NCBI GenBank assembly: GCA_015665415.1 | Contig: JADFAE010000012.1 | Span: 56,584-120,583, forward strand | Source: Roseobacter sp. | Lineage (GTDB): Bacteria > Pseudomonadota > Alphaproteobacteria > Rhodobacterales > Rhodobacteraceae | DNA length: 64,000 nt | Direction of reading: 5' to 3' | Shown here: positions 1 to 64,000 of the stretch, piece after piece | How the letters are laid out: each line of letters opens with the position of its first letter | Position numbering within the stretch: position 1 is the first letter of the stretch | The notes under the pieces: model-generated | What the model saw: the letters and a program-made list of their open reading frames with translations, nothing else | Database searches by the model: none | Told to the model about the DNA's origin: nothing | Made by a program: the position numbers and the translations under genes

Positions 1-453
1 TATGACAAAACCATAGAAGGCATGATCTGGCTGCGGGATGCGGGTATTCGCATGACTGTGGCCGGGCGCAGTCTATGGGGCGACAGCGAGGCCCACACAC
101 GCGCCGGGTTTGCAGCACTTTATGCGCAACACGAGTTTGATATCGACGCTGACAATCCCGGCCAGACGGTGTTGTTTCCGGAAATGGACGAAAACGTCGA
201 AGTCCCTGAAATCACCACCGCGTGCTGGGGGATTTTGAACAAATCCCCGGATGAGGTGATGTGCGCCTCCTCTCGCATGGTGGTCAAACGCAAGGGGGCA
301 AAGGCACCGGTGGTACTGGCCTGTACGCTGCTGCCCTATGCCCCAGAGTTCGAACTGGGCGCGACACTGGCAGAGGCCGAAAAACCGGTGCAACTGAACC
401 ATCCGCATTGCGCCAAATTCTGCGTCCTGGGTGGGGCCAGCTGTTCCGCCTAA
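1..453 (+). CDS. Radical SAM domain protein, C-terminal part (5' end outside window)
   Basis: Frame 1 is open from base 1 (YDKTIEGMIW...) to TAA at 451-453. The Cys-rich tail (CASSRM, CTLL, HPHCAKFCVLGGASC) resembles conserved alphaproteobacterial radical SAM proteins; the CxxxCxxC motif would lie upstream of the window. Confidence 0.55.
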   Translation, partial: YDKTIEGMIWLRDAGIRMTVAGRSLWGDSEAHTRAGFAALYAQHEFDIDADNPGQTVLFPEMDENVEVPEITTACWGILNKSPDEVMCASSRMVVKRKGAKAPVVLACTLLPYAPEFELGATLAEAEKPVQLNHPHCAKFCVLGGASCSA

Positions 454-477
454 CCTCCGGGCGAACCTGACAGGGGG

Positions 478-747
478 CTAGTGCAGCTTCAAGATCCCTT
501 TCACGTTGCGCCACTCACCGGGGCCGATCATTTTTCGGTGGCTAAAGCGCACGGAATGCAGCGGGCCATCCAACTCGCGCTGCCAAAATTCAATGAATTC
601 AAACAGGCGCTCATGGTCGGGCGCCAGATCATAGTCCTGCCAGACATAGGTATTCAGAACATGCGTGTAGTCGGGCATGTGATAGGTGAACTCTGCCGTG
701 GTGAGCCCATATCCCTTTAACATCAATTCAGTACTGCTCATTTCCAT
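478..747 (-). CDS. usg: Usg-like family protein (89 aa)
   Basis: AGGAGG RBS precedes the ATG at 747. GYGLTTAEFTYHMPD...YVWQDYDLAP...FWQRELDGPLHSVR is the Usg family signature. Confidence 0.8.
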   Translation of the reverse strand: MEMSSTELMLKGYGLTTAEFTYHMPDYTHVLNTYVWQDYDLAPDHERLFEFIEFWQRELDGPLHSVRFSHRKMIGPGEWRNVKGILKLH

Positions 748-792
748 GATTGACCTCCTGTTGAAAGCCCCCACGGAAAAGCTAGCACGCAA

Positions 793-800
793 ATGGTTAA
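793..800 (-). promoter_or_regulatory. TTAACCAT octamer (CtrA-associated motif) upstream of usg
   Basis: Plus strand reads ATGGTTAA at 793-800, 46 nt upstream of the usg start. It is a single 8-mer with no full TTAA-N7-TTAA box. Confidence 0.25.
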
Positions 801-929
801 TCTCGACCAAATCCCCTATTTTTTTACAGAAATCCGGGCAATATCGGCAGCTTGCTTGCACCTCATATGCGGCATCTGATAGGGTGCACCCACAAGATAT
901 AGACCCACAGAAAAGATCGGGCAGCCAAC

Positions 930-3686
930 GTGACAGATACGCCGGAAACTCCTGAAAACGCAGAAGAAAACCTTCCTCAGCGTTCAACTTATGACGGTCC
1001 GTCCATCTCCATCGAAGCGGAGATGAAAACATCCTATCTGGACTATGCGATGTCGGTCATCGTCAGCCGGGCCATTCCCGACCTGCGTGACGGACTGAAA
1101 CCAGTACATCGGCGCATTCTTTATGCCATGTATGAGACCGGCAACAGCCACGACAAATCCTACCGAAAATCGGCCCGTCCGGTCGGCGATGTCATGGGTA
1201 AATATCACCCGCATGGCGATGGCGCGATCTATGACGCACTGGTGCGGATGGCGCAGGATTTCTCTATGTCGCTGCCGTTGCTCGATGGTCAGGGAAACTT
1301 TGGCTCGATGGATGGCGATAATCCGGCTGCCATGCGTTACACCGAAGTCCGTATGGACAAACCCGCTGCCTTCATGTTGGCCGATATCGAAAAAGAGACG
1401 GTTGATTTCCAGGACAACTACGACGGCAAGGACCAGGAACCAACTGTTCTGCCAGCCCGCTTTCCCAATATGCTGGTCAATGGGGCCGGCGGTATTGCGG
1501 TGGGTATGGCAACCAATATCCCGCCCCACAACCTTGGCGAAGTGATCGATGCAACGCTGGCCCTGATCGAAGAGCCGGATCTCACCAGTGAGCAGCTGAT
1601 CGACTATGTGCCCGGCCCCGATTTCCCCACGGGCGCGATCATGCTGGGCCGCTCGGGGGCTCGCAAAGCCTATCTTGAGGGGCGCGGCAGCGTCATCATC
1701 CGCTCCAAGACCCGCGTCGAGGAGATCCGCAAAGACCGCTATGCCATTGTGGTGGATGAGATCCCCTATCAGGTCAACAAGGCCACGATGATCGAAAAAA
1801 TCGCCGAGCAGGTGCGGGACAAGCGTATCGAAGGCGTGGCCCATGTGCAGGATGAGAGCGACCGCAATGGTGTGCGGGTGGTGATCGAGCTGAAACGCGA
1901 TGCCACACCTGAGGTGGTGCTGAACCAATTGTTCCGCTTCACCCCGATGCAGACCTATTTTGGCTGCAACATGCTGGCACTGAACGGGGGGCGCCCTGAG
2001 CAGCTGACTCTGCGCCGGTTCCTGACATCCTTCATCGACTTCCGCGAAGACGTGGTGGCCCGTCGTACCGCGCATCTGCTGCGCAAGGCCCGCGAACGCA
2101 GCCATGTTCTGTGTGGTCTGGCTGTGGCCGTCACCAATATCGACGAGATCGTGGCCACCATTCGCCAATCGGCGGATGCAGCCGAGGCCCGGGAAAAGCT
2201 GATGACCCGCCGCTGGCCGGCCCAGCCGATCCTGCAATATATCGCCTTGATCGATGATCCGACCCATACCGCCAACGAAGACGGCACCTATAATCTGTCG
2301 GAAACCCAGGCCCGCGCCATCCTGGAGCTGCGGCTGCAGCGTCTGACCCAGATCGGGGTCAAGGAAGTCACCGACGAGCTGGAGGAACTGGCTGGTAAGA
2401 TCAAGGAATACCTTGAAATTCTCTCCTCGCGCGAACGTATCATGGGCATCATCGGCGACGAGTTGCGCGAAGTGCGCGACAATTTCGCAGTGCCGCGCCG
2501 CACCGAGATCGTCGACTGGTCCGGTGACATGGACGACGAAGACCTGATCGAGCGCGAAGATATGGTCGTAACCGTGACCTCTGGCGGCTATATCAAACGG
2601 ACACCCCTGGCAGATTTCCGCGCCCAAAAGCGCGGCGGCAAGGGGATCTCTGGCATGCAGACCAAAGAGGAAGACGTTGTCACCAACCTCTTTGTCGCCA
2701 ATACCCACACGCAGCTGTTGTTCTTCACCACCGATGGTATGGTCTACAAGCTCAAGACCTGGCGTCTGCCGCAGTCCAGCCGAACCGGCAAGGGCAAGGC
2801 CATAGTCAATATTCTGCCGATCCCGCCCGGGGTTTCGATCGCCGCCATCATGCCGGTGGATCGCCCGGACAAGGAATGGGCGGATCTGCAGATCGTCTTT
2901 GCCACATCCGCAGGAACTGTGCGTCGTAACCGCCTGTCGGACTTCACAAATGTGAAATCCAACGGCAAGATCGCGATGAAGTTCGAAGACGACAACGCCG
3001 AGACCAAGCTGATCAATGCGCGCATCTGTTCCGAAGATGACGATGTGATGCTGGTCACCAATACCGGCCGGGCCATCCGCTTCCCCACCACTGAGGTGCG
3101 CGTCTTCAACAGCCGCAATTCGGTGGGGGTACGGGGCATCAAGCTGGGCGAAGACGATGAGGTGGTCTCGATGTCGGTGATCCGTCACTTCGACGCCTCC
3201 TCCGAAGAGCGCACCGCCTATCTGAAACGACGTCGCGCTGTTGCCGGCTTGGCGGAGGATAGCGAACCTGCCGAAGACGATGAAGGCGTGGAAAATGCCA
3301 ATATCACCCAGGAACGCTACGCTGAGATGTCCGCAGCCGAGAACCTGATCCTCACCATTTCTTCGGGTGGGGCCGGCAAGCTCAGCTCCAGCCATGATTA
3401 TCCGGTTCGCGGCCGCGGTGGCATGGGGGTTGCAGCCATGGACAAAGCCATGCGCGGCGGTGCCCTGGTGGCCTCTTTCCCGGTGACCCTTGAGGACCAG
3501 ATCATGCTGGCAACCTCCAAGGGCCAGTCGATCCGGGTTCCCGTCGATGGTATCTCCTTCCGCTCGCGCTCTGCTGGTGGCGTGCGTGTTTTCAACACCG
3601 CCAAAGGCGAAGAAGTGGTTTCGGTGGCCTGGATCGCCGAAAACGGCGAAGAGGATGAAAACGGAGCCGAAGCAGCCCAAGAGTAA
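930..3686 (+). CDS. gyrA: DNA gyrase subunit A
   Basis: GTG start; [22 protein letters not shown] (catalytic Tyr), GyrA-box QKRGGKG and beta-pinwheel repeats. Confidence 0.98.
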
Positions 3687-3707
3687 ACGCTTTGGTATCA
3701 CAGGATC

Positions 3708-3738
3708 AAACGCCGCTCCAAACCGGGGCGGCGTTTTT
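3708..3738 (+). terminator. Rho-independent terminator after gyrA
   Basis: AAACGCCGCTCC...GGGGCGGCGTTTTT stem followed by a T-tract. Confidence 0.85.
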
Positions 3739-3851
3739 CGTTTCTGGGCCGGTTGCTCACAGGTTGAGTGCCACTTGCGATTTTAACGCCAGGCTAATCT
3801 GTTTCTGAAACACTGTCAGGGCTACATCCACATAACCCCGGGGGAGCTCTC

Positions 3852-4202
3852 ATGAACCTCTATCACTGTGCCATCGATCTCAACAACGAAGCCAAAGCGC
3901 TGAACTTTGCCAGCGCAGTGGACCAGTGGATGGGCTATCTCAAGGAACGCGGCGTTGTCAAAACCCATCGCCTTTTGCGACGCAAGCTCAACCTGGCAAG
4001 CGACAATTGCCGGGACTTTCTGCTGGAGATCGAGTTTGAAAACCTCACACAGCTGGATCAGGCCTTTCGCGTCCTGGGCGAAGACGACGAGGAGGTGGCG
4101 CGGCTGTATGGCAATGTGAATGCCTTGATAGCCAAGGCTGAATTCGGTCTGTTCCGCCCCTTTCCAGACCCTGAACGGGCTGAACGCATGGCATTGATCT
4201 AA
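3852..4202 (+). CDS. Conserved hypothetical protein (116 aa; possibly DUF6614 / dimeric alpha-beta barrel)
   Basis: GGGGAG RBS, protein-like composition, LEIEFENLTQLDQAF segment, followed by a terminator. Confidence 0.7.
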   Translation: MNLYHCAIDLNNEAKALNFASAVDQWMGYLKERGVVKTHRLLRRKLNLASDNCRDFLLEIEFENLTQLDQAFRVLGEDDEEVARLYGNVNALIAKAEFGLFRPFPDPERAERMALI

Positions 4203-4226
4203 CATCTAAGGGGTGAGCATAGCACC

Positions 4227-4258
4227 AAAAAGGGCCAAGCATTTGCCCGGCCCTTTTT
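4227..4258. terminator. Bidirectional terminator between convergent genes
   Basis: AAAAAGGGCC...GGCCCTTTTT with A- and T-tracts on both sides. Confidence 0.8.
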
Positions 4259-4284
4259 TGTATTGTTGACGCTGCCTAGGCAGA

Positions 4285-5754
4285 TCAGAGATCATAAAGA
4301 CGGGTGAATTTGTCCTCGAGATATTGCATCAGCGGCTCATGGCTGGGGCTTTTCCCTGCAGCCTGGGTAATGGTGTCACGCGGGCTGCGCAGGCCGCCGT
4401 ATTGCTGCAGATTCTGGCGCAACCACCCCGTTGCTGATCCGGTGTTGCCTGCGGCTAGTTCCGCATCAAGGTCGGTAATGTCTGCGCGCATTTTCTGGTT
4501 CAAACAGCCGGCATAGACATTGCCCAGCGAATAGGTCGGGAAATAACCAAACAATCCAACCGACCAATGCACATCCTGTAGGCACCCGTTCGAAGGCTTG
4601 TCGACCGCATAGCCAAAATCGGCCTCAAACCTATCATTCCAGGCCGATTCCAGATCCTGAACTTCCAGATCTCCGGTCATCAGGGCCCGCTCCAAATCAA
4701 AGCGCAGCATGATATGCAGGTTGTACTGCAGCTCATCTGCTTCGGTGCGGATATAGCCGTTGTGCACGGCATTCACCGCCTTGTAGAACTCTGCCGCATC
4801 CTCAATGCCGAAATCGTCAAAGACCTGGCGCATTTCGCCGTAGAGCCAGCCCGTAAAGGCCTCGCTGCGACCAATCTGGTTTTCATAGATCCGGCTTTGG
4901 CTTTCATGCACCCCCATGGACACCCCGCGTCCCAGAGGCGTCAACAGAAACTCCTGGTTGATACCCTGCTCATAGGCGGCGTGGCCGACCTCGTGAATCG
5001 TGGAGTAGAAGCAGTTGAAAGGGTCATTCTCGCTGGTCCGGGTGGTGATCCGCACGTCCAGCCCGCTGCCAGAGCTGAAGGGATGCACCGCCTTGTCAAC
5101 GCGCCCATGGCTCATGTCATAGCCAAATGTCTTGGCCAGCTTGCGCGTCAGCTTCATCTGCGCAGCTTCGTCAAAGCTGCCCTGCAGCGCCTTGGGCGCC
5201 GGTTTGTCCAGAACCCGGGCGCGCAGATCGACCAACCCGGGCCGCATGGCATCAAAGATCGCCGCGATTTCATCTGCGGTGGTGCCGTGTTCATAATCCT
5301 CGACCATGGCGTCATAGAGATCCCCGCCCGCGGCCAGGGCCTGCCCTTCTTCGCGTTTCAGGGCGACGACTTCCTGCAAAACGGGCAGAAAGGCAGCGAC
5401 ATCTTCATCCGCACGGGCAGCGGCCCATTTACCCTGCGCTTCGGAGGTGACCCGTGCCAGACGCTTGGCCAGATCTGCGGGGACCTTCACGGTGCGTTCA
5501 AAGGCGCGCTTGATCTCGCGCAGCTGGGCCGCGCCCGCCTCATCCGGGGCTTTGGCGGTCTCAAGCCACTCCGCCACCTGGGGGGCAGAGCGCCGGGCAT
5601 GCAGCACCGCCTCGATGGCGGCCATTTCCTCGCCGCGTTGCGCCGCCGCACCGCGTGGCATCATGGTTTCCTGATCCCATCCCAGGCGACCGGAAATCTG
5701 CCCCAAGGCTTGGGTGTCGCGCTCATAGGCCATCAGGCTGTCAAATGTGCTCAT
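4285..5754 (-). CDS. Carboxypeptidase M32 (Taq-like)
   Basis: HEVGH zinc motif, HPF, HESQ, IRTEADE, GCLQDVHW, GYFPTY. Start taken at MSTFDSL. Confidence 0.93.
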   Translation of the reverse strand: MSTFDSLMAYERDTQALGQISGRLGWDQETMMPRGAAAQRGEEMAAIEAVLHARRSAPQVAEWLETAKAPDEAGAAQLREIKRAFERTVKVPADLAKRLARVTSEAQGKWAAARADEDVAAFLPVLQEVVALKREEGQALAAGGDLYDAMVEDYEHGTTADEIAAIFDAMRPGLVDLRARVLDKPAPKALQGSFDEAAQMKLTRKLAKTFGYDMSHGRVDKAVHPFSSGSGLDVRITTRTSENDPFNCFYSTIHEVGHAAYEQGINQEFLLTPLGRGVSMGVHESQSRIYENQIGRSEAFTGWLYGEMRQVFDDFGIEDAAEFYKAVNAVHNGYIRTEADELQYNLHIMLRFDLERALMTGDLEVQDLESAWNDRFEADFGYAVDKPSNGCLQDVHWSVGLFGYFPTYSLGNVYAGCLNQKMRADITDLDAELAAGNTGSATGWLRQNLQQYGGLRSPRDTITQAAGKSPSHEPLMQYLEDKFTRLYDL

Positions 5755-5758
5755 GGAA

Positions 5759-6904
5759 TCAATGGTCCTTGATAGAGGTTGAAATGGGATAGCCGGCCAG
5801 GAAGCGCGCGCGCAGGATTGCCACCCACAGCGCCACCGCAACCAATTGATGCGCAATGGCAGCATGCAGCGGCGCGGCATAAAGAACGGTGATCACACCA
5901 AGGAGGACCTGTAGCGACAGAACCGCAAAGACCAGCGCAAAGGCACCCCGTGTCTTTGGGTGGGCACTGCCCTGCCCCTTGAGCCAGACCACCACGCCAA
6001 AGGCAAACAGAAGATAGCCGCACAGACGATGGATGAACTGAACAAGGCCAGGGTTTTCAAAGAAATTCTTCCAGAGCGGTTCGATCATGAAGGGATCCGG
6101 CGGAAAAATCTGCCCGCCCATCAGCGGCCAATCGGTATAGGAGCGACCCGCATCAATCCCGGCCACCAGAGCCCCCAGCAGGATCTGCAGAAATGCAAAG
6201 TGCAAGAGCCCCGTCGACAGGCCAAGCAGCTTGCCCTCCTTGGCGCGCCGCGCCTGCATCAGCTCGCGCTCAGGGCGGCCCAGCATCAACACATACCAGG
6301 CAATGAAGCCGAGGATGACAAAGGCCAGTCCCAGATGCGTGGCCAACCGGTAAGAGGCAACCGCTGTCATGCCTTCGCCCTGGGTTACGCCAGAGGCGAC
6401 CATCCACCAGCCAATGGCCCCTTGAACGCCGCCAAGCAGACCCGGCAGTGCCAGACGTCCGGTCCAGCCTGTGGGAATATTGCGGGTCACCAGGAAACCA
6501 AGGAAGCCCACCGCCCAGATCAGCCCCATAACGCGGCCCAGCTGGCGATGACCCCATTCCCACCAATAGATCGATTTGAAATCCGCCAGTTCCATCCACT
6601 GGTTTTCAATCCGCCATTGGTCGATCTGCTTGTATCTGTCGAATTCCGCCTGCCACTCGACTTCGGACAGAGGTGGCACCGCTCCGGTGACAGGACGCCA
6701 TTCCGTAATCGACAGACCGGAATCGGTAAGACGGGTCAGCCCGCCGACCAGGATCATCGCCACCACCAGCGCAAACAGCACCATCAGCCAGGCCCGGATC
6801 GCGCGACGCGCGCCCTTGTGGCCGCGATCAATCAGACCGGGGGTCACCGCCGGAGTCTCGGTTTTTTCACCCTCGACGTCTTCAAATATGCTGCGCTTGC
6901 TCAT
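5759..6904 (-). CDS. ctaA: Heme A synthase (COX15/CtaA, type 2)
   Basis: GGLTRLTDSGLSITEW, EWGHRQLGR, RLATHLGLA, QFIHR, HQLVA; multiple TM helices. Confidence 0.95.
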   Translation of the reverse strand: MSKRSIFEDVEGEKTETPAVTPGLIDRGHKGARRAIRAWLMVLFALVVAMILVGGLTRLTDSGLSITEWRPVTGAVPPLSEVEWQAEFDRYKQIDQWRIENQWMELADFKSIYWWEWGHRQLGRVMGLIWAVGFLGFLVTRNIPTGWTGRLALPGLLGGVQGAIGWWMVASGVTQGEGMTAVASYRLATHLGLAFVILGFIAWYVLMLGRPERELMQARRAKEGKLLGLSTGLLHFAFLQILLGALVAGIDAGRSYTDWPLMGGQIFPPDPFMIEPLWKNFFENPGLVQFIHRLCGYLLFAFGVVVWLKGQGSAHPKTRGAFALVFAVLSLQVLLGVITVLYAAPLHAAIAHQLVAVALWVAILRARFLAGYPISTSIKDH

Positions 6905-6988
6905 GCCTGCCTCGTCTCGATCTGTCGCCAAGCTAGGGACGCAAGAGAGGAAGGTCCAGTGCGCCCGATAATTTGGCCCCTTGGATTT

Positions 6989-7771
6989 CTATTTTTCGCC
7001 AACAGTTTTGCTGGCCTCAGCCTCAGCTGAGCTGGTTTGCTTCCACCGCACCATCTGCCGCATGATCCCATGCAACATCTGCACATCAGCGCGGGTCAGC
7101 CGCATTCGGCTGAACATGTTGCGAAACACCACCCTCATGCCAGCCGATTTGGTCTCGGGGAAAAAGAACCCGGCCTCGTCCAGGCGGTCCTCGTAATGGG
7201 AAACCAAGCTTTCCACATCCTGGCCGGTGGCCCAATCGGTTTTGCCCAGCTCTGTCACCTCTGGCTGCACCTCCGTCACCTGACGCTGCCATTCATAGGC
7301 GGTCAAAAGCACACATTGTCCCAGATTGAGCGAGGCAAACTCCGGGTTTACCGGCACCGAGATAATGGCATTGGCCCGGGCGATATCGTCGTTTTCAAGG
7401 CCGGCCCGTTCGGGACCAAACAGCACCGCGACCTTTTCGCCGTTGTCGATCTTGTCGCGCGCCAGTTTCATCGCTGCCTCGGGGCTGTAGACCGGTTTGA
7501 CCAGCTCGCGCGGGCGGGCGGTGGTGGCAAAGACAAAGGTGCAGTCTTGCAAAGCTTCTGGCAGATCCTTCGCCAAAAGCGCCTCATCCAGCAGACGTCC
7601 GGCCCCTGAAGCCATGGCCACGGCCTTTGGGTTGGGCCACCCGTCGCGGGGGTGAACGATGCGCATGCGGTCCAGGCCAAAGTTCCACATGGCACGGGCC
7701 GCCGCACCAATGTTTTCGCCCATCTGCGGGCGGACAAGAACAAAAGCGGGTTGGGGCGTATCGCTCGGCAT
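6989..7771 (-). CDS. trmJ: SPOUT RNA methyltransferase, TrmJ/LasT group
   Basis: PQMGENIGAAARAMWNFG, FGPERAGLEN, SLNLGQ. Confidence 0.88.
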   Translation of the reverse strand: MPSDTPQPAFVLVRPQMGENIGAAARAMWNFGLDRMRIVHPRDGWPNPKAVAMASGAGRLLDEALLAKDLPEALQDCTFVFATTARPRELVKPVYSPEAAMKLARDKIDNGEKVAVLFGPERAGLENDDIARANAIISVPVNPEFASLNLGQCVLLTAYEWQRQVTEVQPEVTELGKTDWATGQDVESLVSHYEDRLDEAGFFFPETKSAGMRVVFRNMFSRMRLTRADVQMLHGIMRQMVRWKQTSSAEAEASKTVGEK

Positions 7772-7960
7772 CTCACTCTCCGAAAAATTATCGCCCTGCT
7801 GTAGTCTCCACTTGGCCAATGAGCAAGGCCACATGGCTCTGTAGCGCCACGATCCGCTGGGTTTCAGGGCGATTTTGCTGCGCTGTGGTCTGGCTAAACC
7901 TTGCGCTCTGCGGCAAATAGGCTACAACCGCTCGCGTTGACGAGAACAGGAGTGAGCTGC

Positions 7961-8593
7961 ATGGAACGTGCCTCAGAAGCCCCCGAAGCCCCGCAGATCT
8001 ACCTGATCTCCCCGCCCAGTTTCGAGCTGGGCCGCTTTCCCGATGTCTTGGCGCGGGTGCTCGACAGCACCGAGATCGCCTGTCTGCGCCTCAATCTGGC
8101 CAGCCGCGACGAAGACACCCTGAGCCGCGCCGGGGATGCCCTGCGCGAGGTCTGTCATGCCCGCGAAGTTGCCATTGTGATCAGCGACCATCAAATCCTG
8201 GCGGAACGGCTGGGTCTGGACGGGGTGCATCTCAATGATGCCTCCAAATCGGTTCGCACCGCCCGCAAGGCGTTGGGTCCGGATGCCATTGTTGGCAGTT
8301 TTTGTGGCGCCACCCGCCATGACGGTATGAGTGCGGCCGAGGCCGGCGCGGATTACGTCAGCTTTGGTCCCGTTGGCACCTCTGGTCTGGGCGATGGTGC
8401 CACGGCCGAGATTGAGTTGTTCGACTGGTGGTCCAAGATGATCGAAGTACCGGTTGTCGCCGAAGGTGGCCTGACCGAAGACCTGGTGCGCAGCGTGTCG
8501 CCTGTGACTGATTTCTTTGGCCTGGGCGAGGAAATCTGGACCACCGAGGACCCTGCTGCCAAGCTCAAAAGCCTGATGGCAGCCATGCGCTAG
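7961..8593 (+). CDS. Thiamine-phosphate synthase / TenI-fold protein (divergent)
   Basis: LDGVHL, GADYVSFGPV and PVVAEGG TIM-barrel motifs; several canonical ThiE residues are altered. Confidence 0.75.
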   Translation: MERASEAPEAPQIYLISPPSFELGRFPDVLARVLDSTEIACLRLNLASRDEDTLSRAGDALREVCHAREVAIVISDHQILAERLGLDGVHLNDASKSVRTARKALGPDAIVGSFCGATRHDGMSAAEAGADYVSFGPVGTSGLGDGATAEIELFDWWSKMIEVPVVAEGGLTEDLVRSVSPVTDFFGLGEEIWTTEDPAAKLKSLMAAMR

Positions 8594-8719
8594 CCGCGCA
8601 GGCGCGCAATCGGGTTTGGTCCACCCCCAAATGCACTTCAGTTTGAATTTTTGGGGCAGGTAGGCTGGGGCAAATAGCCTGGGCCGCCTGCCCTTTTCGC
8701 ATCTCTTGCCCGTGCAACC

Positions 8720-9868
8720 TTACAAAAACACCCGTTCCACAAACCAGTAGCTGCCGATCAAGGCAATGGTGAGAGAGGCCGGAATGGCCACGCGGCCGCG
8801 GTATTTCGGGTAGCCACCAAACCAATAGCCCAGCGCGCCATAGGCAACGGCGATCACGGTCAATTGCCCAAGTTCAACCCCGACATTGAACCCCAGCAGC
8901 GCCGGCACCAGCTGGTCCTGCGGCAGGCCGAACTCTCCCAGAACCGTGGCAAAGCCCAGCCCATGCAGAAGGCCAAAGCCAAAGATCAGGGCCGTGCGCC
9001 AACTGTGCAGGCGACGGGCAAAGATGTTCTCGACTGCAACAAAGACAATTGAGGCGGCGATCAGCGGCTCAACAATGGCGGGGTTGATCGTGACCAGTCC
9101 CAGCGCGCCCAGCGCCAGGGTAATGCTATGCGCCAGGGTGAAAGTGGTGATTTGCCAGAACAGTGGCCGCAGTCGCAGGGACAGAAAGAACAAGCCAAGC
9201 ACAAACAGGATATGATCCAGCCCTTTGGGCAGGATATGATCAAAGCCGACAGGCAGGTAGTTTTGGAACACCTCCCAGGGGCTTTGTACCGCGCCCCCGG
9301 CAATGGCGATCGCAGGCGCAAGCGCGCCTCCCAACAGATAGCCGGTGTAGGGCTCTGCCACGCCATTCTGGCGCAGCACCACAGCCCCGGATCCCTGGGG
9401 CCAGGTCAGTCTGAGGTAGAGGGCGGAGCTGGGGATCTCACCACTCACCACCAGCACCGAGCTGCGCGGCAGGCTCACCTCTCCCACCTCGGGGATGTTG
9501 ACCTCCTCCAGAGAAAGCGCAACCGCGCCCGCGGCTTCCATCTGCAGATCCGGCAACCAGTCTTCCACAAAGAGCCGCACCATCGGGGCTAGCTCTGCCG
9601 CTGGCATCTGTCGCAACAGGTCATAATCTGCGGATTTGTCGCTGGTGTCGGTGTTGGCGCGCCCATCCAGATCGATGCCGGCCACAAAGGCCTCCAGATT
9701 CATGCGCAACAGCAGCGTAATCCGACCCTCGGTGATATCGAAATCGGCAATGGTCGGCGTTACCTCATGGGCGCGGATAGATGCAGGCAGGCACAGGACA
9801 AGGCTTGACAGCATCAGGAGGATCACCACCCTGAACCGGTGCAACAGCGAAGTTCTCAAAATGCCCAA
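8720..9868 (-). CDS. HupE/UreJ family membrane protein with an N-terminal periplasmic domain (start may be ATG at 9814)
   Basis: GFDHILPKGLDHILF, FTLAHSITL, FGLLHGLGFA, GFNVGVELGQ; signal peptide ending SIRA-HE. Confidence 0.85.
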   Translation of the reverse strand: MGILRTSLLHRFRVVILLMLSSLVLCLPASIRAHEVTPTIADFDITEGRITLLLRMNLEAFVAGIDLDGRANTDTSDKSADYDLLRQMPAAELAPMVRLFVEDWLPDLQMEAAGAVALSLEEVNIPEVGEVSLPRSSVLVVSGEIPSSALYLRLTWPQGSGAVVLRQNGVAEPYTGYLLGGALAPAIAIAGGAVQSPWEVFQNYLPVGFDHILPKGLDHILFVLGLFFLSLRLRPLFWQITTFTLAHSITLALGALGLVTINPAIVEPLIAASIVFVAVENIFARRLHSWRTALIFGFGLLHGLGFATVLGEFGLPQDQLVPALLGFNVGVELGQLTVIAVAYGALGYWFGGYPKYRGRVAIPASLTIALIGSYWFVERVFL

Positions 9869-10709
9869 TCTATCTGTCCGCTCAATCGTCTCTGCGCTGC
9901 CGGTTGCAAGTTTCCTTGCCGCTCTGACAGGTGCCGTGGCTCCGGCCTCTGCGCATGAGTTTTGGATCGAGCCGGAAAAATATCAAGTCAATTCCGACGA
10001 TTCACTAAAGTTGGGGCTCAGAAACGGGCAAATGTTCAAAGGGGCCCGCCTGCCCTATTTTGCCAATCGCACCCGGCGCTTTGATTGGATTCAGGGCGAT
10101 CAGCTCACACCTTACCAGGGGCGCATGGGCGATATGCCCGCCATGGTTTTGCAGGATGTGCAACCCGGGTTGCTGATTGCACTGCATGAGACCACCCCGG
10201 ATTTGATCACCTATGACAGCTGGGACAAATTTGCGGAGTTCGCCGAGGAAAAGGGATTTGGCGAGTTGCGTGACCGTCAGGCCCGGCGCGCTCTACCTGA
10301 AAGCGGATTTACTGAACGCTACAGCCGCCACGCAAAGCTGCTGGTCTCTGTTGGCCATGGCGCAGGCCGCGACCGGGCCTTTGGGCTGGAGACCGAATTC
10401 GTGGCCCTGCAAAACCCCTATGCTCTAAGTCCTAGGGAGGCTCAGGGCGAGACTGCGGCAAACCTGCCCCTGCGTCTGCTCTATCAGGCAAACCCCCGTG
10501 CAAACGCCCAGGTGGAAATCTATGAACGCGCCCCGGATGGGGCTGTGCGGCGCAGTCTGGCGCAGACCGATGCCAAGGGAGAGGTGCAGGTCCCGCTGCG
10601 CAGCAACCACTCCTATCTGCTGAATGCCGTGGTCCTGCGCCCTGTCAGCAACGACCCAGAGGCGGTTTGGGAAACGCTTTGGGCCTCCCTGGTCTTTGCC
10701 CTGCCCTGA
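9861..10709 (+). CDS. DUF4198 domain periplasmic protein (Ni/Co-associated)
   Basis: Signal peptide then HEFWIEP; ERYSRHAK, EFVALQNPY, TDAKGEV, WASLVF. Confidence 0.82.
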   Translation: MPNLSVRSIVSALPVASFLAALTGAVAPASAHEFWIEPEKYQVNSDDSLKLGLRNGQMFKGARLPYFANRTRRFDWIQGDQLTPYQGRMGDMPAMVLQDVQPGLLIALHETTPDLITYDSWDKFAEFAEEKGFGELRDRQARRALPESGFTERYSRHAKLLVSVGHGAGRDRAFGLETEFVALQNPYALSPREAQGETAANLPLRLLYQANPRANAQVEIYERAPDGAVRRSLAQTDAKGEVQVPLRSNHSYLLNAVVLRPVSNDPEAVWETLWASLVFALP

Positions 10710-10784
10710 GCCTCAGTCCAGCGCGCGATTGTCTTTTGCCGCTAGCAGCTTGCGGGACGGTGCAAAAGAGGCAATAGAGATCAC

Positions 10785-11717
10785 ATGACACAGGATGCTT
10801 CATCTCCCGCCACTGCGCCCAAAGCTTCGGTGCAGGTGCTTTGTATCGGTTCCGTGCTTTGGGACATCATCGGTCGCAGTCCGGCTGAGATGCGCCGGGG
10901 CTCTGACATGCCCGGACGTATCACCCGGCTGCCTGGCGGCGTGGCGATGAATATCGCCATGACACTTGCGCGCTTTGGGCTGCAGCCCTCGCTGCTCAGC
11001 ACGGTTGGTCGTGACCCAGAGGGCGACGAGCTGATTGCCGCCTGCGCGCATCTTGGCTGTCGCACCGAATATTTGTATCGCTCTGACGATCTGCCCACTG
11101 ACCGCTACATGGCGGTGGAAGGTGGCAATGGGTTGATCGCGGCCATTGCCGATGCCCACTCGCTGGAGGCCGCAGGCGACAAGATCCTGCAGCCTCTGTT
11201 GGATGGCACACTTGGCACGGCTCGGACCCCCTATGCTGGCATCATCGCGCTGGACGGCAATCTGACGCTGACGCTGCTGGGCGAGATTGCCTCCAACCCG
11301 GGCTTTGCCAAGGCCGATTTGCGGGTTGCCCCGGCCTCCCCCGGCAAGGCCGAACGCCTGCGCCCCTTTTTGTTGCATAGCCGTGGTACATTATATGTGA
11401 ACCTCGAAGAGGCTGGCATCCTGTGTCAGGACAGATTCACCGACAGCAAAAGCGCCGCCTTGGCCCTGTTGGATCGCGGCGCATCCCGCGTATTGGTTAC
11501 CGACGGTGGCGCTTCGGCCAGCGAGGCAAGTGCCCATACGATGACCGCCATCACCCAAAAACCGCCGCGTGTCACGGTGGCCCGCGTCACCGGGGCCGGC
11601 GATACCTTCATGGCCGCCCATATTGCCGCCGAAGCACGCGGCGAAGACCGTCAAGCGGCGCTGTCTTCGGCACTGCAGGCCGCTGCTACCTATGTTTCAG
11701 GAGAACCCCCACTGTGA
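10785..11717 (+). CDS. psuK: PfkB family kinase, pseudouridine kinase
   Basis: PGGVAMNIA and VTGAGDTF motifs; GTGA overlap with psuG. Confidence 0.8.
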   Translation: MTQDASSPATAPKASVQVLCIGSVLWDIIGRSPAEMRRGSDMPGRITRLPGGVAMNIAMTLARFGLQPSLLSTVGRDPEGDELIAACAHLGCRTEYLYRSDDLPTDRYMAVEGGNGLIAAIADAHSLEAAGDKILQPLLDGTLGTARTPYAGIIALDGNLTLTLLGEIASNPGFAKADLRVAPASPGKAERLRPFLLHSRGTLYVNLEEAGILCQDRFTDSKSAALALLDRGASRVLVTDGGASASEASAHTMTAITQKPPRVTVARVTGAGDTFMAAHIAAEARGEDRQAALSSALQAAATYVSGEPPL

Positions 11718-12628
11718 TCGACATCCGCTATAGCGCCGAAGTGCGCGCAGCTCAGGCTGCGGGCAGCGCAATTGTCGCGCTCGAAAGCACCATCATCACC
11801 CATGGCATGCCCTACCCACAAAATGTTGAAGTGGCGGCCCAGGTGGAGCAGGACATCCGCGATGCAGGCGCAACGCCTGCGACCATCGCGGTGCTCGACG
11901 GGGTTTTGCATGTAGGGCTCGAACCGGAGCAATTGCAAGCACTGGGCCAAGCCAAGAATGTGGCCAAAGTCTCGCGTGCGGATATACCGGCCTGCATTGC
12001 CATTGGACGGACAGGTGCGACAACCGTTGCTGCCACCATGATTGCCGCCCGCCTGGCCGGGATCCAGGTCTTTGCCACCGGTGGTATTGGCGGCGTTCAC
12101 AAGGGCGCTGAAACCAGCTTTGACATCTCTGCCGATCTGATGGAGCTGGCGCAGACCGCCGTGACCGTTGTTGCAGCCGGCGCCAAGGCCATTCTGGACA
12201 TTCCCAAAACACTGGAAATTCTGGAAACTCAAGGGGTTCCGGTGATTGCCTATGGTCAGGACAGCTTTCCCGCCTTCTGGTCGGCGCAGTCTGATCTTTC
12301 GGCGCCTTTGCGCATGGACAGCGCGGCGGAGATCGCCCGAGCCCATTTCACCCGCGGCGCCATGGGATTGCCTGGTGGTCAGTTGATTGCCAATCCAATC
12401 CCGGCCGAGGCGGAAATTGCCGCCGAAACCCTGGCCCCGGTGATTGCCCAGGCCCAAAGCGAAGCTGATGCGCAGGGCGTGACGGGCAAGGCGGTCACCC
12501 CGTTCCTGCTGCAGCGCATTTTTGAGCTGACCGAAGGGCGCTCGCTGACAGCCAATATCGCTTTGGTGCGCAACAACGCCCGGCTTGCCTCTGAAATTGC
12601 CAAAGACCTGGTCACGCTTAACGCCTAG
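11714..12628 (+). CDS. psuG: Pseudouridine-5'-phosphate glycosidase
   Basis: GTG start; VALESTIITHGMPYP, ATTVAATM, FATGGIGGVH, GKAVTPFLL. Confidence 0.95.
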   Translation: MIDIRYSAEVRAAQAAGSAIVALESTIITHGMPYPQNVEVAAQVEQDIRDAGATPATIAVLDGVLHVGLEPEQLQALGQAKNVAKVSRADIPACIAIGRTGATTVAATMIAARLAGIQVFATGGIGGVHKGAETSFDISADLMELAQTAVTVVAAGAKAILDIPKTLEILETQGVPVIAYGQDSFPAFWSAQSDLSAPLRMDSAAEIARAHFTRGAMGLPGGQLIANPIPAEAEIAAETLAPVIAQAQSEADAQGVTGKAVTPFLLQRIFELTEGRSLTANIALVRNNARLASEIAKDLVTLNA

Positions 12629-12709
12629 TGTCACTTTCCTTGGCCTCTCCCATTGCTCTGGGCGGGCTCAGTACCTAGGTTCTGCTTAACCTCCAAATGA
12701 TTGTTTCTG

Positions 12710-13414
12710 ATGACCACACCTTTTGACGAAGAACCGCAACGCCATCGCCCCGGCCTCTTTGCCAGGCTACGCTCCTCGTTTTTCACCGGGATTGTGGTCA
12801 TTGCGCCCGTCGGGCTGACCATCTGGCTGCTGTGGACGGTGATGGGCTGGGTCGATTCAGTGGTATTGCCGCTTGTGCCGCACACGATTACGCCAGAGCA
12901 ATATATCGGCATCAACCTGCGCGGCGTTGGGCTGATTTTCTTTTTCTTGTTCACCATCGTCATCGGTTGGATCGCCAAGGGGATCATTGGGCGCTCGCTG
13001 ATTGGCTTTGCAGAGAACTTGGTGCAACGCATGCCTGTGGTGCGCACGATCTATTCCGGCATCAAGCAGATCTCGGAGACGGTATTTGCCCAATCAGAGC
13101 GCAGCTTTGAAAAGGCCTGCCTGATCCAATACCCGCGTCGCGGCATCTGGGCGATCGGCTTTATTTCAACCACAGCCAAGGGCGAGGTCTCAGAGCGCAC
13201 CGAAACCACAGGGGCCTTGATGAGCGTCTTTCTTCCGACCACGCCAAACCCGACCTCCGGATTCCTGCTGTTTGTGCCCAAGGAAGATGTCATCGAGCTG
13301 GAGATGAGCGTGGAAGATGCCGCCAAATTGGTGATCTCTGCCGGTTTGGTCTACCCTAACGCCAAGGACCCGAGCAGCCCTGACCCCGCAGCGGATCTGT
13401 CCCCCTCGGAGTGA
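12710..13414 (+). CDS. DUF502 domain membrane protein
   Basis: FFTGIVVIAP, YSGIKQ, VFLPTTPNPTSGF, KLVISAG. Confidence 0.88.
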   Translation: MTTPFDEEPQRHRPGLFARLRSSFFTGIVVIAPVGLTIWLLWTVMGWVDSVVLPLVPHTITPEQYIGINLRGVGLIFFFLFTIVIGWIAKGIIGRSLIGFAENLVQRMPVVRTIYSGIKQISETVFAQSERSFEKACLIQYPRRGIWAIGFISTTAKGEVSERTETTGALMSVFLPTTPNPTSGFLLFVPKEDVIELEMSVEDAAKLVISAGLVYPNAKDPSSPDPAADLSPSE

Positions 13415-13446
13415 TCTTGCGGGACACACATTCGCAGACAAAATCA

Positions 13447-13479
13447 AAAAACGGGAAGGCGCGTTGGCCTTCCCGTTTT
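13447..13479. terminator. Bidirectional terminator between DUF502 and bdhA
   Basis: AAAAACGGGAAGGC-N6-GCCTTCCCGTTTT. Confidence 0.85.
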
Positions 13480-13504
13480 GTTCATTTGGTGCCGTCAGTT
13501 CAGA

Positions 13505-14281
13505 TCAAAGTGCGGTCCAGCCACCGTCCACGCTGAGGGTGGTGCCAGTAATCTGGGCCGCCGCATCAGAGCAGAAAAACACAGTCGAGCCGCCCAGCTG
13601 TTCGACGGTGGCAAATTCGCGTGAGGGCTGACGCTCCAGCATTACCTTCTTGATCACATCTTCCCGGCTCATGTCGTATTTCTTCATGGTGTCGGGGATC
13701 TGCGCTTCGACCAGGGGAGTCAGTACATATCCCGGGCAGATGGCGTTGCAGGTGATGGGGTCTTCGGCGGTTTCCAGAGCGACAGTCTTGGTCAGGCCGA
13801 CAACCCCATGTTTGGCTGCCACATAGGCCGATTTGAACGGCGAAGCGGTCAGCCCATGGGCAGAGGCGATATTGACCACCCGGCCCCAGCCGGCAGCGCG
13901 CATCATCGGCACCGCCACCGCAGTGGTGTGAAAGGCTGAACTGAGGTTGATGGCAATAATGGCGTCCCAGCTTTCTGTTGGGAAATCCTCGACCGGCGAA
14001 ACATGTTGGATCCCGGCGTTGTTGACCAGAATATCACAGGCCCCGGCTTCCTTGATCAGGTCCCGGCATTCTTGGGCCTTGGACATGTCAGCTGCGAGAT
14101 AGCGGGCGGAGACGCCAAACTCCGTCGCGATCTGGGCCGCCAGTTCGTGATCCTGCGCCCGGTCGGTAAAGGAGTTCAGGACGACATCCGCCCCGGCGCG
14201 CGCCAATTCCCGCGCAATGCCAAGCCCGATACCTGAATTGGACCCGGTAATCACCGCCGTTTTCCCCTGGAGCGTCATCAT
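13505..14281 (-). CDS. bdhA: D-3-hydroxybutyrate dehydrogenase (SDR)
   Basis: TGSNSGIG, NNAGIQHV, SAHGL, YVAAKHG, ICPGYVLTPLV. Confidence 0.92.
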   Translation of the reverse strand: MMTLQGKTAVITGSNSGIGLGIARELARAGADVVLNSFTDRAQDHELAAQIATEFGVSARYLAADMSKAQECRDLIKEAGACDILVNNAGIQHVSPVEDFPTESWDAIIAINLSSAFHTTAVAVPMMRAAGWGRVVNIASAHGLTASPFKSAYVAAKHGVVGLTKTVALETAEDPITCNAICPGYVLTPLVEAQIPDTMKKYDMSREDVIKKVMLERQPSREFATVEQLGGSTVFFCSDAAAQITGTTLSVDGGWTAL

Positions 14282-14505
14282 GTATCCCTTTCCTATTCCG
14301 TCAAACAAGTTAAGCGACACTGTGCCATGCTGCAGGCGCAAAGGAAACGCGTAGGACTACGTAGAACGTCCCAACGCGATAGCGCTATCGTGAGACCAAT
14401 GGGGCGTCCTTCACCTGGCAGCCGCCTGTCTCGGGGCTGCCAATCGGATGGGGGCTTTCAGGGAGCGCAAGCAGTCTGCCGTGGTCTCATATGGAGACAG
14501 CCGCC

Positions 14506-14581
14506 AAAAAAAACGCCCGCACGAAGCGGGCGTAAAGTTATTGAGGCAGGTTTCATACAGGCAAGAAACCTATCGAGCAGT
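14506..14581 (-). ncRNA. Candidate small RNA (~76 nt) with two hairpins and a U8 intrinsic terminator
   Basis: Predicted sequence ACUGCUCGAUAGGUUUCUUGCCUGUAUGAAACCUGCCUCAAUAACUUUACGCCCGCUUCGUGCGGGCGUUUUUUUU; stems AGGUUUC/GAAACCU and ACGCCCGC/GCGGGCGU; sigma70-like promoter directly upstream; no ORF inside. Confidence 0.7.
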
Positions 14582-14587
14582 GATCTC

Positions 14588-14616
14588 TTTATAAGCAATT
14601 TGGAGCTTTCATCCAA
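14588..14616 (-). promoter_or_regulatory. sigma70-type promoter TTGGAT-N17-TATAAA
   Basis: -35 at 14611-14616, -10 at 14588-14593, 17-nt spacer; predicted +1 A at 14581. Confidence 0.65.
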
Positions 14617-14696
14617 GCTAAAAGTTTGTAATGACAGAGATGCACCCATGAGGCGTAGACCCAGGAAAACAAGGGTAGAGCGGGATTGTTGCCAAA

Positions 14697-16514
14697 GTGA
14701 AGCCAGATTTTTTCCAGAACTTGAAAGTTATAACTGCGGGAATCACGCTGTTTGGAGGCGTGCATTTTGCACAGGCAGAATCATCTCATGGCATAGCTAT
14801 GTATGGTGCCCCAGCTCTACCACCGGATTTTGTGTCTTTACCCTATGCCAACCCTCTGGCGCCCAAGGGCGGCAAAGTGGTCTTTGGCAACACCGGCGGT
14901 TTTGACACGCTCAATCCTTTTGCCCAGAAAGGAACCCCACCCTGGCAGCTCAGGTTCTGGGGATACGAGAGTCTCATGGGACGGTCCTGGGACGAAGCAT
15001 TCTCTCTTTACGGGCTCTTGGCCGAATCAATTGAAGTGCCCGAGGACCGATCCTGGGTCGAATTCACCCTCCGCAGGGAGGCACGATTCTCCGATGGCAG
15101 CCCTGTCACGGTCGAGGATGTGATCTGGTCCTATGAGACCCTGGGCACCAAAGGACACCTACGGTATCGCGGGTTCTGGAGCAAGGTCGATGAAATCCGA
15201 CAGACTGGGCCCCTTAGCTTGCGCATCACCTTTAATACCGCCGATCGCGAACTAGCCTTGATTGCGGGCATGCGGCCGATTTTGCAAAAGGCACAGTGGG
15301 AGGGCAAAGACTTTGCCGCCTCTGGCCTGTCCGAGGCCCCCATCGGCACCGGTGCCTATGTCGTCGAAGATTTTGAGCCCGAGCGACAGCTCACCCTGCG
15401 GCGCAATCCCGACTATTGGGGCAAGGATTTGCCGTTTCGGCGGGGCACCCAGAATTTTGATGAGATGCGGATCGACTTTTTTGGCGACCAGACCGTCCTG
15501 TTCGAGGCCTTCAAAGCCGGAGAGCTGACAACCTACCGCGAATTCAACGCTGAAAAATGGGCTAGCGCCTATGGGTTTGCCGCTGTTGTCGATGGCCGGA
15601 TTGTCAAAAGTGAAATCCCCCATCAGCGCCCCACTGGCATGACCGGCCTAGCCTTCAACACCCGGCGTGTGCCGCTGGATGACTGGCGCGTGCGCGAGGC
15701 CCTGCTGCTGGCTTTCAATTTCGAATTCATAAACGAGACCATCACTGGTGGTGTTCAGCCACGCATTCAGTCCTATTTTTCCAATTCAAATCTTGGACTG
15801 CGTCCGGGGCCTGCCACTGGACAGGTCGCGGCCTATCTCGCCCCCTATGCTGGCGCGTTGTTGCCGGGAACGCTGGAGGGCTATGCCCTGCCGCAAAGCG
15901 ATGGAACAAAACGCAATCGAAAGAACCTGCGTAAAGCCATGGCGCTACTGGAGGACGCTGGTTGGCACGTGCAGGATGGGGTCTTGCGCAACGCAAAAGG
16001 GCGTGCGCTGGATCTGACCGTCCTGCTGCGTCAGGGTGACGGCGAGATGAAGACCGTGGTGGAAATCTATGCCCGCGCGTTGGAACGGCTTGGCATCACT
16101 CTAACGCCGGAATTGGTGGACAATGCGCAATATGTCGGGCGTCAGAACGAGTTTGATTTCGATCTCACCCGGGTGCGGCGTGAATTGTCGCTGAGCCCGG
16201 GAAATGAGCAAAGACTGTATTGGGGGGCCGCAGGCGCTGGCCAGCCCGGCAGCCGCAATCTGATGGGAATTTCCTCTGCGGCGGTGGACGCGATGATAGA
16301 TCACATGCTCACGGTCGAGGAGCCAGAGGATTTTGTCGCCGCGACCCGGGCCCTCGACAGGTTGCTGACCGCAGGTCGCTATGTGATCCCGATCTGGAGT
16401 TTCGACAAGGGACGCATCGCCCATGCAAAAGAGCTGCACTTCCCGGACAAGCTACCGATCTATGGCGATCGCACTGGGTTCATGCCCGATGTTTGGTGGT
16501 ATCAGGCCGACTAG
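14697..16514 (+). CDS. Peptide ABC transporter substrate-binding protein, family 5 (YejA-like)
   Basis: HGIAMYG, YANPLAPKGG, FDTLNPF, YGLLAES, ARFSDG, RRNPDYWG; signal peptide. Confidence 0.92.
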   Translation: MKPDFFQNLKVITAGITLFGGVHFAQAESSHGIAMYGAPALPPDFVSLPYANPLAPKGGKVVFGNTGGFDTLNPFAQKGTPPWQLRFWGYESLMGRSWDEAFSLYGLLAESIEVPEDRSWVEFTLRREARFSDGSPVTVEDVIWSYETLGTKGHLRYRGFWSKVDEIRQTGPLSLRITFNTADRELALIAGMRPILQKAQWEGKDFAASGLSEAPIGTGAYVVEDFEPERQLTLRRNPDYWGKDLPFRRGTQNFDEMRIDFFGDQTVLFEAFKAGELTTYREFNAEKWASAYGFAAVVDGRIVKSEIPHQRPTGMTGLAFNTRRVPLDDWRVREALLLAFNFEFINETITGGVQPRIQSYFSNSNLGLRPGPATGQVAAYLAPYAGALLPGTLEGYALPQSDGTKRNRKNLRKAMALLEDAGWHVQDGVLRNAKGRALDLTVLLRQGDGEMKTVVEIYARALERLGITLTPELVDNAQYVGRQNEFDFDLTRVRRELSLSPGNEQRLYWGAAGAGQPGSRNLMGISSAAVDAMIDHMLTVEEPEDFVAATRALDRLLTAGRYVIPIWSFDKGRIAHAKELHFPDKLPIYGDRTGFMPDVWWYQAD

Positions 16515-16721
16515 CGTCAGGCTGAGGCGTGAAGCGGTTGAAATCAGTTTTTCAGGCGGCTACACGCCAATTTCGACATCTGTGTTGCACGGGTTCATCG
16601 GTATGAAAACCGGCGGAAACCTGCGTTTGCGCGCACCCTCAACACTCCTGCGTTCCATTTTTTCCCATTTTTGCTATAGTGGCCTGCACGAAAGGTCATT
16701 GTTTCGATAGGGGCACCAGTC

Positions 16722-16943
16722 ATGACGATCCCTCAAGCTTCGATGCGCTGGGACAGAATGTATCCACGCGCCAAACAGCGGTTCCCGCATTTGCGGTCCG
16801 AAAGCGTTCCCAGCCTGGCAGGGGATCGCGACGGCTTTGTCGCCTATCTCGCGCGCACCCATCACCTGACCCTGCGCGAGGCCCGCGAGGAGGTGGACGA
16901 TTTTCTCTTTACCGAAAGCCTGCATGCTGAGCTTGATACCTAA
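16722..16943 (+). CDS. Small hypothetical protein, CsbD/YjbJ-like helical pattern
   Basis: AGGGG RBS; GDRDGFVAYLARTHHLTLREAREEVDDF parallels the YjbJ segment GKRDQLVGKIQERYG...QAEKEV. Confidence 0.6.
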   Translation: MTIPQASMRWDRMYPRAKQRFPHLRSESVPSLAGDRDGFVAYLARTHHLTLREAREEVDDFLFTESLHAELDT

Positions 16944-17092
16944 GAGTGTTAGAGTTCCGGCTAATCCATTGGTGCTGAAATACAACTTCTCCTGTGAGAC
17001 ATCCTTCCACTGACCGCTGTCCACGGCCTTTGACCACAGCGTGCCATTGGTGTGTTGGAGTATTATCCGGACCGTGGTCCAAATGGAGCGTA

Positions 17093-17716
17093 TTACGCCA
17101 GCGAGGTCACCCAGAGAATGGTGGCATCTTCCGGGCTGGTCGAAATCACGTTATGCCCCATAGCGGCATCGTAATAGGCACTGTCGCCACGGCGCATTTC
17201 AACGGGTTCATAGAACTCGGTATAGAGTTTGACGACACCGGTCAGCACATAGAGAAACTCTTCGCCGTCGTGACGCACCCAACCATCGAATTCTTCCATC
17301 GATCGGGCACGAACCCGGGCCCGATACGGCAGCATCTGTTTGCGCCGCAGACCTTCGGCCAGCAATTCATGCTCATAGGTGGCAGTGGCCTGGGCTGAGC
17401 CCTCGTTCAGCTTGGTCACGGTCATGCGGCCATTGACCTGATCGCGCTGCGGCTGCGTAAACAGCTGCGGCACCGAGATCTGCAAACCAACAGCGAGTTT
17501 TTTCAACGCCTCATAAGTGGGCGACATCTGGCCGTTTTCGATTTTCGACAGGGTAGAGCGTGCCAGGCCAGCCTGATTTGCCGCATGTTCCAATGTCCAA
17601 TCCCGTGCCTTGCGCAATTCCCGCACGCGGGCACCAAGATCTAGTGGTTCGGCCTCGCCGTCGTCGCCATTGGCACGCGCGATGGTAATCAGGGATTTGG
17701 GGTCTGTTCCGGTCAT
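17093..17716 (-). CDS. XRE-family HTH plus cupin transcriptional regulator
   Basis: LGARVRELR...TLEHAANQAGLARSTLSKIENG; cupin HDGEEFLYVLTG...GDSAYY...H. Confidence 0.92.
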   Translation of the reverse strand: MTGTDPKSLITIARANGDDGEAEPLDLGARVRELRKARDWTLEHAANQAGLARSTLSKIENGQMSPTYEALKKLAVGLQISVPQLFTQPQRDQVNGRMTVTKLNEGSAQATATYEHELLAEGLRRKQMLPYRARVRARSMEEFDGWVRHDGEEFLYVLTGVVKLYTEFYEPVEMRRGDSAYYDAAMGHNVISTSPEDATILWVTSLA

Positions 17717-17780
17717 GTTGCTTCTATATGACGCCCGGTGCCCGCTTGCAACGCAGCACTTGAAGGGCTAGCCAAAGGAT

Positions 17781-19289
17781 ATGTTGTCGATCTTTGACCA
17801 AGGTGCCTTTGCGCCCTGCCCTTCGCCCTTCAATCTGGCGGCCCATGTGCTGCGTCATGCCAGCGATCTTGCAGACAAGCCTGCGCTGGAGGTGATCGGC
17901 AGCCACGGCTGTGAAAGCTGGAGCTATTCCCTGCTGGAAGCCGCAGTGCGTGGTACCGGGACCGGGTTGCTGGACAGTGGACTGCGCCCCGGCGACATCC
18001 TGTTGATGCGGCTGGGCAATACGGTGGATTTTCCAATTGCCTACCTCGGTGCCATTGCCGCCGGTCTGGTGCCGGTGCCCACCTCGGCAGAGCTGACCGA
18101 AGGTGAGACCGCCAAGATGATCGAGGATCTGGATGCGGCGGCCGTGCTGCGGGATCCAGAGGTCGCCTGCGCGCCCCATTCCAGGCAGATCCTTTTGCCT
18201 GCGCTGCAACAGATGCGGGGCTTGCCCGCCTGCAGCTATGATCTCGGTGATCCAGAGCGTATGGCCTATGCGGTCTATACCTCGGGCACCAGTGGCTCTC
18301 CACGTGCCGTCGCCCATGCCCATCGTGCAATCTGGGCCCGTCAGATGATGATCCGGGATTGGTATGATCTTACCCCAGATGATCGCCTGCTGCATGCCGG
18401 TGCCTTCAATTGGACCTTCACCCTGGGCACCGGGTTGATGGATCCTTGGGCCATGGGGGCCACTGCCCTGATCCCAGAACCGGGGACAGATCCCGGCGAT
18501 CTTCCCGGCCTTCTCCGCCAACATCAGGCCAGTATTTTTGCTGCCGCACCAGGTGTTTATCGAAAGCTTTTAAAGGGCAGTGCCTCTTTGGATCTGCCCG
18601 ATCTGCGCCATGGGCTGTGCGCGGGCGAGAAGCTCTCTGCGCATCTGCACGCCAACTGGCGGCAGCGCAGCCAGACCGAGTTGTACGAGGCCTATGGCAT
18701 GTCGGAATGCTCAACCTTCATTTCCTCCAGCCCCAATCACCCCGCCCGTGGCGAGGCCCTGGGCCAGCCGCAGCCGGGGCGCAGGGTTGCCATCCTGGGT
18801 CCCGACGGTCCGGTCGAGCAAGGCACAGAAGGCACAATTGCCATCGCCGAAAGCGACCCCGGTCTGATGCTTGGATATCTCAACGCAGCCGAAGAAACTG
18901 CCGCCCGTATGCAGGGCGGCTGGTTTCTGACCGGGGACCAGGGGTCGATGACCCCCGATGGTCAAATCAGCTATCTGGGTCGTGCGGATGACATGATGAA
19001 TGCGGGGGGCTTTCGGGTCTCTCCTATCGAAGTGGAAACCCGGCTTTCGGCCCACCCCGGCATAACCCAGGTCGGGGTGACCGCAGTCGAGGTGAAGACA
19101 GACAGCTTTATCATCGTGGCCTTCTACACCGGTCCCAAAGAAGTGAATACGGAGGAGCTGCAGGATTTTGCCTCTGCGCATCTTGCGCGCTACAAGCAGC
19201 CACGCGCCTATGTGCATCTCGACTCGCTGCCCACAGGTGCCAATGGCAAACTGCTGCGCCGTGCCCTGCCCGCCTATTTCAAAGGATAA
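17781..19289 (+). CDS. Acyl-CoA synthetase / class I adenylate-forming enzyme
   Basis: YTSGTSGSP, EAYGMSE, TGD, GRADDMM, PTGANGK. Confidence 0.92.
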   Translation: MLSIFDQGAFAPCPSPFNLAAHVLRHASDLADKPALEVIGSHGCESWSYSLLEAAVRGTGTGLLDSGLRPGDILLMRLGNTVDFPIAYLGAIAAGLVPVPTSAELTEGETAKMIEDLDAAAVLRDPEVACAPHSRQILLPALQQMRGLPACSYDLGDPERMAYAVYTSGTSGSPRAVAHAHRAIWARQMMIRDWYDLTPDDRLLHAGAFNWTFTLGTGLMDPWAMGATALIPEPGTDPGDLPGLLRQHQASIFAAAPGVYRKLLKGSASLDLPDLRHGLCAGEKLSAHLHANWRQRSQTELYEAYGMSECSTFISSSPNHPARGEALGQPQPGRRVAILGPDGPVEQGTEGTIAIAESDPGLMLGYLNAAEETAARMQGGWFLTGDQGSMTPDGQISYLGRADDMMNAGGFRVSPIEVETRLSAHPGITQVGVTAVEVKTDSFIIVAFYTGPKEVNTEELQDFASAHLARYKQPRAYVHLDSLPTGANGKLLRRALPAYFKG

Positions 19290-19292
19290 CCC

Positions 19293-19976
19293 ATGCCGTC
19301 CGACCAGCCCTCCGCCCTGCCCAGCGTCAAGCTCGACATCATGTCCGACCCGATCTGCCCCTGGTGCTATATCGGCAAGACCCATCTGGACAAGGCCTTG
19401 GCCGAGATCCCCAACCATCCCTTTGTGATCGAATGGCATCCCTTTCAACTGAACCCCGATATGCCCCGCGAAGGCATGGGGCGTCGCGCCTACCTGGAGG
19501 GCAAATTCGGCGGCAAGGAGGGGGCGGTAAAGGCCTATGCACCGGTGGTGGAACACGCGGAAAAAGCAGGGCTCAGCATCGATTTTGAGGGCATGCAGCG
19601 CACTCCAAACACACTGGATGCCCACCGTCTGATCCATTGGGCCGGCATTGAGCAAAAGCAGGGCGCAGTGGTCGATGCCCTGTTTGACGCCTATTTTGTC
19701 AAAGCCCGTGATATCGGCGATCACGATGTTCTGGTGGAGATTGCCGCCGAGGCTGGTCTGGATGCAGATGTGGTGCGCAAGCTTCTGGCCGGTGACAGCG
19801 ATGCTGAGGATATCCAGGCGCGTGACGCTCATTCCCGGAAAATGGGAGTGAGCTCTGTCCCCACATTTATCATTGCCAACCAGCATGTGGTTCCAGGTGC
19901 GCAACAGCCGGAACTGTGGACGCAGGTGATCACGGATATCCTGCAGCAGCTCAACGCGCCTCAGGAGGAGACGTGA
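19293..19976 (+). CDS. DsbA/FrnE-family oxidoreductase
   Basis: SDPICPWCYIG, PFQLNPDM, NTLDAHRL, VSSVPTF. Confidence 0.9.
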   Translation: MPSDQPSALPSVKLDIMSDPICPWCYIGKTHLDKALAEIPNHPFVIEWHPFQLNPDMPREGMGRRAYLEGKFGGKEGAVKAYAPVVEHAEKAGLSIDFEGMQRTPNTLDAHRLIHWAGIEQKQGAVVDALFDAYFVKARDIGDHDVLVEIAAEAGLDADVVRKLLAGDSDAEDIQARDAHSRKMGVSSVPTFIIANQHVVPGAQQPELWTQVITDILQQLNAPQEET

Positions 19977-20350
19977 CCCAGCTCAGACGCCTGACCATTT
20001 TTCTGTCGTTGATTGGAATCCTGGCTTCAAGCACGGTGTTCTTTCACTTTGTCGAAGGCTGGGGCTGGGTGGATTCCTACTTCTTTACCGTGGTGACAAT
20101 TTCGACCGTGGGCTATGGCAACCTGGTTCCGGTCACGGTGGCGGGGAAACTGGCGACGACCTTTCTGATTTTTGGTGGCTTGGGCGTCTTTGCCCTGGCC
20201 ATTCACGAATTTGCCCGCCTTCAGATCCACAAACGCCAGGAACACACGGAATGGCTAGTGGCGCATCTGGGCAATCACAGCGGTGAAGCCAATGAAAAAA
20301 GCGCCAACGAGGATGACCCTCCTCACCTCGGGCTTTCACACGACGGTTAA
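19973..20350 (+). CDS. Minimal two-TM potassium channel family protein
   Basis: GTG start overlaps the dsbA stop; YFFTVVTISTVGYG selectivity filter; no RCK domain. Confidence 0.85.
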   Translation: MTQLRRLTIFLSLIGILASSTVFFHFVEGWGWVDSYFFTVVTISTVGYGNLVPVTVAGKLATTFLIFGGLGVFALAIHEFARLQIHKRQEHTEWLVAHLGNHSGEANEKSANEDDPPHLGLSHDG

Positions 20351-20525
20351 AGACTGCATGATGACCTTGCTCTTCAATTCAAGGGCGATATTTCACAAAG
20401 CAACTATGCACAACGCCTGTGCGATCCAGGCCATGGCTTAGGCGCTGCAATCATGATAACGCCACGTTGACGAGACCCGGTTAGGATTCAATTTCAGGAT
20501 CCCCGCAGTCTCGCTTGAGGACCCA

Positions 20526-21749
20526 ATGACACCCACACCACGCCACAGAATGTCGAATGCGGAGTTCATATCTCTGATCGCGATGATGTTTGCGACGATT
20601 GCCTTTTCAATTGATGCGATGCTGCCTGCCTTGCCGGAAATCGGAGCGCAGCTCAGCCCCCATGACGTCAACCAGGCTCAGCTGATCCTCACCTCTTTTG
20701 TTCTGGGTATGGGCATAGGCACCTTTTTTACCGGCCCGCTTTCCGATGCGTTTGGCCGCAAGCCGGTGATCATCGTCGGCGCTGCGATCTATACCCTGTC
20801 TGCCGCTGTCGCCTGGGCTTCCTCCTCGCTGGAGCTGGTGCTGATCGCCCGTGTCACCATGGGTTTGGGGGCCGCTGGCCCGCGGGTGGTGGCCATGGCG
20901 ATCGTGCGGGATCTCTATTCGGGGCGGGAAATGGCCCGGATGATCTCTATTGCCATGATGATCTTTACCTTGGTCCCGGCCTTTGCTCCGCTGATGGGAC
21001 AGGGCATCATTCTCTTTACCGGCTGGCGCGGTATCTTTGCGGCCTTTGCCATTTTTGCCATCATCATGGTTCTGTGGATGCAGATCCGCCTGCCAGAACC
21101 CCTGGCGCGCGAACATCGCCGTGCCTTTCGTCTGCCGTTGTTGCTGGCTGCGATCAAAGAGATGGTGACGCATCCGACTGTGCGACTGTCCATCCTGGTT
21201 CAGACCTTCTGTCTGAGCATGCTGTTCACCATGTTGACCATGGTGCAGCCGATATATGATGTGATCTTTGGACGCGCTGAGAGCTTCCCGTTCTGGTTTG
21301 GCATGGTGGCGCTGATGTCAGGCAGTGCAAGCCTGCTAAACGCGGCCGTGGTGGTTCGCGTGGGCATGCGCCGCATGGTGACCTGGTCCCTGGCGATGCA
21401 AATCCTGTTCTCGGCGGTGATGCTCTCCTTGGAAGGTTTTGCTCTTCCCAGTGGGCTTGCCTTTGGGCTGTTTATCGCCTGGCAGACCAGCGTCTTTTTC
21501 CTGGCTGGCACCACTTTGGGCAATCTCAACGCTATGGCGATGGAGCCCATGGGGCATATTGCCGGCATGGCCGCCTCGATCATTGGCGGTATTTCCACCG
21601 TTATCGCAGCAGCCATCGCTGCGCCAATCGGGTTGCTGTTTGATGGATCCCTGCTGCCGGCAACCGCTGCTATCCTGGTGATGGCTGTGATCAGTTTTCT
21701 GGTGATGCTGCATCTGGGGCGGGTTGAAACCCGCCTGCCTGCCGAATAG
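20526..21749 (+). CDS. MFS multidrug efflux transporter, Bcr/CflA family
   Basis: FSIDAMLPAL, GPLSDAFGRKP, AIVRDLYSG; about 12 TM helices. Confidence 0.92.
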   Translation: MTPTPRHRMSNAEFISLIAMMFATIAFSIDAMLPALPEIGAQLSPHDVNQAQLILTSFVLGMGIGTFFTGPLSDAFGRKPVIIVGAAIYTLSAAVAWASSSLELVLIARVTMGLGAAGPRVVAMAIVRDLYSGREMARMISIAMMIFTLVPAFAPLMGQGIILFTGWRGIFAAFAIFAIIMVLWMQIRLPEPLAREHRRAFRLPLLLAAIKEMVTHPTVRLSILVQTFCLSMLFTMLTMVQPIYDVIFGRAESFPFWFGMVALMSGSASLLNAAVVVRVGMRRMVTWSLAMQILFSAVMLSLEGFALPSGLAFGLFIAWQTSVFFLAGTTLGNLNAMAMEPMGHIAGMAASIIGGISTVIAAAIAAPIGLLFDGSLLPATAAILVMAVISFLVMLHLGRVETRLPAE

Positions 21750-21754
21750 CCGAC

Positions 21755-21783
21755 TTGTCGCGAGTTGGTAAAACTTCTAACCT
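21755..21783 (+). promoter_or_regulatory. Putative sigma70 promoter TTGTCG-N17-TAACCT for the TPR-like gene
   Basis: -35 at 21755-21760, -10 at 21778-21783; overlaps the 5' arm of the terminator hairpin. Confidence 0.4.
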
Positions 21784-21809
21784 CTCCAATTATTTGGGGA
21801 GGTTTTTTT
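21779..21809 (+). terminator. Intrinsic terminator of the MFS gene; its 3' arm contains the downstream SD
   Basis: AACCTCTCCAA-TTAT-TTGGGGAGGTT followed by TTTTT; GGAGG at 21798-21802; ATG at 21811. Confidence 0.7.
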
Positions 21810-21810
21810 G

Positions 21811-23502
21811 ATGGATTACCCGTATGATCTGGGCAGCTATTCCTGCCCCATCACCACCACATCACACGAAGCACAGCGCTGGTTTGATCGCGGCTTGCTA
21901 TGGACCTATGGATTCAATCACCAAGAGGCCATAGCCTGTTTCAAACGCGCACTCGAACATGATCCGACCTGCGCCATGGCACATTGGGGCCATGCCTATG
22001 CCGCAGGCCCAAACTACAACATGCCCTGGGAGCTGCACGACGAGGCCGGTCGGCAAGAGGCCCTGGCCATTGCCTATGATGCCAGCCGCAGTGCGCTAAG
22101 CCATGTTGCCGGCTGCAGTCAGGTAGAGACACTGCTGATCGAGGCCCTGCAGGAGCGCTATCCGCAACGCGATCTTGGCGTCGATATGCATGCCTGGGAT
22201 CGCAATTTTACCAACGCCATGCGGGATGCCTTTGCCTCTTGTCCCAACCAACTGGATCTACGAACTATTTTCGCCGAAAGCCTGCTTACCCTGACGCCGT
22301 GGAAGATGTGGGATCTCAAGACCGGCGAACCGTCTAAAGATGCGGCGACATCTGAAGCGCAACAGGTTCTTGAAACGGCGATGGATCACGCCCACGGTGC
22401 CATGTCGCACCCGGGGTTATTGCATCTCTATGTGCATCTGATGGAAATGTCACCAACCCCGGAAAAGGCGCTCAAGGCCGCTGATGTCCTGCGTCGCCTG
22501 GTGCCGGATGCGGGCCATCTCGTGCATATGCCCAGCCATATCGATGTGCTCTGTGGCAATTACCATGATGTGGTGCTGTGGAACGAGGAAGCCATCAAGG
22601 CCGACCTCAAATACTACAAGCGCGAGGGGGGCTTTAACATCTATACCGGCTACCGCCAGCACGACTATCACTTCGTCATCTATGGTGCTCTTTTCCTTGG
22701 ACAAATGGAGCCCGCCTTGCGGGCCAACATGGGCTTGTGGGAGACCACGCCCGAAGAGATGTTGCGGATCGAAAGCCCACCGATGGCGGATTATTTTGAA
22801 TCCTACATGGCGATGCATCCCCATATCCTGATCCGCTTTGGCCGCTGGGAGGACTGCATCGCCTTGGATCTGCCAGAGGACCAGAGCCTCTATTGCACCC
22901 TGACCGCAACGGTGCATTATGCCCGCGCCATTGGATATGCCGCCACAGGCCGTGTGGCTGAGGCAGAAGCAGAGGAGATGCAGTTTCTAGCCGCCAAGGA
23001 CCGGGTTCCTCACAGCCGCTTGATGCACAATAACCGCGTGGTAGATCTACTTGAAATCGCAAGAGAAATGCTGCGAGGCGAGATTGAGTACCGCAAGGAA
23101 AACTACGCACTCGCCTATGACCATTTGCGCCGTTCGGTCATGCTGGATGACAACCTGCCCTATGATGAGCCCTGGGGCTGGATGCAGCCCACCCGCCATG
23201 CTCTGGGGGCTTTGCTGTTTGAACAGGGCCATATCGCAGAGGCCGAATCCGTCTACCGCGCCGATCTCGGGCTGGACGGCACCCTGCCCCGCGCCTCTGT
23301 TCATCCGGATAATGTCTGGAGTCTCAAAGGCTTGTACGACTGTTTGAAAGCGCGCGGAGAACAAGTGGAAATCCGCCACATCAAACCAAAGCTGGATCAG
23401 GCCCAGGCCAGATCAGACGGTGTGCAGGCCTCCTGCGGCTGCGCTCAGGTCGCCATGAGCAATCCTTCTACAGCCACCACAGAGTCCTGTTGCAACGGGT
23501 GA
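21811..23502 (+). CDS. TPR-like helical repeat protein with His/Cys-rich motifs
   Basis: AQRWFDRGLLWTYGFNHQEA, HPGLLHLYVH, HLVHMPSHID, YDEPWGWM, HPDNVWSL; C-terminal SCGC and SCC. Confidence 0.85.
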   Translation: MDYPYDLGSYSCPITTTSHEAQRWFDRGLLWTYGFNHQEAIACFKRALEHDPTCAMAHWGHAYAAGPNYNMPWELHDEAGRQEALAIAYDASRSALSHVAGCSQVETLLIEALQERYPQRDLGVDMHAWDRNFTNAMRDAFASCPNQLDLRTIFAESLLTLTPWKMWDLKTGEPSKDAATSEAQQVLETAMDHAHGAMSHPGLLHLYVHLMEMSPTPEKALKAADVLRRLVPDAGHLVHMPSHIDVLCGNYHDVVLWNEEAIKADLKYYKREGGFNIYTGYRQHDYHFVIYGALFLGQMEPALRANMGLWETTPEEMLRIESPPMADYFESYMAMHPHILIRFGRWEDCIALDLPEDQSLYCTLTATVHYARAIGYAATGRVAEAEAEEMQFLAAKDRVPHSRLMHNNRVVDLLEIAREMLRGEIEYRKENYALAYDHLRRSVMLDDNLPYDEPWGWMQPTRHALGALLFEQGHIAEAESVYRADLGLDGTLPRASVHPDNVWSLKGLYDCLKARGEQVEIRHIKPKLDQAQARSDGVQASCGCAQVAMSNPSTATTESCCNG

Positions 23503-23535
23503 GCATGCCCATAGAAACAAAGGCGGCCTGTTTGA

Positions 23536-26500
23536 TCAGGCCCCCTTGGCGGCAACCTTAGCCTTGGCCTTTTTCCGCTCTGCCACGACCTTCTCTGCAA
23601 GATCCCTGGCGATCGCAAAGGCGCCCTTGATCTTGTCGCTGTCCTTTTTCCAATCCCGGCGCACCACGATTTTGTTGTCCTTGACCTTGGCCAGACCGTT
23701 TTGGCCCTGGATAAAGTCCACCAGCCCCTGCGGTGAGGCAAACTTATCGTTGTGGAACTGGATCGTGGCCCCCTTTGGACCGCCATCCAGTTTGGCGATG
23801 CCCGCGCGTTTGCACATTGCCTTGATGCGAACAACAAGCATCAAGGTATTGACCTCTCTCGGCAATTCCCCAAACCGGTCGATCAATTCAGCCGCAAAGC
23901 CTTCCAGCTCGACTTTGGTGGTGAGCGAAGACAGGCGGCGATATAGCCCCAGACGCACATCCAGATCCGGCACATAGGCATCCGGGATCAGAACCGGCAC
24001 CCCAAGATTGATCTGCGGTGCCCATTGTTCGTCACCATCGCTCAGCCCCTCCATCTCGCCAGAGCGGATCTTGGCAATCGCCTCCTCCAGCATCGACTGA
24101 TAAAGCTCATAGCCCACATCGCGCATCTGTCCGGACTGCTCTTCGCCCAGCAGGTTGCCTGCGCCCCGAATATCAAGGTCTTGGCTGGCAAGGGTAAAGC
24201 CGGCCCCCAGCGTGTCCAGCGAGCCCAGAACCCGCAACCGCTTTTCCGCCGCTGGTGTCAGCCGCTGGCGGGGCTTGGTGGTCAGATAGGCATAGGCGCG
24301 GGTTTTGGAACGCCCAACACGGCCGCGGATTTGATAGAGCTGCGACAGGCCAAACATATCGGCACGATGCACAACCATAGTGTTTGCGGTTGGAATATCG
24401 AGGCCCGATTCAACAATGGTTGTCGCCAGCAGCACGTCATACTTGCCGTCGTAAAAGGCGTTCATGCGGTCATCCAACTCACCCGGGGCCATCTGCCCAT
24501 GGGCCACCACATAGTTAAGTTCGGGCAATTGCTCTTTCAAAAAATCCTCGACCTCAGGCAGGTCCGAAATCCGCGGCACCACGTAAAAGCTTTGCCCACC
24601 ACGATAATGTTCCCGCAGCAGGGCCTCGCGCAGGGTCACCGCGTCGAATTCGCTCACATAGGTTCGAATGGCCAAACGATCTACTGGTGGGGTGCCAATG
24701 ATCGACAGATCCCGCACGCCCGTAAGGCTTAGCTGCAGGGTTCGCGGGATCGGCGTTGCGGTCAGGGTCAGAACATGGATGTCGGAACGCAACTGCTTCA
24801 GGCGCTCTTTGTGGCCGACGCCAAAATGCTGTTCTTCATCAATGATCAGCAGGCCGAGGTTGTTGAACCGGATGTTCTTGGCCAACAGAGCGTGGGTGCC
24901 GATGACGATATCCACGGTCCCCTTGGCCATGCCTTCGCGCGTTTTGGCAGCATCCTTTGCGCTAACAAAGCGCGACAACTGCCTGACTTCCAATGGAAAC
25001 CCGCGAAATCTTTCGGCAAAGGAGGCCGCATGTTGGCGCGCCAGCAAGGTGGTGGGCGCAACCACAGCCACCTGCACGCCGGACATGGCGGCAACAAAGG
25101 CCGCCCGCATCGCCACCTCGGTCTTGCCAAAGCCCACATCGCCACAGATCAACCGGTCCATTGGCTGGCCCGAAGTCAGATCAGCCATAACGTCTTCGAT
25201 GGCGCGCAGCTGGTCGTCGGTTTCCTGATAGGGAAACCGCGCCGAGAACTCCTCCCAGGCATGCGGCGGCGGGTCCATCGCAGGGGCACGCCGCAAGGCG
25301 CGTTCAGCCGCAATCCGGATGAGCCTGTCCGCCATCTCGCGAATACGCTCTTTCAGCTTGGCCTTTTTGGCCTGCCAGGCACCACCGCCCAACCGATCCA
25401 GCAGCGCTTCGTCGTGGCCGTATTTAGACAGCAGCTCGATATTCTCTACTGGCAGGTAAAGCTTGGACTGCTCGGCATATTCCAGCAGCAGGCATTCATG
25501 GGCCGCCCCGGCAGCGGTGACCACCTCCATGCCCTGATAACGGCCAATACCGTGATCCACATGAACCACCAGATCACCGGGGCTGAGGGACTGGGTCTCG
25601 GTCAGAAAGTTTTCGGCCTTGCGCCGTTTCTTAGGCGCCCGGATCAAACGGTCGCCCAAGACGTCCTGCTCAGAGATCACCGTCATATGTGGCGCTTCAA
25701 AACCGTGTTCCAGCGCCCAGACCGCCAGATGCAGGCCGGATTTTCCGATCCGGGTGCCATCTTTTACCGCGATGACCTCAGCCAGCCCTTCGTCTTCGAT
25801 CAGCCCTGTGAGCCGCTCACGCGCACCGTCTGAGTAGGAGGCCACAACCACTGGCCCCTGTTGCAGGCGTGTTTTGATATGGGTTGCCAAAGCGCCAAAC
25901 AGGCTGACGCTTTCCTGTAGCCGCTCAGGCGAGAAATTGCGCCCGATACGACCGCCTGCGTCAACGACACCGGGCCCGGAGGCCTGCTCCAGCGGGTGCA
26001 ACTGAATGCGACGATGGGCGGCGACAGCGCGCTCCCAGGCGGCATCATCAAGGTAGAGAAGCCCGGGTGGGGTTGGTTTGTAGACGCTGTCCAGTCGTCC
26101 CTTTTGGCTCAGCGCGTGTTTGCGGGTTTCATATTGGTCTTCAATACTGTCCCAGCGGGCCAGACGGGCGGCTGTCACCTGATCATCCAGGGTCAGGGTG
26201 GCCTGCGGCAGATAGTCGAACAGAGTTTCCAGGTTCTCATGAAAGAACGGCAGCCAGTGTTCCACGCCCTGATGCTTGCGCCCGGCACTCACCGCTTCAT
26301 ACAGCGGATCATCACTGCCGGCGGCGCCAAATTCGATCCGGTAATTCTGGCGGAACCGGGTAATGGCGGGCTCATCCAGGATCACTTCGGAAACAGGAGC
26401 GAGCTCTACCAGATCCAGGGTCTCAGTGGTGCGCTGGCTGGCCGGATCAAAGCGCCGCGCCCCATCCAGAACGTCGCCAAAGAAGTCCAGCCGGACCGGG

Positions 26501-27009
26501 CCGCTTTGCCCCGGAGGGAAGATATCGATGATCCCGCCGCGGATGGCGTAGTCTCCGGGTTCCATCACCGTTGGGCTTTGTACAAACCCCATGCGCACCA
26601 GAAAGGCCCGCAGCGCTTTTTCGTCAACGCGTTGATTGACCTGGGCGGAAAAGGCCGCCTCGCGCAGCACCGAACGCGCTGGAACCCGCTGGCTGGCGGC
26701 GTTGAGCGTGGTCAGCAGGATGTATTGTTTGGGCATCTGGTGCACCAAGGCCGCCAGGCAGGCCATGCGGGCGCTGGCGACCTCCGGGTTTGGCGATACC
26801 CGATCATAGGGCAGACAATCCCACCCCGGAAAAATCACCACCGGCATGTCGGGCGCAAAAAAGGCCAAAGCAGCGCGCATGGCCTCCATCCGTTTGTCGT
26901 CGCGGGCGATATGCAGGACGGGCTGGCCGGATTTTGCCACTTCATCCAGGACCAGACGGGCATCAAAGCCTTCGGGCGCGCCGCCCATGGTGATTGCTCG
27001 TTGCGCCAT
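23536..27009 (-). CDS. mfd: Transcription-repair coupling factor
   Basis: GDVGFGKT, DEEQHFG, TATPIPRTL, QIRGRVGR, TRCF C-terminal domain. Confidence 0.98.
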   Translation of the reverse strand: MAQRAITMGGAPEGFDARLVLDEVAKSGQPVLHIARDDKRMEAMRAALAFFAPDMPVVIFPGWDCLPYDRVSPNPEVASARMACLAALVHQMPKQYILLTTLNAASQRVPARSVLREAAFSAQVNQRVDEKALRAFLVRMGFVQSPTVMEPGDYAIRGGIIDIFPPGQSGPVRLDFFGDVLDGARRFDPASQRTTETLDLVELAPVSEVILDEPAITRFRQNYRIEFGAAGSDDPLYEAVSAGRKHQGVEHWLPFFHENLETLFDYLPQATLTLDDQVTAARLARWDSIEDQYETRKHALSQKGRLDSVYKPTPPGLLYLDDAAWERAVAAHRRIQLHPLEQASGPGVVDAGGRIGRNFSPERLQESVSLFGALATHIKTRLQQGPVVVASYSDGARERLTGLIEDEGLAEVIAVKDGTRIGKSGLHLAVWALEHGFEAPHMTVISEQDVLGDRLIRAPKKRRKAENFLTETQSLSPGDLVVHVDHGIGRYQGMEVVTAAGAAHECLLLEYAEQSKLYLPVENIELLSKYGHDEALLDRLGGGAWQAKKAKLKERIREMADRLIRIAAERALRRAPAMDPPPHAWEEFSARFPYQETDDQLRAIEDVMADLTSGQPMDRLICGDVGFGKTEVAMRAAFVAAMSGVQVAVVAPTTLLARQHAASFAERFRGFPLEVRQLSRFVSAKDAAKTREGMAKGTVDIVIGTHALLAKNIRFNNLGLLIIDEEQHFGVGHKERLKQLRSDIHVLTLTATPIPRTLQLSLTGVRDLSIIGTPPVDRLAIRTYVSEFDAVTLREALLREHYRGGQSFYVVPRISDLPEVEDFLKEQLPELNYVVAHGQMAPGELDDRMNAFYDGKYDVLLATTIVESGLDIPTANTMVVHRADMFGLSQLYQIRGRVGRSKTRAYAYLTTKPRQRLTPAAEKRLRVLGSLDTLGAGFTLASQDLDIRGAGNLLGEEQSGQMRDVGYELYQSMLEEAIAKIRSGEMEGLSDGDEQWAPQINLGVPVLIPDAYVPDLDVRLGLYRRLSSLTTKVELEGFAAELIDRFGELPREVNTLMLVVRIKAMCKRAGIAKLDGGPKGATIQFHNDKFASPQGLVDFIQGQNGLAKVKDNKIVVRRDWKKDSDKIKGAFAIARDLAEKVVAERKKAKAKVAAKGA

Positions 27010-27120
27010 ATCGCGCCTCTCCTTTGAACCTATTGCCCCTCGCATGGGGCGAGATGGCGGCAACATAGCGCAAGGGTCCGGCGCGACAAGCGCCCAGCGG
27101 CGGCCCTGCGCGCAGAGCTA

Positions 27121-27648
27121 TTATCCCCCCAGGGGACCAAGTTGAAGATTTTGATACATGCCCCACATGGCGGTGATAAAGATGAACACCATGCCCAGAG
27201 CCTGCACCAGGATCCGGCACATCGAGAGCCGTTGCCACAGCGCCTCTTGCTGGATCTCTTTGGCGAAGATTTTCCTTGCGGTATGGATGTTGAGGAGGGC
27301 CACCAAGCTTAGTGGAAACATCAGCAGGAACACAGACTGGGCGAATTCGACTGCAAGGTAAAACCCCAAAGTGGCCAAAACCGAGAGCACAAAACAGGTC
27401 AGGCCCAACAACAACACACCGGAAGATTGCACCACAAACAACAGCCGGTTCACATTGATCCGGACCAGATCCTCAAGATCCTGCGCCGATTGCCCACCAT
27501 GGCGGCGTGCGCGCTGTACCATATCAAAGGGGACGCCCAGAATTCGATGGCTCAGGGTTGACCACATCACTGCCAGCGCGATCCAATACCAAAGATTGGA
27601 AAAGGACCGCATATCAATCATTTCGGACAGGGTTTGAAACAGGGTCAA
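27121..27648 (-). CDS. Conserved membrane protein of unknown function (start approximate)
   Basis: IDMRSFSNLWYWIALAVMWS...LGVPFDM; four hydrophobic segments; GAGAGG RBS before the TTG at 27648. Confidence 0.75.
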   Translation of the reverse strand: MTLFQTLSEMIDMRSFSNLWYWIALAVMWSTLSHRILGVPFDMVQRARRHGGQSAQDLEDLVRINVNRLLFVVQSSGVLLLGLTCFVLSVLATLGFYLAVEFAQSVFLLMFPLSLVALLNIHTARKIFAKEIQQEALWQRLSMCRILVQALGMVFIFITAMWGMYQNLQLGPLGG

Positions 27649-27866
27649 AGTTCTGGAGCCTCTCATTAAGCGCTCTTTGAAACCAACGTGACTTATGGGC
27701 CAAAGATTGCGAACCGGCCTTATATCCTCTGCCCCGCGGTCTTAGACAAGCCCCCGTGAAACCCCGGGCAAATGCACGGGGTGAAAGCGCGGCGATTGTG
27801 CCACTTGCAAGCGCATTGGAATTCGTGCGACCCACAGGGGCCTATAACAAAGGAATTGAGTGCCAG

Positions 27867-28865
27867 ATGAAGCCGACCGTAGCCCCTTTTCCCGCTGCCC
27901 GCCTGCGCCGGACCCGCGTCAGCCCCGCCATTCGCGGCCTGGTACGCGAGAACACATTGACCACGGATGATCTGATCTGGCCGGTTTTTGTACGCGACGG
28001 GGACGGGATCGAAGAGCCGGTCAGCTCTATGCCCGGTGTGCTGCGACGTTCGGTCGACAAGATCGCCGAGGCAGCCCGCGAGGCCCAGGCCATGGGCATT
28101 CCGGCAATCTGCCTCTTTCCTTATACGGATGCCGCGCTCAAGACCGAGGATTGCGCAGAGGCCTGGAACCCGGACAATCTGTGCAATCGCGCGATCCGTG
28201 CCATCAAGAAGGTCGCACCCGATATTGCGGTGATGACCGATGTGGCGCTGGATCCCTATAACATCAACGGCCACGATGGCTATGTGGTGGACGGCGAGAT
28301 CCTCAATGACGAAACCGTCGAAGCACTGGTCAAGATGACCCTTGCCCAGGCCGAGGCCGGTGCCGATATCATCGGACCATCAGACATGATGGATGGGCGG
28401 ATCGGGGCCATGCGCAGCGCCTTGGAGGCCGCTGGCCACCGCAACGTCTCGATTCTTTCCTACTCGGCAAAATATGCCTCTGGCTACTATGGTCCCTTTC
28501 GCGAAGCGGTTGGGGCCTCTGGTGCGCTCAAGGGCGACAAAAAGACGTACCAGATGGACCCCGGAAACTCGGATGAGGCCATGCGGCTGATTGAACGGGA
28601 CCTGCAGGAAGGCGCGGATATGGTGATGGTCAAGCCGGGCATTGCCTATCTCGACATCTGCTACCGGGTCAAAACCACCTTTGGTACGCCCACCTTTGCC
28701 TATCAGGTCTCTGGCGAATACGCGATGATCCAGGCCGCGGCCCAAAACGGCTGGATTGATGGCGAAAAGGTCATGCTGGAAAGCCTCCTGGCCTTCAAAC
28801 GCGCCGGCTGCGACGGGATCCTGACTTATTTCGCGCCGCAGGTGGCGCAAATTCTCAATGGCTAA
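27867..28865 (+). CDS. hemB: Porphobilinogen synthase (ALA dehydratase)
   Basis: RLRRTR, DVALDPY, PSDMMDGRI, KKTYQMD, MVKPG, AYQVSGEY; Asp-rich (Mg-type) metal site rather than Cys. Confidence 0.97.
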   Translation: MKPTVAPFPAARLRRTRVSPAIRGLVRENTLTTDDLIWPVFVRDGDGIEEPVSSMPGVLRRSVDKIAEAAREAQAMGIPAICLFPYTDAALKTEDCAEAWNPDNLCNRAIRAIKKVAPDIAVMTDVALDPYNINGHDGYVVDGEILNDETVEALVKMTLAQAEAGADIIGPSDMMDGRIGAMRSALEAAGHRNVSILSYSAKYASGYYGPFREAVGASGALKGDKKTYQMDPGNSDEAMRLIERDLQEGADMVMVKPGIAYLDICYRVKTTFGTPTFAYQVSGEYAMIQAAAQNGWIDGEKVMLESLLAFKRAGCDGILTYFAPQVAQILNG

Positions 28866-29081
28866 TGCCTGCGCAAATACAAGAAATTGAAAACAATTGC
28901 AGCAAAATGCCGCCCATTGTCCTCGCCAGAGTGATGACAGCTGGCTCGGATGAGCGTATATATGCGCACAGAGCCGCAAAACCGGCCGTTTAAAAGCAAC
29001 CCAGCCCGGACAAATGACTTCAGTGAAACGAGAAAAGTTTCATCCGAAGGGACCCGGGCACCAGGACAGGCAACTGGATAT

Positions 29082-29657
29082 ATGAGCAGCAAATCTTTTG
29101 ACCGCATGTCACGTCGCGGGTTCACCCTTAGCCTTTTGGCTGGCGCAGGTTTCACCGCCGCCTGTGGCAATGGCATTGGCACCAACAACAGCGCCACAAT
29201 CGACGCCCGCGTCGATGCCACCTTGAACCAGATGTACAATCTCTACCCCAACACCATGACCTTGGCAGAAAAGTCGACCGGCATGCTGGTGATGCCACTG
29301 GTGACCGAGGCCGGCTTTTTGGTCGGGGGGGCCTATGGTCGCGGTGCCCTGCGCATCAATGGCGCAACCGTGGACTATTACTCCACCGTGAAAGGCAATG
29401 CCGGCTTTCAAATTGGCGCGCAGCAATATGCCCATGTGCTGTTCTTCATGACCCAGGACGCGCTGGCGGGATTCCGCCGGTCCTCGGGATGGGCCGCAGG
29501 GGCCGATCTGGAATATGTGATCCGCGACGAGGGCAATTCGCTGACCGCTGACACCAATACCCTGACCTCGCCCATTCTTGCGGCGGTCTTTGGCCAGGCT
29601 GGGCTGCGTTTTGGGGCCACATTGGAAGGCACCAAATACACCCGCATCATCCCCTGA
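29082..29657 (+). CDS. YSC84/SYLF-related lipoprotein with Tat-like signal
   Basis: SRRGF twin-Arg, lipobox TAAC, GFLVGGAYGRG, GFQIGAQ. Confidence 0.8.
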   Translation: MSSKSFDRMSRRGFTLSLLAGAGFTAACGNGIGTNNSATIDARVDATLNQMYNLYPNTMTLAEKSTGMLVMPLVTEAGFLVGGAYGRGALRINGATVDYYSTVKGNAGFQIGAQQYAHVLFFMTQDALAGFRRSSGWAAGADLEYVIRDEGNSLTADTNTLTSPILAAVFGQAGLRFGATLEGTKYTRIIP

Positions 29658-29700
29658 TACGGTCTGACCTTAGGCGAATAACAGTTAGTATTGCAAAGAT

Positions 29701-29740
29701 GAAAACCCGGCGTAGAGCTATCTCTGCGCCGGGTTTCTAT
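29701..29740. terminator. Hairpin terminator between convergent genes
   Basis: AAACCCGGCGTAGAG-CTAT-CTCTGCGCCGGGTTT. Confidence 0.8.
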
Positions 29741-29754
29741 TTAAGTTTAAAGGC

Positions 29755-30627
29755 TTAACCCTGTTCCTTGAGGCGCTTGAACAAAGAGGACGTATCCCAG
29801 CGACCACCCCCCAGCTTTTGGACATCCTTGTAAAACTGATCCACCAAAGCAGTGACCGGCAGGCTGGCCCCGGTGTCATTGGCCGCATCCAGACAAATGC
29901 CCAGATCCTTGCGCATCCAATCCACCGCAAACCCGTGCTCGAAGTGATCGTCCAGCATGGTTTCATAGCGATTGGCCATTTGCCAACTGCCGGCGGCCCC
30001 CTGGCTGATCACCTCGACCACGGCGCGCCCATCGAGCCCGGCCTTATCGGCAAAATGCAAGGCTTCGCTCAGCCCCTGCACCAGGCCCGCAATGGCGATT
30101 TGATTGCACATCTTGGTCATCTGTCCCGCGCCACTGTCGCCGATGCGGCGACAGATACGGGCATAGGCCCCGATGATTGGCTCGGCCAACTCATAGGCCG
30201 CGCTATCGCCCCCACACATCACCGAAAGAACACCGTTTTCAGCGCCGGCCTGGCCGCCGGAAATTGGCGCATCAACAAAGGCAATACCGCCCGCTTTGGC
30301 CGCAGCATATAGTTCGGCGGTGACCTTGGCCGAAACGGTGGTATGATCGACAAAAACACTGCCCCCAGCCATGCCGGCAAAGGCTCCGTCTTCGCCTTGG
30401 CAAACAGAGCGCAGGTCCTCATCATTCCCGACACAGGACATCACAAAATCTGCGCCGGCAACTGCCTCGCGCGGGGTTGCCGCAAAAGATCCCTTATGCG
30501 CCTTGGCCCAGGCTTCTGCCTTGGCTGTCGTGCGATTGTAGACACAGACCTCATGTCCGGAGGCCACCAAATGCCCTGCCATCGGATAGCCCATGACGCC
30601 CAATCCCAGAAACGCTATTTTTGCCAT
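29755..30627 (-). CDS. NAD(P)-dependent beta-hydroxyacid dehydrogenase (3-hydroxyisobutyrate DH family)
   Basis: FLGLGVMGYPMA, DAPISGG, KMCNQ, F....MRKDL. Confidence 0.92.
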   Translation of the reverse strand: MAKIAFLGLGVMGYPMAGHLVASGHEVCVYNRTTAKAEAWAKAHKGSFAATPREAVAGADFVMSCVGNDEDLRSVCQGEDGAFAGMAGGSVFVDHTTVSAKVTAELYAAAKAGGIAFVDAPISGGQAGAENGVLSVMCGGDSAAYELAEPIIGAYARICRRIGDSGAGQMTKMCNQIAIAGLVQGLSEALHFADKAGLDGRAVVEVISQGAAGSWQMANRYETMLDDHFEHGFAVDWMRKDLGICLDAANDTGASLPVTALVDQFYKDVQKLGGGRWDTSSLFKRLKEQG

Positions 30628-30741
30628 CTGCTTTTCCCCTGTTCTCAACTGGCTTATGTTGGCGCCACCCTAACACCGGACCGGCGAGGTGCAATCGCAC
30701 GACAGACGCCATGGCCATAAAACACAGGAAACCGCCCGTCC

Positions 30742-33216
30742 ATGGCACGTCTTTTTCACTGGCTCCTGCGGCTTGCCGCCGCTCTGATTCTCCTGTCGCT
30801 GGTTGTCGGCATGCTTGCCTATTATCTGGCCTCGCAATCGCTGCCGAATTATGAAAAGGACATCAGCCTGCCGGGGCTCTCGGCACCTGTCGAGATCGTG
30901 CGTGACAATGCCAATGTGCCGCATATCTTTGGCAGCTTCGGGGCCAGTGACGAAGACGTCTATTTTGGCCTTGGTTATGCCCATGCCCAGGATCGGCTGT
31001 GGCAGATGGCTGTCATGCGACGGACTGCACAGGGTCGGCTGTCAGAGGTATTTGGCACTCGCAGCGTTGAATCGGATGTATTGGTGCGACGTCTGGATCT
31101 CTACCGTTTGGCGCAGCAATCTGTGCCGGCACAATCCCCGGAAACACTGCAGGCGTTGACCGCCTATTCTGCCGGAGTGAATGCACGCATTCTAGAAATC
31201 AACGAGGAGGCACTGGGGCGCGGGGCACCCGAGATGTTCCTGTTCAATATGCCCATGGCCCCCTGGCAGCCCGCCGACAGTATCGCCCTGATGAAACTCA
31301 TGGCGCTGAAATCCTCTGGTCATCTGCAAGAGGAAGTGCTGCGGGCCCGTACCTCATTGGCCCTGGAAGATCCCAAGCGCCTGCAGGACATCCTGCCCGA
31401 TGCCCCCGGAAAAGGCACCGCAGCCTTGCCGGAATATGCCAGCCTATTTTCCGATCTGCCCCGCTATGCCGACGTCACCTCCCTGCCCTCGGACGCCCTG
31501 TTTCCGGTGGCCCCGCGTGGATTTGGTGGCGCGTCCAATGCCTGGGCCGCATCTGCTAACCGCTCTGCTGCCGGCGGCACACTGCTGGCCAATGACCCGC
31601 ACCTGAGCCTGTCCGCGCCTGGCAGTTGGTATCTGGCCCGCATGGAGCTGGCCACCGGCGGTATCATCGGCGGTACCATCCCCGGTATTCCCGCCGTTCT
31701 GACCGGACGCTCCGAGACTTTGGGCTGGGGTATTACCTCTTCCTATCTGGACGATCAGGATCTGTTCATCGAGAAGCTCAATCCCGACAATCCCGAAGAA
31801 TACTTGAGCCCGACGGGCTACAAGGAATTCACCAGCCGTCCTTCGATCATCAAGATCAAGGATGCGCCTCCCGTCACTCTGACCCTGCGTTGGAGCGAAA
31901 ATGGCCCGATCCTGCCCGGCTCTCTGTTTGGGCTTTCAGCCATCACCCCGCCGGGGCATGTGGTCAGCCTTGGCTGGACCGCGTTGGACCCGCAGGACAG
32001 ATCGCTGACGGCTGCCATCGCCCTGATGCGCAGCGCAGATGTGCATCAGGCCACGGCCGCGGCCGCGGATTTTGTGGCCCCCTCGCAGAACCTGGTGCTG
32101 GCGGATCGTGAAACCATTGCCCAGAAAACGATTGGGGCCTTTCCGGCGCGGGATGCGCGGCACCAAAGTCGGGGCCGGTTGCCCAGCCAGGGCTGGCTGC
32201 GCCAGAACCGCTGGCTGGGGCGTGCGCCCTATGCGGCCAATCCCGAATTCATCAGCCCCCGTGGCGGCATCCTTGGCAATACCAACAACAAACTCCTGGA
32301 GCGGCCCTTTCCCAATCATGTCTCCTATATCTGGGGGGATACCCAGCGGGTCAATCGCTGGCGTCGCCTGATGCAAAGCCGCGAAGTTCACACTCGTGAC
32401 AGTTTCATCGAGGCCCAGCTTGATACGGTCTCCTATACCGCGCGGTCCTTGTTGCCGCTTATTGGCGCCGATCTTTGGTTCACCGGGGCCGCCGCCGAAG
32501 ACGGAAGCCGTGAGCGGCAGCGCCAGATCGCCCTTTCGCTGCTGTCGGAATGGAATGGCGAGATGAACGAGCATTTGCCGGAACCCCTGATCTATGCCGC
32601 CTGGCTGCGTGCCTTGCAGGCCCGGCTGATCAACGATGATCTGGGACCACTGGCGACGGATTTCAATCAAGTCGATCCGCTGTTCATCGAGCGGGTCTAC
32701 CGCGATGTCGAAAGTGCTTCCAGCTGGTGTGATGTGCGTCAAAGCGCGCCGCGCGAAAGCTGCACCGATATGGCCCGACTGGCGCTGGATGACGCCCTGA
32801 TCTGGATTGAAGAACGCTATGGTCCGGCCCTGGAATCCCTGCGCTGGGGGGATGCCCATCAGGCCACCCATGATCATGAGACCCTGGGGCGGGTGCCGCT
32901 GTTGCGGTTCTTTGTCAATATTCGCCAATCCACCAGCGGCGGCGACAATACCCTGCAACGGGGCCTGACCTCCGGCCGGGATCCGGCTCCTTTTCAAAAC
33001 ATCCATGCAGCCGGCTATCGCGGGGTCTATGATTTCGCCGATCCAGACAGCTCCCTGTTCATCCTCGCCACCGGCCAATCGGGACATTTCCTGTCACGCT
33101 TTTATGACGATATGGCCCAGCTTTGGCGGCGGGGCGAATATCTGCCCATGTCGCTGGACGAAGAGCTGGCCCGGGCGGCGGCTGTTGGGGTGACCAAGAT
33201 CACGCCAAGACACTAA
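30742..33216 (+). CDS. Penicillin acylase family Ntn-hydrolase (membrane anchored)
   Basis: VRDNANVPHI, GYAHAQDRLWQM, GASNAW (catalytic Ser), LANDPHL, GQSGH. Confidence 0.92.
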   Translation: MARLFHWLLRLAAALILLSLVVGMLAYYLASQSLPNYEKDISLPGLSAPVEIVRDNANVPHIFGSFGASDEDVYFGLGYAHAQDRLWQMAVMRRTAQGRLSEVFGTRSVESDVLVRRLDLYRLAQQSVPAQSPETLQALTAYSAGVNARILEINEEALGRGAPEMFLFNMPMAPWQPADSIALMKLMALKSSGHLQEEVLRARTSLALEDPKRLQDILPDAPGKGTAALPEYASLFSDLPRYADVTSLPSDALFPVAPRGFGGASNAWAASANRSAAGGTLLANDPHLSLSAPGSWYLARMELATGGIIGGTIPGIPAVLTGRSETLGWGITSSYLDDQDLFIEKLNPDNPEEYLSPTGYKEFTSRPSIIKIKDAPPVTLTLRWSENGPILPGSLFGLSAITPPGHVVSLGWTALDPQDRSLTAAIALMRSADVHQATAAAADFVAPSQNLVLADRETIAQKTIGAFPARDARHQSRGRLPSQGWLRQNRWLGRAPYAANPEFISPRGGILGNTNNKLLERPFPNHVSYIWGDTQRVNRWRRLMQSREVHTRDSFIEAQLDTVSYTARSLLPLIGADLWFTGAAAEDGSRERQRQIALSLLSEWNGEMNEHLPEPLIYAAWLRALQARLINDDLGPLATDFNQVDPLFIERVYRDVESASSWCDVRQSAPRESCTDMARLALDDALIWIEERYGPALESLRWGDAHQATHDHETLGRVPLLRFFVNIRQSTSGGDNTLQRGLTSGRDPAPFQNIHAAGYRGVYDFADPDSSLFILATGQSGHFLSRFYDDMAQLWRRGEYLPMSLDEELARAAAVGVTKITPRH

Positions 33217-33256
33217 CCCGTGGAGCCCACCGGCCCCGAGCAGACAAGACACAAAG

Positions 33257-33292
33257 AAAAACAGCGCGTGGATCGTACCACGCGCTGTTTTT
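33257..33292. terminator. Bidirectional terminator between the acylase and hflX
   Basis: Perfect 15-bp stem AAAAACAGCGCGTGG / CCACGCGCTGTTTTT. Confidence 0.9.
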
Positions 33293-33315
33293 ATGACTAG
33301 GCTGAGGCCCTGGCA

Positions 33316-34590
33316 TCAGAGTTTGTTGAACTGCGCCTTTTGTTTGTCAGTCCAACGCACAGTCAAGGCAAAGCCATCCTCGACCTGTTCTTCGCTCATC
33401 ACCACATCCTGCTGGAACAGCCAGGCGCGCTGCTTGCCCTGGGCGAAAGAGAGCGTAAAGTCCTCCAGGTGGCGAACCCCTTGAAGTTTCAGCGCAACAT
33501 CTTCCAGAAGGGCATCGATGCCTTCGCCGGTCAAAGAGGAGATCGCATGGATACCCTCCTCGCGTGACGCCCGGTCCCGCCGCGCTTGGGCGACATCCTC
33601 GGGCAGCAGATCCAGTTTGTTCCACACCTCGATCTGGGCGCGGTTTTCATCCACCCCAAGTGAGGTCAGAATGGCCGCCACATCATTGGCTTGGTTCTGG
33701 CTTTCCTCATGGCTGATGTCCCGCACATGCAGGATCACATCCGCCGCCAGCACCTCTTCCAGGGTGGCGCGAAAGGCGGCTACCAGTTCGGTCGGCAGAT
33801 CAGAGATAAATCCCACTGTGTCGGACAGGATGATTTCGGGCCCATCCGGGATCTCGACCCGGCGCATGGTTGGATCCAGCGTGGCAAAGAGCATATCCTT
33901 TGCCATGACCTCTGCCCCGGTCAGACGGTTGAACAGCGTCGATTTGCCGGCATTGGTATAACCAACAAGGGCAACAATGGGATAGGGGATCTTGGCCCGC
34001 GCCTCGCGGTGCAGGGTTCGGGTCTTGACCACCTTGGCCAGTTGCCGCCGCAGGTTGACCAGCTGGTCGTCAATGGCACGTCTGTCCGCCTCGATCTGGG
34101 TTTCGCCGGGTCCGCCGACAAATCCCAAACCACCCCTTTGCCGTTCCAGGTGGGTCCAGGCGCGTACCAAACGGGTCCGCTGGTAGCTGAGTGCGGCCAT
34201 CTCGACTTGCAGCACCCCTTCCCGGGTGCGTGCACGATCCGAAAAGATCTCGAGGATCAGGCCGGTGCGGTCCAGAATTTTGACCTTCCAGGCCTTTTCC
34301 AGATTGCGTTGTTGTACGGGGGAAACCGGACCATCAATCAGTACCAGATCGACCTCTTCGCCGTGCAGAACGGCTTTGAGTTCCTCGATCTTGCCAGAGC
34401 CGAACAACATCCCCGCGTGGGCCTTTGGCAGGCGCACAACAGTGGAGCCGATCACGTCAAGATCGGGCAAGGCTTCGGCCAGGGCAACACCTTCAGCCAA
34501 AGCAGGTTCGGCAGGGCGGCGACCCTGATCTGATTTAATGTCCGGATGTAGCACCCACGCGCGGGTGCGGATCCTGTCGTGCTCCATCAA
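33316..34590 (-). CDS. hflX: GTPase HflX
   Basis: [34 protein letters not shown]. Confidence 0.97.
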
Positions 34591-34826
34591 GAGGCGTCTT
34601 CACCCTCATAAAGGCTGATCGGCTGGGCCGGCATGATGGTGGAAATCGCGTGTTTATAGACCAGTTGTGACTGACCATCGCGACGCAAAAGCACACAGAA
34701 ATTGTCAAACCAGGTGATAACACCCTGCAGTTTGACCCCATTGATCAGGAAAATTGTTACTGGAACCTTGGTTTTGCGAACGTGATTGAGGAAGGCATCC
34801 TGCAAATTCTGTCTGTCCGAAGCCAT
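34587..34826 (-). CDS. hfq: RNA chaperone Hfq
   Basis: [26 protein letters not shown]. Confidence 0.98.
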
Positions 34827-34959
34827 ATTATTATCTCTCGCCTTTGTTCTTGCAGCGCATTGCGGACCAATACGCCTAATTGTTTACGAGTATGGACGCA
34901 GATTTAAGCAGTTTCCAGCCGAAAAGCGCCCCATATTCATCGAGGTTAGTCGCCTTTGA

Positions 34960-36495
34960 CTAGCTGCGCCAGAGATTTGGCGACAAAAGCGCGATTATCG
35001 CCAGGGTCTCCAGCCGCCCCAATACCATGGCAAAACACAAGATCACCTTGGCCGCAGGCTCAAGCGTTGTCAGCACGATCGGCGCGTCGCCGGCAATATC
35101 GATCAGCGGCCCGGTGGTCGACAAAGTGGAAATGGTCAGGATCAGAGCCTGCTCAAAATCACTCCCTACGGCGGAAAGCGCAATGCTGATAAGGGCCAAA
35201 GACAGCGCAAATAGCATAAAGAACACCCAGGCGACAAAGGCACCATTGCGCTGTATCCGCTTGTTTCCACTTCCTTCTCCACTCACGGAGGACGGATGCA
35301 CCAGGCGTTCCATCTCACGCATACCGTTGAGATAAAGCGCGTAGACCCGCAACAGTTTCACTCCACCCGCCGTGGTGGCAACACCGCCCCCGATCACCGA
35401 CAGCCCCAGCAGGATCATCCCCGGCGTCTGCAGTCCAGACCATTCCTGGGTCGCCTCCCAATGGGCGCTTTCAAACCCGGTGGTAGACAGGAAAGACATC
35501 ACCGTGAACAGCGCCCCCCAAAGTGATTTGAGCGCCTGTTGCACATCTTCCGGCCCGCCGAGCTCAAATGCCGCCAACCAATGCCGCAGGAACAAAAGCA
35601 CAGGCATGGCCAGGATGATCAGTAACCCAGTTCGGAATTCTGGATCCTTGTCCAAGCCAGCCGAGCCGATGGTCACCGTATCATGGGAAAAAGTCAGCCG
35701 GGACAGGGCAAAGAACATGAAGAGAAACATCACCATCTCGCCCGCAATGCCGCTGGCGGCATTTTCAACCCCACCCACTGCCGAGATCCCCGAGGTCGAA
35801 AGCACCGACATCGCGTGACCAATTGCCACAAGTGGGGTGTCGCCAGTGATCATCAACAGAACCCATAACATCAAGGTCAGGCCGGCATAGACCGGGGTCA
35901 GGATGCGGGCGACTTCGATCAGGCGGCGCTTGGGGTCGGCCTCTTGCATATGAGAGGGCACTAGGCTGCCGCCGCCGGGCTCGCCACGGGCGGTGACCTC
36001 AAATCCGCCAAGCGACAGCGGCGCCAACACGGCCGAGGCCGAAATCCACATCAGCAATCCGCCCAGCCAGGCCACCATGGCGCGCCAAAGATGCATGCTG
36101 GGCGGCAGCCGGTCCGGGTCGGGATAGATATCGGCGCCGGTGGTGGTGATGGCACTGACCATATCAAAATAGGCATTGAGAAAGGTTGTGTTCCCCAGCC
36201 CTTCTTGAACCGGCAGAGCCAGGAACAAGGGCAGGATCACAAAGGTTGCAAGCAGCGACAACAGCTGGCCAGGCATCCCATAGCGCGGCACCCGGTGCCC
36301 CAGCGAAAGCCCTACCAGAGCGATCAGAAACAACCCCAGAACCCCGGTGTAAAAAAAGGCACGCGAGGTCTCGTGATCGTTCAGAACCAGCGCATGCACC
36401 GCCGGGATCCACATCGCCAGAGAAGCAATGCTCCAGATCAGCAGAAACAGCGGCAATCGCAACAATCCGTTGGATGTCTTGGTGCGGCGCGCCAT
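34960..36495 (-). CDS. trkH: Trk potassium uptake membrane protein
   Basis: Four pore-loop repeats (SAITTTG, STSG, STTG, STTG); GGGVATTAGGVK; GRLE. Confidence 0.9.
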   Translation of the reverse strand: MARRTKTSNGLLRLPLFLLIWSIASLAMWIPAVHALVLNDHETSRAFFYTGVLGLFLIALVGLSLGHRVPRYGMPGQLLSLLATFVILPLFLALPVQEGLGNTTFLNAYFDMVSAITTTGADIYPDPDRLPPSMHLWRAMVAWLGGLLMWISASAVLAPLSLGGFEVTARGEPGGGSLVPSHMQEADPKRRLIEVARILTPVYAGLTLMLWVLLMITGDTPLVAIGHAMSVLSTSGISAVGGVENAASGIAGEMVMFLFMFFALSRLTFSHDTVTIGSAGLDKDPEFRTGLLIILAMPVLLFLRHWLAAFELGGPEDVQQALKSLWGALFTVMSFLSTTGFESAHWEATQEWSGLQTPGMILLGLSVIGGGVATTAGGVKLLRVYALYLNGMREMERLVHPSSVSGEGSGNKRIQRNGAFVAWVFFMLFALSLALISIALSAVGSDFEQALILTISTLSTTGPLIDIAGDAPIVLTTLEPAAKVILCFAMVLGRLETLAIIALLSPNLWRS

Positions 36496-36496
36496 C

Positions 36497-37873
36497 CTAG
36501 AAATAGTCGATCGAGACCTGCATCAGACGTTCCACCTCGGGCACGTCGTCTGCCATGGCAAAAAGCGCGATCACATCGCCCTCTTCGATCTTCATCCCGC
36601 CGGTTGGCCGCAGCACCTCGCCGCCCTTGCGCACGGCACCCACCAGGACACCTTCGGGGAAATCAATGTCGCGAATAGCCTGACCGGCCATCGGCGAGGT
36701 TCCCATCACTTCGGCTTCGATCACCTCTGCCTCGGCATCGCCGATACTGTAGACTTGGCGCACCCGGCCATAGCGGATGTGGCGCAGGATAGAGCTGACG
36801 GTGGTGGCGCGGGGGTTGATGAAGGCATCAATTCCCAGGGGGGCCATCAGGGGCAGCAGGGTCGGATCATTGATCAGCGCGATAACAAAGGGGCAGCCCT
36901 CTGCCTTGGCCCGCACTGCCGCCAGCATGTTTGTCTTGTCATCATCGGTAACCGCCAACATCGCATCAGCACGATCGATGCCGGCCTCGATCATCAGCGC
37001 TCGGTCCAACCCGTCGCCATTTAGAACAATGGTGCGTTCCAATGCCTCGGCGGCGGTTTCAGCACATTTGCGGTTTTTCTCGATCATCTTGGAACGGATC
37101 CGGCTGGCACCGCTTTCCAGCGCCTTTGCCACTTCCAGACCGACATTGCCGCCGCCGACAATCACCACCCGATCCTGGCGTTTCTCAACCTTGCCAAAGA
37201 CTTCGATGGTGCGGTTCACGTCTTCGGCATGGGCAAAGACGTAGCAACTGTCACCTACAAACAGCTGATCCCCCGGCTCCGGCGCAAACAGGGTACCTTC
37301 GCGGCGTACACCCACCACGATGGCACGCAGGGTCGAGAACAGATCGGTCAGCTGGCGCAGAGGCGTGTTCACCACCGGGCAATCATCGTCGATCTGGATC
37401 CCCAATAGCTGCGCCTGCCCCTCCATGAAGATTTCGGTGTCAAAGGCAGCCGGAGCCGAAAGCCGCTGCATGGCGGCGGCGGCGACTTCGCGTTCAGGGC
37501 TGATCACCACGTCAATCGGCAGATGTTCGCGCCGATAGAGATCAGAATAGATCGCAGTCAAATAGCTGCGGGCGCGCAGGCGGGCAATCTTGCGCTGGAT
37601 CGAAAACACCGAATGGGCCACCTGACAGGTGACCATGTTGACCTCATCGGAATGGGTGGCCGCAATGATCATGTCTGCGTCACGCGCTCCAGCGCGCTCC
37701 AGCACATCCGGATATGAGGCAAAGCCCGCAATCCCCTGCACGTCCAGCGTATCGGTGGCACGGCGCACCAGCTCAGGATTGCTATCGACAACGGTCACAT
37801 CGTTGTGCTCTCCCGAAAGGTGACGGGCAATTTGCCAGCCAACCTGACCTGCGCCACAGATGATAACTTTCAT
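36497..37873 (-). CDS. trkA: Trk potassium transport NAD-binding subunit
   Basis: Two RCK domains (GAGQVG; GGGNVG). Confidence 0.96.
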   Translation of the reverse strand: MKVIICGAGQVGWQIARHLSGEHNDVTVVDSNPELVRRATDTLDVQGIAGFASYPDVLERAGARDADMIIAATHSDEVNMVTCQVAHSVFSIQRKIARLRARSYLTAIYSDLYRREHLPIDVVISPEREVAAAAMQRLSAPAAFDTEIFMEGQAQLLGIQIDDDCPVVNTPLRQLTDLFSTLRAIVVGVRREGTLFAPEPGDQLFVGDSCYVFAHAEDVNRTIEVFGKVEKRQDRVVIVGGGNVGLEVAKALESGASRIRSKMIEKNRKCAETAAEALERTIVLNGDGLDRALMIEAGIDRADAMLAVTDDDKTNMLAAVRAKAEGCPFVIALINDPTLLPLMAPLGIDAFINPRATTVSSILRHIRYGRVRQVYSIGDAEAEVIEAEVMGTSPMAGQAIRDIDFPEGVLVGAVRKGGEVLRPTGGMKIEEGDVIALFAMADDVPEVERLMQVSIDYF

Positions 37874-37975
37874 GCCACTGTTCCTTGGGCGTCATTCCGC
37901 CTGATTGAAATGACAGAAGCCGTTGGGGTGGTCAAATCAATTGTACCTTCGCGCCCGACAGGCCAAAATCACGGC

Positions 37976-38446
37976 ATGAGAAAACCGCATCGACTCCACC
38001 TCTTTTGCGTTGGTCTTCTGGCGCTTGCCTCCTGTGGCCCCCTGCCCGTCTACTACCGGTCTGGTGCAGATCAGACCCGGATCAACAGCGACATGCTCAT
38101 CTGTGAGGTCAAGTCGCTGAAAGAGGCCCCCGTCGCCAACCAAATTCGCCAGCGCCCACCGATTTTCTATCCCCCAGTTCAACAATGTCACGGCGGCAAT
38201 TGCTGGACCCGCCCCGGCTATTGGGTGGATGGCGGCACCTATACGGTTGATGTGAATGCGGGCCTGCGGGCGCGGCTGGAACAGAGCTGCATGGCGCAAA
38301 AAGGCTATCAGCGCTTTGAGCTGCCGCGCTGCTCAGCGGATCAGGTTGCCGCTTTGTCAGGCAAGCCTGGGTCAGGCGGGTTGAGCGAGGCCTCTTGCGC
38401 CCTGCGTCAAAAGAACGGCAGCACCATCATTCTGCCACCGCTTTGA
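37976..38446 (+). CDS. Hypothetical lipoprotein
   Basis: Lipobox LASC; Cys pairs (CEVK, CHGGNC, CMAQKGY, C..C). Confidence 0.7.
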   Translation: MRKPHRLHLFCVGLLALASCGPLPVYYRSGADQTRINSDMLICEVKSLKEAPVANQIRQRPPIFYPPVQQCHGGNCWTRPGYWVDGGTYTVDVNAGLRARLEQSCMAQKGYQRFELPRCSADQVAALSGKPGSGGLSEASCALRQKNGSTIILPPL

Positions 38447-38584
38447 TGTGCCCCCACCCTGGCTGACATCTCGGTATCAGACAGGGGGAGATGGAGGGAG
38501 TAACCGCCAAAGGCAGCAGGTCTGCCAGGCCCAAAGCCTTGCTTCAGCAAGGTCCAGAGACTCGGGCCAGCAGGGCCATAGGGC

Positions 38585-39994
38585 TCAGACCAGATCGTCT
38601 TCCTTTTCCACATGGGCAACCCGCGCGCCGGTCTTGTTCGAGGTGACCACGCCAAGGGATTTCAATTTGCGGTGCAGGGCCGAACGTTCCATGCCAACAA
38701 AGGAGGCGGTCCGGCTGATATTGCCGCCAAATCGGTTGATCTGGGTCAGCAAATACTCGCGTTCAAAGGCTTCTCGCGCTTCTCGTAGTGGCAGCGTAGC
38801 AAGCGCCCCTGACAGGACCACCCGGCCTTCCTCTTCAAGCTTTTCCTCTTCGCGTGGCAGATCCTTGGCTTCGATCGGCCCGGTGCCATCCCCAAGGATC
38901 AACACCCGTTCGATCATGTTCTTGAGCTGACGTACATTGCCGGGCCAGGCCATCGTCTGCATCAATGCAACCGCCTCTTCTGCGAGTTGGCGCAGGGGCA
39001 GGCCCTGGCTTTCGTTCAACTGGGTGATGAAATACTCCGCCAGTTGCGGAATATCCTCGCGCCGGTCTGCCAGGGACGGCACCATGATCGGCACCACGTT
39101 GAGGCGGTGATACAGCTCTTGGCGGAAACGATCCTGGGCGATCTCTGTTTCGAGATCTTTGTTGGTGGCTGAAATCACCCGCAGATCAACGCGGACCTTG
39201 TCGTTGCCGCCGACACGCTGGAACTGTTGATCAACCAACACCCGCAGGATCTTGGACTGGGTGCCAAGCGGCATATCCGCCACCTCATCAAAGAAGATCA
39301 CCCCGCCATGGGCCTGTTCCAACAATCCCGGCTCCACACCACGCTCGGCAGATTCCCGGCCAAACAGCACCTCTTCCATCCGCTCCGGCTCAATCCCGGC
39401 GCAGCTGACGGTGACAAAAGGCGCGCTGGAGCGGCCAGAGTTCAGATGGATGTAGCGGGCGGCTATTTCCTTACCGCTGCCGGCAGGTCCGCTGAGCATC
39501 ACGCGGCCATTGGATTTGGTGACCTTGTCCAATTGGCTGATGAGAGCACGGAACGCCGCCGAAGAGCCCACCATCTCGGTATTGCCGGTTTCCTTGCGGC
39601 GCAGGTCGGTGTTCTCCCGCCGCAGCTGCGAGGCTTCCATGGCACGACGGATCACCACCATCAGCTGGTCGATATTGAAGGGCTTTTCGATGAAGTCGTA
39701 GGCACCCTGCTTGATTGCAGCCACCGCGATTTCGATATTGCCGTGGCCCGAAATGATCACCACCGGCACCTCTGGATTGTCCCGTTTGACGGTTTTCAGA
39801 ATGTCGATGCCATCCATCTGACTGTCCTTGAGCCAGATGTCGAGGATCAACAAAGCGGGAGGTTCATGGTTGAGCTGCGTCATGCAGTCTTCGGAATTGC
39901 CCGCCTTGCGGGTGGCATAGCCTTCATCCTCAAGTATGTCGGAAATCAATTCGCGGATGTCACGCTCATCATCAACAATCAGAATATCACTCAT
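38585..39994 (-). CDS. ntrX: Response regulator NtrX (REC-AAA+-Fis HTH)
   Basis: [43 protein letters not shown]; downstream of ntrY. Confidence 0.95.
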   Translation of the reverse strand: MSDILIVDDERDIRELISDILEDEGYATRKAGNSEDCMTQLNHEPPALLILDIWLKDSQMDGIDILKTVKRDNPEVPVVIISGHGNIEIAVAAIKQGAYDFIEKPFNIDQLMVVIRRAMEASQLRRENTDLRRKETGNTEMVGSSAAFRALISQLDKVTKSNGRVMLSGPAGSGKEIAARYIHLNSGRSSAPFVTVSCAGIEPERMEEVLFGRESAERGVEPGLLEQAHGGVIFFDEVADMPLGTQSKILRVLVDQQFQRVGGNDKVRVDLRVISATNKDLETEIAQDRFRQELYHRLNVVPIMVPSLADRREDIPQLAEYFITQLNESQGLPLRQLAEEAVALMQTMAWPGNVRQLKNMIERVLILGDGTGPIEAKDLPREEEKLEEEGRVVLSGALATLPLREAREAFEREYLLTQINRFGGNISRTASFVGMERSALHRKLKSLGVVTSNKTGARVAHVEKEDDLV

Positions 39995-42276
39995 GTCAGA
40001 CCTGCTTTCACTGTATTCCGGGTCACCTGTGTCGCGCTGGCAGCGGCGGGAAGGCGAATAACGGCCATGGCACCACAATGCTGGTGCCCCTCAAACTTGG
40101 GTGCGTCCTCAAGCGAAAGCGCACCGCCATGCTCTTCAATAATCTTCTTCACAATCGGCAGCCCTAGCCCGGTCCCCTCGCTTCGGGTGGTTACATAGGG
40201 TTCGAACAACCGGGCCCGATCTTCGGGCAAACCGATGCCATTATCGGCAATCGTGATTTCGTAGCCGCCACCGGCCTGGGCGTACCGCAACGCAATACGG
40301 ATCTGCGCATCAACCGCGATGTCCGGGGATTTTCGCTGCAGGGTTTCGATGGCTTCGCCCGCATTCTTGATCAGATTGGTCAGGGCCTGGCCAATCATGG
40401 TGGCGTCCAGATCCGCCCAGAGCGGATCTTTTGGCAGATCGGCAGTGATTTTGACCTCTGGCTGCCCGGTTTGCTGCAGCATCACCGCATCTTTCAGCAG
40501 CTTGACCAGATCTTCTTCGCGCCGCTCGGGCTCGGGCATGCGGGCAAATTTGGAAAACTCGTCCACGATCCGGCGCAAGTCATTGGTTTGACGCACGATG
40601 ACATCGGTCATGGATTGCAACTGATCGCTGTTTTCCTCGCCCAATTTGGGCGCAAACTTGCGTTTGATCCGCTCTGCACTCAGCTGGATCGGAGTCAGCG
40701 GGTTCTTGATCTCATGGGCAATCCTACGCGCCACATCACCCCAGGCCGCCATGCGTTGCGCGCTGACCAGATCCGTCACATCATCAAAAGCCACCACATA
40801 GCCTTCGAGGTGGCCATCATTGCTGCGCCGTCGCGACATCCGCACCAACAGATTTTCCAGATGCCCCTGACGAGTCACCTTGATTTCCTCCTGCTCGGAT
40901 TCGCCACCGCTGGCGAGCAGGGTTTCAAACAAGGGCCCAAATTCCGGCACCGCGACGGCCAGCGCAAGGGATTGCTGATCCTCTTGCCAATCAAGCAGGC
41001 GCTCCGCCGATCGGTTCACAAAGGTCACCTTGCCCTGGTCATCCAATCCAACCACCCCGGAGGTCACCGAAGACAGAACCGAGTCGAACAGCCGACGCCG
41101 ACGTTCGATCTGATAGGTATTGTCCAGCAAAGTGCTGCGTTGGGCGCGCAGCTCATGGGTCATCTGGTTGAAATAATGGCCAAGTTGGGAAATCTCATCG
41201 CCGCCGTCTTCCTCGGGCACGCGCACGTTCAGATCGCCGCCACCTACTCTTTGGGCCGCCACGGTCAGCCGTCCGACCGGGCGCGACAGACGCTCTGCAA
41301 ACCAGATCCCCAGCCACATGGCGGCCAGGATCAGGATCAGAGCAAATCCGATATAGAGCAGGCCAAATTCAAACAGCACCCTGCCGCGCTCATTCTCCAG
41401 TTGCTGATACAACAGTGACGTCTCTTTGGTCTCATCCAGCAGGTTCAGCAGGTCCCCATCGACTTCACGACTGATATAGAGAAAGCGATCGACAAAGGCA
41501 TCAAGCCGCACCAAGGCGCGAAACTCGCTGTTGTCCCAGTCCTGAATGATGCTCATGCCGGTCTCATAGGCCTGGGCAATATCCTCGGCGCTGGGGCGTT
41601 CAAAGTCGAACTCGTAGGAGCGTTCGCCGCGGGCGCGGATTGTGCCGATTCCATCAATTACATAGGCCTCACGTAGGCCGCGCTGGATCTGCAACTGGCC
41701 CTGGGTCAGGACCTGACGAAGCTCAGCGTCGTTTATGAAGAAGCTGCGACTGCGGCTCTGGTCCAGGAACCGCGACAGCGCCAGCGCATCGGCTGAAATA
41801 TCGCGCCGCTGTTCCTCTTGATAGGCCTCGGCGGCAGCAAGCGAGCTGCCGATCACTTTGCTGACCCGTTGCGAAAACCACCCCTCAAGACCGACATTCA
41901 CCGTCAGCACCGCAAAAACCGCAACGATCACCGTCGGCACCAGAGCGAGAAATCCAAAGGCTCCGATCAGGCGCAAATGTAGGCGAGATCCCGCCGATTT
42001 GGAGCGGCGGGCCGCAAACAAACGCACGATCTGGGTCAGGACCAAGGCGGCAATGGCCATCACATAGACCATATCCGCGAGCAGAATCAGCCGCAGCGCC
42101 CGGGACGACGCCCCATGCCCAAGAGGGCCAAAAATCAAAAAGGTCAAAAGCGCCAGCAAGGGGCCAAGCACCACCATCCCAAGGGTGCCGATATTGCGGG
42201 CCTGTCGGGTTTTCCGCCAGCGGTCCAAAGCCATAAATGGCCCATAGCCGATCCAAAGATGTGACTTTTGCGTCAC
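39991..42276 (-). CDS. ntrY: Sensor histidine kinase NtrY
   Basis: TM-HAMP-PAS-HisKA (ARRIAHEIKNPLTPI), G-boxes (DNGIG, GTGLGL). Confidence 0.95.
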   Translation of the reverse strand: MTQKSHLWIGYGPFMALDRWRKTRQARNIGTLGMVVLGPLLALLTFLIFGPLGHGASSRALRLILLADMVYVMAIAALVLTQIVRLFAARRSKSAGSRLHLRLIGAFGFLALVPTVIVAVFAVLTVNVGLEGWFSQRVSKVIGSSLAAAEAYQEEQRRDISADALALSRFLDQSRSRSFFINDAELRQVLTQGQLQIQRGLREAYVIDGIGTIRARGERSYEFDFERPSAEDIAQAYETGMSIIQDWDNSEFRALVRLDAFVDRFLYISREVDGDLLNLLDETKETSLLYQQLENERGRVLFEFGLLYIGFALILILAAMWLGIWFAERLSRPVGRLTVAAQRVGGGDLNVRVPEEDGGDEISQLGHYFNQMTHELRAQRSTLLDNTYQIERRRRLFDSVLSSVTSGVVGLDDQGKVTFVNRSAERLLDWQEDQQSLALAVAVPEFGPLFETLLASGGESEQEEIKVTRQGHLENLLVRMSRRRSNDGHLEGYVVAFDDVTDLVSAQRMAAWGDVARRIAHEIKNPLTPIQLSAERIKRKFAPKLGEENSDQLQSMTDVIVRQTNDLRRIVDEFSKFARMPEPERREEDLVKLLKDAVMLQQTGQPEVKITADLPKDPLWADLDATMIGQALTNLIKNAGEAIETLQRKSPDIAVDAQIRIALRYAQAGGGYEITIADNGIGLPEDRARLFEPYVTTRSEGTGLGLPIVKKIIEEHGGALSLEDAPKFEGHQHCGAMAVIRLPAAASATQVTRNTVKAGLT

Positions 42277-42375
42277 GCAGCACCCTCATTCTGATGTGTG
42301 ACCACTCGGGCCAACCGCCATATCTCGTGGTCATTACCAATGCAAAACATTGAGCGCCACGGTTCTGTGGCGATA

Positions 42376-43743
42376 TTACATCAGTTTGCGGCGGCGTGTC
42401 ACCTCTATATCCAGATCGGTAATTTTCTTACGCAGAGTATTGCGGTTGATGCCCAACAGTTCTGCGCATTTGGCCTGATTTCCGCCCGTCGCAGATAGAG
42501 CAATTTCGATCAACGGGTTCTCGACTTCCCGCAAAATACGCGCATATAGCCCTGGCGGTGGCAGGATATCCCCATGCAGATCGAAATAGCGTTGCAGATG
42601 GCGCGCAACAGAATCCGCCAGTTTCTCATTTGCCCCCCCGCCGATCAGCGGGCCCGCTTCAGTCTGCGGCCCCAGTGCAGTGGCCACTTCTGAACTGGCG
42701 ATCTCTTCGCTGCGCGCCGTCAGCGCCAGACGCCGCACCAGGTTTTCCAGCTGGCGCACATTGCCCGGCCAGGCGCAGTGACGCATCAGATCGATGGCCT
42801 CGGGGCTGAAATTGTGATGTGGCGCACCGTCGTTCTCTGCCTTGATCAGAAAATGCTCGGACAACAAGACGATATCTTCGACCCGCTCGCGCAGGCTGGG
42901 AACGCCGATTTGGGTGCCTGAGATGCGGTAGAACAGGTCCTGGCGCAGTTCTCCGGCCTCCATTGCCGCCGCCGGGTCTTTTTGGCTGGTTGCAATGAAC
43001 CGGGGAGCATGATCGCCAGGTGTGTCCATGATCCGAACCAGCCGCGCCTGGGCCTCATCCGGAAGATCAACCAGCTCATCGATCAGCAGGCTGCCACCCT
43101 TGACCGCAGCCAACAGTCGGGATGGTCCCTCAAGCGCCATCAGATCGATTTCCGAGGCCGCCACAAAGGGCAAGGTGCGGCGATCTGAAAAATCATGCAC
43201 CGCGCGGGCGATCAGCGACTTCCCGGTGCCGCTTTCGCCTGTGATCATCAGCGGCATATCGGTGTTCATCACCCGCGCAATCAGACGATAGAGCGCCTGC
43301 ATCACCTCTGTCCGCCCTACCAGCGGCAAATCATCCGGCCTTTCCTTTTCAGCAACAACCGAACCGCTGGGAACCTTGCGGGTTTCAGTCATGGCGCGGG
43401 CGGTGCGCTTCATCAGCTCAGGAAGATCAAAGGGTTTGGGCAGATAATCATAGGCCTCGGCCTCTGTGGCCTTGATCGCCGTCATGATGGTGTTTTGCGC
43501 CGAAATCACGATGACCGGCAGACCTGGGCGATCTTTGGCAATTTTGGGCAACATCTCCAGACCGTTGCCATCCGGCATGACCACATCCGAGATCACCACA
43601 TCGCCTTTGCCTTCGGAGACCCAGCGCATCAGCGTTGTCAGCGAGGAGGTTGCATGCACCCGGCACCCAGCCCGGGTCAAAGCCTGGGTCAGAACGGTGC
43701 GAATAGTGCGATCATCATCGGCAACAAGAACGGTCCCATCCAT
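42376..43743 (-). CDS. ntrC: Nitrogen regulatory protein NtrC (lacks GAFTGA)
   Basis: DVVMPDG receiver, [29 protein letters not shown]; follows dusB-ntrB. Confidence 0.93.
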
Positions 43744-43746
43744 GGG

Positions 43747-44826
43747 TCAAACCTCCTGGGTTTTGGTATTATTTGGCGTCCGGGACAGCGACAATCGGAA
43801 CACAGTGTGCCCCGGTTTCGATTCCACTGAAATCCAGCCGTCATGATCGGCGATGATCTTGCTGACCAAGGCCAGGCCAAGTCCGGTGCCGTTTTCACGC
43901 CCCGACACAAAGGGGTCAAAGACATCGTCGCGTATGTCCTCTGGTAGGCCAGGACCATCGTCGATCACTTCGATTTGCAGGGGCAGAAGCTTGCCGGTTC
44001 CGTCACTACGTCGCAGCCGGAAGGAATGTTCATAATAGCTGCGGATGCGGATATTTCCGCCGGTGGTGCCCGCAGCCTCAGAGGCATTTTTCAACAGGTT
44101 CAAAACCACCTGCAGCAGCTGATCAGCATCGCCCCAGGCCAGCGGCAAGGAAGGGTCATAATCCTCGACGATGGTCATTCGGGACCCAAACCCCAGAAGG
44201 GCGGAGCGACGTGCGCGATCCAGAACATCATGCAGGTTGACCGGTTTGAAATCCGGGGCACTCAGGTTTCCGAACTGCTCCACCTGATCCAGCAATTTCA
44301 CGATCCGCCGACTTTCACTGACGATTAAATCCGTCAATTCAACATCTTCACCGGTCAGGCTCATGCTCAGAAGCTGGGCGGCACCGGTGATCCCCGCCAG
44401 CGGGTTCTTGATTTCATGCGCCAGCATCTCCGCCATGCCGATGGCCGATTGCGCCGCGGATTTTGCCGAATGGTTCTGCGTCATGCGCGAAGCCAATTCT
44501 CGCGGGGAGAGCAGCAAAAGCATCTGCCCAGCTTGCCCCTGGACCGGTGCGATCTGGACCCCGCATTGCAACGGGGCCCGCCCGCGTGACCCCACATCGA
44601 TATCATTGACAAACAGGGGCGTGCCCTGACGGCGCGCCTTCTCGAAAGACGCCTCAATCGGCGCATCAATGGCGATTTGCTCCCAGACCTGCTGCCCCAA
44701 AAGTGCGCGTTTGGAGGTGTTCAGGAACCCCTCCGCCGCGGAGTTCACATCGAGAATGCGATTGTCGGTTGCGATCAGAAAGGCGGGAACCGGCAAGGAG
44801 GCCCAAAGCGCATTATCCGGGATCAT
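43747..44826 (-). CDS. ntrB: Sensor kinase NtrB
   Basis: PAS domain plus MLAHEIKNPLAGI, NLLKNA, GTGLGL. Confidence 0.93.
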   Translation of the reverse strand: MIPDNALWASLPVPAFLIATDNRILDVNSAAEGFLNTSKRALLGQQVWEQIAIDAPIEASFEKARRQGTPLFVNDIDVGSRGRAPLQCGVQIAPVQGQAGQMLLLLSPRELASRMTQNHSAKSAAQSAIGMAEMLAHEIKNPLAGITGAAQLLSMSLTGEDVELTDLIVSESRRIVKLLDQVEQFGNLSAPDFKPVNLHDVLDRARRSALLGFGSRMTIVEDYDPSLPLAWGDADQLLQVVLNLLKNASEAAGTTGGNIRIRSYYEHSFRLRRSDGTGKLLPLQIEVIDDGPGLPEDIRDDVFDPFVSGRENGTGLGLALVSKIIADHDGWISVESKPGHTVFRLSLSRTPNNTKTQEV

Positions 44827-45809
44827 GGGGCCTCTCCCGCGTCAGATCTGGCTAGCGCATCCGGCAGCAAATTCAGCACCGCCTGCGGGGATTTCTCAGT
44901 GAGAACCAACCGGCGCAGCGGGGCCTCCGTTTGGGCCTCATCCATGTACCAGCCAAGATGCTTACGCGCGACCCGGATCCCCAGATCACCACCATAGAAC
45001 GCAAGCATCGCCTCGTAATGCTTTGATACCATGTCCAAAAGGTCCGATCCTTGCGGCACCTCCGGAGCCTTTGTGCCCCAGAGATCATGGGCAACCTGGG
45101 CCAGCAACCAGGGTTTGCCTTGTACCCCGCGCCCTATCATCACCCCATCCGCGCCAGAGCGGTCCAGCGCGTCGCGGGCGGTGGCCGTCCCCAGGATATC
45201 TCCATTCGCCAGCAGGGGCACAGTGACCGCCTGCTTTACCGCGCGAATGGCTGTCCAGTCGGCGCTGCCTTTATAAAACTGGCAGCGGGTTCGGCCATGG
45301 ATCGTGACCATCTGAACCCCGGCGCTTTCGGCCCGTGCCGCGACATCCGCTGCGTTGAGGCTGTTGTCATCCCAGCCCAACCGGGTCTTGAGCGTCACCG
45401 GCACATCCACCGCCTCCACCACGGCCTCGATCAAGGAGAGCGCGTGGTCCGGCGTCTTAAGCAGGGCTGATCCGGAATAGCCGTTGGTCACCTTCTTGGC
45501 CGGACAGCCCATGTTGATATCGATCACCCGGGCACCGCGATCCGCCACCTGACGGGCGGCCTCGGCCATCCAGATGGCGTCCCGTCCCGCCAATTGCACC
45601 GCTGTATTTTCCACATCCGCGCTCAGCTCGGCGCGTTCACGCACCCCCGGTTTGGCCTGTACCATCTCCTGGCTGGCGACCATCTCGCTCACCATCAGGC
45701 CCACCCCAAAAGAGCGCACCAGATCGCGAAACGGGCGATCGGTGATTCCAGCCATGGGTGCCAGGGCAATCGGCGGGGACAAAGAGGTGGTTCCGAGGGT
45801 GAAGGACAA
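44823..45809 (-). CDS. dusB: tRNA-dihydrouridine synthase B (NifR3)
   Basis: LAPMAG, DINMGCP, IHGRT, NGDI, MIGRG. Confidence 0.95.
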   Translation of the reverse strand: MSFTLGTTSLSPPIALAPMAGITDRPFRDLVRSFGVGLMVSEMVASQEMVQAKPGVRERAELSADVENTAVQLAGRDAIWMAEAARQVADRGARVIDINMGCPAKKVTNGYSGSALLKTPDHALSLIEAVVEAVDVPVTLKTRLGWDDNSLNAADVAARAESAGVQMVTIHGRTRCQFYKGSADWTAIRAVKQAVTVPLLANGDILGTATARDALDRSGADGVMIGRGVQGKPWLLAQVAHDLWGTKAPEVPQGSDLLDMVSKHYEAMLAFYGGDLGIRVARKHLGWYMDEAQTEAPLRRLVLTEKSPQAVLNLLPDALARSDAGEAP

Positions 45810-45810
45810 C

Positions 45811-45953
45811 TGCCTAATCCTTGTGCATGTGGTGCTTTTCTAACCGAAGTGCCTGCTATTGGACAATGAATGCGCCCTCCACAAGCACAGAAACGGCATT
45901 AGTTGCCTAATTTTTAAGCACGATGACGTGGGTGATTGCCACAGGAAGCAGCA
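45811..45953. promoter_or_regulatory. Four NtrC-type TGC-N11-GCA boxes in the dusB/ispDF divergent promoter
   Basis: 45811-45827 TGCCTAATCCTTGTGCA; 45871-45887 TGCGCCCTCCACAAGCA; 45904-45920 TGCCTAATTTTTAAGCA; 45937-45953 TGCCACAGGAAGCAGCA. Confidence 0.6.
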
Positions 45954-45990
45954 GAACATAAACAATCGGCACCATCTAAGGAGAGCTTTT

Positions 45991-47148
45991 ATGACCACTG
46001 CTGCCCTGATTGTTGCCGCCGGTCGCGGTGCCCGCGTAGGCGGCGGTGTGCCCAAGCAATGGCGTTCCCTGAAGGGCCGCCGGGTCATCGATTGGACGCT
46101 TGAGGCTTTTCTGCGCCAGGGGATTACCAATATCGCGCTGGTACTGTCACCAGAGGATCAGATGGCATGGGACAGCTTTGCCGAAGATTCGCGCCTGATC
46201 CTGACCGCTGGCGGGGCGGAACGCGCAGTCTCGGTGCAAAACGGATTGAAAGCCTTGCAAGGGCGCGGCGTCACCAAGGTTCTGATCCATGACGCGGCCC
46301 GCCCCTGCGTCAGCCCCGGATTGATCTCAGCGGTGCAAGAGGCCCTGGACCACCATCCTGCCGCCGCCCCTGCGCTTGCGGTGACGGATGCGCTGTGGAC
46401 AGGCTCCAATGGGGCGGGCAGCACAGGAACTGTGACCGGTACCCAGGACCGCAGCGGGCTGTTTGCCGCGCAGACGCCCCAGGGGTTTTGCTTTGACAGT
46501 ATCCTGGCGGCCCATGCCAGCCATCCGGGCGGTGCCGCAGATGACGTTGAAGTTGCCCGCCACGCAGGGCTAAAGGTTGCCATCGTCCCGGGAGATCCGG
46601 ACAATATCAAGATCACCAGGCCCGAGGATTTTGCCCGCGCCGAAAACATACTGAGGACCAAGACAGAGATGGATATCAGACTGGGCAATGGCTATGACGT
46701 GCATCGTTTCGGCCCCGGCGACAGCGTCATCCTGTGTGGCGTTGAAATCCCGCATGATCGCAGCCTGCAGGGGCATTCCGATGCAGATGTCGGCATGCAT
46801 GCGGTCACCGATGCAATCTACGGCGCTTTGGCGCAGGGGGATATCGGCCGCCACTTCCCACCCTCCGATCCACAGTGGAAAGGGGCTGCCAGCGAAATAT
46901 TCCTGGCCCATGCCGCGAACATGGCGCGTGAGATGGGGTTTGAGATCTCAAATGTCGATTGCACCCTGGTCTGCGAATACCCCAAGGTCGGCCCCCATGC
47001 CGCCGCAATGCAGGCAGAGATGGCCCGCATTCTGAACATCGACACCAGCCGAGTATCGATCAAGGCCACCACCTCAGAGCGGCTTGGCTTTACCGGCCGC
47101 AGCGAGGGCATTGCCTCTCTCGCCACCGCCGCATTGGTGAAATCATGA
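45991..47148 (+). CDS. ispDF: Bifunctional IspD/IspF
   Basis: AAGRGAR...PKQW, HDAARP, AQTPQ, KIT; then GYDVH, GHSDADV, DIGRHFP, KATTSE. Confidence 0.96.
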
Positions 47149-47642
47149 GACTGGCAGAGCTGACAGGTACATTCTTTGGTGCCGGATATCTCAAGCCCGC
47201 TCCGGGCACCTGGGGATCGTTGGCCGCCCTGCCCGTGGCCTATGTCTTGCACCAGCTGGGCGGCTTTCCCGCACTGGCCGTGGCCACCGTAGCGGTGACC
47301 GTTCTTGGCTATTGGGCCACGGCAGAGATGACCCGGGGCAAGGCGGACCATGATCCTTCGGAGATTGTCATCGACGAGGTTGCCGGCCAATGGCTGGCGC
47401 TTTGGGCGATCTCCTATCCGGCCTGGAGCCACGGTATCGCCATCTCGGCGCTCTGGCCCGGCTGGATCTCCGCCTTTGTGCTGTTCCGGCTGTTTGACAT
47501 CTGGAAGCCCGGACCGGTTGGCTGGGCCGATCGCAAGGCAGGCCCCATGGGGGTGATGCTGGATGACGTGATTGCCGGGGTTTTGGCGGCGTTGGGCACC
47601 ATGGCGCTTGCCGGATTCAGCCACGGGGTCTTGGGATTATGA
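47145..47642 (+). CDS. pgpA: Phosphatidylglycerophosphatase A
   Basis: [31 protein letters not shown]. Confidence 0.92.
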
Positions 47643-48130
47643 GTGGCGGGGGGCCTGATATCGGTGATCTCATCCAGCGCGCCAAGTCCCTGGGTGTCAC
47701 CATGGCCACCGCCGAAAGCTGCACAGGCGGAATGGTCGCCGCCGCGCTGACAGATCTGCCGGGATCTTCTGCGGTGCTGGATCGTGGTTATGTCACTTAT
47801 TCCAATGCAGCCAAGCAAGACATGCTGGGGGTCAAACCCGCCACCCTGGACAGATATGGTGCGGTCAGCGAAGAGGTCGCGCTGGAGATGGCGGCGGGTG
47901 CGCGTCAGCGTAGCGGGGCGACTGTGGCAGTCTCGATCACCGGCATTGCCGGCCCCGGCGGGTCCGAGTTCAAACCCGAGGGTCGGGTCTGTTTTGGCCT
48001 GTCCCGTGAGGGGGATGCGACCACAACAGAGACCATCGAGTTTGGCGCCTTGGGACGTGCAAAGGTGCGCCAGGCCAGCCGCGACCATGCGCTTTTGCTC
48101 CTTGCAGGGGCAATTTCACAAATGGAGTGA
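47639..48130 (+). CDS. cinA: CinA C-terminal / NMN amidohydrolase (PncC-like)
   Basis: AESCTGG, VTYSN, GAVS, ITGIAGPGG. Confidence 0.9.
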   Translation: MSGGGPDIGDLIQRAKSLGVTMATAESCTGGMVAAALTDLPGSSAVLDRGYVTYSNAAKQDMLGVKPATLDRYGAVSEEVALEMAAGARQRSGATVAVSITGIAGPGGSEFKPEGRVCFGLSREGDATTTETIEFGALGRAKVRQASRDHALLLLAGAISQME

Positions 48131-48155
48131 TAATTGAGCAGCGCCACCTCTGGGG

Positions 48156-48199
48156 TGCTCAATAATTCAGCACTTCCACAAAAGCCCATGTTTTTGGCG
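48156..48199. promoter_or_regulatory. NtrC-type box(es) upstream of amtB
   Basis: 48156-48172 TGCTCAATAATTCAGCA (flanked by G and C, palindromic); weaker GC-N11-GC at 48184-48198. Confidence 0.6.
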
Positions 48200-48284
48200 C
48201 TTTTGCACCACATGGCGCTTTTTTCCCCATTCCAGATCGGGTCATTGATCCCCCAACCACGCAGGCGGGATGGAGGATAACCCC

Positions 48285-49466
48285 ATGAATGGAGCTGATA
48301 CAGCTTGGATCATTGTCGCGACGGCCCTGGTGCTGTTCATGACCTTACCGGGGCTTGCCCTGTTCTACGGCGGCCTTGTGCGGGCCCGAAACGTGCTCAG
48401 CGTCTTTATGCAGTGCTATGCAATTGCCTGTTTGATGAGCATTCTGTGGCTGGCCTTTGGCTACAGCATCGCCTTTGGCCCGGCCGAAGGCGGCTATTGG
48501 GGCGGCTTGGACAAGATGTTCCTTAATGGGGTGACCGCTGACAGCCTGTCCGGCACCCTGCCGGAAGTGCTGTTCTTTGCCTTCCAGATGACCTTTGCCA
48601 TCATCACGCCAGCGCTGATCGTCGGCGCCTATGTGGAGCGTGTGGGATTCGCCTTTGTGCTGACCTTTTCCGGGCTTTGGATGCTGCTTTGCTATGCGCC
48701 GGTGGTGCATTGGATCTGGGGCGGCGGCATGATGTCGGATGGCGGCATCTTTGGCGCGGTTGGCGTCAAGGATTTTGCCGGCGGCATCGTGGTTCATGAG
48801 ACCGCTGGCCTGGCAGCCCTGATCATCGCCGTCTTTCTGGGCCCACGCAAGAACCGCACCACCCCGCCCCACAATCCTGGCTATGTGGTCATTGGTGCCG
48901 CCATGCTGTGGGTCGGCTGGTTTGGCTTCAACGGTGGCTCGCAGCTGGCCGCAGATGGTGGTGCGGCGATGGCGCTGACCGTAACCCATATCTCTGCCGC
49001 GGCGGCATCGCTCAGCTGGGCATTCTGGGAAAAAGTCAAATACGGCAAGGCCTCGGTTGTTGGTCTGGTCACAGGCACCATTGCCGGTCTCGCCTCGATC
49101 ACGCCAGCCAGTGGATTTGTTGGCCCCGTTGAGGCGCTGATCATCGGCGGCGTCGCTGGCATCCTGTGCCAGGAAGTGGTGAACCTCGTGCGCAACAAAC
49201 TGCGGATCGACGACACCCTGGATGTCTTTGCGGTGCACGGTGTTGGCGGTATCTTTGGCACCATCATGATTGCAGTCTTTGGCGCTGGCAGCTGGTTTGC
49301 CCAGCTTGGCGCTCTGGCCGTGGTCGGCGTCTTTACCACCGTGGTCACCATTGCCCTGATCAAAATCGTTGGTGCCTTCACATCCTTGCGGGTGGATCTT
49401 GAAACCGAAACCAATGGTCTCGATATCTCAGTACATGGCGAACGCGCCTACGATATGACCAGCTAA
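48285..49466 (+). CDS. amtB: Ammonium transporter (solitary, no adjacent glnK)
   Basis: MTLPGLALFYGG, FQMTFA, DFAGGIVVH, WVGWFGFNGGS, FAVHG, GLD..HGE.AY tail. Confidence 0.95.
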   Translation: MNGADTAWIIVATALVLFMTLPGLALFYGGLVRARNVLSVFMQCYAIACLMSILWLAFGYSIAFGPAEGGYWGGLDKMFLNGVTADSLSGTLPEVLFFAFQMTFAIITPALIVGAYVERVGFAFVLTFSGLWMLLCYAPVVHWIWGGGMMSDGGIFGAVGVKDFAGGIVVHETAGLAALIIAVFLGPRKNRTTPPHNPGYVVIGAAMLWVGWFGFNGGSQLAADGGAAMALTVTHISAAAASLSWAFWEKVKYGKASVVGLVTGTIAGLASITPASGFVGPVEALIIGGVAGILCQEVVNLVRNKLRIDDTLDVFAVHGVGGIFGTIMIAVFGAGSWFAQLGALAVVGVFTTVVTIALIKIVGAFTSLRVDLETETNGLDISVHGERAYDMTS

Positions 49467-49552
49467 GGGAAGGCCCGTTTCAGGGCCGTCCCAAACAGAT
49501 GCCACCACTCAAGGCATGGATGCCACCGCGCATCAGCCGGGCTCTCCTCATT

Positions 49553-50866
49553 TCAGGAGAGCCCGTTTTCTTTGTCCAGAAGGGAGAATACTTCTGTTGT
49601 CGGTCCGCCCACCTTGAGTATGGCCCGGACCTGCGCCTGCAAATCCTCTCCCATCAGCCCAGCAGCCTTGGCGCAAACGCGCCCTTCCCGATCAGAGAGA
49701 TCCAGCGGGCTTTGCAGGTCGTGCTGCGCCTCAAACCGCTGGCCATCGCGCCGCAACAGGCTGACATGGGCGGTGGTCTCGCTCAGGCTGTCATCTGCCT
49801 CCACATGGATACGCTCGCGCAGGGCGCGCAGCTTAGTATTGGCACAGGTTCGATCGGAGTAGCTGTCCAGCCGGGCGGTATCGATGCCAAGCGCCTGCAT
49901 CGCCAAAACCGTGCGATAGGAAAACTTGGCCCCCAGCCCACTCTCCGGTGCCAGCTGATTGCAGACCGTCATCCAGCGCGGATGGGTGCGAACCGTCAGG
50001 CTGGCCACCTCAGGCTCTGCCAGATCAAGGCTGCGCGCGGCCTCCAAGGCGGCGTGCAATCCATGACAACAGGCGTGGAATTTATGGCTGATATTCTCAA
50101 ACAGCCAGTCCTGCCCCAACCCGGCCAGCGCAGTGTTGGCATTGCCTTCGCCGTGATGGGTGGAACCAAACCCCTGCGGCCCATCAAAGCCTTGTGCATT
50201 GGCCTCAAAGCCGGCGGCGATCAACTCTGCCACTTCAACCCCGGCTCCTGCAGCCAGGCCGGCGTTATAGGGCTTTCCCATGGTGCCAAACTGCGCCTTC
50301 AGACCTGCGGCCTGGGTCGCAACAAGCCCCAAAGCCATCTCCATTTGAGGCCTGTCCAACCCCATTAGACGCCCCGCAGCCGCCACCGCACCAAAAGCAC
50401 CCGCTGTTGCGGTTTGATGAAAGCCGGTCTGATAGTGATCACGCCCCAACCACAGCCCGACCCGGACCGACAGCTCCATCCCCACCAAGGCTGCTTCCAG
50501 AACCTCAGGCAAGGCTCTTTCCAGTTTCTGGCCGCTGGCAAAGGCGGCTGACAGCACGGCGACCGAAGGGTGGCCGATATGGGCAAAATGCGTGTCGTCA
50601 TAGTCAAGCGCATGCGAGATCGTGCCATTGACCTTGGCCACAACCCGCGCCGGAGCAGCTCCTCCCCCAAATAGATGAGCCCGCGGGGCTCCGCCCTCTG
50701 TCAGGGCCTGCTGGCGCAGGATCACGGAGACGGGTTCGTCGACACCGGCAAAACCGCAGGCCAGCCAATCCAGAGCGGAAAGCTCTGCGAGATCGCGCGC
50801 CAGTGCGGTGGGTTGCACATTAGATGTGGCGAACTCTGCCAGGTCGGATCTGAAGCTATTGGTCAC
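49553..50866 (-). CDS. MmgE/PrpD family protein
   Basis: HALDYDDTH, GHPS, GFHQT, KFHACC. Confidence 0.88.
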   Translation of the reverse strand: MTNSFRSDLAEFATSNVQPTALARDLAELSALDWLACGFAGVDEPVSVILRQQALTEGGAPRAHLFGGGAAPARVVAKVNGTISHALDYDDTHFAHIGHPSVAVLSAAFASGQKLERALPEVLEAALVGMELSVRVGLWLGRDHYQTGFHQTATAGAFGAVAAAGRLMGLDRPQMEMALGLVATQAAGLKAQFGTMGKPYNAGLAAGAGVEVAELIAAGFEANAQGFDGPQGFGSTHHGEGNANTALAGLGQDWLFENISHKFHACCHGLHAALEAARSLDLAEPEVASLTVRTHPRWMTVCNQLAPESGLGAKFSYRTVLAMQALGIDTARLDSYSDRTCANTKLRALRERIHVEADDSLSETTAHVSLLRRDGQRFEAQHDLQSPLDLSDREGRVCAKAAGLMGEDLQAQVRAILKVGGPTTEVFSLLDKENGLS

Positions 50867-50892
50867 TGTCGCGGGCCTCCCTTGCGGGCAGG

Positions 50893-51339
50893 TCAGCCGT
50901 AAAGCTCTGCCGCGCGTTTCTCAAATGCCTTTACAATACGCTGCATTGCTTCGTTGAAGACAACCCCGATGATGCCCTGCAGCACCGCATTCTTGAACTC
51001 GAAATCGACAAAAAAGGCGACATCACATCCCCCATCAGGACGATCTGCAAAGCTCCAGTTCGATTTCATGTAGCGAAATGGCCCATCAAGATATTCGGTG
51101 TCGATCTTCATCTCATCCGCAAACAAGGTCACCCGGCTGCCAAAACGTTCGCGGAAGACCTTGAAGGAGATCACCAGATCTGCCTCCATTATTTCCGCCG
51201 TTCCCAAGGGCTTGCGGCTGCGAATGCGCGCCCCCGCGCACCAGGGCAGGAATTTTGGATAGTCAGCGACCCCGGCAACCAGTCCATACATTTGGTCTGC
51301 AGAATAGGGCATTTGGCGGGTTTCAGAATGCGTGGGCAT
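50893..51339 (-). CDS. ratA: RatA/Coq10 START-domain protein
   Basis: VADYPKFLPWC, DGPF, VDFEF. Confidence 0.88.
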   Translation of the reverse strand: MPTHSETRQMPYSADQMYGLVAGVADYPKFLPWCAGARIRSRKPLGTAEIMEADLVISFKVFRERFGSRVTLFADEMKIDTEYLDGPFRYMKSNWSFADRPDGGCDVAFFVDFEFKNAVLQGIIGVVFNEAMQRIVKAFEKRAAELYG

Positions 51340-51415
51340 GGGCAGCTACAATTTTATTGCTATGATCGTGTCGCGTCATGTCCTATGAACGCGCGGGAAA
51401 TTCAAGGGGTCAGCC

Positions 51416-51961
51416 ATGTCACAGCGTCCATATGTCATCGATGTGATGATTTCAGCAAAAACCATCGCCGCGCGCATCGAAGAGCTCTGCGATGAAATCA
51501 CCGCAGAGTTTCGCGACACCAACAAGCTGGTGGTCGTTGGATTGCTGCGCGGCAGTTTTGTCTTCATTGCCGATCTGGTGCGCGAGCTGGATCTGCCCAT
51601 CGAGGTCGATTTCCTCGAGGCCTCCTCTTATGGGGATGGCATGGAAAGCAGCCGAGAAGTCCGCATTCTCAAAGATTTGCGCGGTGCAATTGAAGGGCGC
51701 GACGTCTTGGTTGTCGAAGATATCGTCGACACCGGCCATACTCTGGCCCATGTCACCAAACTGCTGGCCAGCCGCAACCCGGCGCGGCTGAAATCCATCG
51801 CTCTCTTGGACAAACCCTCGCGCCGCGAAGTGGATTTTCGTTCTGACTGGATCGGATTTGAAATCCCGGATGAATTTGTTGTGGGCTATGGCATCGACTA
51901 CGCACAACGCAACCGCAACCTGCCCCATATCGGCAAGGTGCGCTTTACCGAAGAGAGCTGA
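51416..51961 (+). CDS. hpt: Hypoxanthine phosphoribosyltransferase
   Basis: [26 protein letters not shown]...RNLP. Confidence 0.96.
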
Positions 51962-52089
51962 GCGGGGTCAAGCCCGGGGGTGACAGCCGTACACCCCCTG
52001 TACAGCCTCTGTGCAGCGTTCAGGAAGGTGATGCAACAAACAGGCTGTGCCGCAGACGGGGCCAAGCCGCCAGCTGAGGAGCGGATAGG

Positions 52090-52482
52090 ATGATCCAACG
52101 CAAGGGCGGCTGCCTCTGTGGCAAAGTCAGACTGCAAGCCAAAGGCGCACCTTATCGGGTGGGCCTGTGCCACTGTATGGATTGCCGCAAACACCACGGC
52201 GCATTGTTCCACGCCTCGGCGGTCTATCCAGAAGACGCAGTGACAGTTGTGGGGGATGTTCGGGACTATCAAGGCCGGTTCTTCTGCCCTGCCTGTGGCT
52301 CCTCTGTCTATTCCCGCAGCGAGGACGAGGTCGAGGTGCATCTGGGCAGTTTCGACCACCCTGACGAGTTGGCCCCAACCTATGAGCTATGGACCTGCCG
52401 CAGAGAGGCCTCCCTGCCCGAGTTCGATGCTCTGATCGGTTATGAACGGGATCGACAAGGCCAAGGGCGAAACCAAGGCTAA
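52090..52482 (+). CDS. GFA/CENP-V family zinc protein
   Basis: GGCLCG, CHCMDCRK, FCPACGS. Confidence 0.88.
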   Translation: MIQRKGGCLCGKVRLQAKGAPYRVGLCHCMDCRKHHGALFHASAVYPEDAVTVVGDVRDYQGRFFCPACGSSVYSRSEDEVEVHLGSFDHPDELAPTYELWTCRREASLPEFDALIGYERDRQGQGRNQG

Positions 52483-52503
52483 GCCGCGCGCGCGCCCGTC
52501 TCC

Positions 52504-53667
52504 TTATTGGTTCTTTGCTTCCGTATTGTTCAGGATTTCGGCAATCACCTTCGCAAAAACCCCTGCCCCCACTGGAATGGCCGCATCCGGGAAATCATAG
52601 TCGGGGTTGTGCAGCTGCGGCTGATCAACACCAGAGCCGAGCCAGAACATCGCCGCCTTTGCGCTTTTGCCAAATTGGCCAAAATCTTCTGACCAGCGCT
52701 GCGGCATATGACGAATTTCGGAGGGATGGCCCGCCGCCTCTGCGGCCGCGCTCAGGATGGCCACGGCCTCAGGGTGGTTGGTGCAGGCCTCAAACACATC
52801 GTCAAAGCTGATCTCGAACCCCAGGCCCTGGTCGCCGCAGGTCTGTTCAACCAGCGCTGTTGCCGCGCCGATGACCTGTTCCATCCGGCGGTCCGTCACT
52901 GTGCGCAGGGTGGCCCAGACCTCGCCTTCGCCGGGTGCAATGCCAAATGTGGCCTCCCCCAGTCGCGCATGGGTCAGAGTGACCAGAGCGAAATCCGCCC
53001 CAAGGTCGCCACCAGGGCCCAGGGCGACCAAACCAGGCAGCAGCGTCGCCATGGCCACAGCCGGCGAGATCCCGTCCTGTGGTGCTGCCGCATGGGAGGT
53101 GCGGCCCTTGAGCCGAATACGCATCCCCCGCGAGGCACAATTGGCCGGGCCCGAACATAAGGCGATCTGGCCAACCGCAAGCCCGGGCAGGTTATGCAGG
53201 GAAAAGGCATAGTCAGGCGCAATCTGGGCAAAGCGCGGATCGCTGATCACCGCAGCGGCCCCCTTGCCGGTCTCTTCGGCTGGTTGGAACAGCAGCACCA
53301 CACGCCCGCGCGCCGGGCGTTTCTGAGCCAGATCCTGGGCCAGCGCTGCAACCATGGTCATATGGCCGTCATGGCCACAGAGATGGCCGCGACCGGCATG
53401 GGTGGAGCGATGGGCCGCCTGCGAGACTTCCTCGATTGGCAGCCCGTCCAGCTCACAGCGGATCAAAACGCATGGCCCCGCGCCCGCCCCCTCATAGACC
53501 GCAGCAACTCCATGTCCGCCGAGGCCGTCAAAAAGGTGATCCGGGGACTGCGTCTTCAGAAAATCGGTGATGAACCTGGAGGTTTTCTCTTCGGTTCCAG
53601 AGACTTCGGGGATCCTATGTAGATCATGACGTAGCGCCGTCAGCTGCGCCAGACGCGCTGGCGTCAT
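52504..53667 (-). CDS. M20 amidohydrolase (hippurate hydrolase-like)
   Basis: [40 protein letters not shown]. Confidence 0.9.
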
Positions 53668-54617
53668 GCCAGGCCCAGCTTTTCCTTGCGCGCCGCGCGC
53701 AGTTGCGCAAAATCATCGCCCGCGTGATAAGATGACCGCGTCAGAGGCGTGGCCGAAACCATCAGGAAGCCCTTGCCATAGGCGGCTTTCTCGTAGGATT
53801 TGAACTCTTCCGGAGTGACAAAACGATCAACAGCATGGTGTTTGGGGGTCGGCTGCAGATACTGCCCGATGGTGAGAAAATCGATGTCAGCGGCGCGCAT
53901 GTCATCCATCACCTGACGCACGGATTGCTCATCCTCGCCCAGGCCAACCATGATGCCCGATTTGGTGAACATCGACGGGTCCAGCTCTTTCACCCGCTGC
54001 AGCAGACGCAAAGAATGGAAATAACGCGCGCCTGGGCGCACCTCTGGGTAAAGGCCCGGCACGGTTTCAAGATTGTGGTTAAAGACATCGGGGCGGGCTT
54101 CGACCACTTGCTCCAGCACCGAAGGGTCGCATTTGATGAAGTCGGGTGTCAGAATCTCGATGGTAGTCGAGGGGCTGCGATGGCGCACGGCGCGGATGGT
54201 CTGGGCAAAATGTTCCGCCCCGCCATCTGCGATATCATCCCGGTCAACACTGGTGATCACTACGTGGTTGAGGCCCAGCTTTTGCACCGCATGCGCAACC
54301 CGGCCCGGCTCAAAGCTGTCCAGATCTTCCGGCGGTTTACCGGTGGCGATGTTGCAAAAGGTGCAGGCACGGGTGCAGACTTCGCCCATGATCATCATGG
54401 TGGCGTGGCCCTGGCTCCAGCATTCGCCAACATTGGGGCAGCCGGCTTCTTCGCAGACCGTGGTCAGCTTGTTTTCACGCATGATCTTGTGCGTTTCTGC
54501 ATATCCCTTGCCACCCGGTGCCTTGACGCGGATCCAGCTGGGTTTCTTTGGCTGGGCATTGTCCGGGCGATGTGCCTTTTCGGGATGCCGTTGCTCGGGA
54601 ATTTTCAGATCTCGCAT
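53664..54617 (-). CDS. lipA: Lipoyl synthase
   Basis: [24 protein letters not shown]. Confidence 0.98.
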
Positions 54618-54964
54618 TGTAGGTCCGTTTCTGGCCAGAGTTCACTGTGATTTAGCACGTTCATTCCTCCGCGTCACCGCGACATTGAGATAGCTGCCCT
54701 GCAGCTGACGCATAGCAGGCAAACTTAGCCGCTCTTGGTTCAGAAATGCTTTCGTTCTGATCTGCAAAGCCAGCCTCAGCCCCCCATCTTTGGCCAGTCT
54801 TAGTCCCGATTTCCGCCCTCTGATCAGTTCAAATCTGTCTTATTTTTCAGCACCCTCTTTAGTTGCAGGAGAGAAATCACCCGCCAGCCGCAAAATCTGT
54901 TGCACCCAATTTAGAACTATTATAATCCGCTGCCCAACTGGAACATCCTGCATGGAGACAAAAG

Positions 54965-55516
54965 ATGAAAGCTGGCGTAAAGCTTCCCGAAGTGACCTTC
55001 AAAACCCGCGTGCGTGACGACAGCATCGAGGGCCCCAACCCGTTCCGTTGGGAAGACAAAACCACCGCTGACTATTTTGCAGGCAAGCGGGTTGTTCTGT
55101 TCTCGCTGCCAGGCGCTTTCACCCCTACATGCTCGACCTATCAGCTGCCCGGTTTTGAAAAAGGCTTTGCCGATTTCCAGGCTGAAGGCATCGATGCCAT
55201 CTACTGCATGTCCGTGAACGACAGCTTTGTGATGAACAAATGGGCCGAATCCCAGAACCTGGAAAACGTCGATGTGATCCCCGACGGCTCTGGTGAGTTC
55301 ACCCGCAAAATGGGCATGCTGGTGGCCAAGGACAACCTGGGCTTTGGCAACCGCTCTTGGCGCTATGCGGCCATCGTTGACAACGGCGTGGTCACAGCCT
55401 GGTTCGAAGAGCCCGGCCTGTCGGACAACCACGGCGAAGACCCCTATGGCGTCTCTTCCCCGGAAAACGTGATGAAGCACCTGAAAGAGGTGAAATCGAT
55501 CTTTGCCGCCGAATAA
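54965..55516 (+). CDS. Peroxiredoxin (Prx5-like)
   Basis: PGAFTPTCS, SVNDSFVM, DGSGEF, RSWRY. Confidence 0.92.
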   Translation: MKAGVKLPEVTFKTRVRDDSIEGPNPFRWEDKTTADYFAGKRVVLFSLPGAFTPTCSTYQLPGFEKGFADFQAEGIDAIYCMSVNDSFVMNKWAESQNLENVDVIPDGSGEFTRKMGMLVAKDNLGFGNRSWRYAAIVDNGVVTAWFEEPGLSDNHGEDPYGVSSPENVMKHLKEVKSIFAAE

Positions 55517-55536
55517 GTCTAACCGGACATTCTGAC

Positions 55537-56493
55537 CTAGGACACGGGCGCGCCATTGGCGGGCCCGTAGTCGTTTTGGGCCTGGGTCAGAATCGACAGG
55601 CCCGTGTACCGCGCCACCGCAGCCAATTCAGCAAACCACCCCTCGCCATTGGTACTGCTGCGCCGCAGGATGCCGATTTTGCGCTGAGGTTGCGGCGCGT
55701 TGAAGCGCTGGACGCACAGGCCCTGAGCCGCCTTGCATTCGGAGGCAACCGCCAGCTCCGGCATCAGAGTCAAACCAAAACCCGCCGCCACCAGACGGGA
55801 CAGGGTTGCCAGAGAGCTGGCCCCCATGTTGATGCCTGAATTCGACCGGGCGACACCGCAGACTTCCAGCGCCTGATCGGTCAGGCAATGGCCATCCTCC
55901 AACAGCATTAACTGCTCTGGCCGCAGGTCCTTGGGCTCCACTTTGGGATGGCCCGCATTGACCTGCGCCAATCGCGAAGCAGAGCCCGCAAGTAGAAAAC
56001 GATCCTCAAACAATTCTTCTTCGACCAAGCCGCCGACCCCACTGGGCAGGGCCATGATCGCCGCATCCAGTGTTCCATCTTGCAAGGATTCCAGCAATCG
56101 CTCGGTTCTGGCCTCGCGCACCTGGATGCTCAGTTGAAGATCATGCGCCCGCAGATCCGCCAGCAAGCCGGGCAACAGATAGGGAGCAATGGTGGGGATC
56201 ACGCCCAGAGACAGGCTGCGCTGGCCGCTGTCCTGATCGCGGGCAAAGCGTTCCAGATGCCCTGCGGCGCGCAGGATCTCTTCGGTCTGGGCCAGGACCT
56301 GACGTCCCAGCGGCGTCAGCACCACATCCCGCGCCCGCCGCTCGACCAGCCCGCCGCCCATCAGATCTTCCAGGGCCTTGATTTGCACCGACAAGGCCGG
56401 CTGCGACACGTGACAGGCCTGGGCCGCGCGGCCAAAGTTGCGATGCACGCAGAGCGCTTTGAAATAGCTGAGCTGACGCAGAGTGAAATTCAT
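55537..56493 (-). CDS. oxyR: Hydrogen-peroxide-sensing LysR regulator OxyR
   Basis: LysR HTH (CHVSQPALS), GVIPTIAPY, LEDGHCLTDQALEVC with both redox Cys. Confidence 0.88.
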   Translation of the reverse strand: MNFTLRQLSYFKALCVHRNFGRAAQACHVSQPALSVQIKALEDLMGGGLVERRARDVVLTPLGRQVLAQTEEILRAAGHLERFARDQDSGQRSLSLGVIPTIAPYLLPGLLADLRAHDLQLSIQVREARTERLLESLQDGTLDAAIMALPSGVGGLVEEELFEDRFLLAGSASRLAQVNAGHPKVEPKDLRPEQLMLLEDGHCLTDQALEVCGVARSNSGINMGASSLATLSRLVAAGFGLTLMPELAVASECKAAQGLCVQRFNAPQPQRKIGILRRSSTNGEGWFAELAAVARYTGLSILTQAQNDYGPANGAPVS

Positions 56494-56528
56494 AATTGCA
56501 AACTATCATCACAATAGAAGGCCACAAT
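56492..56528. promoter_or_regulatory. OxyR tetramer box ATAA-N7-CTAT-N7-ATAG-N7-CAAT
   Basis: Matches the ATAG-N7-CTAT-N7-ATAG-N7-CTAT consensus at 14 of 16 positions; overlaps the oxyR start codon. Confidence 0.7.
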
Positions 56529-56638
56529 AAAAATCTATGAAAATCACCCCGGAAACTGCGGTTTGTGAGGCCGAAGGCGCCCCCTTGTGGAATTTGCGAA
56601 AGTTTAAAACGCCCAAAGACAATGGACAGGGGCAAAAT

Positions 56639-57709
56639 TCACCCAATCATCCGACTGTTGCGCCCCTCGCTACAGCTACCATCAAGTTGATCATAAAAGT
56701 TTTTCAACTGAGACAGGGCAATCCGCAAGACGATTTTGCCTGATCTTGCGGACCAGCCCAACTGACGCTCAGCCGCTTCCAATCCTTCCAGGTGGCAACA
56801 GCAGCGAATGGCGATATCGTTGAGCCCCGACCCCAGGGCAGCAAGGGCCGCCGTTGCCCTGGTCTTGGCATCCCTTGAGGCCGGGCTGGGAGGAACTGAG
56901 GATTTGCGCCCACAGGACTGCGCGTTCAAAAAGTAATCCTGGTGTTGCGCCAGATGATCGCCGACCTGCGCCAACTCGTAATCCTCGCGCAGTCGTTTGC
57001 CTGCCTCAACCAGACTCTTTGGCAAAAACGGTGCGCCGTTTTTGTCCTGCAGACGGGCCAGCATGTCCAGCGGGGTTTCTCCCATGCCATATCGCGACCG
57101 CCGCTCCTTTGGTTTTTGATGCGCAGGGTGGTGAAAGATCGATTGCGCCTCACCAAACCCCTGTTCCAGCTTAGCCCGCGCCTGGTTCTCGCGACTGGCC
57201 ATCAACTGGCTGTAGATGGTACGCCCTGCCGGAGTGATATGATAGCGACGCAGACGGCCGGATCTGGTGCAACTGATCCAATCCAGCAGGGACATGACCC
57301 CGGCCAGCCCCTGCTCAACCGCCAGTTTGCTCAGGCTGGCATCGCCTTCTCGCACCACAACCGCCTTTTCCATTCCTTCAGCCACGGCAAGAACCGCCCC
57401 GCTTTGACACAGACGCGCCAGGACCTCCAGCGCAGCGTTCTCCAGCGTATCCTGTGCGGCATATTGACTGCTTTGCGGCTGCGTTTCCTGTCGAAAATAG
57501 CTCCTGGCCAATTCACCCAAGGCACAGTCCACCAAGGGATCATCACGACGGTTCTCCACCCTGCGAATCTGACGCAAGATTGTAGAGGGGTGACATTTCA
57601 AGTCTCTGGCCAGCTGGCGAATAGAGCAGCCCCCCTCTGTGTGCTCCAGATAACGTTGCACTTCTTTGGGGACCCATTCGGGAAGTGTTTTGATGGATTG
57701 CCTAGACAT
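56639..57709 (-). CDS. gafA: GafA-like gene transfer agent activation factor (HTH plus DUF6456)
   Basis: N-terminal HTH (SIRQLARDLKCHPSTILRQIRRVENRRDDPLVD); C-terminal CCCHLEGLEAAERQLGWSARSGKIVLRIAL; divergent DUF6477 partner; lipA...guaA synteny. Confidence 0.8.
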   Translation of the reverse strand: MSRQSIKTLPEWVPKEVQRYLEHTEGGCSIRQLARDLKCHPSTILRQIRRVENRRDDPLVDCALGELARSYFRQETQPQSSQYAAQDTLENAALEVLARLCQSGAVLAVAEGMEKAVVVREGDASLSKLAVEQGLAGVMSLLDWISCTRSGRLRRYHITPAGRTIYSQLMASRENQARAKLEQGFGEAQSIFHHPAHQKPKERRSRYGMGETPLDMLARLQDKNGAPFLPKSLVEAGKRLREDYELAQVGDHLAQHQDYFLNAQSCGRKSSVPPSPASRDAKTRATAALAALGSGLNDIAIRCCCHLEGLEAAERQLGWSARSGKIVLRIALSQLKNFYDQLDGSCSEGRNSRMIG

Positions 57710-57860
57710 GTCTGCAGATCTCCGATCGTCAGCCGGGCAAATATCCACATTCGGCCCCCGCGGTTACCCACGGGCGCAGAAGGTTTACCAGACTGATTTT
57801 AAACAGAACTTCGAGTTATCCATCATTGTTTCCAAATCGAGATCAAGCAACTGACAATGC

Positions 57861-57915
57861 ACCGTTCGCGAAACGGTACCGTTCGGCAACACCCTCATAG
57901 GTTGTGTTATGAGGG
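57861..57915. repeat. Inverted repeats in the gafA/DUF6477 divergent promoter
   Basis: ACCGTT-CGCGA-AACGGT (57861-57877) and CCCTCATA-N8-TATGAGGG (57892-57915); ACCGTTCG also occurs as a direct repeat (57861, 57878). Confidence 0.6.
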
Positions 57916-57948
57916 CACTTATACGCAAAACACAAAAGGGGTTTTTCC

Positions 57949-58311
57949 ATGCAGGATGTCATGAGCCGCCTTGCGACGCTCCACCGGCCAAGATTGCTGG
58001 TACGATCTGCGCGCACCGAAGCTGCCAATTACAACAGGACCCGAGACCTGACCCGCATTCTGGGCGGCGGCACCCTGCCCAGCCCGGGTGCCATGATCAT
58101 GCAGCTCTTGGACCTGGAACAAGAGATCAACCAACAGCGTCTCTCCCAGGATGCGGGCTATCTGATTGCCCGGCACATCGATATTTTGATCGCTTTGATG
58201 GGCGAAGCAAACTATCTACCTGCGTCCAAGGTGCCACAGGCCAAGCGGTTTCTCGGCGCAGACAAAGGGGCGGCAGCCACTTTGACCACCGCCCCTCAAA
58301 CTTCGCCTTAA
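57949..58311 (+). CDS. DUF6477 family protein (GafA partner gene)
   Basis: LHRPRLLVRSAR, YNRTRDL.RILG, HIDILIALMGE; AGGGG RBS. Confidence 0.8.
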   Translation: MQDVMSRLATLHRPRLLVRSARTEAANYNRTRDLTRILGGGTLPSPGAMIMQLLDLEQEINQQRLSQDAGYLIARHIDILIALMGEANYLPASKVPQAKRFLGADKGAAATLTTAPQTSP

Positions 58312-58347
58312 ACGGGAATTCCGTGTAAGGTCAACACCCCATAAAAA

Positions 58348-59892
58348 CTACATGAAAGTATCTGGTGTCGCTGCTTTCTTGGTCGCAACATAGGCCTCGA
58401 GTGCGGCCTTGATTTCAGGATCCAAGGGTGGGGCCTGATAGTTGGACAACAGATAGTCAACCCGGTTCGTTGCCAGGGCATAGGTATCGCGGCCCCCCTC
58501 TTCTTCCCAGGTCTCATAGGGTTTGTAGTCCAAAAGCTCCGATTTCCAGAAGGCGGTTTTGAAGTTCGCCTGGGTATGTGCGCAGCCCAGATAGTGGCCG
58601 CCGGGACCAACTTCACGGATGGCATCCATCGCCTGGTCATCCTCGGTCACCGGCACGCCTTTGGCCAGCCCATGCAGCGTACCTAGCTGATCGGCATCCA
58701 TGACGAACTTCTCAAAATCAGCGACCAGACCGCCCTCAAGCCAGCCACAGGAGTGCAGCATAAAGTTCACACCGGACAACAGCCCCATATTGAGCGAGTT
58801 CGCGGTCTCATAGGCGGCCTGTGCATCCGGCAGTTTGGAGCCACAGAAGGACCCGGCGGAACGGAAAGGCAGCTTGAGACGGCGTGCCAGCTGACCGGCA
58901 CCATAGGTCACCAGCGAGGCCTCAGGCGTGCCAAAGGTCGGCGCACCGGAGTTCATGTCGATCGAGGAAACAAAGGCCCCAAAGATCGCAGGCGCGCCGG
59001 GACGCACCAGCTGGCTATATGCAACACCGGCCATGACTTCGGCCAGAACCTGCGTCAGGGTACCTGCAACCGAAACCGGGGCCATGGCACCGCCAACGAT
59101 GAAGGGCGAGATGATGCAGGCCTGGTTGTTGGCGGCATAGATCTCCAGCGCGCCCATCATCACATCGTCAAATGTCATGGGCGAGTTGATATTGGTCAGC
59201 GAGGTCATCACGGTATTGTTCTGCACGAACTCCTTGCCGAACAGGATTTCGCACATTTCGATCGAATCCTGCGCCCGGCTGGGTTCGGTCACGGACCCCA
59301 TAAAGGGTTTGTCGCTGAGGGTCATATGCGCCAGCAGCATATCCAGGTGACGTTTGTTCACCGGAATATCGGTAGGCTCGCAAACGGTACCGCCCGAATG
59401 GTGCAACCACTTGGACATATAGGCCAGCTTCACGAATTTATTGAAGTCTTCCATGGTGGCATAGCGACGCCCGCCTTTGGAATCGCGCACAAAGGGCGGA
59501 CCGTAGACCGGGGCCAGCACCATGTTCTTGCCACCGATAACCACCGATTTTTCCGGGTTGCGGGCATGCTGGGTGAATTCGCTGGGCGCGGTGGCGCAAA
59601 GCTTGCGCGCCAGACCACGGGGAATGCGCACGCGCTCGCCCTGAACATCGGCACCAGCCTCACGCCAGCGCTGCAACGCGGCGGGGTTGTCGACAAAATT
59701 GACCCCGACCTCTTCGAGGATGATATCAGCGTTGGCCTCGATGATTTCCAAGGCCTCTTCGGTCAGAACCTCGAAGTTTGGGATATTGCGCTGGATGTAC
59801 TTCGCAGTCTCGATATTGATGCTGGTACGTTCTGCGCGACGGGCGGCGCCCCCGCCACCTCGGCTCCGACGACGTGGTGCTGCTTCAGCCAT
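58348..59892 (-). CDS. Trimethylamine methyltransferase (MttB) superfamily protein, non-pyrrolysine type
   Basis: PVYGPPFV, SGGTVCEPTD, NSPM.FD, GAPTFGTPE, HSCGWLEGGL, VGPGGHYLG; no in-frame TAG. Confidence 0.9.
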   Translation of the reverse strand: MAEAAPRRRSRGGGGAARRAERTSINIETAKYIQRNIPNFEVLTEEALEIIEANADIILEEVGVNFVDNPAALQRWREAGADVQGERVRIPRGLARKLCATAPSEFTQHARNPEKSVVIGGKNMVLAPVYGPPFVRDSKGGRRYATMEDFNKFVKLAYMSKWLHHSGGTVCEPTDIPVNKRHLDMLLAHMTLSDKPFMGSVTEPSRAQDSIEMCEILFGKEFVQNNTVMTSLTNINSPMTFDDVMMGALEIYAANNQACIISPFIVGGAMAPVSVAGTLTQVLAEVMAGVAYSQLVRPGAPAIFGAFVSSIDMNSGAPTFGTPEASLVTYGAGQLARRLKLPFRSAGSFCGSKLPDAQAAYETANSLNMGLLSGVNFMLHSCGWLEGGLVADFEKFVMDADQLGTLHGLAKGVPVTEDDQAMDAIREVGPGGHYLGCAHTQANFKTAFWKSELLDYKPYETWEEEGGRDTYALATNRVDYLLSNYQAPPLDPEIKAALEAYVATKKAATPDTFM

Positions 59893-60034
59893 GGTCTGCC
59901 CTCTTGAAGGAATTGCGTTGCGAGATTTTTATCCTGCTCTGCGCGGCCTTCGCCGAAGGATAACGGCCATTGGCGTTGAAAAGCGACATTTACCCGGCTG
60001 TTTTCCCCCAAGGGCGCGAAACCGGCTTCACCGA

Positions 60035-60766
60035 CTAGCGGCCAGAAGCGACCTGTTCAGGCCCCACCCATTGAGCTCGGCCAAAGGATTTGGCGCTGTA
60101 AAGCCTTTTGTCGGCAAGCTTGAGAATGGCATCAGTTTTCCCTGCCTCAGCCAATCCCACCAGCCCCAGGGAAAGCGTAATCCGGATCGGTTCACTTAGA
60201 TCGTCAATGCGAATCAGAACGCCGTTTGCAATGCGCTGAGCATAGGCCGTCATCGCCTCTACCTGACGAGAGGGGGCAAGCGCGATGAACTCCTCCCCGC
60301 CCCACCTGGCCACATGAACATCCTGCGGCAGCTCTGACCGCAAAACCTCTGCTACGGCGCAAAGGCTGACATCGCCCACCGAATGCCCAAACCTGTCATT
60401 GATGGATTTGAAGTGATCAACATCTATCAACAATAGGCTGCCCAGCCTGTCGTTCAGACCGGTTTCGAGAAGAACGTCCATGGCGCGACGGTTCAAGAGC
60501 CCCGTAAGCGCATCTGTACTGGCAAGTCTGGCGATTTCCGTTTTCTGGGCATCCAGTTTGGAGGCCAGTGTCAGCCCGATCAACAGACAGGGGGTTGCGA
60601 TCACAAACACGGTCCGCAAAGGCTGCACATATCCGTATTCAAGACCTCCGTCGAAAAGATACTTCTGAAGCACATAGAGTGAGATGATAAAACACATCCA
60701 AAGAACATAATGGATGGCAAACTGAAACCGACTGCGTGGCACAAGACTATTTACGATATTTTTCAT
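60035..60766 (-). CDS. Membrane-anchored diguanylate cyclase (GGDEF)
   Basis: Two TM segments; TDALTGLLNRR, IDVDHFKSINDRFGHSVGD, RWGGEEF, AD.RLY.AK..GR. Confidence 0.9.
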   Translation of the reverse strand: MKNIVNSLVPRSRFQFAIHYVLWMCFIISLYVLQKYLFDGGLEYGYVQPLRTVFVIATPCLLIGLTLASKLDAQKTEIARLASTDALTGLLNRRAMDVLLETGLNDRLGSLLLIDVDHFKSINDRFGHSVGDVSLCAVAEVLRSELPQDVHVARWGGEEFIALAPSRQVEAMTAYAQRIANGVLIRIDDLSEPIRITLSLGLVGLAEAGKTDAILKLADKRLYSAKSFGRAQWVGPEQVASGR

Positions 60767-60984
60767 GGGCGCCGCTTGCAGCAGAGTTGCTCGTGAAACT
60801 ATGGGCAAAAAAACTCTTCATTCCCCATTGCCGAAAGCTGTTTGCGCCCTATGAGACTGGAGAAACCCCCTTCCAACGCCGGGTCTCAGGGCTCTGTGCT
60901 GACCGTAACCTCTGCAGGAGAATGGCCCGCAACATGGAATAATCGGACTTGCAACATTCGCCGTCCCGGCCTATGCGCGTAAAC

Positions 60985-62553
60985 ATGAGCCAGACATCCC
61001 ATGACCGCCTTCTTATCATAGACTTTGGCAGCCAGGTTACGCAGCTTATTGCGCGCCGCCTGCGTGAGCTGAACGTCTATTGCGAAATTCACCCCTACCA
61101 GAACGTTACGATGGACTTCGTGCGCGACATGGCCCCCAAGGCCGTGATCTTTTCTGGTGGCCCGGACAGCGTCACCCGCGAGGGCAGTCCGCGTGTTCCC
61201 CAAGAGATCTTTGACTATGGGGTGCCAATCCTCGGCATCTGCTACGGTCAGCAGGTGATGATGCATCAGTTGGGCGGCAAGGTCGAAAGCGGCCATGGCA
61301 CCGCCGAATTTGGTCGCGCCTATGTCAAGCCTTCGGTTGCCTCTCTGGATCTGCTTTCCGGGTGGTTCCTGGACGATGAAGACCGCGAACAGGTCTGGAT
61401 GAGCCACGGCGACCACGTGAGCGAAATCGCTCCGGGCTTTGAGGTCTATGGCACTTCGCCAAACGCCCCTTATGCCATCACCGCCGATGTCTCGCGCAAT
61501 TTCTATGCGGTGCAGTTTCACCCCGAGGTGCATCACACCCCCAATGGTGCCAAGCTTTATGAGAACTTTGTGCGTCTGGCAGGCTTCAGCGGCGACTGGA
61601 CCATGGGTCTGTACCGCGAGCAGGCGATTGCCGCCATCCGCGAGCAGGTCGGCGACAAACAGGTGATCTGCGGGTTGTCCGGCGGCGTTGACAGCTCTGT
61701 CACCGCCGTGCTTCTGCACGAAGCCATTGGCGATCAGCTGACTTGCGTCTTTGTCGATCACGGTCTGCTGCGCAAGGGTGAGGCCGAAGAGGTCGTCACC
61801 ATGTTCCGCGACAACTACAATATGCAGTTCATCCACGCCGATGAACAGGACCTGTTCCTGGGCGAGCTGGAAGGCCAGTCTGACCCGGAGACCAAGCGCA
61901 AGATCATCGGCAAGCTGTTCATTGATGTGTTCCAGAAACACGCCAATACGATTGACGGTGCCGAATTCCTGGCTCAGGGCACGCTCTATCCGGATGTCAT
62001 TGAATCCGTCAGCTTCTCGGGCGGCCCTTCGGTCACCATCAAGAGCCACCACAATGTTGGCGGGTTGCCCGAAAAGATGGGTCTCAAACTGGTTGAACCT
62101 CTGCGTGAGCTGTTCAAGGACGAGGTGCGCGCGCTGGGTCGCGAGCTGGGTCTGCCCGCCAGCTTTATCGGCCGTCACCCCTTCCCCGGTCCCGGTCTGG
62201 CCATTCGCTGCCCCGGCGAAATCACCCGCGAGAAGCTCGACATCCTGCGCGAAGCCGATGCGGTCTATATCGATCAGATCCGCAAACATGGTCTCTATGA
62301 TGAGATCTGGCAGGCCTTTGTTGCTATCCTTCCGGTGCGTACCGTTGGGGTGATGGGCGATGGCCGTACCTATGATTTTGCCTGTGCGCTGCGTGCGGTG
62401 ACCTCCGTTGATGGCATGACTGCGGATTACTATCCTTTCAGCCATGAGTTCCTGGGCGAAACCGCCACCCGGATCATCAACGAGGTCAAGGGCATCAACC
62501 GCTGCACCTATGACATCACCTCAAAGCCTCCGGGCACCATCGAGTGGGAATAA
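60985..62553 (+). CDS. guaA: GMP synthase (glutamine-hydrolysing)
   Basis: [45 protein letters not shown]. Confidence 0.98.
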
Positions 62554-62565
62554 GCTGATATTCAG

Positions 62566-62595
62566 AAGGCCGGATAGATCCTATCCGGCCTTTTG
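62566..62595 (+). terminator. Terminator after guaA
   Basis: Perfect 12-bp stem AAGGCCGGATAG-ATC-CTATCCGGCCTT plus T-tract. Confidence 0.9.
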
Positions 62596-62674
62596 TTTTG
62601 CCCTGGGAACTTCCCGCAACTGAAACGCCAGTTTCCACTTGACCTCTGCCCTGGTTCGGCATGTTCTCCTGGCG

Positions 62675-63577
62675 ATGCAGGGGGGACTTTTTTTGCCAAG
62701 GGAAGACAATCAAATCACGCGCGCGGCTCTTTGGATGCTGGGTGCGATTGCCTCCTTTTCCGCCATGGCCATCGCCGGTCGGGAGGTCAGTTCAGAGCTC
62801 GATACCTTTGAGATTATGGCTTACCGCAGTCTGGTTGGCGTGCTCATTGTCACCGCTGTTGTGACGCTCACTGGTCGATGGTCCGAGGTGACGACCACCC
62901 GTGTCGGCTTTCACCTGATGCGGAACCTGGCGCATTTCACCGGCCAAAACCTTTGGTTCTTTGCGGTGACCTTGATCCCCTTGGCGCAGGTCTTTGCGCT
63001 GGAGTTCACCTCGCCACTTTGGGTTATCGTGCTGGCACCGCTGCTGATGGGGGAGCGGCTCACCCGGGTGCGTCTGGTCTCTGCGATCATCGGGTTTATC
63101 GGCATTCTCATCGTCGCGCGCCCCTCGCCCGAGAGCCTGAATGCCGGCGTTCTGGCAGCCGCAAGCTGTGCCATTTTCTTTGCTCTCACCGCGCTGTTCA
63201 CCAAGCGTCTGACCCGACATGAAGGCATTGTTTCGATCCTGTTCTGGCTGACCTCGATGCAGCTGGTCATGGGGTTGGTCATGGCCGGTTGGGACCAGGA
63301 TATGGTGCTGCCCGGCCCAGAGATCTTGCCCTGGATTATCCTGATCGGATTGGCGGGTTTGACAGCGCATTTCTGCCTGACGACTGCGCTCTCCCTGGCA
63401 CCGGCTACCGTTGTGGTTCCAATTGATTTTGCCCGCCTGCCCCTGATCGCTGTTTTGGGAATGCTTATATATGATGAGCAAACCGACATTTGGGTTTTCT
63501 TTGGCGCAGCGGTCATTTGCATCGCAAACTATCTGAATTTGCGATCCTCCGCCCAGGGGAACCGCTCGAAAAAGTGA
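62675..63577 (+). CDS. DMT/EamA family transporter (start approximate)
   Basis: Two EamA repeats, FTSPLW..L.PLLMGE, P.DFARLP; about 10 TM helices. Confidence 0.88.
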   Translation: MQGGLFLPREDNQITRAALWMLGAIASFSAMAIAGREVSSELDTFEIMAYRSLVGVLIVTAVVTLTGRWSEVTTTRVGFHLMRNLAHFTGQNLWFFAVTLIPLAQVFALEFTSPLWVIVLAPLLMGERLTRVRLVSAIIGFIGILIVARPSPESLNAGVLAAASCAIFFALTALFTKRLTRHEGIVSILFWLTSMQLVMGLVMAGWDQDMVLPGPEILPWIILIGLAGLTAHFCLTTALSLAPATVVVPIDFARLPLIAVLGMLIYDEQTDIWVFFGAAVICIANYLNLRSSAQGNRSKK

Positions 63578-63645
63578 GCGGAAATCGCACTTAGCTTCCC
63601 CCTAGTTAACATTGATTTCGTTTAACCCCCTTGTTTACCGTGATT

Positions 63646-63670
63646 TCAAGAGGTCAAAAATGACCCTTGA
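63646..63670. promoter_or_regulatory. Inverted repeat (operator candidate) upstream of the FadL-like gene
   Basis: TCAAGAGGTCA-AAAA-TGACCCTTGA (GGTCA-N4-TGACC core), ending 16 nt before the ATG. Confidence 0.45.
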
Positions 63671-63685
63671 TTTTGGGAGGAACGA

Positions 63686-64000
63686 ATGAAGACACAATAT
63701 GCTGCGCCCTTGGCGCTGGCACTATTGTCGAGCGCTGCTCATGCGGGTGGGCTCGACCGAACCGGACAAAGCATCGATATACTTTTCGAAAAGGGAAATT
63801 ACGCGGAATTCTCTATTGGCAGAGCTGACCCCAGTGTGTCAGGCACGGATCTCTCCGTTTTCAACCCGGCGCAGACCCCGAGCGGCAATGTCGCTCAGGC
63901 CTTCAACCAAGAAGCTGCGGGGCTGAAAATCGACATCAACGAGCGTCTCTCCTTTGCCTTGATCTATGACCAGCCCTGGGGCTCTGATGTCAGCTATGCC
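63686..64000 (+). CDS. OmpP1/FadL-like outer membrane transporter, N-terminal part (absent from the ORF track, runs off the window)
   Basis: GGGAGG RBS; MKTQYAAPLALALLSSAAHA signal peptide, then GGLDRTGQSIDILFEKGNYAE...ALIYDQPWGSDVSYA. Confidence 0.75.
   Translation, partial: MKTQYAAPLALALLSSAAHAGGLDRTGQSIDILFEKGNYAEFSIGRADPSVSGTDLSVFNPAQTPSGNVAQAFNQEAAGLKIDINERLSFALIYDQPWGSDVSYA

Follow-up and report, generated by a model that had tools for sequence, protein, structure and literature searches.

Our analysis of a 64,000-nucleotide stretch of Roseobacter sp. DNA (hereafter the window) points, with moderate confidence on our part, to an autonomous gene for a small RNA (sRNA) of about 76 nt, whose product would act in trans as a pairing regulator assisted by Hfq, with Hfq, the pairing and the targets all being predicted. 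An autonomous and hitherto unannotated sRNA gene with an architecture of the Hfq type had already been proposed in a first-pass annotation of this DNA, and the proposal was strengthened here by the conservation of promoter, transcript and terminator across the order Rhodobacterales, and by a pile-up of sequencing reads at the predicted 5' end in Paracoccus denitrificans.

Reading of the sequence between positions 14100 and 15000 placed the unit on the minus strand, from 14627 to 14506, with a promoter, a start site, a hairpin, a linker and a terminator in succession (Table 1). The first-pass annotation had described TTGGAT-N17-TATAAA, a start near 14581, a 7-bp hairpin, a 14-nt linker and an 8-bp GC stem with a UUCGU loop and eight U, and each of these elements was located on the minus strand where it had placed them. 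The predicted fold of the 76-nt RNA corresponded exactly to this layout of hairpin, linker and terminator, with an energy of -25.4 kcal/mol (z = -4.8), and none of 200 shuffled sequences folded as well. The terminator was picked up by a consensus terminator scan. The promoter was not called by a consensus promoter scan, because TTGGAT shares no more than 3 of its 6 positions with TTGACA and the last base of the -10 box is A. With 5 terminator-like sites observed against 4.8 expected, and with the promoter uncalled, the view from a single sequence is therefore no better than chance, and the proof has to be comparative.

Table 1. Elements of the sRNA gene and of the adjoining spacer, with positions in the window.
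Feature	Position	Strand	Basis
A/T-rich upstream element AAACTTT (-46 to -40)	14621-14627	-	Consensus AAAcTTT in 139 distinct upstream sequences
-35 box CTTGGA (-36 to -31); alternative register TTGGAT at 14616-14611	14612-14617	-	Sequence and conservation
-10 box TATAAA (-12 to -7), 17-nt spacer from TTGGAT	14588-14593	-	Kept in place, spacer variable
sRNA transcript, 76 nt, A(+1) at 14581	14506-14581	-	R1 match, 103.9 bits; fold z = -4.8; reads of P. denitrificans sRNA 46
5' end ACUGCUCGAU, candidate seed 1	14572-14581	-	Unpaired in predicted fold; identity of 90% or more across 114 aligned sequences
Hairpin 1: 7-bp stem AGGUUUC/GAAACCU, 10-nt loop UUGCCUGUAU (candidate seed 2)	14548-14571	-	Stem invariant in 114 of 114 sequences
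Linker GCCUCAAUAACUUU, 14 nt; CCUGCCUCAA part is candidate seed 3	14534-14547	-	Unpaired in predicted fold
Rho-independent terminator: 8-bp stem, UUCGU loop, U8 tail	14506-14533	-	Terminator scan and covariation
Terminator stem-loop ACGCCCGC-UUCGU-GCGGGCGU	14533-14513	-	Sequence
U-tail: seven further U, a run of eight with the last U of the stem	14512-14506	-	Sequence
TGC-rich motif TTTGCGCCTGCAGCAT, between terminator and bdhA, outside the sRNA	14327-14343	-	Strict pattern match in 25 of 102 spacers

We compared the region from 14440 to 14700 with 40 relatives by BLAST. The comparison gave matches in 23 of 24 same-family genomes and in all 6 genomes of a second family of the order, and there was no match in 10 further families of the class. 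The match in the distant family ran over query positions 118-200, which is exactly the segment from +1 to the end of the terminator. A covariance model (R1) built from the sRNA alignment matched every one of 151 sampled Rhodobacterales genomes, covering 64 of 64 genera, with scores of 66-107 bits and mostly a single copy per genome. The window locus scored 103.9 bits; its sequence belongs to the seed alignment of R1, and independent support is therefore provided by the match of the 150 other genomes. Conservation across the Rhodobacterales, for which the first-pass annotation had suggested a BLAST comparison, was thus seen both in the BLAST matches and in the R1 count.

Two R1 matches each were found in six genomes (G075, G079, G081, G141, G155 and G178). 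In a class-level sample of 119 other alphaproteobacterial families, R1 returned nothing above 30 bits, and the best chance match in the genome of the window itself scored 26.9 bits. The top matches outside the order were rejected as homologues on inspection: one (L165) is a chance match inside an aminotransferase reading frame, and the third-best (L164, 29.1 bits) is an sRNA of the CCUCCCU type.

A larger set was collected with an exact 25-base pattern, taking one genome per species, and this yielded at least 120 loci (L032-L151). Among the pattern matches listed, all but a few carry Rhodobacterales names, and they represent at least about 40 named genera, including Paracoccus, Sulfitobacter, Ruegeria, Leisingera, Yoonia, Roseovarius, Rhodovulum, Jannaschia and Amaricoccus. 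Since these loci were selected by an exact pattern, invariance inside that pattern proves nothing; the sets free of this bias are the BLAST comparison of the 40 relatives and the R1 count. The 11 nt upstream of the pattern lie outside it, and yet their identity across 114 aligned sequences was 90% or more. A 604-bp contig labelled Cellvibrionaceae (L136, JAOXRT010000096.1), from a gammaproteobacterial metagenome-assembled genome, also carried the complete sRNA and has most likely been mis-binned.

In the alignment, the first ~41 nt (ACUGCUCGAUAGGUUUCUUGCCUGUAUGAAACCUGCCUCA) formed a nearly invariant block, and the intrinsic terminator that comes after it was variable. The core of the hairpin 1 loop, CUUGCCU, was kept in family f2 as well. 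Within the linker, UGCCUCA was invariant in the 114 sequences and AUAACUUU was variable, being the least conserved part. The terminator stem differed between lineages by paired substitutions (GCCCGC, CCUCCGG, GCUCCC). Compensatory changes affected 7 of the 8 terminator pairs (102 cells in 114 distinct sequences), a level that was reached by 0 of 500 shuffles, and 98.6-99.2% of the terminator cells were paired, as against 34-49% when the partners were slid. The stem of hairpin 1 never varies, and covariation therefore neither supports nor contradicts this element. We also considered a small open reading frame or coding RNA, which was rejected as the only AUG is replaced in family f2. A single variant among about 150 loci, from an uncultured Rhodobacter sp. 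(L146 1356-1433, OZ241336.1), has an insertion of ~30 nt between the 5' end ACUGCUCGAG and hairpin 1.

Conservation extended into the promoter. In 139 distinct upstream sequences, the consensus read AAAcTTT (-46 to -40), CTTGGa (-36 to -31), a 17-nt spacer and TATAaa (-12 to -7), with the boxes at a fixed distance from the ACUGCUC start. CTTGGA or CTTGGC was present in 105 of the 139, and the TTG of the -35 box and the TA-TA positions of the -10 box were held while the spacer, which contains a partly conserved attGc, drifted. Judged from these boxes, the promoter looks like a housekeeping (sigma-70-like) type with an A/T-rich upstream element. The AAACTTT element is possibly an UP element, or alternatively an element common to the promoter of the divergent SBP gene, either function being predicted from its sequence and position. 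This promoter architecture occurred a single time in the genome of the window, and hence no regulon can be read from a shared promoter.

Evidence of expression comes from a published survey of P. denitrificans PD1222, in which Gaimster et al. (2016; Front Microbiol 7:1806, PMC5107571, Supplementary Table 1) listed a candidate designated sRNA 46. This candidate lies on chromosome 1 at 912922-912944 (+), in the intergenic region between Pden_0931 and Pden_0932, and the 22 nt reported for it, CUGCUCGAUAGGUUUCUUGCCU, agree letter for letter with nt 2-23 of the window sRNA. Peak reads of 2088, 915 and 487 were recorded in three growth conditions, and a terminator was predicted at 912968-912988, 24 nt downstream (PMC5107571). 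sRNA 46 was one candidate among 167, outside the 16 confirmed by the authors, and was given no name, function or conservation analysis; it was published as a 22-nt candidate, and its full length, promoter and order-wide distribution are not described there (PMC5107571). Other Paracoccus species in our set carry the full sRNA gene between the SBP gene and bdhA. The sRNA 46 reads support the strand and the start site predicted for the window sRNA, and show that the 5' end is expressed in one species.

The gene upstream of the sRNA and divergent from it encodes a family-5 solute-binding protein (SBP_bac_5), and the gene downstream is the 3-hydroxybutyrate dehydrogenase gene bdhA (TIGR01963, 367.6 bits against a cut-off of 307). 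Of the flanking genes named in the first-pass annotation, bdhA was thereby confirmed; its description of the other as YejA-like is plausible, but no specific equivalog model matched this protein. At 134 of 142 loci the SBP gene adjoined the sRNA gene in divergent orientation, and at 4 more it was slightly farther away. Its start codon lies only ~116 nt from the sRNA +1, beyond the sRNA promoter, which requires a back-to-back arrangement of the two promoters. In the window (14697-17716) the SBP gene is apparently an orphan, with no ABC permease or ATPase gene after it, and the next recognisable gene encodes a regulator with an XRE-family HTH and a cupin domain, on the opposite strand at 17093-17716.

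The constancy of the SBP gene would also be expected if the conserved block served as a leader or operator of that gene, acting in the plus strand or as DNA, with no minus-strand RNA being made. The arms of a hairpin are mutually reverse-complementary, and the same stem could therefore form in a transcript of either strand. We regard this explanation as extremely improbable. The sRNA promoter lies between the block and the SBP start codon, and the block is therefore upstream of any plausible SBP promoter. Moreover, the orientation of the promoter boxes and of the U-tail is that of a minus-strand gene, the reads from P. denitrificans have the sense of the sRNA, and the terminator covaries as an RNA stem.

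A role in cis for bdhA deserved closer consideration. The sRNA could be derived from a leader or attenuator whose promoter drives bdhA by partial read-through, a possibility that the first-pass annotation had raised as its alternative reading. In 86 of 114 loci the next gene was bdhA, in the same orientation as the sRNA, and 6 more loci had an insertion between the two; the spacer is short (38-329 nt, median 114). There is also a precedent in the same order, namely UpsM of R. sphaeroides, which arises from the 5' UTR of mraZ, lies upstream of this same-strand gene with a promoter and a terminator of its own, is conserved family-wide (PMC8266604, PMC5089854), and whose read-through feeds the downstream mraZ (PMC8266604). 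UpsM differs in its length of 206 nt, its locus and its sequence, and the gene downstream of the window sRNA, in contrast, is not constant and apparently has an operator of its own.

On the other hand, the 48 nt upstream of the terminator are invariant while the terminator arms change in sequence between lineages, because of which no anti-terminator pairing can be conserved, and the 8-bp GC stem with U8 constitutes a strong terminator. The sRNA-bdhA spacer is not conserved even within the genus. In six loci (L016, L020, L053, L074, L115 and L138) the downstream gene is convergent, and the sRNA is unchanged. A riboswitch or attenuator of bdhA was rejected on these grounds, and the broader reading, in which the main role of the RNA would be in cis through read-through, appears quite unlikely to us, although a degree of read-through, as from UpsM into mraZ, may occur.

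The spacer itself often carries a TGC-rich motif, TTTGCRNNTGCAGCAT, which was found in 25 of 102 spacers by a strict pattern and in looser forms in more. The motif recurs in many species in either orientation, and two inverted copies (CTGCAGTGCAGCA and TGCTGCACTGCAG) lie upstream of the phasin gene phaP of the same genome (G000:C4, ~188.6 kb). It is likely, judging from this pattern, to be the operator of bdhA's own promoter, and its operator-like character was a further point against attenuation. The motif resembles the TGC-rich operators of PhaR, the regulator of polyhydroxybutyrate (PHB); this likeness suggests that bdhA has a regulated promoter of its own, and would place bdhA in the PHB regulon. 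At the other end of bdhA, a 13-bp hairpin with T-runs on both sides (13448-13479) separates it from the convergent DUF502 gene and has the look of a terminator that works in both directions.

We return to the reading of the RNA as a trans-acting regulator. The layout usual for Hfq-dependent trans-acting sRNAs, in which an A/U-rich single strand precedes a rho-independent terminator with six or more U in its tail, is present, with the U8 tail and an A/U-rich single strand, AAUAACUUUA, just upstream of the terminator. The A/U-rich part of the linker is likely to be a site for Hfq or RNase E, as predicted from its composition and position, and an hfq gene (PF17209, 115.6 bits) is located in the window at 34617-34805 on the minus strand, ~20 kb from the sRNA gene. 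The first-pass annotation had considered the whole linker as a possible seed; its CCUGCCUCAA portion is indeed conserved, but AUAACUUU is the least conserved part of the RNA's single-stranded linker, and conservation points instead to three candidate seed regions, namely nt 1-10, the loop and CCUGCCUCAA.

The RNA is transcribed from its own sigma-70-like promoter and ends at the strong intrinsic terminator. In the mechanism that we propose, it would pair with several mRNAs through as many as three exposed and almost unchanging regions, namely ACUGCUCGAU at the 5' end, CUUGCCUGU in the loop and CCUGCCUCAA in the linker, and the CCUC of CCUGCCUCAA could mask ribosome-binding sites of the GAGG type. 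The A/U-rich stretch together with the terminator U-tail would form the Hfq-binding module. A multiplicity of targets would explain why ~41 nt are frozen.

We searched for such targets in several ways. Complementarity of the sRNA to the SBP start region was the same as that of shuffled sequences (-8.8 versus -8.2, -9.8 versus -9.6 and -9.4 versus -8.8 kcal/mol), and no complementary site was present in the start regions of phaP and phaC. For bdhA, the loop seed scored -12.4 versus -11.0 in shuffles, and this was due to Gly-Lys codons (GGCAAGAC) that are absent from the window's own bdhA. A scan of the window's genome gave 352 perfect 10-mers, with ~340 estimated for chance, and unremarkable energy ranks. 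We then took 1165 ortholog pairs from this genome and from the 2.37-Mb main contig of a member of the most distant family (G025:C4), and scored the start regions of both members, set by crude start-codon calls, for pairing with the three exposed regions. The best joint scores in this low-power screen of 1165 pairs were those of the permutation null, with 14 co-located matches versus 9.5 +/- 3.1 expected. The top match proved to be a spurious antisense open reading frame, a site assigned to rpsK was really in the coding sequence of rpsM, and dapB, which was the sole clean candidate target, was rejected since its site was not conserved in 30 orthologous start regions. With two genomes and crude start-codon calls the power was low, and pairing targets are therefore not excluded.

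The invariance of hairpin 1 is a counter-point to pairing, as stem and loop are both unchanging, which is unusual for a pairing sRNA, and this could instead mean recognition by a protein. The main rival to our reading is a protein-binding RNA, which would be a decoy or cofactor, with hairpin 1 and its flanks forming the recognition site of a conserved protein. The stem, the loop and both flanks are invariant across the order, beyond the usual need of pairing seeds, UGCCU is repeated in the loop of hairpin 1 and in the linker, and the two-genome screen yielded no conserved mRNA target. However, neither GGA nor another known protein-binding motif is present, in size and in its layout of promoter, open seed and terminator the RNA corresponds to pairing sRNAs, and the target screens were of low power. 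We consider a protein-binding RNA unlikely, and retain the pairing regulator as the preferred interpretation.

A more far-reaching version may be entertained tentatively, although we think it rather less than probable, in which the RNA would be a master riboregulator of the Rhodobacterales, marine roseobacters, Paracoccus and Rhodobacter among them, as universal within this order as 6S RNA or tmRNA, and would serve either as the three-seed hub of a conserved regulon or as the ligand of an RNA-binding protein. Its fixed place between the SBP gene and bdhA would suggest that such a regulon concerns, perhaps, carbon storage or transport. Considering its presence in all sampled genomes of the order, the ~41 frozen nt and its own conserved promoter, the sRNA is probably important for fitness. 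To the Rhodobacterales belong the roseobacters, which rank with the most abundant heterotrophs of the sea, as well as model organisms in Rhodobacter, Paracoccus, Ruegeria, Phaeobacter and Dinoroseobacter. Being short, single-copy and sharply delimited, the gene can be deleted or pulse-expressed in several tractable strains, and with a covariance model its annotation could be extended to thousands of genomes and metagenome bins.

Finally, we compared the sRNA with known families. Rfam 15 gave no match at the gathering score anywhere in the 64-kb window. The best sub-threshold matches of the sRNA were to BjrC1505 (RF02356; 25.1 bits, gathering 50) and to suhB/MmgR (alpha-r8, RF00519; 23.8 bits, gathering 41), the scores coming mostly from the terminator, and most stems were mismatched in the BjrC1505 alignment. 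The linker, CCUGCCUCAAUAACUUU, lacks the anti-Shine-Dalgarno motif UUUCCUCCCU, which is absent between the hairpins. The first-pass annotation had noted the missing CCUCC(C) motif and had assigned the RNA to no known family, and both statements are borne out by these results.

Could the RNA nevertheless be a divergent member of the MmgR/suhB or BjrC1505 families? It is similar to them in size (~77 nt), and shares with them a 5' hairpin, an exposed C/U-rich linker, ACUU and a terminator; it gives its best sub-threshold Rfam matches to them; and the CCUCCCU-type sRNA that R1 detected outside the order (L164) is of that type. MmgR reportedly controls PHB granules, and the window sRNA gene adjoins bdhA, a gene of the PHB cycle. 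Against this, the scores are far below gathering and equal to those of chance loci in the same genome, where the window locus ranked only fourth for suhB. Its linker reads CCUGCCUC as compared with CCUCCC in MmgR/suhB, and the start regions of the PHB genes phaP and phaC are devoid of complementarity. A better candidate exists elsewhere in the genome, at G000:C15:39367-39441 (L152 1501-1575), where a hairpin, UUUCCUCCCUGUCAGACU and a terminator with a U-run give an MmgR/suhB-like locus that scores 35.7 bits (gathering 41) and has the UUUCCUCCCU motif. Membership in either family was rejected for these reasons, and as an explanation it is already largely refuted and very improbable.

Published primers and probes for StsR, SorX, SorY, PcrZ, PcrX and CcsR1 had no match to the window sRNA. 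StsR (RSs0827) of R. sphaeroides is comparable in its ~72 nt, its conservation in the Rhodobacteraceae with synteny kept, its 5' seed and its terminator. It differs in beginning with GCCGTTCTACCTTCACTGTC and ending with GTCAGGGCGCTTTTTTTTT (as given by the primers), in its RpoHI/HII promoter and in its ACUU seed, and the two RNAs have no relation in sequence. A full-text literature search with the sRNA sequence in either strand retrieved nothing relevant, and supplements on R. pomeroyi contained no match to the sRNA. R. sphaeroides must carry the window sRNA gene, and a validated R. sphaeroides sRNA, 'RSs1386' (Berghoff 2009), is named in a paper on R. capsulatus (PMC5546546).

The enterobacterial sRNAs Spot 42 and GcvB are unrelated to the window sRNA in sequence and phylogeny, and serve as an analogy only. 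Both have an extended 5' portion that hardly varies and offers several exposed seeds, and both have many targets; by this analogy they could illustrate how ~41 nt might become frozen. Relative to Rfam, and to the sRNAs that we compared by sequence, primers or probes, the window sRNA is not a new kind of molecule, and represents a new sRNA family of a known kind.
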